Shown here one piece after another: positions 1 through 31,444 of a stretch of 31,444 nucleotides of DNA (its first letter is position 1; each line of letters starts with the position of its first letter). Both the position numbers and the translations under genes were made by a program. The notes under the pieces were generated by a model. The model worked only from the letters and a program-made list of their open reading frames with translations. It was not told the DNA's origin and made no database searches. Source of the stretch: Propionibacteriaceae bacterium (GTDB lineage: Bacteria; Actinomycetota; Actinomycetes; Propionibacteriales; Propionibacteriaceae); contig JAISGZ010000233.1 of the NCBI GenBank assembly GCA_031262845.1, positions 1 through 31,444 on the forward strand. Direction: 5' to 3'.

Positions 1-903
1 AACACGATCCTGCAACGCCTGCGGGCCGCCAAACTCGACCACGACGGTGTCTTGCGACCAACCCTGGCCGGCCTGTTGGCTTTGGGACAATACCCGCAAG
101 AGTTCTTTCCCCGTCTCACGGTCACCGTTGCCGCCTATCCAGGTCTTTCAAAAGCACCCGGGGTGGGAGAACTGCGGCTGCTGGACTCAGTCACCTTGGC
201 CGGGCCGATCCCAGTTTTGATCCAAGACGCCGTGGACGCGGTGCGCCGAAATACCAGAACCGGCGCCCGCATGGATGGAGTTTTCCGGGTTGACGTGCCC
301 GATTACCCGCCGACAGCAGTCCGTGAAGCCGTCACGAACGGGTTGATGCACCGTGATCTATCCCAGTTAGCGCGGGGCACACAGGTCCAGGTCAACGTCT
401 TCCTCGACCGGTTAGAAGTGTTGAGCCCCGGAGGTCTCTACGGCACCGTGACTGTGGACCGGCTGGGTGACCCCGGAGTCAGCTCGGCGAGAAACCTCCG
501 CTTGTGCGCCCTCCTCGAAGACACGATTTACCCAGGCGGCGGCATGGTGGCCGAAAACCGCGGCTCCGGTTACGCCCTCATCAAAGCCGAACTCGCCCGA
601 GCCGGAATGCTGCCCCCCGTACCATCCGACGATCTGGACTCATTCTCGGTGACCATGTTCCGACGCGAAACCGAGCAAGAAACCGAACCTACTTCGACTG
701 GTACGGCCGTGCGCCAAATCTTGCAGACCGGCGGTGAACACGCCACACCAGAGTTAGCCACAGCCACCGGCTTAAGCCGCAGCGCGGTCGTGCAACAACT
801 CAACGCCCTCATCCAAGCCGGCCTAGTCGAACCCACCGCCCCACCGCGGAGTCCACGTCGGCGTTACCGCTGGGTTGATCTGAATCAGAAACTGGCTGCT
901 TGA
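1..903 (+). CDS. ATP-binding protein, 'RecG C-terminal'/HATPase_c_4 domain plus C-terminal HTH (5' end outside window; family usually has an N-terminal AlbA_2/Schlafen domain)
   Basis: Frame open from base 1. Motifs YPPTAVREAVTNGLMHRD, VNVFLDRLEVLSPGGL, SSARNLRL and ENRGSG; C-terminal HTH-like ELATATGLSRSAVVQQLNALIQAGLV. Confidence 0.85.
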   Translation, partial: NTILQRLRAAKLDHDGVLRPTLAGLLALGQYPQEFFPRLTVTVAAYPGLSKAPGVGELRLLDSVTLAGPIPVLIQDAVDAVRRNTRTGARMDGVFRVDVPDYPPTAVREAVTNGLMHRDLSQLARGTQVQVNVFLDRLEVLSPGGLYGTVTVDRLGDPGVSSARNLRLCALLEDTIYPGGGMVAENRGSGYALIKAELARAGMLPPVPSDDLDSFSVTMFRRETEQETEPTSTGTAVRQILQTGGEHATPELATATGLSRSAVVQQLNALIQAGLVEPTAPPRSPRRRYRWVDLNQKLAA

Positions 904-1035
904 TGACAACTAATTTTGCCGACGGCTGAGAAGTTGGCCCGGCTTGGCACGCACGTTACCGCTACCTCGAAAGCTTGATGGCGAAGCTTTGGCAAGGCCA
1001 CGGATGGGTCGATGTTGGCTTTTTGCTTGATATGA

Positions 1036-1087
1036 ACTTGCTACTACTTCGTAGCCCGAAGGTGAGAATTACGAAGTGGTAGCAAGT
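1036..1087. terminator. 18-bp inverted repeat with 16-nt loop between convergent genes; possible bidirectional terminator or REP-like element
   Basis: ACTTGCTACTACTTCGTA (1036-1053) and TACGAAGTGGTAGCAAGT (1070-1087); one G-U pair, no U-tract. Confidence 0.55.
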
Positions 1088-1134
1088 CCGCTCAAGACGG
1101 GAGCCGTCTTTGGGCAGGCCTTCACCAACTCATC

Positions 1135-1404
1135 TCACCGCCGGTCGTAATGAAACCGGCATTGGGCGATGACCAAGAAATCACCCTCAATCCGATAAAC
1201 CAACCGATGCTCGCCCGTGATCCGCCGCGACCAAGCACCATCGGCGGAGTATCGCAACTGTTCAGGCTTCCCCGTCCCCTCGGTCGGAGTCCGTCGCGCC
1301 TCCGTGATCAACCGGTTGATCTTGGCCACCGTTTTCCGGTCTTGCGCCTGCCACCACAGGTAATCGTCCCAACCATCATCCGTCCAGCCCAAGCGCAAAC
1401 TCAC
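1135..1404 (-). CDS. yoeB: Txe/YoeB family toxin
   Basis: WTDDGWDDYLWWQ, GTGKPEQLRY, WSRRITGEHRLVY and C-terminal CRFHY; 4-bp overlap with the antitoxin stop. Confidence 0.95.
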   Translation of the reverse strand: MSLRLGWTDDGWDDYLWWQAQDRKTVAKINRLITEARRTPTEGTGKPEQLRYSADGAWSRRITGEHRLVYRIEGDFLVIAQCRFHYDRR

Positions 1405-1652
1405 GGCTCCACCAACTCACGCTCAGTCCATTCCCCCCGATCAATAGCAGTCAGCGCCCGGCTCAAGCGCTCCGCGTTAGCCCGCGTCGACAACAGATGT
1501 GCCGTCTCTTCCAAAGCCTCGTATTCCTCCGCCGAAACCAAGACCGCATTCCCATGCTTCGACACGATCTCCACTGGTTGCCGGTCCTCGTTAACTCGCC
1601 GAATCAGCCCAAACAAATCTTGCCGAGCCGCGGTTGCTGTCATGGCCGTCAT
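1401..1652 (-). CDS. yefM: Phd/YefM family antitoxin, 83 aa
   Basis: MTAMTATAARQDLFGLIRRVNEDRQPVEIVSKHGNAVLVSAEEYEALEETAHLLS; GGAGG 6 nt upstream of ATG 1652, so the real start is downstream of the ORF-track start. Confidence 0.95.
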   Translation of the reverse strand: MTAMTATAARQDLFGLIRRVNEDRQPVEIVSKHGNAVLVSAEEYEALEETAHLLSTRANAERLSRALTAIDRGEWTERELVEP

Positions 1653-1675
1653 CACATACCTCCAAGACGTTATTA

Positions 1676-1693
1676 AGTACTGGATATCGTACA
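1676..1693 (-). promoter_or_regulatory. Putative YefM-YoeB operator overlapping a TANNNT -10 element
   Basis: Two GTAC cores (1677-1680 and 1689-1692) 12 bp apart, resembling the paired TGTACA-core palindromes of the E. coli yefM-yoeB operator; TACGAT on the minus strand at 1691-1686. Confidence 0.55.
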
Positions 1694-1802
1694 TCAAGCT
1701 GTCCAGCGCATCCATCCCCAGAGACTGTTCCTGAAGACACGACCGAACTGCCGTCGTGGTTCCACAGCTTGCAGACTTAACAGCCCCACCGTGAGCGCAA
1801 AT

Positions 1803-1895
1803 CCATGGCAACTGGGATCTTATAGACCATGCGACTAGTAACGTAAAAACCATGCAACTGGGATCGTATATACCTTGCAACTGGTAACTTAGAGC
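1803..1895. repeat. Four imperfect tandem ~23-bp direct repeats
   Basis: ccatggcaactgggatcttataga / ccatgcgactagtaacgtaaaaa / ccatgcaactgggatcgtatata / ccttgcaactggtaacttagagc. Confidence 0.85.
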
Positions 1896-1940
1896 GATGG
1901 CTACCCGATGAAGTGCAAGCCTGTAATCCTTGAACCCTAA

Positions 1941-2105
1941 CTAGCCTCGGATGTCCACACCGACGACGTCCGCCACCTGGTTTGGCTACGCCGCCGACTC
2001 GGATCAGATTGCGCCGCTACGGTTCTGATCAATACCGGTCAAACGGCTTACCGCCGCCCCGACGACGGCGTCCTGGTGATTCCAGCGGCTTTACTCGGCC
2101 CCTGA
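1941..2105 (+). pseudogene. C-terminal remnant of a DUF4143-type ATP-binding protein
   Basis: LASDVHTDDVRHLVWLRRRLGSDCAATVLINTGQTAYRRPDDGVLVIPAALLGP* matches the recalled family C-terminus (DVRHL.WL...TG..AYRR.DG..V.P.ALLGP); preceded by in-frame TAA, no start codon. Confidence 0.75.
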
Positions 2106-2247
2106 GCTGACCTCCTCCTCAACGGACGCGATATCTGTCTCATCCTCCATCGCCTGGATTAAACGATCATCGACGGCAGGACTGACCACCACGGCTGAGG
2201 CAAAACCTCATTGACCCTCCGGCCAGGCGACGCAGAGCGCCCCCGAT

Positions 2248-5196
2248 TCAGGAGTCAAGTTTCAAAGCCAGAGCCGGGCGTACCGCGCCAGAAGCCGATG
2301 CGACCGCAGAGCCGTACCAGAAATCATCGTCGTTCGCGTGGCCATCAGTGTAGACATAGGCCGAAAAGTCAGGAAAGTCACCTGGCGAACGCAACCACCA
2401 CCACCAGGGCTTACCATCATACCGATACATAATTCTAGATTCAGTTTTTTTAAATAATCTCACCACTTCGGCATTACTGAGTAAAAACACCGCATCCCGC
2501 GTTTTTGGCTGTTTTTTTTCTTTGTACTGGTATTGCTTTTTTGGGCGATTGTCTTGCTCAATCTCAGCCAGACAATCGGCACCAAGAGCGCCCGCCAAAC
2601 GCGGAGTCCAGTCCTCCGCCAACCAGTGACGCAACGAGGAATCCGCCCACGAAGCCCCAGCCCGATCCTCGTGATAAGCCCGGTGGTCAATGGGTCGGTC
2701 CGCCAGGAACACGGCGGCTCGCCGCGTGTCCCCCACTGTGCGAACATCCAGGTCAACACCGCGGTCTCCGCTGTGACCACTTAACTCTCCCTTCTTTGGC
2801 CCTGACATAGCAGGGGCCAATCGCCCCGTCTCATCCAGCACACCCAGGAACCACCAGACCCGCTCAGCCAGCACCACCCGATCACCTGGATCCTCACCCA
2901 CGTCACCAACCACGGCCCGTAGCTCTCCACGCCGGACCAACTCCAGCACCGCCGCCACACCACCCCGGTCATACTGACGTAACTCATCGACCGGCTCCGG
3001 ACAGTCCAACGACCTCGCCTGCGGCCAATTCTTCCCCCACCAGGCCGAATCCCGATAACTTAGGATCACGTCATTGACCACCCGAACCATCTGAATTGTC
3101 GAGTCGCTCAGACCAGCGGTCCCAGCCCACTCACCCGAGTACCACCGACCCATACGATCCACCAGCGCCTGATCACCGGCTTCCGCCAACGACTGGCCGA
3201 AGAAATCCCACGTCTCCGTACTTGGATCCCTCATCACCCACCGAGCAGGAGCATCGTCTCGCAGTGCCCGCAACAGATACTCCGACAAGAAGAACTCCTG
3301 CAACGACGTGTGGGAGAAGCGGAAGAAGCCCTCGTCAGCCGAGTCGTCCCGCCGCCGTAGGAACGTCGTGTTGCGCAGTTCCTCCTCCAACGTGTCAAAA
3401 CTGAGCCGGCCATACCGCCGTTCCCAATCCAGTTGCGCCGCCCACCAACGTTCGAACCAGTCCTCCAAATCATCGACGTGTAACTCGCCAGTCCCCGAGC
3501 GCCACAGCTCCGCCGCCATGTCCTCCGCCAACCGCAGCTTGTCCGGCCGTTTGACTTGGCTCTTGCCAACCTCTCGGCCGAGCCATTGACGGGTGAATTC
3601 CCGGTACAACATCACGCCATAAACCTTCTGGCCCTCAGCCCGCCAGCGCTGGATCTGCGGCACCGCCTGTACCAGGAAAGGCAGCGTCACCGGCCGCTTG
3701 GACAAATCCTTCAAGTCATAGACCTCTGTCAGCATCTGCCAGATGGCGGCGATGTCTTGCCCCGGCAGCGACTCGCTCAGATAATGCTCAATCTGCTCAT
3801 CACGCAGACCGAGCAGCAGCCGGGCTTCCATCTGATTGGGCCTCAGAGAGGCGAAAGCATGGCCAGTCAGCATCTCCCGCTGTTCGCGCAGCGTCCGGAA
3901 GAACTGGATCCGGGTGGACACCAGCATCTTGGCCGGACGCGCTGACTGGAGGCCCGGACGCCGGACGACTGACAGCAACCGGCTCGTGAACTCCCGCACG
4001 AGATCCTCATCATCCAGCTGGGACAAAACCTCGTCCAAACCGTCGAAGATGACGACCGCCCCCTCGTCGATCCACTGCCATAGTTGCTCAGCGGTAACAG
4101 TGACGCTGGGATCCCAACCCCAGCGGGCGCATTCGAGCATGACCTCCTCCACCGTCGGCAGGTGCGTCGCAGCCTGGCTCCCCGCCCCGGCGCCCGTCGC
4201 CACCAAGCCCCGCGCCAGCCGCAAATCGAAGTACAACCCCCATCGTCCTTCGTGTCCGGATTCCCGGCGGCGCCGCAATTCATTCTCGAAGCTCTGACAC
4301 GTCACCGTCTTGCCCATGCCGTACTCGCCCAGCAGGATGAACAGCGAACTGCGTTGGTCATCCTCTGCCCAGGCCAGCAGTTCCGGCACGATCAACCGGT
4401 CCTCCAAGTCACCAGCGGCGTCCCGTTGACCCGTTGCCTGGCGCGTCGGCCGGGGCTCTCCATACGAATCTTGCTCCACCGGTGTCGCCTGATTCTCCAA
4501 CTCGGTGTCGACCCGCTCGAGGTCTGGCCTCGCGGGTTTCGGCGGTTGTGTCGCCGCTGGGCAAGAGCAGGCCTCCTCCCACTCTCCCTGCCCCACCCCA
4601 GCCGCAGGATTGATCGTCAAAGCCATCGGCGGCATCTCGATACCCTCCCGTGATGACGTCCCGTCAAAGCCCTCCCGCAGGCTCGGCATGTAATCCAACG
4701 AGGTCTGACCGATGATCGGGGAAGAATCTTCAGCATCAGCCTTCAACCGTGGTGGCGGAACCATCGACCGCGCGGGAAGGCCCCCTGGCGCCGACGCCTC
4801 CGACGTCACCGTTGCCACCGGACTACCGGTCAATTCCGGTCGGCCACCACCACGCCTCCCCGGCTTGGCCTCTACCGGAGACTCCAGCCGAACGACCCGA
4901 AGCCAGCGCACAGGCTTAGTCGGCGTCTTCCGCGTCAACACCATCCGGATGGACAGGCCCATCTCCTCAGCCGCGTCATTGACGGCCCCCATCCGCCGGT
5001 ACAACTCAGTCTCCGCCGCCCCCGGCTTCAGCGGCGGCAGCAGCCGTTCCACAACCGTGTCGTAAGCGACCTTCCCCTCGTCGCCGAACAGAGCCACCAA
5101 TTCCAAAGCCTGACCTCGTCGATGCTCGGTGATACCAGTCAAACTGGCGATGGCAGCTGCCGCCTCTGCCTGGCTCAGCTCTTCTCCGTGACTCAT
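2248..5196 (-). CDS. NACHT-type STAND NTPase, 982 aa, with C-terminal DUF6273-like (C-type-lectin-like) domain
   Basis: Walker A GEYGMGKT (~4306-4329), Walker B VVIFDGLDE, LVSTR and FSHTSLQEFF; C-terminal SWADSSLRHWL, DAVFLLS, WWWWLRSPG and VRPAL; purine-rich RBS. Confidence 0.9.
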   Translation of the reverse strand: MSHGEELSQAEAAAAIASLTGITEHRRGQALELVALFGDEGKVAYDTVVERLLPPLKPGAAETELYRRMGAVNDAAEEMGLSIRMVLTRKTPTKPVRWLRVVRLESPVEAKPGRRGGGRPELTGSPVATVTSEASAPGGLPARSMVPPPRLKADAEDSSPIIGQTSLDYMPSLREGFDGTSSREGIEMPPMALTINPAAGVGQGEWEEACSCPAATQPPKPARPDLERVDTELENQATPVEQDSYGEPRPTRQATGQRDAAGDLEDRLIVPELLAWAEDDQRSSLFILLGEYGMGKTVTCQSFENELRRRRESGHEGRWGLYFDLRLARGLVATGAGAGSQAATHLPTVEEVMLECARWGWDPSVTVTAEQLWQWIDEGAVVIFDGLDEVLSQLDDEDLVREFTSRLLSVVRRPGLQSARPAKMLVSTRIQFFRTLREQREMLTGHAFASLRPNQMEARLLLGLRDEQIEHYLSESLPGQDIAAIWQMLTEVYDLKDLSKRPVTLPFLVQAVPQIQRWRAEGQKVYGVMLYREFTRQWLGREVGKSQVKRPDKLRLAEDMAAELWRSGTGELHVDDLEDWFERWWAAQLDWERRYGRLSFDTLEEELRNTTFLRRRDDSADEGFFRFSHTSLQEFFLSEYLLRALRDDAPARWVMRDPSTETWDFFGQSLAEAGDQALVDRMGRWYSGEWAGTAGLSDSTIQMVRVVNDVILSYRDSAWWGKNWPQARSLDCPEPVDELRQYDRGGVAAVLELVRRGELRAVVGDVGEDPGDRVVLAERVWWFLGVLDETGRLAPAMSGPKKGELSGHSGDRGVDLDVRTVGDTRRAAVFLADRPIDHRAYHEDRAGASWADSSLRHWLAEDWTPRLAGALGADCLAEIEQDNRPKKQYQYKEKKQPKTRDAVFLLSNAEVVRLFKKTESRIMYRYDGKPWWWWLRSPGDFPDFSAYVYTDGHANDDDFWYGSAVASASGAVRPALALKLDS

Positions 5197-5594
5197 GCCT
5201 CTCCCTTTCCCTGAGCGTCATCGCCTGACCCTGACCGTTTCCCAGCGAACCATGTTGTCAACCTGCCCGACAAAGGACGCTGGGCCTTCAAATTTGGTTG
5301 AGCAGCAACACCATCACCTCGCGACGGGAGGGCTTCACCAGAGCCGTGGCCTGTGAGTCCTCGAGTCAATTGGTTAAACGCTTTCATGTATCGCTTCACC
5401 GCCGCCTGATCCCCTCTTTTCTCAGCCTTTTTCGCCAGCCGTAAGAGATGTTTTCCATGAGCCCACAAAGCCAATATCTGGACAACCCTAATTCTCGGAG
5501 AGGGCCGCTGCGAGCGAACACCGAGAGTCAGCAAGAGAAGCCCGAAAAGAGGCCAAGCGTTGGCTAACCACTCCGTGATCTGATGATTCATCAT
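5193..5594 (-). CDS. Hypothetical 133-aa protein with one predicted N-terminal membrane anchor
   Basis: GGGGAGG RBS before ATG 5594; hydrophobic WLANAWPLFGLLLLTLGV; stop overlaps the NACHT start (ATGA). Confidence 0.7.
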   Translation of the reverse strand: MMNHQITEWLANAWPLFGLLLLTLGVRSQRPSPRIRVVQILALWAHGKHLLRLAKKAEKRGDQAAVKRYMKAFNQLTRGLTGHGSGEALPSRGDGVAAQPNLKAQRPLSGRLTTWFAGKRSGSGDDAQGKGEA

Positions 5595-5632
5595 GGCCGC
5601 CTCCCCTTCGAGAGCCTCATGCCAACGGCTCC

Positions 5633-5658
5633 ATATTACCACTAGTTGATACTAGTTG
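5633..5658 (-). promoter_or_regulatory. Putative extended -10 promoter of the membrane protein/NACHT operon, with upstream direct repeat
   Basis: TGGTAATAT on the minus strand (5641-5633); ACTAGTTG twice at 10-bp period (5641 and 5651). Confidence 0.45.
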
Positions 5659-5849
5659 GATTTATGAGCCGAGGTCGCCCAACACTCTGAGAGGCCCATG
5701 AAGGCTTCACACAGCACGCTGAGGTTCCCTCGCCGGAGCGCAACTTCAATGTCACATTGAAGCGGCTCCTCCAAACACACCACCGCTTCAGAAAGACCTA
5801 CCTCGGATTCCCCTTCCTCCCCATTGACATCACCGTTACCATTGCATAC

Positions 5850-6104
5850 ATGACCGCAGTCATCCATGACCACAAGACGACATCCGTCCGCCTGTCCACC
5901 CATGCCCGGGACGTGCTAGCCCAGCAAGCCAGCGCCGCCGGTCTATCCCTCACCGGTTTCCTCGACCAGCTGGCCGCCGACTTCGAACGTCAGAAGATCT
6001 ACCAAGCCCACCGCGAAGCCGTCCAGCGGCAAGCTGACGATCCAGAATGGGCCGCTGACGTGGAACTCTGGGCGTCCACCGAACAAGACGGCCTTGACCA
6101 GTGA
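5850..6104 (+). CDS. Ribbon-helix-helix antitoxin, probable MazF partner, 84 aa
   Basis: TTSVRLSTHARDVLAQQASAAGLSLTGFLDQL fits an RHH pattern; acidic C-terminus; GTGA overlap with the toxin; TACCAT-N7-ATG leaderless signature. Confidence 0.8.
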   Translation: MTAVIHDHKTTSVRLSTHARDVLAQQASAAGLSLTGFLDQLAADFERQKIYQAHREAVQRQADDPEWAADVELWASTEQDGLDQ

Positions 6105-6481
6105 TTTCACCCACTGACCCATCTGACACTGAGATCCGGCAAGGTGACATCTGGCTTGTCAGCCTTGGCAAACCCCACGTCGGTGAGCCTGGCAAGAACC
6201 GGCCCGCCGTCGTAGTGTCCAATGACGGCATCCAATCTGGGTCCGCCCTGGACCTGATCAGTGTCGTGCCGTTGACCACCGCCCGGGCCGAGACCGCCCT
6301 ACGCCCCCGCCTACCCGCCCAACACGGCTTAGACGTCGAATGTGTGGCCGTGTGCGACGGCGTTCGCGCCCTAGTCCGCTCCCGCTTCTTGCGGAAAATC
6401 GGCACCCTGACTACACCTGAAATGAACGCCATCATGGCCGCTCGAGCACTCGTCGAAGCGTATTCACCTGGCATCACTTAA
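6101..6481 (+). CDS. mazF: PemK/MazF family endoribonuclease toxin
   Basis: RQGDIWLVSL, GEPGKNRPAVVVSND, VVPLTT and IGTL motifs. Confidence 0.92.
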   Translation: MISPTDPSDTEIRQGDIWLVSLGKPHVGEPGKNRPAVVVSNDGIQSGSALDLISVVPLTTARAETALRPRLPAQHGLDVECVAVCDGVRALVRSRFLRKIGTLTTPEMNAIMAARALVEAYSPGIT

Positions 6482-6483
6482 CC

Positions 6484-6532
6484 AGCTATCTGCCATTTTC
6501 GTCGTCCGGAGACACCAAATTGGCAGATAACT
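6484..6532. terminator. 16-bp imperfect inverted repeat with 17-nt loop between convergent mazF and argF
   Basis: AGCTATCTGCCATTTT (6484-6499) and AAATTGGCAGATAACT (6517-6532); two mismatches. Confidence 0.5.
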
Positions 6533-6567
6533 CCGTTATCTCAGCCTCGCACTGGGCTTGGTGACGT

Positions 6568-7575
6568 CTAACCCGCCAACGTCGCTACGAGGATGGCCTT
6601 GATCGTGTGCATCCGGTTTTCCGCCTGGTCGAACACGATCGAGGCTGGGGATTCGAAGACCTCGTCGCTGACTTCGAGACCATCGTCGCCGTCGGCCAGT
6701 GTGACGTCACGCAGAATGTCGGCACCCATGGTCGTTCGTGAATCGTGGAAAGCCGGCAGGCAGTGCATGAATTTAACGTTCGGATTACCGGTCCTCTCCA
6801 GCATCGCCCGCGTCACCCGATACGGCATGAGCATAGGAATTCGCTCCAACCAGACATCTTTCGGCTCGCCCATCGACACCCAGACGTCGGTGTAAATGAA
6901 ATCGACCCCAGCCACACCTTCGTCAATATCATCGGTCACCGTAATCCGGGCACCGGATTGAATGCCAATTCCCTGAGCCTGGTCGATTATGTGAGGCCAA
7001 TTCTGCAAACTCGGCGGGGCCACGATCCGGACATCCATCCCCAACATGGCACCCGTAATCAATAAGGAATTACCGATGTTGTAACGCGAATCACCAACGT
7101 AGGCAAAAGAAATCTCTTCGACCGGTTTACCGGCGTGTTCGATCATCGTCATGACATCGCACAGTGACTGGGTCGGATGCCACTCGTTGGTCAACCCAGT
7201 CCACACTGGCACACCGGCCTGGCGCCCCAATTCTTCGACCACAGACTGGCCGAAACCGCGGTATTCAATACCGTCGAACATCCGGCCCAAAACCCGAGCG
7301 GTATCGGCAATCGATTCTTTATGTCCAATTTGCGAACCGGTCGGCTCCAGATACGTCACGTGCGCACCCTGGTCGTAAGCCGCGACTTCAAAAGCACACC
7401 GGGTCCGAGTCGAGGTTTTTTCAAAAATCAAAGCGATCTTTTTCCCGAGCAAACGCCGCGGTTCCTTACCGTTTTTATTATCGGCTTTGAGCTGGAACGA
7501 CAGCGCTACCAGGCTCATCCATTCATCGCGCGTAAAATCTAATTCCTTGAGGAAATTCCGGCCGTGTAAACTCAC
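6568..7575 (-). CDS. argF: Ornithine carbamoyltransferase
   Basis: FEKTSTRTR carbamoyl-phosphate motif, HPTQ, DVWVSMG, FMHCLP and QAENRMHT; GGAGG before GTG 7575. Confidence 0.96.
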
Positions 7576-7658
7576 AATGCCTCCACTATTCATCACGGTA
7601 AATCTCAGGCCCCCACCGCCGGCCGACTTTCACCGTCCTGACACCGCTTGCCACGCTG

Positions 7659-8045
7659 TCAGAGGACTTCGGAAAAATCACAGTCTACTGCGATCCGCGC
7701 CAGCAGTTTGGCCTGTGACCGTGCTACCGCCGCTTCAACGTCACGCCCCGCCTGGTCGAGCAACTGGGACTGTTGCCGCCGCTGGGCGATTTCGGCGGCC
7801 ACGATCTGACCGGCCTCAGCCACGGACACGACCCGGCGCGCTACCTCGGCCTGGCCGAATTCGACCGCGTAGGCGATCGGTCCCTCCGTCACCGTGGCCG
7901 GCTCCTCGGCGGGTTGCGCGCCGGCGTTGTCCAGCGCCGACAACAGTGATCGCAGGGCAGCGATATCCGCTACTTTCCGGGCCTTGGCGGCTCGCGTCAG
8001 TTCAGCCCGTAACCGGCTTGTCAACACCAACACAGCGTCCGTCAT
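7659..8045 (-). CDS. GatB/YqeY-like protein
   Basis: RLRAELTRAAKAR...ALRSLLSALDNA and all-helical character; TAAGCT-N6-ATG. Confidence 0.6.
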   Translation of the reverse strand: MTDAVLVLTSRLRAELTRAAKARKVADIAALRSLLSALDNAGAQPAEEPATVTEGPIAYAVEFGQAEVARRVVSVAEAGQIVAAEIAQRRQQSQLLDQAGRDVEAAVARSQAKLLARIAVDCDFSEVL

Positions 8046-8085
8046 AGCGGCAGCTTAGTGCCGACGTGCTGGTCAGCGACTGATG

Positions 8086-8598
8086 TCAGACCGGCCGTTT
8101 CAACCGGTCACGGGACCGCCGGGTCCGATAACGCACCGCCAACCAGACCAAGACGACCCCACAGATCGCCCCAATCGTGTCGACCATCCAGTCCTTCGGA
8201 TCGGGCGACCGGCCGGGCACGAAGGACTGGTGGAACTCGTCGGTGACGCCGTAAAGCGACGCCAAAACGACTGCCCCAACCGCTCGCCAGACGGTCAAAC
8301 GGGACGGCGGCCGCAGAGTCGTCAGGGAGCTGGGGTCGGCCAACTCGCCCGCCGCCGCCCCGGTCGTGGTCGTCAAATCCGGTTCCGAACGCCCGATCAA
8401 AACCCACCAACCACCGCCGGCGATCGCCAACAGACCACCCAAAATGGCGTATTCACAGAAGTGAGCGACGTAACTGAGGAAGCCGGGGGCCGACGGATAG
8501 GCCCGGGCCGGAATCGCCGACAAGGTAAAGATCACGACCGCCCAGACGCCGACAATGACCCAGCGGATAACTCGTAAGCGACGCAACACGGACCTCAT
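8086..8598 (-). CDS. VanZ family membrane protein
   Basis: VAHFCEYAILG, YGVTDEFHQSFVPGR and DWMVDTIG. Confidence 0.9.
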   Translation of the reverse strand: MRSVLRRLRVIRWVIVGVWAVVIFTLSAIPARAYPSAPGFLSYVAHFCEYAILGGLLAIAGGGWWVLIGRSEPDLTTTTGAAAGELADPSSLTTLRPPSRLTVWRAVGAVVLASLYGVTDEFHQSFVPGRSPDPKDWMVDTIGAICGVVLVWLAVRYRTRRSRDRLKRPV

Positions 8599-8672
8599 CG
8601 TGCCAGAGCCACCGGCAGTTGTGACCGACCCCCACTGTCGACCGTAGCAAGCGGTGGTTTAGCGTGACCGTT

Positions 8673-9293
8673 ATGACGAGTATTACCCCGATTCGCGAGC
8701 CGCGTCTGGATTGGCTGTTAACTCCCGCCAACTCGGCTGTGCTCATCATCGATTACCAACCGACCCAACTCCATTCGATCAATTCGATGAATACGTCCGA
8801 TCTGGTTCACCACATCGTGACCGTCGCCAAAGCCGCCAAGGCCTACAACGTGCCGATCGTATTGTCGACGGTCAACGTTGCCACGACCCGGAACCAAGAG
8901 ACGGTGCCGCCGCTGAAAGAGGTCCTCAACGATGTGCCGTCGTACGACCGGACCTCGATCAACGCCTGGGAGGACCAGGAATTCCTCGACGCCGTCAAAG
9001 CCACCAAGAGGCAGAAACTCATTATGTGCGGGCTGTGGACCGAAGCCTGCCTGACTTTCCCGACGATCGACGCCCTGCGCGAAGGTTTTGAGGTCTACCC
9101 AGTGGTCGACGCGGTCGCTGGCACGACCCCGCTGGCCCACGAAACCGCCTTGCGGCGGGTCGAACAGGCCGGTGCCCAGTTGATCACGATCGCCCAGATG
9201 GTCTGTGAGTGGCAGCGTGACTGGAACCGCGAAGAGACGGTCGACGCTTACCTCGACTTGATGTTCGAGGACCGGGACTTCTTCGGTATGTGA
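8673..9293 (+). CDS. Isochorismatase family hydrolase (YcaC-like)
   Basis: LIIDYQP, DRTSINAWED and GLWTEACL; TAGCGT-N7-ATG supports a start at 8673. Confidence 0.92.
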   Translation: MTSITPIREPRLDWLLTPANSAVLIIDYQPTQLHSINSMNTSDLVHHIVTVAKAAKAYNVPIVLSTVNVATTRNQETVPPLKEVLNDVPSYDRTSINAWEDQEFLDAVKATKRQKLIMCGLWTEACLTFPTIDALREGFEVYPVVDAVAGTTPLAHETALRRVEQAGAQLITIAQMVCEWQRDWNREETVDAYLDLMFEDRDFFGM

Positions 9294-9483
9294 GTGGTTG
9301 CTCACTTACTCCAGACATCGGCGACCGGTCGTGCATCGTCGACACGAATGACAGGTTGCGGGTTGGGCGACATTCCGGGTCGACCAGGATGGGCTGAAAG
9401 CGGGAGTCCACCGCAGATATGTGGTGGTTAACCCGGGACTGTTGAACCGAGGGTCTGACGGATAGAGACTGCTCCTGACAGTG

Positions 9484-10683
9484 TCAGTCGCACACAGCGT
9501 TGACGGCGGTGGCTTCGATCACAGCTGAGCCGACGACTTCGTCACCGTCGTAAAAGACGGCTGTCTGCCCTGGGGCGACGCCGAAAGCCGGTGTGGCTAG
9601 GTTGATGACAACCTCGGCTGACTCGTACGGGGTCTTCCCAGACTCACCAAGACTGAGTGCCGGGGAATCATCGACCGTTGTCAAAACCCCGACGCGCGCA
9701 CCGTCCGCCACCGGTTCAGACCACTCCAACGTGGCCGGCAACGGCTGGCCATGGGCTCGTAGCTGAACCTGTCCGGTGACGCGACCGGTTGGCGGCTGAC
9801 CACTGGTCCACACGGGCTGCCTAGCCCGGATGCGATCGACCCGGAGTTCTTGGCGGGAGCCGACGACGACTGTGGCGGTGGCTGGTTCGAGCCCCACAAC
9901 GTAGCGGGGCTGACCGTCGGCCGCGGGCTGTCCCAAGCGCAACCCGCGCCGCTGGCCGATCGTGAAACCGGTTGTGCCCCGGTGAGCGCCGACGATCTCA
10001 CGTTCGCTGGTGACAATCGGCCCGGGCCGCTCGCCCAGCCGCGATCGCAGCCAACCGGCCGTGTCGCCGTCGGGGATAAAACAGACATCGGTTGAATCCG
10101 GCTTACTCGCGACCGGTAGACCACGTTCGGCGGCCTCTGCTCGGACCGCGCTCTTCGTCATCTCACCGAGCGGGAAGAAGGCTCGACGTAATAGCTCGGG
10201 CGGTAGTGATGCGACCACGTAGGACTGGTCTTTGGCGAAGTCAACGGCCCGTCGCAACGACACCGGCGTGGTGGCCAGTGACCCCGCCACAGTCGGCTCC
10301 GGCCGCATCAAACGAGCGTAATGACCGGTCACGACGCCATCGAAACCGGCCGCCAGCGCTCGTTCGATCACGGCTCCGAATTTGACCGTCCGGTTGCAAC
10401 GCAGGCAGGGATTCGGCGTCCGCCCGGCGGCGTATTCGGCCGCAAAATAATCGACCACCTGGCGCTCGAAGTGGTCGGCTAAATCCCAGACCTCAAATGG
10501 CAGTCCCAGGTGGTCAGCGACCAGGCGGGCGTCGTCCCGGTCATCGGGTGGCCGGCCCGTGTCCGGCAAGCGAGAAAAGAAGTGAAAATAGACCGCCGTC
10601 ACGGCGTGACCAGCCTCGACCATCCGGGCTGCCGCCACCGCTGAATCAACACCGCCTGAAACCGCGGCGATCAAGCGGGCCAC
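9484..10683 (-). CDS. mnmA: tRNA-specific 2-thiouridylase
   Basis: SGGVDS, TPNPCLRCN, TGHYAR, KDQSY, TIGQRRGL and APGQTAVFY; GTG start placed just before the PP-loop. Confidence 0.95.
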   Translation of the reverse strand: MARLIAAVSGGVDSAVAAARMVEAGHAVTAVYFHFFSRLPDTGRPPDDRDDARLVADHLGLPFEVWDLADHFERQVVDYFAAEYAAGRTPNPCLRCNRTVKFGAVIERALAAGFDGVVTGHYARLMRPEPTVAGSLATTPVSLRRAVDFAKDQSYVVASLPPELLRRAFFPLGEMTKSAVRAEAAERGLPVASKPDSTDVCFIPDGDTAGWLRSRLGERPGPIVTSEREIVGAHRGTTGFTIGQRRGLRLGQPAADGQPRYVVGLEPATATVVVGSRQELRVDRIRARQPVWTSGQPPTGRVTGQVQLRAHGQPLPATLEWSEPVADGARVGVLTTVDDSPALSLGESGKTPYESAEVVINLATPAFGVAPGQTAVFYDGDEVVGSAVIEATAVNAVCD

Positions 10684-11008
10684 TATTGCCGCCCGCCGTA
10701 TATCCAGCCAACCGTCATCACGGCACGTCACCCTACTCAACCAACCAACCTCGTGCCGCTTGTCCTGACGGCTGACCTGGTGCGTGACTGACCGGTTGGA
10801 CGGCATACCTACCGGCCACAAGACCTCACGCCAGTCGGTGAAGGATGGTCGGAAATGGATCGAAATGACCACTTGGCTGGGGAAACGTGACCCCAACCTG
10901 ATCGTTCAAGGGGTCCGGAAACGTACCGAGGGCGATGGATCCGAGACGAGCAGTCTGCCAATCGCCGGCGAACGACCGTGACCACTGACCCCTTGTACGA
11001 TGCCAGTC

Positions 11009-11509
11009 ATGGCAACTACAGCTTTCACCGGAATCGCCGTTCAGACGGTCGGAAATCTGCCCACGGTCGGCCAACCGCTGCCGCCGTTCACGCTGACTGG
11101 CCTTGACCTGGCCGATGTCACCTCCGAGTCCTTGGCCGGTCAAACCATCGTGCTCAATGTCTTCCCCAGTATCGACACTGGTGTTTGCGCGATGAGCGTG
11201 CGCCGCTTCAACGAACTGGCGGCCGGCTTGCCCAACACCACGGTGGTCTGCGTCTCCCACGACCTGCCCTTCGCGCTCGGCCGCTTCTGTGGCGCCGAAG
11301 GCATCGACCGGGTGGTCGCGGCCTCAGCTTTCCGGTCGAGTTTCGGTCAGGATTACGGTCTGACAATGATCGATGGCCCGCTTAGGGGTCTGTTGGCCCG
11401 CAGCGTGGTCGTGGCCCGGCCCGATGGCCAGATCAGCTACGTCGAATTGGTGCCGGAAATCGGTCAGGAGCCGAATTACGACGCCGCTATTGCTGCGGCC
11501 CAAGCGTAA
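11009..11509 (+). CDS. tpx: Thiol peroxidase (atypical 2-Cys peroxiredoxin)
   Basis: [31 protein letters not shown] and LLARSV; TACGAT-N7-ATG. Confidence 0.96.
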
Positions 11510-11776
11510 ATCTGCTGAACACCGGCACTCGTCGCCGCAACGGGTGACCGGAGGTTGATGGTGGCGTGATACCGCCCAAGTCGGCTACTACAACACCAAT
11601 TTCGTGTTCATTCGTCGTGTCAATGTGGCAACCCCAGTGGCGGCGGAGTCACTATCAGACCTAGTGATGACAGCGAGACCTGACTGGGAGCCCACCGCGT
11701 GTTGCGAGTACGACGATTGAGATGCGACAGCCCACTAGGATGCTGACGACCCGCACATCGTGGAAGGCTCGTAAGC

Positions 11777-12976
11777 ATGTCTCATTTCGCCGCTGTTCCG
11801 TTGGCTCCGCGCGACCCGATTTTGGGTGTGACGGAGGCCTTCCAACAGGATCCGCGACCGTACAAGACCAACCTCGGCGTCGGCGTCTACCAAAACGAAC
11901 AGGGTCAGATCCCGGTGCTCGACTGTGTCCGCCAGGTCGAGCGGGCGATTGGCCACGATCCACGACCGCACGGTTACCTGCCGATTGACGGTTTCCCGCT
12001 CTACATCGCCGCCGTCAAAGCCCTCGTTTTCGGCCCCGACGCGGGTTTGGTGGCCTCCGGCCGGGTGGCGACCTTGCAGGCTCTCGGCGGTACCGGCGGC
12101 CTGAGGCTAGGCGCCGGCGTTCTGGCCGGTTTCAACCCCCGGCCAGGCGTTTTGGTGTCGAACCCAAGTTGGGAGAACCACGAAGCCCTCTTCCGGCGGG
12201 CCGGTTTCCGGGTCGGTCACTACCGCTATTACGACCCCAACCGGCACGGTGTCGACGTCGATGGGCTGGTGGCCGATCTGGCCGCCGCCGCTCCCGGCAC
12301 GATCGTCGTCCTCCACGCCTGCTGCCACAACCCGACCGGTTACGATCTGCGACCCGACGACTGGGCCCGCGTGGTGGCGGTCTGCGCCGACCGCCAGTTG
12401 ATGCCGTTCCTCGATATGGCCTACCAGGGGTTCGACCGTGGCCTTAATGAAGATGCCCAAGCCATCGCCCAATTCGTGGCCGCCGACCTGACGTTCTTGG
12501 TCGCGACCAGTTTCTCCAAATCGCTGAGTTTGTACGGTGAGCGAGTCGGTTCGATCAACTTCGTCACGGGTTCGGCCGACGAAGCCGCCCGGGTCTTGTC
12601 CCAAGCCAAGGTGACGGCCCGGACGATCTACTCGAACCCGCCCAGCTTCGGCGCCAAGGTCGCGGCTCAGGTCCTGACCGATCCCGATTTGCGGGCCAGC
12701 TGGGAAACCGAATTGGGTCAGATGCGGGATCGCATCAAAGCCGTGAGGCGGGCCCTCCGCCGAGGTCTGGAAGACCGGGGGCTGAACGGCAATTTCTCCT
12801 ACATCACGCAGCAGACCGGGATGTTCTCGTACTCCGGTCTAACCCCGGAACAGATGCACCGACTGCGTGATGACTACGCCGTTTATGGGCTCGATTCGGG
12901 TCGCTTGTGTATGGCCGCGATCAACCACGGCAATATCGATCACGTCATCGAAGCCATTGCCAACGTCTGGGAGTAG
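11777..12976 (+). CDS. Aspartate/aromatic amino acid aminotransferase (AspC/TyrB type)
   Basis: NLGVGVY, GGTGGL, LHACCHNPTG, FLDMAYQGF and SFSKSLSLYGERVG. Confidence 0.95.
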   Translation: MSHFAAVPLAPRDPILGVTEAFQQDPRPYKTNLGVGVYQNEQGQIPVLDCVRQVERAIGHDPRPHGYLPIDGFPLYIAAVKALVFGPDAGLVASGRVATLQALGGTGGLRLGAGVLAGFNPRPGVLVSNPSWENHEALFRRAGFRVGHYRYYDPNRHGVDVDGLVADLAAAAPGTIVVLHACCHNPTGYDLRPDDWARVVAVCADRQLMPFLDMAYQGFDRGLNEDAQAIAQFVAADLTFLVATSFSKSLSLYGERVGSINFVTGSADEAARVLSQAKVTARTIYSNPPSFGAKVAAQVLTDPDLRASWETELGQMRDRIKAVRRALRRGLEDRGLNGNFSYITQQTGMFSYSGLTPEQMHRLRDDYAVYGLDSGRLCMAAINHGNIDHVIEAIANVWE

Positions 12977-13070
12977 ACCAACCCACCTCACGCCCGGTCC
13001 GGCCGGGGTGATCCCCACTCGCCGTGACTGTGCAGAAACCCACTCGCAGCACGTCTGGTCAGAAAACCAC

Positions 13071-13847
13071 TCAACCCCCAACCGGGCTGACCCCGAACTC
13101 CAGCGCCACATCAGGCTGGGCCACGTGACACAGCGCCAAGGCTTGTTCGGGTTCATCGGTGATGATGGCGTCAACGCCAAGGTCGATCATGCGCTGAATA
13201 TCGGCCGGCTGGTTGACCGTCCAGACGTTGACCTCCAATTGGGCGGCGTGGGCCGAGTCGACCAAGTCGGCGACGTAATCGACGTAGCGGAAATGCGGGT
13301 GTAAGGCGGTGGCCCACAGCTGGGCGCCATAAACCCAGGGCTCGTAAAGAATGTCGGTAAACAGCACACCGGTTCGGGCCATCGAACCGTGACGCCGTAA
13401 TTGGGCTAGTGAGCAATGGTTAAAGCTCGACAGTGTGACGTAGGGTCCGAGTTCGAAATCATCGATCAACTGGGAAACTTGGTCGGCTAAGTGGTCGTAA
13501 AACACGACTGCGTCTTTGATCTCGACGTTGATTTCCAGTCCCGTCCCAGCCAGCAGAATGAAAACGTCGGCCAAGGTCGGAATCGTGGCGGTATCAGCGC
13601 CGGCGACCGGAGGCCCGGCCACCCGGAGCTGTTTCAACTCCGCCAGCGTGTGGTCCCTGACCAGCCCACGCCCGTCGGTCAGCCGCTCCAAGCGTTCGTC
13701 GTGAAAAACCACGAGCTGGCCGTCGGCGGTCAATTGAACATCCAACTCGACCCCATCGGCGCCCAGTTCAACCGCCGCTTGAAAAGCCGCCAAGGTGTTT
13801 TCAGGGGCTTGCCGACGGGCTCCTCGATGGGCCCAAATTTTCACCAT
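13071..13847 (-). CDS. Glycerophosphodiester phosphodiesterase
   Basis: AHRGA...PENT, ELDVQLTADG, HDERL, EIK and WTVN...GVDAIITD. Confidence 0.94.
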   Translation of the reverse strand: MVKIWAHRGARRQAPENTLAAFQAAVELGADGVELDVQLTADGQLVVFHDERLERLTDGRGLVRDHTLAELKQLRVAGPPVAGADTATIPTLADVFILLAGTGLEINVEIKDAVVFYDHLADQVSQLIDDFELGPYVTLSSFNHCSLAQLRRHGSMARTGVLFTDILYEPWVYGAQLWATALHPHFRYVDYVADLVDSAHAAQLEVNVWTVNQPADIQRMIDLGVDAIITDEPEQALALCHVAQPDVALEFGVSPVGG

Positions 13848-14175
13848 CCGTCACTTTCCTCCATCACACACGGACTGTTCGCCTGAGGCTATCGTCTGCG
13901 GTTGAGCGGCTTTTCAGGGGCTGGGGTCCGTGGCGTCGAAAATGCTGGTCATTCATTTTTGACCCAGTCTTCATTCCCCTTCTGACACATTTTTTACGGT
14001 CGCACGTTAAACTGACTGAGCGCCAGGCTGATTGACGACCTCCCCCTGACACCCGGTCGGCGATTGGACGAGGCGTTTTCGTGGGCGATTATCGCCTCAG
14101 ATAGTGAGAGAAAGGGCAGGCCAACCGCGACATCAGCCTCATCAGCGCAGTGATGTCCCGGTTTCAGGAGAGTCC

Positions 14176-14982
14176 ATGCAGACGTTGACCGTCGATTTGA
14201 CGCCGTCCCAAGCTGCGGCTTTGGTGCGCTGGCATCTCAGCTGTGGGGACGACCGTTTCTTCGAGGCCACCGACGACTTTGGCACGAACGACAACGCCAC
14301 CGTTTACGACACCGGCTGCGACGCGCCCGTCATCCTGCTCCAAACAGCCCGGGTCTTGCCCCGGTCTGGTCTGTCCGGCTGTTCGATCCTGATCTCCAAC
14401 CTGACCGGAGTCACGCGGGTGGCTTTTGCCACCGTTGACGACGGCTCCTGGCTGACCGCCCCGACCCGTGAACGGCTACGGCACAAACTTCTGACCGCTT
14501 TCGAGGCCCACCTCTTACCCGACCCGGTCGGACCTTCAACGGCCGACCTGATCGCCCAGGCCAAGGCTCTGACAACCCCGATCGCGGATCGTGACGCCAC
14601 GGTGGCCGCTGACCTGGCCGAGGCCAACACCGAATTGACCGCCGCGACACTCGCCGCACCACTCGCCGCCGACCAGCTGGCGACCGCTGACGCTTCGCCG
14701 GAGACCGAGTTGGAACCGATCGCCGCGCCCTGGTGGCACAATTCCGGTCCCCAGCCCCATCCCAGCCCGCTGGAACCCGATGGTTTAAGCGATGCGGACT
14801 TCTTCGACCTGATGGCCGGCGTTTTCGATGTCACACTGGAACTGGCCGAATTGATGGCCAACGATGTCCGGACCGCCGACGACCGGCCCGACCCCTACGG
14901 TCCGGGCCCGATCACCGAAATCGAAGCCCTGACCGCCGACGAGGTCGACGCCCTCCGCCAAGCTTCCGGACCGGTCCGCTGA
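14176..14982 (+). CDS. Hypothetical protein, 268 aa
   Basis: GGAGAG RBS before ATG 14176; long ORF with host-like codon use; no family recognised. Confidence 0.65.
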   Translation: MQTLTVDLTPSQAAALVRWHLSCGDDRFFEATDDFGTNDNATVYDTGCDAPVILLQTARVLPRSGLSGCSILISNLTGVTRVAFATVDDGSWLTAPTRERLRHKLLTAFEAHLLPDPVGPSTADLIAQAKALTTPIADRDATVAADLAEANTELTAATLAAPLAADQLATADASPETELEPIAAPWWHNSGPQPHPSPLEPDGLSDADFFDLMAGVFDVTLELAELMANDVRTADDRPDPYGPGPITEIEALTADEVDALRQASGPVR

Positions 14983-15128
14983 CCGCAGCATTGTGATCGG
15001 CCCGGACGCGGACTGACAGATCAACCAATGGTGGACCGGTGCGCTGACCGCACGAACGTGATGATGCCTGGCCGCGGTCTGATCAATCGTGATCGTGGGA
15101 CCGCTTCGTCACCGGCGTCCTGTGATGG

Positions 15129-16004
15129 CTAGGCCAAAGCCACGATCCGGGCGGCCGCCAAACCGGCCAGCACAAGGCCGTAACCACTGAGCGCCAGCCA
15201 CTGATTCCGGGCCCGATGCTCTCGTGGCATCGACACCAGGATGAAGCTGATAGCCAGCCCGCCGACCAAGCCACCGAGGTGGCCCTGCCACGAAATGTGT
15301 TGCGACCACAGCAACGTGACGATGATGTTGAGGACCAGCCACATGAGGATTTGGCGGAAGTCACGGCCGAGTTTGCGTAAGACGATGATGAGCGCCGCGA
15401 TTAGGCCGAACAAACAGGTCGAGGCACCAAGCGTGACCGAGTTCGGGTCGCTGAACCACAGAACCGTGACCGACCCAGTTAAACCCGACAGCAGGTAGAG
15501 GGCGAGGAAACGGGCCCGGCCGAGCACCTGTTCCAGGGTTGGCCCCAAGAACCACAGCGTCAGCAGGTTCATACCGATGTGCATCAGTTGAACGTGGGTA
15601 AACATCGTCGTCAACAGCTGCCAGACCGCCCCCGAGGCGACCCCCGGCGCGATCGCTACGTGGCCATCGACGAGGTAGAAGGAATCAACCGGGCTCAGCG
15701 CCAGCCGGTAAATCCAGGGCGAGTTAGTCCAGCCGGTGGCGATGATCAGACCGAATACGACCAGGTTGATCCCGATCAGAACGTACGTCGTCATCTTGGG
15801 ATTAGCCACCAGTTGGCCGCCGAAGGGGCCGTCGTTCTGACGGCTGCGGCGAGTGTGCTGCTGGACACAGTGGGGACACTGGTAGCCGACCGCCGCCGGG
15901 ACCATACATTCACCACAGATCGGCCGGCCACAACGACGGCAGGTAATCCGGGTAGTCCGGTCCGGGTGCCGGCTACATTGCTGTGCGTCAGGAACCTCAG
16001 TCAC
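15129..16004 (-). CDS. Rhomboid intramembrane serine protease with N-terminal Cys-rich zinc-binding motif
   Basis: C..H...C..C...C..C N-terminus, HIGMN, GAST catalytic motif and SWQGHLGG; TATCCT-N7-GTG. Confidence 0.93.
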   Translation of the reverse strand: MTEVPDAQQCSRHPDRTTRITCRRCGRPICGECMVPAAVGYQCPHCVQQHTRRSRQNDGPFGGQLVANPKMTTYVLIGINLVVFGLIIATGWTNSPWIYRLALSPVDSFYLVDGHVAIAPGVASGAVWQLLTTMFTHVQLMHIGMNLLTLWFLGPTLEQVLGRARFLALYLLSGLTGSVTVLWFSDPNSVTLGASTCLFGLIAALIIVLRKLGRDFRQILMWLVLNIIVTLLWSQHISWQGHLGGLVGGLAISFILVSMPREHRARNQWLALSGYGLVLAGLAAARIVALA

Positions 16005-16166
16005 GCAGGCAAGGATACGTCGTCAGGGTTAACGAGCCACGTCTGGCGGATTCGCCGGATTCTGGTCGACGCCCCTCGACCCGAGTTGGGTTCCTTCGTG
16101 CCTGAAATTTTTTCTGGCGCAGCGGGCGGTGAGACCGAACGACCAGGGGTTAGTGCCCTGTCGCGT

Positions 16167-16964
16167 CTAAAGCTTTTCGCCGCCGATCCGGTTACGCAGT
16201 TCAGCCACAAAAGCCACCACATCAGGATCCGCCCGCAATTCGGACAGCGGCAGGTCACGGCGGCTGAAGTCGATCTCGTGGTCGTAAATCACCCGGCCCG
16301 GGCGGGGGCTGAGCAAGATCACCCGGGTCCCCAAGAGGGTGGCCTCTTCGACCGAGTGGGTCACAAAGATGACGGTTTTGGCTTCGCTTTTCCAGATCGT
16401 CCGCAGTTCTTCCTGCATCAACTCGCGGGTGAAAGTGTCGAGGGCCGAGAACGGTTCGTCGAGCAGCAGAAGATCGGGTTCAGCAGCCAGCGCCCGGGCG
16501 ATTTGGGTCCGCTGCTGCATCCCGCCGGAGAGTTCGTAAACCTTGCTCTGGGCGAATTCGGTCAGGCCAACCCGGGTCAGTTCACGCTCGATCCGAGCGG
16601 CCCGTTCAGCCCGCGGCAGATGTTGTAGTTCGAGGCCAAGGGCGACATTGCCGGCCACCGTTCGCCACGGTAGGAGCGAGGTCGATTGCTGGAACACCAT
16701 GCCCCGCCGGCGGCCTGGGCCGACGACTTCGGCGCCGCCCAATAAGACTCGCCCCCGGCTCGGTGGCCGCAGTCCGGCGATGATCTCCAGCAGCGTCGAT
16801 TTGCCGCAACCGGAGTGGCCAACGATGACGACGAACTGGCCGGCCGCGATCGTCAAGTTGACCGGCGCCAAGGCCTCGACCGGCGGCGCTGAAACCGATT
16901 GATAGGTGTGGCCGACCCCGTCCAAGACGAGGTCGGCCGACCCATGAGTTTGAAGTTCAGTCAC
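16167..16964 (-). CDS. ABC transporter ATP-binding subunit (TauB/SsuB-like)
   Basis: GHSGCGKST, LSGGMQQR, LLLDEPFSALD and FVTHS. Confidence 0.94.
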   Translation of the reverse strand: MTELQTHGSADLVLDGVGHTYQSVSAPPVEALAPVNLTIAAGQFVVIVGHSGCGKSTLLEIIAGLRPPSRGRVLLGGAEVVGPGRRRGMVFQQSTSLLPWRTVAGNVALGLELQHLPRAERAARIERELTRVGLTEFAQSKVYELSGGMQQRTQIARALAAEPDLLLLDEPFSALDTFTRELMQEELRTIWKSEAKTVIFVTHSVEEATLLGTRVILLSPRPGRVIYDHEIDFSRRDLPLSELRADPDVVAFVAELRNRIGGEKL

Positions 16965-16991
16965 ACCAACTCACTTTGTTCAAGGTCACCC

Positions 16992-18062
16992 CTAAACCTT
17001 CTCGGCCGCCGCGGCGGCGAAGGTCGGGTTGACCGCATCCTGGTAAACCTGCTGATCCGAGGTCGAAGTCAGCTGACCGAGATCGACGTTGAACTGGGCC
17101 GATTCGTACAAGTTCAGGCCCAGGTCACCACCGAGGTACTGCTGGCTGGCCTGAGTCGCCGCATCAAGGTAGATGTAGCCCTCGAGTTGTTCGGTCACCT
17201 GTTCGACCGTGATCGCGGCTTCGGCCGCAATCGACTCGATCGCCGCCGGGTCCCGGTCGATGATCCGCTGGGTGGCTTGGGCCTGCTGATCGACCCAGGT
17301 TTGAACCGCTTCGGGGTACTTATCGACGAAGGCGTCGCTGATCACGGCCAAGTCAAAGGTGGCTTTACCGATGTCGGCCATGTCACCGTTGGTCACCAAC
17401 AGATGACCGCCGTCGGCCAAAATTTCCGACAGTGACGGGTTCCAGACCCAGGCGCCGTCGATCTGGCCGGCTTTCCAGGCCGCCAGGGCCGCCGGCGGGT
17501 CCGAATCGATGATGTTGACCTCGGTCGCCGGGATACCGGCGTTCTCGAGCGCCGCCAACATCGAGTAGTGGGCCGTCGAAGCTAGCGGCGTGGCGATGGT
17601 CTTACCGCGCAGATCCTCCAAGGACGTGATTTCCGGTTTGACGGCCAAACCCTCAGCTGAACCGAGGACATCGAAAATCCACGGCACCTGGTACTCGATG
17701 CCGTTGGACAGGCCACGCGAGGTCGGCGATGAGCCCAACATGGCGATGTCGAGGGAATTCGAGACGAAGGCCTGGTTCATGGTCGGGCCGGAGTCGAACA
17801 ACAGCCACTCGATCTTGACCTGGTCGCCGAAGGCCTCTTCCAGCAGGCCCTGGTTTTTGATCACCAGGTCGGAGTTGAGAATGATCTGGTAGCCGATCCG
17901 GATCGTGGCCGGCAGGCTGCTCGACGAGTCGGTGGCATCCGGTTCGGAAGATCCACAAGCGGCTAGGGGGAGCGTCAGGCCGAGGGCGACGGCCGCGACG
18001 GCGGCCCGACGCCACCAACGACGCTTTGCTGTGTCAGACATAATTTTCAATTTCTTTCTCAT
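16992..18062 (-). CDS. ABC substrate-binding lipoprotein (TauA-like; substrate unproven)
   Basis: Lipobox LAAC, IRIGYQ, TPLASTAHYS and IDGAWVW. Confidence 0.88.
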   Translation of the reverse strand: MRKKLKIMSDTAKRRWWRRAAVAAVALGLTLPLAACGSSEPDATDSSSSLPATIRIGYQIILNSDLVIKNQGLLEEAFGDQVKIEWLLFDSGPTMNQAFVSNSLDIAMLGSSPTSRGLSNGIEYQVPWIFDVLGSAEGLAVKPEITSLEDLRGKTIATPLASTAHYSMLAALENAGIPATEVNIIDSDPPAALAAWKAGQIDGAWVWNPSLSEILADGGHLLVTNGDMADIGKATFDLAVISDAFVDKYPEAVQTWVDQQAQATQRIIDRDPAAIESIAAEAAITVEQVTEQLEGYIYLDAATQASQQYLGGDLGLNLYESAQFNVDLGQLTSTSDQQVYQDAVNPTFAAAAAEKV

Positions 18063-18156
18063 CGTGATGGGTTAACGTGATGGGGAGAAAAGTCACTCTG
18101 CCGGTGGCGCCAACACCACCGTGGCTGGGTTGCCCGCAAGCTTAGATCGCGTGTCA

Positions 18157-19074
18157 TCAGGCCCGGCCTTTCCAGGGGGCCAGACGGCGCTCCAAGAGCC
18201 GGAGCAGAGCATCGGATAAAACCGCCGTCACACCGATGACGATAATCGCCAAGATCGCGATGTCGGCCCGCAGCTCCTTCTGGGACGCCCAGGCCAGGCC
18301 GCCCAGACCCGGTAAACCGTTGCTGGTTTCGGCGGCCACAATCGTGGTCCAGGCAAAACCGGTCGCCACCCGGACACCGGTGATGATGTCGGCGGCCACC
18401 GAGGGCAGGATGACGGTCCGCACCATGTCGAACCGGTTGGCGCCGAGGACGAGGGCGGCGTTGACCCGCTCGTTCCGGACTCCGGCCACCCCGGCGGCGG
18501 TGGCAATCGTGATCGGGGCGAAACTGGCCAAGGCCAAGAGCCAGACCTTCGAGGCGTCACCGATCCCAAACCACAAGATCAGCAGCGGGAAATAGCCGAG
18601 CGGCGGCAGCGCCCGGAGAAATTCCACGACCGGTCCGAGAATTCGATCCGCCACGCGGGACAGACCCAAGCCCAAGCCGAGCGGGATACCGAGGATGATT
18701 CCCCAGGCCAAACCGATCAGAACTCGTCGCAGGCTGGCCCAAAAATGGACCCAGAGATACGAACCGAGGATGCCGGGCTGACCATTGTGAGTCGTGACCG
18801 ATTGTTTGAAGGCCGCCACCACCTGTTCCGGTGAGGGCAGCAACATGGTCGAGAACCGGCCGCTGGCGCTCAGTAACCACCACAGGCCAATCGCCAACAC
18901 CGCCGCCAAGAGGCCGCCATACCAGCGCCGATTACCGGCACGGTTTTCGGCTTGGTCGATCCGACGGCTGATCCAACCCACCCGGCGACCTTCGATCGCC
19001 GTGGTCAGATTGCGGGATGAAGGCACAATTTTCCAGTCCTCAAGACAACACAACGCTGGCTCTGGAACCAACAA
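18157..19074 (-). CDS. ABC permease (TauC/SsuC-like); start uncertain
   Basis: LPSP..V, SLRRV, LPPLGYFPL, EAA-like loop and AWTTIVAAE. Confidence 0.9.
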   Translation of the reverse strand: MLVPEPALCCLEDWKIVPSSRNLTTAIEGRRVGWISRRIDQAENRAGNRRWYGGLLAAVLAIGLWWLLSASGRFSTMLLPSPEQVVAAFKQSVTTHNGQPGILGSYLWVHFWASLRRVLIGLAWGIILGIPLGLGLGLSRVADRILGPVVEFLRALPPLGYFPLLILWFGIGDASKVWLLALASFAPITIATAAGVAGVRNERVNAALVLGANRFDMVRTVILPSVAADIITGVRVATGFAWTTIVAAETSNGLPGLGGLAWASQKELRADIAILAIIVIGVTAVLSDALLRLLERRLAPWKGRA

Positions 19075-19278
19075 GCATCCGGTCCATCACCAGTTCGTTA
19101 GAGATGAGACCACGCCGAATCATACGTGGCCAAGTCAAACCAAGTCAGTCTTGATGACCTTCTTGATAAAAGGTTGACTAGGTCGACCTTAGCCGAAACC
19201 GGCCTGGCCACGACATCACCAACGGTCACTTCGAGAGTCGCCGAGCAGTGTTGTCAGTTGTCATCTCGGACAAGTTGG

Positions 19279-19959
19279 TTAAAACGCGCCAGCTTGGGCG
19301 AAGCCGGCCAACGAGGCAGCCGTGACCGTTCCCAGCGACAGCCAGGGCCCGAAGGCGAACTGCCAGCGCCGGGTCGCAATGGCCCAGATGATGGCGCAGA
19401 AACAGGCCACCAGCAGCCCCCAGAAGATTGGTTCCCACCCCAACAGGCCGAGGTTCCAACCACAGATGGTGACGTATTTGACGTCACCGAAGCCCAGACC
19501 ACCCCGTGACATCAGGTGCAGCAACCAGAACAGCCCACCGGCGCCGAGAGCGCCGACCAGAGCTGGTAACCAAGTCGCGTAACCCATCAGAATGAGGACC
19601 AGCCCGACCACCAGCGAGTGCAGGGCAACCCAGCCCAAGACCTTGTCCGGCAGGCGTTTAACATCCAAATCGACCGCTGTCAGCCACATCCCGGCGGTCG
19701 CGAACGGCAACCAGAGAAACAACCACGGCCAGCCGGTATGGCCATAGGCCACGGCCAAAGCGAACCAGGCCAGGCCAAGAATCGGCGGCAACCACCAACG
19801 AGGTCCCGGGTGCGGCAAATCACGTTCGTCATCGCGCGGACCGATGATGCGGTACTGCAACCGTGACAGGGAAGCCCGCAGTGTTAATCCGATGACCCCT
19901 CCGGCCACTCCCAGGCTGAAGATAGCCAGGATAATCAGGCCAGGGTGATAACTCGTCAT
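19279..19959 (-). CDS. Prepilin peptidase, A24 family
   Basis: VDLDVKRLPD and GLGFGDVK catalytic aspartates; FAFGPWL. Confidence 0.85.
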   Translation of the reverse strand: MTSYHPGLIILAIFSLGVAGGVIGLTLRASLSRLQYRIIGPRDDERDLPHPGPRWWLPPILGLAWFALAVAYGHTGWPWLFLWLPFATAGMWLTAVDLDVKRLPDKVLGWVALHSLVVGLVLILMGYATWLPALVGALGAGGLFWLLHLMSRGGLGFGDVKYVTICGWNLGLLGWEPIFWGLLVACFCAIIWAIATRRWQFAFGPWLSLGTVTAASLAGFAQAGAF

Positions 19960-20107
19960 GGAATGACAACTACTTTCACGGGACGAAACGTGGTTATGAG
20001 GGCGTTTTGTTTCTAGGGAGCTTAGTGCCTGATCACCGCCCAACTCAAAACCCGTTCAGCCCGGCAAACTTTTAAGAACTGGGCAAAAAATGGTCAGAAA
20101 GAGTGTT

Positions 20108-20674
20108 TCACGAGCGACGATAAACCGCTGGGCTCAACACCCCTAAACCGTTGAGGTTCCGATAACGGCCAGCATAGTCAAGGCCGTATCCGACGACGAA
20201 CTCGTCCTCGATATCAAAGCCGACGTATTTGACGGCCACCTGGCCCTGGCGAGCGGCCGGCTTGCGGAACACGGTCAGGACCTCCAAGCTGGCCGGCCCT
20301 CGGTGGCGCAGGTTCTGGACCAGATACGACAGCGTCAGCCCGGTGTCGATGATGTCTTCGACGATCAGCACGTGGCGGCCGGTCAGATCGACGTTGAGGT
20401 CTTTGAGGATGCGCAGCACGCCGGAACTGGTAGTGCCATCGCCATAGGACGAGAACGCCACCCACTGCATTTCGCAGTCGATCGTCATCGCCCGCGTCAA
20501 GTCCGCTACCGCCATGACGGCGCCGTTGAGGACCCCGACGATCAATAAGTCCTGACCGTCATAGTCCCGGTCGATCTCAGCGGCCAGTTCACGCACCCGC
20601 CGCTCGATCTGGGTCGGCTGATACAGGATGGTGGTTAAGTCGTCCCGGACATCCTCAATTTCCACGGCCCCCAC
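20108..20674 (-). CDS. hpt: Hypoxanthine phosphoribosyltransferase
   Basis: VGVLNGA, SSYG, VLIVEDIIDTGLTL and FVVGYGLDY; start approximate. Confidence 0.95.
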   Translation of the reverse strand: MGAVEIEDVRDDLTTILYQPTQIERRVRELAAEIDRDYDGQDLLIVGVLNGAVMAVADLTRAMTIDCEMQWVAFSSYGDGTTSSGVLRILKDLNVDLTGRHVLIVEDIIDTGLTLSYLVQNLRHRGPASLEVLTVFRKPAARQGQVAVKYVGFDIEDEFVVGYGLDYAGRYRNLNGLGVLSPAVYRRS

Positions 20675-20872
20675 TTTAAAGGACCGATCAGTGCTCTGTC
20701 GTGCCTCAATGGCGGGTGCTGCGTGGTGGCCGATTCGATGGCCCGCAAGGCCAAGCCGAAGGAATCGCTCGTGGGCTAGTGATGATGCCGCCAACGCCGC
20801 TGAAAACCCGCGTGAAGGCTGCGACTACGGCGTTTCACGACCCGACCGGGCACCAATAATGGTCGTGCGACT

Positions 20873-21850
20873 TCAGTGACTGTGAAAAAGTAAGTGTCCC
20901 GCCTGACGGGCCACGCGCCCCCCGGGGACATCGACACCAACTTGACCGTGCCAGTGGTTGACCAAGGCCATGATCGCCTGGACGTGGCCCCAGCCAACAT
21001 CATCGACACCTCGGCCACGCAACCAAGCCAGAACCACGCGACCGGCCAGCGCCGGTGGCAGTTCCGCCAGCTCGGTCACCGCTAAACCTGATGCCTGGGT
21101 CACCGCCAAGCCGGCTTGGGCGGCTTGCTGGTCCAACCAATCGGCGTCCTGGCGAGCCAAGTCGGCCGTCCGAGCCAAGGCCTGAGCTAAGCCTGGACCG
21201 AGCAATCGGTCCAAGTCAGCCAGGGCTTGGCGAACCTGAACCCGGCGGTAGTGGGGGTCGTCGTTCATCGGATCCTGCCACGGCTCCAGGCCCCAGTCCT
21301 GGCAGGCTTGTTCGGTTTGCGTCCGGCGAAGTGTCAAACCGGGCCGCACCACGCGGCCGCTCAACCACGGCATCCCGGCCAACGACCGCGTCCCCGACCC
21401 GCGGGCCAACCCCAGCAAGACGGTTTCGGCTTGGTCGTCCAGCGTGTGGCCGACCGCGACCAGAGTTGTGGCGTCGGCCAGCAGGGCTTGGTAGCGCTGG
21501 TGCCGGGCGTCGGCTTCCAGACCGGCACCAGTTGGCTCGACCTCGACCCGGCTGACGACGGCCGGGAGCCCGAGTGACTCGGCTTGGGCGGCGGCCCGCG
21601 CGGCCACGGTGGCGGAATCGGTTTGGAGCCCGTGATCAATCACGTGGGCGGTCACCGGCAACCCGGCCAGGGGACCGCCGGTTCGCCGCCGCGCCCAAGC
21701 CACGGCCGCGGTCAGCGCTAGGGAATCGGCGCCACCGGACAAGCCCACGGTCACGGTCGTCAGCCGGGTGGCCGCCAACGCCGCCGGCAACGCCCGTTCG
21801 ACCGCCTGAACGATGGCGAGACAAGACGGGCTGAGCGCTCGTTTAGCCAT
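20873..21850 (-). CDS. tilS: tRNA(Ile)-lysidine synthetase
   Basis: LSGGADS, GHTLDDQAET and RVRP/DPMN region; conserved tilS-hpt order. Confidence 0.94.
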   Translation of the reverse strand: MAKRALSPSCLAIVQAVERALPAALAATRLTTVTVGLSGGADSLALTAAVAWARRRTGGPLAGLPVTAHVIDHGLQTDSATVAARAAAQAESLGLPAVVSRVEVEPTGAGLEADARHQRYQALLADATTLVAVGHTLDDQAETVLLGLARGSGTRSLAGMPWLSGRVVRPGLTLRRTQTEQACQDWGLEPWQDPMNDDPHYRRVQVRQALADLDRLLGPGLAQALARTADLARQDADWLDQQAAQAGLAVTQASGLAVTELAELPPALAGRVVLAWLRGRGVDDVGWGHVQAIMALVNHWHGQVGVDVPGGRVARQAGHLLFHSH

Positions 21851-21868
21851 CAGCGGGCAACCTTTGGG

Positions 21869-23236
21869 TCACAGGCTGGCCAGGGCGGCCGTCGCCCGGT
21901 CGAGCCAGTCGCGGGCTCCGGCGTCCGTGCCATCGTGACTGGTCACGGAGAAGGCCAGGAAGGCCCCCGATCGGGTTTGGACAAAACCACCGAGCGTATG
22001 CACGCTGGTCAGCGTGCCGGTTTTGGCCCGGACCACGCCCCGGGCCGCCACTTCGCTGGGTTCGTCATAGCGCCACGACAGTCCCAAGGTGCCGACCCCG
22101 CCGGCCACTGGCAGCCCCGTGACCAGCGCCCGGTAGGCCGGATCGCGGAAACCCAAGCCGATCGCCCGGGCGATAACGGCCGGTGTCACCTGGTTGTCAT
22201 AGGACAGTCCCGATCCGTCCCGGATGACCATGCCCTCGGTCCAGAGGCCAAGTTCGGTGGCCACGGTTTGGATCGACTGTTGCGCGGCCACGATCGAACC
22301 GTCACCGCCCTGAGCCCGGCCGACGTGCCGGAACAAGACCTCGGCGACATCGTTATCCGAAGCCAACAGGCATTCTTCGATAATCGTGCGGAGCGGCGGC
22401 GAGTTGACCTCCGCTACCACGGCGGCATCGGCGGCGGCCGGGGTGGCGTTGACCGAATTGACCGTCAGACCCCGCTGGCGCAAGAGATCGGCGAACTCGG
22501 CGGCGGCATCGGCGGCCGGCGTGGTCGAGCGGCCGCCATTAGTCAGGCCCTTGTCCATCCACAGAGCACTGGTCGGACTGGTCCAGGCGTCGTCACCGTC
22601 TTCCCAAGCTTCATTCCACGTCGGTCCGGCGAACAAGGTGTCGTCGTAGCCCAAGGCCACACTCGTCGTACCGGCTGCGGCTAGAGCGGCGGCCGTCCGA
22701 TCGGCCAAATCAACCAAGGAAGCCCGGGCCGGATAGCCGCTGGCCGGTTGTTCGGTCAGGTCGGGGTCCCCCCCGCCGACCAAGATGATGCCGTCGGCCG
22801 ACGACACGACGCGAGTGGCAAAGCGGTGTTCGGCGCCGTAAATCTGAAGCGCGGCGGCCGACGTGATGAGTTTGAGGGTCGACGCCGGCACCATCAGGCC
22901 ATCGCCGTCCTGGCTAGTCAGACGTTGGTCGTCCCAGGGGTTGACGACCGCCCAGGCGACCGTGCCGGCGCCTTCGGTCGAGATCGCCGCCAGGGCCGCG
23001 GTCAGATCGGCTTCGGCTGGTACGGGTCCGGGTGCGGCCACCGGCCAGACCAGGGTCGGGGGAGCGGGGGTCGGCGTCATCGCCGGGGTGGCGTAACGAG
23101 TCGCCTCAATCGACGGTTGACCGCCGGCGACCGTCCCCACCGTCAATGCCCACAATGTCAAGCTCAGTCCCGCCAGAACGACAATTCCTGGGACGATGAC
23201 CCGGCTGGTTAAACGTTGGGCTCTAGAGTGTGTCAA
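21869..23236 (-). CDS. dacB: D-alanyl-D-alanine carboxypeptidase/endopeptidase (peptidase S13)
   Basis: PASTLK (SxxK), SDN (SxN), DGSGLS and AKTGTL (KTG); N-terminal TM segment; start uncertain. Confidence 0.93.
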
Positions 23237-23366
23237 TTCTCACCTCCGAGCCCTATTGTGGACCCAAGCACAGTCCGCTTGTACTGTCTTCGCCGGTGCG
23301 GGCGTGTTTTGGCCCAAGGAATCGGTTCCCATTCCTGGGGACCTTCAAGGAAGAAAGAGGCTGGTG

Positions 23367-23927
23367 ATGGCTCCCGGAGTCGCCTTAAAGTTCGACGCTG
23401 CCCGACCCTCTGGTTTGGTTTTTGATGTCACGATCGAGATCCCCCGGGGTTCGAAGAATAAGTACGAACTCGATCACAAGACCGGCCGGATCCGGCTCGA
23501 CCGGACCTTGTTCACCTCTACTCAATACCCAGCTGACTACGGCTTTATTGAGGGTACGTTAGGCCAAGACAACGACCCGCTGGACGCCTTGGTGCTGGTG
23601 CCGGAGGCGACTTTCCCCGGGGCTCTGATCGAGTGCCGGGCGATCGGTATGTTCCAGATGACCGATGAGAGCGGTGGTGACGACAAGGTCATTTGCGTGC
23701 CGACGAACGACTACCGCCAGGATCACCTGCAGGACATCCACGATCTGCCCGACCACCAGTTGCTGGAAATCCAGCACTTCTTCACGGTCTACAAGGACCT
23801 GGAGCCCGGCAAGTCGGTCGAAGGCGCGTCCTGGACCGGCCGCGTGGCCGCCGAACAGGAAATCCTGGCCAGCTACGAACGGGCCAAGGGCACGCATTAC
23901 GAAGCCCACCACGTCAACCTTGCCTGA
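23367..23927 (+). CDS. ppa: Inorganic pyrophosphatase, family I
   Basis: [24 protein letters not shown] and DDKV; RBS before ATG 23367. Confidence 0.96.
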
Positions 23928-23951
23928 TCTGTTCGATCCTTCGTTCGCTTC

Positions 23952-25181
23952 GTGACGTCGTTACCTCTGTCGTCGAATCCGACGTCGCTGGTGGTCTTGT
24001 TGGCCCCCTCGGCCAATCAGGTCTACGCCCACGATGCCCCGCGCCTAGCGGCGGCCGAGTTGGCGATCGTGCTTGGATTGCCCGTTAGCCCTGTCACCTT
24101 GGCTGGCGTTGACTACCTGGAACTGGCTGTCGCCAAACCAGTTGTTGGCTCGGACGGCTCAGCGCAGTTGGCTGAATTGCTGGACAAAGTGGCACGGTCG
24201 TCGGCGACCTTGGCGGTTTTTCAACGCCACCTCGGTCCCGATTCAACCGTCTGGTTGCAGCCGCTGGCCTTGCCGCCGCTGTCAGTCGACGACGACCTGG
24301 TGACGATCCCGAAATATCCCGGTAAGACCAACCCCCAATTCACGAGGCTGTTGCTCAACGTCACGCTGTCGCAGGTCGACCGGTCGCTGACCAGCAAGCC
24401 GCTGACCGTGCTCGATCCGATGTGCGGCCGGGGGACGACCCTGACGCCCGCCTGGTTACTCGGTCACGATGCCGCCGGCGTCGAGATCGAGACGGCGGCC
24501 GTCGAAGCCATGGCGGCTTTTCTCAAGACCTACCTGCGGCGCAAGCGCTATAAACACCAAGCCACCGTGGCTCCCGTGCGACGTGAAGGCAAGGTCCTCG
24601 GCAAGCGCCTTGATGTCACTGCCAGTTTGCCGGCTCCGCGCCCCAGGGAGGACGGCGTTCTCCGTAGTCAAGAGAGTCTTGGCGTCATGGATAGCTTGCC
24701 GGCTTCTGACGCCAGGGGAGACAGCGATCCCCGTAGTCAAGAAGGCCTTGACTTCACGACCGCCTGGCCGACTCCCAGCCCGGCCGTTGGATCGGTGGCC
24801 CAGCGCAGTCTGACCGTCTTCACGGGCGACACCCGCCAGTCGGCCGCCCTATTTGGTAAGAAGCGCTTCCCAGCCATCGTCGTCGATGCGCCCTACGGCG
24901 TCGTCCACGGCTCCCGTTCCGATGTTCGTGACGACCGCCGGAGGGATCGTTCAGCCGCTGCCTTGCTTCGTCAGGCCATTCCCGTCTGGGCTAGCCAACT
25001 AGCGGTCGGCGGGGCCTTGGGGTTGTCCTGGAATAGTCTCGGTTGGCCGCGCGAGGAGGTCCTCGACTGTCTGGCCGCGGCCGGTCTGGAGCCACGTGAT
25101 GGTGGCCCTTGGTCCGACTTGGCCCACCGGGTTGACTCGTCGATTCGGCGAGATGTCGTTGTGGCGGTCAAGGCTGTCTGA
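23952..25181 (+). CDS. SAM-dependent methyltransferase (TRM11/N-methylase-like motifs); substrate unknown
   Basis: VLDPMCGRGTT motif I and IVVDAPYG (DPPY-like motif). Confidence 0.8.
   Translation: MTSLPLSSNPTSLVVLLAPSANQVYAHDAPRLAAAELAIVLGLPVSPVTLAGVDYLELAVAKPVVGSDGSAQLAELLDKVARSSATLAVFQRHLGPDSTVWLQPLALPPLSVDDDLVTIPKYPGKTNPQFTRLLLNVTLSQVDRSLTSKPLTVLDPMCGRGTTLTPAWLLGHDAAGVEIETAAVEAMAAFLKTYLRRKRYKHQATVAPVRREGKVLGKRLDVTASLPAPRPREDGVLRSQESLGVMDSLPASDARGDSDPRSQEGLDFTTAWPTPSPAVGSVAQRSLTVFTGDTRQSAALFGKKRFPAIVVDAPYGVVHGSRSDVRDDRRRDRSAAALLRQAIPVWASQLAVGGALGLSWNSLGWPREEVLDCLAAAGLEPRDGGPWSDLAHRVDSSIRRDVVVAVKAV
24624..24761 (+). repeat. Imperfect 69-bp in-frame tandem duplication
   Basis: SLPAPRPREDGVLRSQESLGVMD / SLPASDARGDSDPRSQEGLDFTT; units start at 24624 and 24693. 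Confidence 0.75.
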
Positions 25182-25409
25182 TCCGCACTGCCCACCTTCA
25201 ACCGCACCAAAGTTTTCGGTTGTTGTTCCCGTTCGGCACCGGGAGCAGCAGGCTGAACCTTGAGGTGCGATAACCAGAAAGTGCGACCAAACCGGTGATT
25301 TCCCGACCATGACTTTGACCATCGAGGTAGCGGAGCTGCTCATTCGGTCCACCGTTTCATGGTTCCCACCTGGCACACAGTTCAGTTCGCAACCGCTAAC
25401 GTTCGTCGC

Positions 25410-25913
25410 ATGAATCCTGTCCGGACCGTGTACCTGATGCGTCACGCTCACGCCAGCGCCAGTCATCTGCTCAGTGACCGGAACCGGCCGCTCGATCAGC
25501 TCGGCCACGACCAAGCCGCTCGGATCGGTGCCCAACTGACCGGGGCTGGTATTGAATGGGTGCTCGTCTCGTCGGCTGCCCGGACCCGGCAAACCGTGGC
25601 TGACTTGCGGTTGGGTGTTGAAGTCGAACCGCTCGACGCTCTCTACGATGGCGGCACGGGGACTTACCTGGACTATCTCCACGAAGTCGACGAGGCCCTG
25701 GGCACGGTCCTCTTAGTCGGTCACAACCCCAGCATCGCCGGCTTGGTCTACCGCCTAGCCGACCCGGCGACCTCGGATCCGACGGCCTTAGCCCTCGTCA
25801 CCAGCCAGTTTCCGACCGCCACCTGTTGCCAGTTGGATTTCACGGGCAGTTGGGACAGCCTGCGCCAAGCCCGGCTGGTCCGGACTCTGCGACCGTCCTA
25901 CCCATCGTCGTAG
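25410..25913 (+). CDS. SixA-like histidine phosphatase
   Basis: LMRHAHA, DRNRPL, SSAARTRQT and LVGHNP; TAACGT-N7-ATG. Confidence 0.9.
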   Translation: MNPVRTVYLMRHAHASASHLLSDRNRPLDQLGHDQAARIGAQLTGAGIEWVLVSSAARTRQTVADLRLGVEVEPLDALYDGGTGTYLDYLHEVDEALGTVLLVGHNPSIAGLVYRLADPATSDPTALALVTSQFPTATCCQLDFTGSWDSLRQARLVRTLRPSYPSS

Positions 25914-26253
25914 TCCGAGAGAATTCCTCCACTCGAACGTTGCCGCGCACCAGAAAACCACCGCTTCCCACCTCACACCTCCACACCACGGACCTCACCT
26001 AGCGCGCCTAGTGCCTTGTCGCGTCCCGATTGCTCCTTCGAATGGCGACGACAACGCCGCTCGGACCCCACCGGGTGCCCGAGCACGTAGTTAATACGTA
26101 ATTTTCCCTTCGAGACAATTCTTTGACGCGACAGACCGCGAAACACTACGCAGTCTCTCCTAAGTTCCGTCCAGAAATTCGACCAGAACCGCTTCTTAAC
26201 GTGACGCCTGCGGCGACCGACTCCTCACGGTCGACTAGGACGGAGAGCGCACC

Positions 26254-27324
26254 ATGACACCAACCCTCGTGTGGAACCCCGAGGCCACGCATCAGATTCG
26301 CCAGTCTCACGGGGCGGTCTATTTGCCCAACCGATCGGTGAGACGAGAATGTGTTGACGTCTTGACTCCGACACACCTGCCGTCTGACCGTTCTTTGAGG
26401 CCGGAAGCGGTCAACCTCTTTACTCAGGCGCCCCTGCCGTCCGACCGTTCGTTGAGACCGGAAACGGGATCATCGCCAACTCAGTCATCACCCTCAGCCG
26501 CCCGATCCTTGCCGCACGACGGTTTATCGAGCCCGGAAACTGGGGCACCGCTGGCCCCGTCCTCCGGTCCGACGCTCTTGCTGTTGGGACCGGTTCAGTT
26601 GCACGGCGCTCAAGGCCAGCCGCCCAACCGGGCGACGTCGGCTTGTCTGGAATATCTCGCTTGGTTGCTCGGCCATCCGGGCGCGTCAGCCCGGGCCATG
26701 ACGCGCGATCTGGTTGTCGCTGACAGTACGCGCCGCGGCAATTTGTGCCGGTTGCGGTCCTGGCTTGGGCGAACCGACGAGGGTGAGCTATACCTGCCGG
26801 AGGCTTACGGCGGCCGCCTGCAGCTGCATCCGGCAGTGGGATCTGATTGGCGCTACTTCCGCTGGTTGACGGCCCGCGGGTTGGCTGTAACGCCGACTGA
26901 GGATTTAATCACGGCCCTTCGCCTGGTCCGAGGTGAACCTCTGACCGATCAGCGGCTGGGCGGCCAATCGTGGCCGTGGGCTGATGCTTGGCGCGTCGTC
27001 ATGTGCGACGCAATCCGCCAAGTGGGCGCCACTGTGGCCGAGCGGGCGCTCACCGCCGGCCACCTCGACCAAGCCCGCTGGGCCGTGAATCAAGCCTTGT
27101 CAGCCGTTGGTCACGACGAAACCTTGCTCCGCCTACGACTCGAAACCGAGCAGCGGTCAGGTCACACCAGTGAAGTCGATCGCTTGATCGCCCGCCTCCA
27201 TCGCCTAACCATTGAGATCGGAGCCGACTTACAACCCCGAACCCTCGATCTCCTACGTGAGATCGCCCACCGCCGATTACGCGGCACGCCCTGGTTATGC
27301 CGAGTTTCGGAAGTGACGAGTTAA
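26254..27324 (+). CDS. Hypothetical protein with C-terminal BTAD-like helical region
   Basis: RBS before ATG 26254; LLGPVQL, AVGSDW, ALRLVRGEP and ARWAVNQAL, recalled from actinobacterial BTAD-like proteins. Confidence 0.6.
   Translation: MTPTLVWNPEATHQIRQSHGAVYLPNRSVRRECVDVLTPTHLPSDRSLRPEAVNLFTQAPLPSDRSLRPETGSSPTQSSPSAARSLPHDGLSSPETGAPLAPSSGPTLLLLGPVQLHGAQGQPPNRATSACLEYLAWLLGHPGASARAMTRDLVVADSTRRGNLCRLRSWLGRTDEGELYLPEAYGGRLQLHPAVGSDWRYFRWLTARGLAVTPTEDLITALRLVRGEPLTDQRLGGQSWPWADAWRVVMCDAIRQVGATVAERALTAGHLDQARWAVNQALSAVGHDETLLRLRLETEQRSGHTSEVDRLIARLHRLTIEIGADLQPRTLDLLREIAHRRLRGTPWLCRVSEVTS
26376..26468 (+). repeat. 57-bp-period in-frame repeat (LPSDRSLRPE twice; degenerate third copy near 26509)
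   Basis: cctgccgtctgaccgttctttgaggccggaagcgg at 26376 and cctgccgtccgaccgttcgttgagaccggaaacgg at 26433. Confidence 0.75.
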
Positions 27325-27328
27325 GGCG

Positions 27329-28279
27329 CTAGCGCTGAGCCGCCAGGTCAACTAACTGCACGAGGACGTCGGCCAAACTCTCACCGGCGGCTTCGATCGC
27401 CAACGGCACGGTTGAGGTTTCGGTCATCCCCGGCGACACATTCCCTTCGAGGAACACGGGCACGCCTTGGTCGTTCACGATCAGGTCGACGCGACCGTAA
27501 TCCCGCTGGTCAAGGGCTTGCCAGACCCGCAACGCAGTGTCTTGGCAACGCTCGATGACGGCGCTGTCGAGGGCCGCTGGACAGATGAACTGGGTCGCCC
27601 CCGGTGTGTAACGGGCTTCGTAATCGTAGGCACCGGAATCGGGGCGGATTTCGACCGGCGCGTAGACCTTCGGGCCAGCACCGGTGTCGGTGATCGTGAC
27701 CGTGACCTCGGTCCCGGTGATGAACTCTTCGACCACGGCGACGTGGCTGAGGTTGAAGGCCTTGACCATGGCTTGAGGTAATTCGGCCGCCGTCTCGACC
27801 CGGGTGGTCCCGAGGGCCGAACCGGACTTGGCCGGCTTGACGAACAGGGGCAAGCCCAGCTGGTTGACGATGTGTTCGACGATGGCTGCCGCGCCCAACT
27901 CCCGGAACATATCGTGCGGCAACACCACTCGGCGCGGCACCTCCACCCCGGACCTGGCCACCACCGGCGTCGCCAACGCCTTGTCGTAGGTCAGGCGGCA
28001 AGACGGCGCGGTCGAACCGACGTAAGGCACACCGATCAAGTCGAAAACTTCGCGCAGAGCGCCATCTTCACCTGTCCCGCCGTGCAGCACGGACAACACG
28101 ACCGGCTGGTTGAGGGCGGTCAAATCGCCGATCAACCCGGCGCCGACATCAGCTTCGATAACCTGACGGCCACGTTCGCGCAGAGCCGCCGTGACGCGGC
28201 GGCCGGAAGCCAACGACACCTCCCGTTCGTGGCTGAGACCGCCAGCCAGAACAACAATCGGGCGGCTTGTTTGGGTCAT
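27329..28279 (-). CDS. D-alanine--D-alanine ligase-like ATP-grasp protein
   Basis: GGLSHEREVSLASG, LHGGTGEDG, FVKP, YDYEARY and EGNVSPGMT; AAGGAG RBS; ATGA overlap with the upstream gene. Confidence 0.9.
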   Translation of the reverse strand: MTQTSRPIVVLAGGLSHEREVSLASGRRVTAALRERGRQVIEADVGAGLIGDLTALNQPVVLSVLHGGTGEDGALREVFDLIGVPYVGSTAPSCRLTYDKALATPVVARSGVEVPRRVVLPHDMFRELGAAAIVEHIVNQLGLPLFVKPAKSGSALGTTRVETAAELPQAMVKAFNLSHVAVVEEFITGTEVTVTITDTGAGPKVYAPVEIRPDSGAYDYEARYTPGATQFICPAALDSAVIERCQDTALRVWQALDQRDYGRVDLIVNDQGVPVFLEGNVSPGMTETSTVPLAIEAAGESLADVLVQLVDLAAQR

Positions 28280-29559
28280 AGCGACTCCTTGGGTAGAGCG
28301 TGGGTGAGACCGAAGGTTTGGGCCAAGTCGAGCGCTTCGGTGATCACTTCGCCGAGGCGCCGGGTGCCTTCGAGGATGTCTTCGGGCGACGGGAAACAGA
28401 AGCTCAGACGCATATTGCGGGCCCCCAAACCGTCGGCGTAAAACCCGGTGCCGGGCACGAAAGCGACCCGGTGGGTCAGCGCCTGTGGCAACATCGCTTG
28501 CGAGTCCAAACCTTCGGGCAGCGTCAACCAAACAAAGAAGCCACCACCTGGTTTGGTCCAGGTTAGGCCGGGCGGCATGTGTTCTGCCAAACCTGCCAGC
28601 AAAGCCTGTCGGCGGGCCCGGTAGAGCTGTCGGAAAGTCTTGATTTGGCCTTGCCAATCCCAATTAGCGAGGTATTCCGAGACGACGAACTGGGAGAACA
28701 CGGGCGGGCACAGGGTGGCCGCCTCTTGGGCCAAGATCAGTTTCTCTTTAACCGCCAGCGGCGCCAGCGCCCAACCGACCCGCAAGCCCGGCGAGAAGGT
28801 CTTCGAGAAACTTCCCAGGTAGATCACGCGCTCCGATTCAAAAGATCGCAACGCCGGCAGTGGGTCGTGGTCGAGGCTCAGTAGGCCGTACGGGTTGTCC
28901 TCGATGAACAACAGGTCGACTTCTTTGGCCACGGCCAACAGTTCGTGGCGCCGGGAGACGGACTGAGTGGCGCCGGTCGGGTTGGAGAAGTTCGGGATCG
29001 TGTAGCAAAACTTGACCCGTCGGCCGGCCGCCCGACACGACAAGGCGGCCTGACGCAAGGCGTCCGGGATCAAGCCATATTCGTCGATCGCGACGTGGAC
29101 GACATCGGCCTGGTAAGCCTGGAAGGTGTTGAGCGCGCCGACGTAGCTGGGGCCTTCGGCCAAGATCACGTCACCGGGTTCGATGAAGGTCCGGGTGATG
29201 AGGTCGAGCGCCTGTTGTGAGCCACAGGACAGGACCACGTCGTCCGGGTTGCCGTCGATCTGTTCGAGCGCCATGACCTGGCAGATTTGTTCACGCAACC
29301 GCTCCTCGCCCTGGGCGCCGCTGTATTGCAACACCTGGGGGCCGTGTTGCCGGACCATCTCGGCGATCATGTCGGCCAGCGGGTCGAGCGGCAAGGAGGC
29401 GATATTCGGCATCCCACCCGCCAGCGAGACCACCTCGGGCCGGTTGGCGACAGCAAAGAGCGACCGTACGGCTGAGGCTTTCAGTCCTTTCGTACGCTCG
29501 GCGTAGAGGTCGTGGTAACGATCGAGACGGGTTTCACGCCGCGGTTGGGGCAGGCTCAC
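28276..29559 (-). CDS. PLP-dependent class I/II aminotransferase
   Basis: SLAGGMP, YTIPNFSNPTG, IEDNPYG, GSFSKTFSPGLRVGW and RLSF. Confidence 0.94.
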   Translation of the reverse strand: MSLPQPRRETRLDRYHDLYAERTKGLKASAVRSLFAVANRPEVVSLAGGMPNIASLPLDPLADMIAEMVRQHGPQVLQYSGAQGEERLREQICQVMALEQIDGNPDDVVLSCGSQQALDLITRTFIEPGDVILAEGPSYVGALNTFQAYQADVVHVAIDEYGLIPDALRQAALSCRAAGRRVKFCYTIPNFSNPTGATQSVSRRHELLAVAKEVDLLFIEDNPYGLLSLDHDPLPALRSFESERVIYLGSFSKTFSPGLRVGWALAPLAVKEKLILAQEAATLCPPVFSQFVVSEYLANWDWQGQIKTFRQLYRARRQALLAGLAEHMPPGLTWTKPGGGFFVWLTLPEGLDSQAMLPQALTHRVAFVPGTGFYADGLGARNMRLSFCFPSPEDILEGTRRLGEVITEALDLAQTFGLTHALPKESL

Positions 29560-29784
29560 TCGCCCTATTCTGCCCCACCTTGGCCCATTCGGAGGTTTTG
29601 ACCACGATGGTGACGTCAATCGGCAGCCTGGCCAAAAGCCCCAACAGGCGAGGCCAAAACGGCAAATATCACTACCGGTCTGTCCCGTCCGATGCCATGA
29701 CGGGATCTGGTTTGACCGGCAGTGTCTGGTCGCAGGTCACGACGGTGTCAGACCCTTCCCCAGCCACCGTGCCATGATGGTTCT

Positions 29785-30357
29785 ATGGCACTGACAACGC
29801 CGGTCTCTCGTATTGTGACGGCAACCTGGCTGGCCAGCGCGGACTTGGATTGGCCGGCCCCGGTTGACTCGGAGGCGCTGCTCGATGCCGCCCAGGCGGC
29901 TGAGAACCGCTGGGGTCTGGCTGGGGTGTCGTTGCGCTGGCCGGACGAGTGGCTGACCGCCGTGGTCGTGCCAACACCTCAGATACCGGCCGGCCATCCG
30001 CTGCTGACACCGGCGCCTGACCGCTGGGCGGCGGGATTGATCGCCGTCTGTTCGCGTTCCGGCCACCCCAGTCACGCCGCCGGCCGTTGGCTGGTCCAAG
30101 CCTTGGGCGAACGATTGGCCGACCGTTGCCCGGTCGTTGAGGCCCACGGTGCCAGCCGCCTCGGCCGCACGATCTACACCCCGGCGGCCAGTTGGCTGAC
30201 CGCGATCGGTTTCCGGCCGCTGATCCAGCCGCCCCATCGTTATCGCTTGTCGTTCCGCCGCGCTATCCGCCAGCCCAGTCTGTTGCCAAGGCTGCGGCCC
30301 CGGTTGTCGTGGCCGCCCGAGACGGCTTCGGCCACGCGCGGTTCATCACTGGGGTGA
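29785..30357 (+). CDS. Divergent GNAT-like protein
   Basis: GRWLVQAL..RL, VEAHG and LTAIGFRP echo the GNAT gene recalled between the aminotransferase and parB in actinobacteria; synteny supports the call. Confidence 0.5.
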   Translation: MALTTPVSRIVTATWLASADLDWPAPVDSEALLDAAQAAENRWGLAGVSLRWPDEWLTAVVVPTPQIPAGHPLLTPAPDRWAAGLIAVCSRSGHPSHAAGRWLVQALGERLADRCPVVEAHGASRLGRTIYTPAASWLTAIGFRPLIQPPHRYRLSFRRAIRQPSLLPRLRPRLSWPPETASATRGSSLG

Positions 30358-30864
30358 GTCGCTCCGACGCAGTCGCGAACCAGCCTTTTTCAACGGGTCC
30401 AAGATGGTCGCCGTCATCGACCGGGTGACCGGGTCGGCGACCGGCTCGGCGACCGCTTGATCCGCTTCGGCCAGGCTCCCCGGATACACCTGTTCCCGCA
30501 TCAGGTCACGGATTTCCGTCAGCAAAGCGACGTCTGCCTCCGGTTCCGGGGCCGGCTGATTGGCCAACCGCCGGGCATTCAGCCGATTGAACGGCAAAAC
30601 GATCAGGAAGTAGAGCGCGGCCGCCGTCAACAGGAAATTCACGATCGCCGTGATGACGACACCGACCCGGATTTGTGACCCATTGAGCGTGAATGCCAGC
30701 ACCGAATCAAAGTTCGGCTGACCGAACAAGGCGGCGATGATCGGGTTGATGATGCCGTTGACCAGCGCCGTCACGATGGCGTTGAACAACCCACCGATGA
30801 TGACGCCGACAGCCAACTCGATGACATTGCCGCGCGTAATGAACTCTTTGAAGCCTTTGAACAT
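30346..30864 (-). CDS. mscL: Large-conductance mechanosensitive channel
   Basis: MFKGFKEFITRGNVIELAVGVIIG, IVNFLL and LLTEIRDL. Confidence 0.96.
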   Translation of the reverse strand: MFKGFKEFITRGNVIELAVGVIIGGLFNAIVTALVNGIINPIIAALFGQPNFDSVLAFTLNGSQIRVGVVITAIVNFLLTAAALYFLIVLPFNRLNARRLANQPAPEPEADVALLTEIRDLMREQVYPGSLAEADQAVAEPVADPVTRSMTATILDPLKKAGSRLRRSDSPQ

Positions 30865-31196
30865 GTTTCCTTCCCCGTCCATGGTCATCATGGCTAGTCT
30901 GCCGCACTGTGTGGGTCTGGCGGTTGGCCGCCTGACGACGAGTCATTGGCCTTGGTGTGTCATCAGAATGCGGCTTGATCGATGTTATCGGCTGAGGTTC
31001 TAGCGCTGAGTGTTGGTGTCTGGATTGTTCTGTACGCTCGTAGCGGCAAAGCAAGAATCTACTATGACCAGGTATTTTATAGTTATTTTGGGTCTTTTGG
31101 GCTACCGATAATATAGTAATAAGAATCTTTATCGACAAGACGCTAAAGCTATCTAGCTACTTTAGCCGGCTGAAGTCGACCCTGACCGGATGGGCT

Positions 31197-31444
31197 TTAC
31201 GAGAGGTCGGTCATCTCTTGTAAAGCCACGAGAATTCGGTCGAGATCTTCCTCACCGGCAAATTCGATCGTGATCTTGCCCTTGTGACGTCCAATATCGA
31301 CCTTGACCCGAGTATCGAGGCAGTCGGATAACAACTCGGACAATTCCATGGAGCGAGGGTTGGCTGGGCGGACTCGGGGTGACCGCCGCCGCTCCGGAGT
31401 CGTCTCGCCAAGGGCCACCAGTTCTTCCGTGCTGCGGACGGACA
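31197..31444 (-). CDS. parB: Chromosome partitioning protein, C-terminal part (5' end outside window)
   Basis: SVRSTEELV...LSDCLDTRVKV...KGKITIEF..EEDLDRI. Confidence 0.9.
   Translation of the reverse strand, partial: SVRSTEELVALGETTPERRRSPRVRPANPRSMELSELLSDCLDTRVKVDIGRHKGKITIEFAGEEDLDRILVALQEMTDLS

Follow-up and report, generated by a model that had tools for sequence, protein, structure and literature searches.

Several described systems based on diversity-generating retroelements (DGRs) resemble the locus analyzed here. In the Bordetella phage BPP-1, the variable region (VR) lies at the 3' end of mtd, a gene for a CLec-fold protein, and a short GC inverted repeat follows close behind it (IMH and hairpin/cruciform); in this prototype, the stem structure is required for efficient retrohoming (PMC3240598). 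The locus described here shows the same arrangement, with a disrupted stem. Closer in domain architecture are the Clade 5D DGRs of Thiohalocapsa PB-PSB1 and other multicellular bacteria, whose targets, like the protein studied here, combine a central NACHT/STAND NTPase with a C-terminal CLec domain that carries the VR, and among which incomplete loci and remote targets occur (PMC10907252). Such STAND/NACHT-CLec proteins were described as "putative antigen sensors" and DGR targets (PMC10907252) and had been predicted as targets (PMC7159879). A role as defense sensors was proposed for them, and DGR-diversified NACHT-lectin proteins were proposed to be bacterial antigen sensors that amount to a form of adaptive immunity (PMC10907252). 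In Clade 5D, however, most CLec domains belong to the FGE-sulfatase type and occur in Proteobacteria or Cyanobacteria. Our locus instead has a DUF6273 domain and comes from a termite-gut Propionibacteriaceae MAG, whose genome yielded no DGR.

DUF6273 is itself known as a C-lec-like DGR target in gut phages (tentaclins, Mtd-like), with the VR in the C-terminal part of the domain, as it is here, and gut phages that retain DUF6273 targets without a DGR have been reported (PMC10743442; bioRxiv 10.1101/2024.10.15.618418). Those phage proteins are receptor-binding or decoration proteins, whereas the protein studied here looks like a cytoplasmic, cellular NLR-like NTPase. Both NACHT/STAND-CLec targets (PMC10907252, PMC7159879) and DUF6273 targets of DGRs are thus already published. 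Our literature search found no paper linking DGRs with Propionibacteriaceae.

The NACHT-DUF6273 gene and its pyrimidine-rich tail

The window, by which we mean the whole stretch of DNA that was analyzed (31,444 nucleotides), is contig C227 of the host MAG (G000), an assembly of 1.73 Mb in 257 contigs with a GC content of 62% and a completeness of 79.6%. Homologues of the window protein come from MAGs labelled Propionibacteriaceae, and a termite-gut metagenome is the only public run that contains the locus. The features of the locus are listed in Table 1.

Table 1. Features of the NACHT-DUF6273 locus, in window coordinates
Feature	Position	Strand	Basis
NLR-like gene, 982 aa, NNH6 + NACHT + DUF6273	2248..5196	-	ORF and translation, Pfam
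NNH6 (NACHT N-terminal helical domain 6), aa 11-92	4921..5166	-	Pfam, 37.2 bits
Site lacking the PNP_UDP effector domain of relatives (~260 aa)	4543..4581	-	BLASTP
NACHT/NPHP3_N P-loop NTPase core, aa 271-440	3877..4386	-	Pfam
DUF6273 (PF19789), C-type-lectin-like sensor domain, aa 835-979	2260..2694	-	Pfam, 61.5 bits, E 1.2e-16
Variable-region homologue aligning with the verified VR and TR of G009:C43	2264..2408	-	blastn, alignment
Hypervariable core, 30 codons, 24 NNY	2290..2379	-	Codon count, comparison with the G009 TR
Hairpin homologous to that of DGR targets, degraded; follows TGAATC, 3 nt past the stop	2226..2244	-	Position and spacing as in G009 and G013
YefM/YoeB toxin-antitoxin pair, at the place of the Avd-TR-RT of relatives	1135..1670	-	Pfam, YoeB_toxin 9.2e-36, PhdYeFM_antitox 1.2e-15

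The gene bears no obvious signs of being a pseudogene; its reading frame is unbroken, and the Walker A (GMGKT) and Walker B (VVIFDGLDE) motifs are both intact in the translation. In the Pfam search, NPHP3_N scored above its cut-off (25.6 vs. 24.8 bits), NACHT scored below its own (20.2 vs. 26.7 bits), and the cut-off for DUF6273 was 23.5 bits. At the N terminus Pfam gave NNH6 alone, and neither PNP_UDP_1 nor SIR2_2 was found as an effector domain. The BLASTP alignment of the window protein (P0001) with P0002, the target protein of a DGR in the same-genus genome G009, falls into two blocks in this part, pairing residues 34-206 with 1-143 and residues 218-292 with 405-480, with a clean gap of about 260 aa between them. 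Residues 144-404 of P0002 are missing from the window protein, and PNP_UDP_1 occupies residues 170-367 of P0002. Relatives carry an effector at this position, PNP_UDP_1 in P0002 and P0004 and SIR2_2 in P0003. Judged from these alignments, the effector domain of the relatives has been deleted from the window protein.

The 149-aa membrane protein encoded upstream (5193-5642) was considered as a conserved partner and rejected, as it has no homologue in the loci of the relatives or elsewhere in the genome. The 2.2 kb downstream of the gene hold the YefM/YoeB pair and a HATPase_c_4/HTH gene. The host genome contains two further DUF6273 genes (on contigs C2 and C168), which also have NNY-rich tails and also lack a cassette.

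The initial annotation had pointed to the pyrimidine-ending codons between the WWLRSPG (2380-2400) and GAVRPAL (2269-2289) motifs and had read this segment as a DGR variable region. Our recount of the core gave identical numbers, including 11 NNT codons, and the bias is indeed unusual for this gene, in which the frequencies of a pyrimidine and of T at the third codon position are 0.42 and 0.19, respectively (binomial p 2.6e-5 for at least 24 of 30). Amino-acid identity (D, F, Y, N, or H) forces 14 of the 24 NNY codons, or about half of the bias, which therefore reflects the choice of residues as much as the choice of codons. Every DUF6273 tail examined in the genus has the same bias, from 16 of 25 to 31 of 34 NNY codons, so that it is a mark of the family and is not peculiar to the window copy. 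The eleven NNT codons could reflect AAT codons of an unseen cognate template.

Comparison with DGRs of the same genus

We scanned 40 related genomes for DUF6273 and RVT_1 and found that the two co-localize within the genus. Three same-genus genomes (G009, G001, and G013) have complete DGRs acting on DUF6273, each with a target, a template repeat (TR), and a reverse transcriptase (RT); the bAvd-like gene was checked in G009. When each VR was compared with the TR of its own locus, 18 of 20 mismatches in G009:C43 (a pair of 145 bp), 9 of 10 in G001:C10, and 20 of 22 in G013:C83 were at template adenines, that is, at least 90% in all three DGRs. The three RTs all contain YMDD and the motif LPLGNQ(A/T)SQW, which we take to be the hallmark of DGR RTs. 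The G009 cassette, which begins directly after the hairpin, encodes a bAvd-like protein and an RVT_1 RT.

Copies of DUF6273 at a distance from a cassette were also found. G013:C104 is a remote target on another contig, and 21 of its 26 mismatches to the resident TR are at adenines. The cassette-less copies of G013 differ from the resident template at 5 to 18 non-adenine positions, and two of them, C188 and C125, match no template (16 and 18 non-adenine mismatches, respectively). By these counts, DUF6273 copies no longer under the control of a template are common in the genus.

A search of 5.8 billion proteins gave the verified DGR target P0002 as the closest match to the window protein, with 57.6% identity over 767 aa. 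We had considered near-identical alleles for a comparison of VRs, and this was given up because the nearest homologue in that collection is 57% identical. The G009:C43 locus resembles the window locus in its NNH6-NACHT-DUF6273 target, in the position of the VR at the same codons, and in the TGAATC and hairpin that follow the stop; unlike the window copy, it has a PNP_UDP effector, a perfect 8-bp hairpin, and an Avd-TR-RT cassette within 2.2 kb downstream, and its flanking genes are not syntenic with those of the window.

In blastn searches, window positions 2259-2404 matched the G009 TR and positions 2221-2406 matched the G009 VR, and the alignment of the window tail with both contains one single-codon gap and keeps the register. 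The window differs from the G009 TR at 22 of 33 template adenines (67%) vs. 20 of 103 other positions (19%; Fisher p 1.5e-6). Opposite the nine AAC codons of the template, the window has NNY codons throughout (TTT, GAC, TTT, TAC, CAC, AAC, TTC, TAC, and TCT). The encoded residue is kept in the window at 20 of the 22 template codons that are free of adenine, and at 6 of the 20 that have an adenine at position 1 or 2. A difference of 19% outside the adenines means that the window VR does not have the G009 template as its own; that template would be a homologue of whatever wrote the window VR. The two genomes stay homologous beyond the stop codon, across TGAATC and the hairpin but no further, and in both of them TGAATC and the short GC inverted repeat lie 24 nt beyond the end of the VR-TR homology.

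The initial annotation had offered two readings of the segment, a remote DGR target or a captured, frozen VR, and had named as evidence against both a lack of TR and RT in this genome and its relatives together with a lack of adenine-specific differences among homologues. Within the genus we found both, complete DGRs that write the same segment and differences concentrated at template adenines, and the proposal gains support from them. Going by sequence comparison, we consider it very probable that the window segment is, by descent, a variable region of the DGR type.

The structure predicted for the domain is consistent with this. An AlphaFold2 model of residues 800-982, built with 22 homologues, had a pLDDT of 84.7, and its sole poorly predicted stretch was inside the variable core. 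With VIA-align, the best match was the N-terminal domain of a Thomasclavelia IgA peptidase (9qa6, Z 14.9), followed by the C-terminal domain of Legionella Lcl (Z 6.4), the Treponema denticola variable protein TvpA (Z 6.3), and dozens of C-type lectins (Z 4.3-5.7); matches with Z below 8 are weak individually, but they form a homogeneous list. These matches and the literature on DUF6273 (PMC10743442) support a predicted CLec-like fold of the DUF6273 domain with the VR in its C-terminal loops.

Search for a cassette and analysis of the downstream hairpin

The window was said at the outset to contain no template repeat or RT; our searches agree, and the same holds across the whole host assembly. 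RVT_1 (PF00078) had no candidate there at E<=1 and bAvd (PF22296) no match at E<=10, and tblastn with three same-genus DGR RTs (at 1e-3) and three Avd homologues found none. A blastn search for a copy of the VR across the host assembly returned the self match only. Adenine-tolerant sliding scans (45-173 nt), in which a mismatch was allowed where the genome has an A, detected no TR in the assembly, nor did an IUPAC pattern in which each non-A base of the VR could also be an A (up to 3 mismatches). JGI metagenome contigs and GTDB contigs were searched with an anchored pattern and with a degenerate one ("each base or A"), and neither gave a match; the source sample may be absent from those contig sets. 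A single template shared by the three DUF6273 tails of the genome was considered and rejected, as their frameworks and lengths differ.

Closer to the gene, window positions 1-2600 were compared with the cassettes of G009, G001, and G013 by blastn and tblastn, which gave VR/TR matches and chance matches only, and positions 1-2247 had no similarity to Avd, RT, or TR. The window locus showed neither a deletion scar nor synteny with the G009 flanks, which would fit the loss of a cassette here as well as its gain there.

For the read data, the termite-gut run that holds the locus (X1) was available as Logan contigs only, at 5-6x. The VR lies within one clean contig of 628 bp (1780-2407) with no alternative letters; since Logan contigs drop minor variants, this single clean contig is uninformative on low-level diversification. 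The contig breaks at 2404-2407 in a TGG-repeat stretch common to the paralogue on C2, and the break does not reflect heterogeneity of the VR. The stretch was absent from runs X2 and X3.

DGR loci and mobile elements frequently fail to assemble or bin. Because the assembly is 79.6% complete and in 257 contigs, and DGR loci are often unassembled, the failure to find a TR and RT is not proof of their absence from the genome.

The weak GC hairpin noted earlier behind the stop codon is real. It has a folding energy of -5.2 kcal/mol as DNA (z -0.35), and 68 of 200 shuffled sequences fold as well. Two of its eight pairs are broken, one by a G-G mismatch and one by a G-T pair, and the stem still has six Watson-Crick pairs and one G-T pair. 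The verified cis and remote targets that we checked have a perfect GC stem of 7-8 bp with a 3-nt loop directly after TGAATC, such as the 8-bp stem of G009 (-11.8 kcal/mol, z -2.6) and the 7-bp stem of G013 (-8.3 kcal/mol, z -2.2). The window stem thus differs from that of BPP-1 mtd in being disrupted, and it also differs in that the genome offers no cognate TR by which an IMH could be defined.

Present state of the window copy

We propose the following course of events. In the lineage of the gene, an AAY-rich template repeat would have been copied by a reverse transcriptase that misread adenines, and the cDNA would have replaced the C-terminal segment, leaving NNY codons between fixed framework residues. 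In the protein, a NACHT NTPase fused to a DUF6273 sensor, this segment would supply the ligand-binding loops of the sensor's C-terminal end. The host copy would then have been orphaned, with the Avd-TR-RT cassette absent, the targeting hairpin decayed, and the effector domain deleted, and the tip would be frozen in one sequence that evolves by ordinary mutation. We infer from the data both the past rewriting, of the window copy or of its ancestor, and the present inactivity. As the cassette is missing, the hairpin decayed, and the effector deleted, the tip is most likely frozen; of the two options in the initial annotation, the evidence leans to this one, and we hold with modest confidence that the window VR is an orphaned, now static tip.

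Some observations run counter to a frozen tip: the incompleteness of the genome, the remote targets in the genus (G013:C104), the intact frame and NTPase motifs, the hairpin pairs that remain (six Watson-Crick and one G-T), and the eleven NNT codons, if they stem from AAT codons of a cognate template. They bear on a different explanation. The window copy would be a remote target that is still rewritten in trans by a DGR with a matching template, encoded in the fifth of the genome that was not assembled or by a phage or plasmid that was not binned; homing would use the 3' end of the VR and the imperfect hairpin. A remote DUF6273 target that matches the TR of its own genome exists in G013, trans diversification of NACHT-CLec targets has been reported in Thiohalocapsa (PMC10907252), the window gene is intact, and TGAATC and the hairpin are kept at the exact spacing of verified targets; the host genome, at 79.6% completeness, leaves room for a cassette. 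Yet 1.73 Mb were searched without an RT, Avd, or TR being found, and the three DUF6273 tails of the genome have three frameworks, so that several templates would be needed, none of which was found. The hairpin, moreover, folds no better than shuffled sequences; in all verified targets that we checked, the stem is perfect over 7-8 bp. We regard an active remote target as a tentative possibility.

Extended to the family, such an explanation would mean that in termite-gut Propionibacteriaceae the DUF6273 tips of a whole NACHT repertoire (with PNP_UDP, SIR2, or no effector) may be rewritten by DGRs acting in trans; the window copy would be one of the remote targets and still live, and its cassette would be absent from the MAG. 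This we find doubtful; if true, it would be a hypermutating set of immune receptors in Actinobacteria, a phylum, and with a sensor-domain subtype, for which none has been described earlier.

That the gene has no DGR history, its NNY bias stemming from D/Y/F/N/S/G-rich lectin-like loops and its resemblance to a VR being convergent, would fit the residue-forced codons and the bias of all DUF6273 tails in the genus, template-unmatched ones included, but is highly improbable, given that the codons that vary and those that stay fixed match, one for one, the codons with and without adenine in a verified template, that non-coding homology to a verified target continues beyond the stop through the DGR targeting element, and that the closest homologue is itself a verified DGR target.

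Taken by itself, the window copy, with its orphaned and probably static tip, is an unremarkable leftover of a mechanism that is already published. The locus and its same-genus relatives extend the NACHT-lectin DGR pattern to termite-gut Actinobacteria and to the DUF6273 lectin subtype, which as a DGR target has so far been known mainly from gut phages. The genus provides a natural series, from a cis target through a template-matched remote target to orphan copies with decayed hairpins, and such a series is useful for understanding how DGR targets are recruited and retired.

An effector-less NACHT protein and its neighbours

The PNP_UDP_1 effector domain, which is present in the closest homologues of the window NACHT protein (residues 144-404 of P0002, the diversity-generating retroelement target of a same-genus genome), was found to be cleanly missing from the window protein, which is an effector-less NNH6-NACHT-DUF6273 derivative. 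We also analyzed the flanking genes. No Pfam family was assigned to the upstream 149-aa membrane protein, and searches of the relatives' loci and of the rest of the genome found no homologue of it.

Coordinates of the features around the NACHT gene and of a remote target in a same-genus genome
Feature	Position	Remark
PNP_UDP_1 deletion site	window 4543-4581 (aa 206-218)	about 11 residues in the domain's place
YefM/YoeB type II toxin-antitoxin pair	window 1135-1670	directly downstream of the NACHT gene
149-aa single-pass membrane protein	window 5193-5642	ATGA overlap with the NACHT start
Remote DUF6273 target	L022 (G013:C104) 1815-1935	within a 942-aa ORF

Sequence at and upstream of the variable region

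The window protein and its NACHT-DUF6273 paralogue on contig C2 of the same genome (G000) share only about 35% protein identity, yet 28 of 29 bases are identical across their WWWLRSPG codons (window 2378-2406 and G000:C2:9268-9296). All five synonymous sites within these codons agree (TTG CGT TCG CCA GGT), and the codons are non-preferred ones for this 62% GC genome. This near-identity may go back to past templates that shared their 5' framework, or it may be the product of gene conversion.

Just upstream of the variable region lies an AT-rich, Lys-rich patch (window 2411-2550) with its A-runs on the coding strand and one 60-nt bin at a GC of 0.28. The patch is partly a family trait, because the G009 and C2 homologues show a milder GC dip, 0.40-0.43, at the same place.

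DUF6273 targets in related genomes

In the same-genus genome G004, at least 12 DUF6273 genes stand in tandem on a single contig, G004:C62 (loci L012, L017, L021, L024 and L027), and all of them have NNY-rich tails. When these tails were compared with one G004 template (G004:C43:73-210), no match was found; the framework of this template resembles P0004 and P0006 rather than the array.

In G022, a genome from another genus of the family, thirteen RVT_1 matches were scattered across numerous short contigs; they probably reflect an expansion of group II introns or of retrons.

The remote target of G013 matched the template of that genome, with 21 mismatches at adenines and five elsewhere, and its 7-bp hairpin is still perfect. 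This target appears to stand midway between a live target and a retired one.
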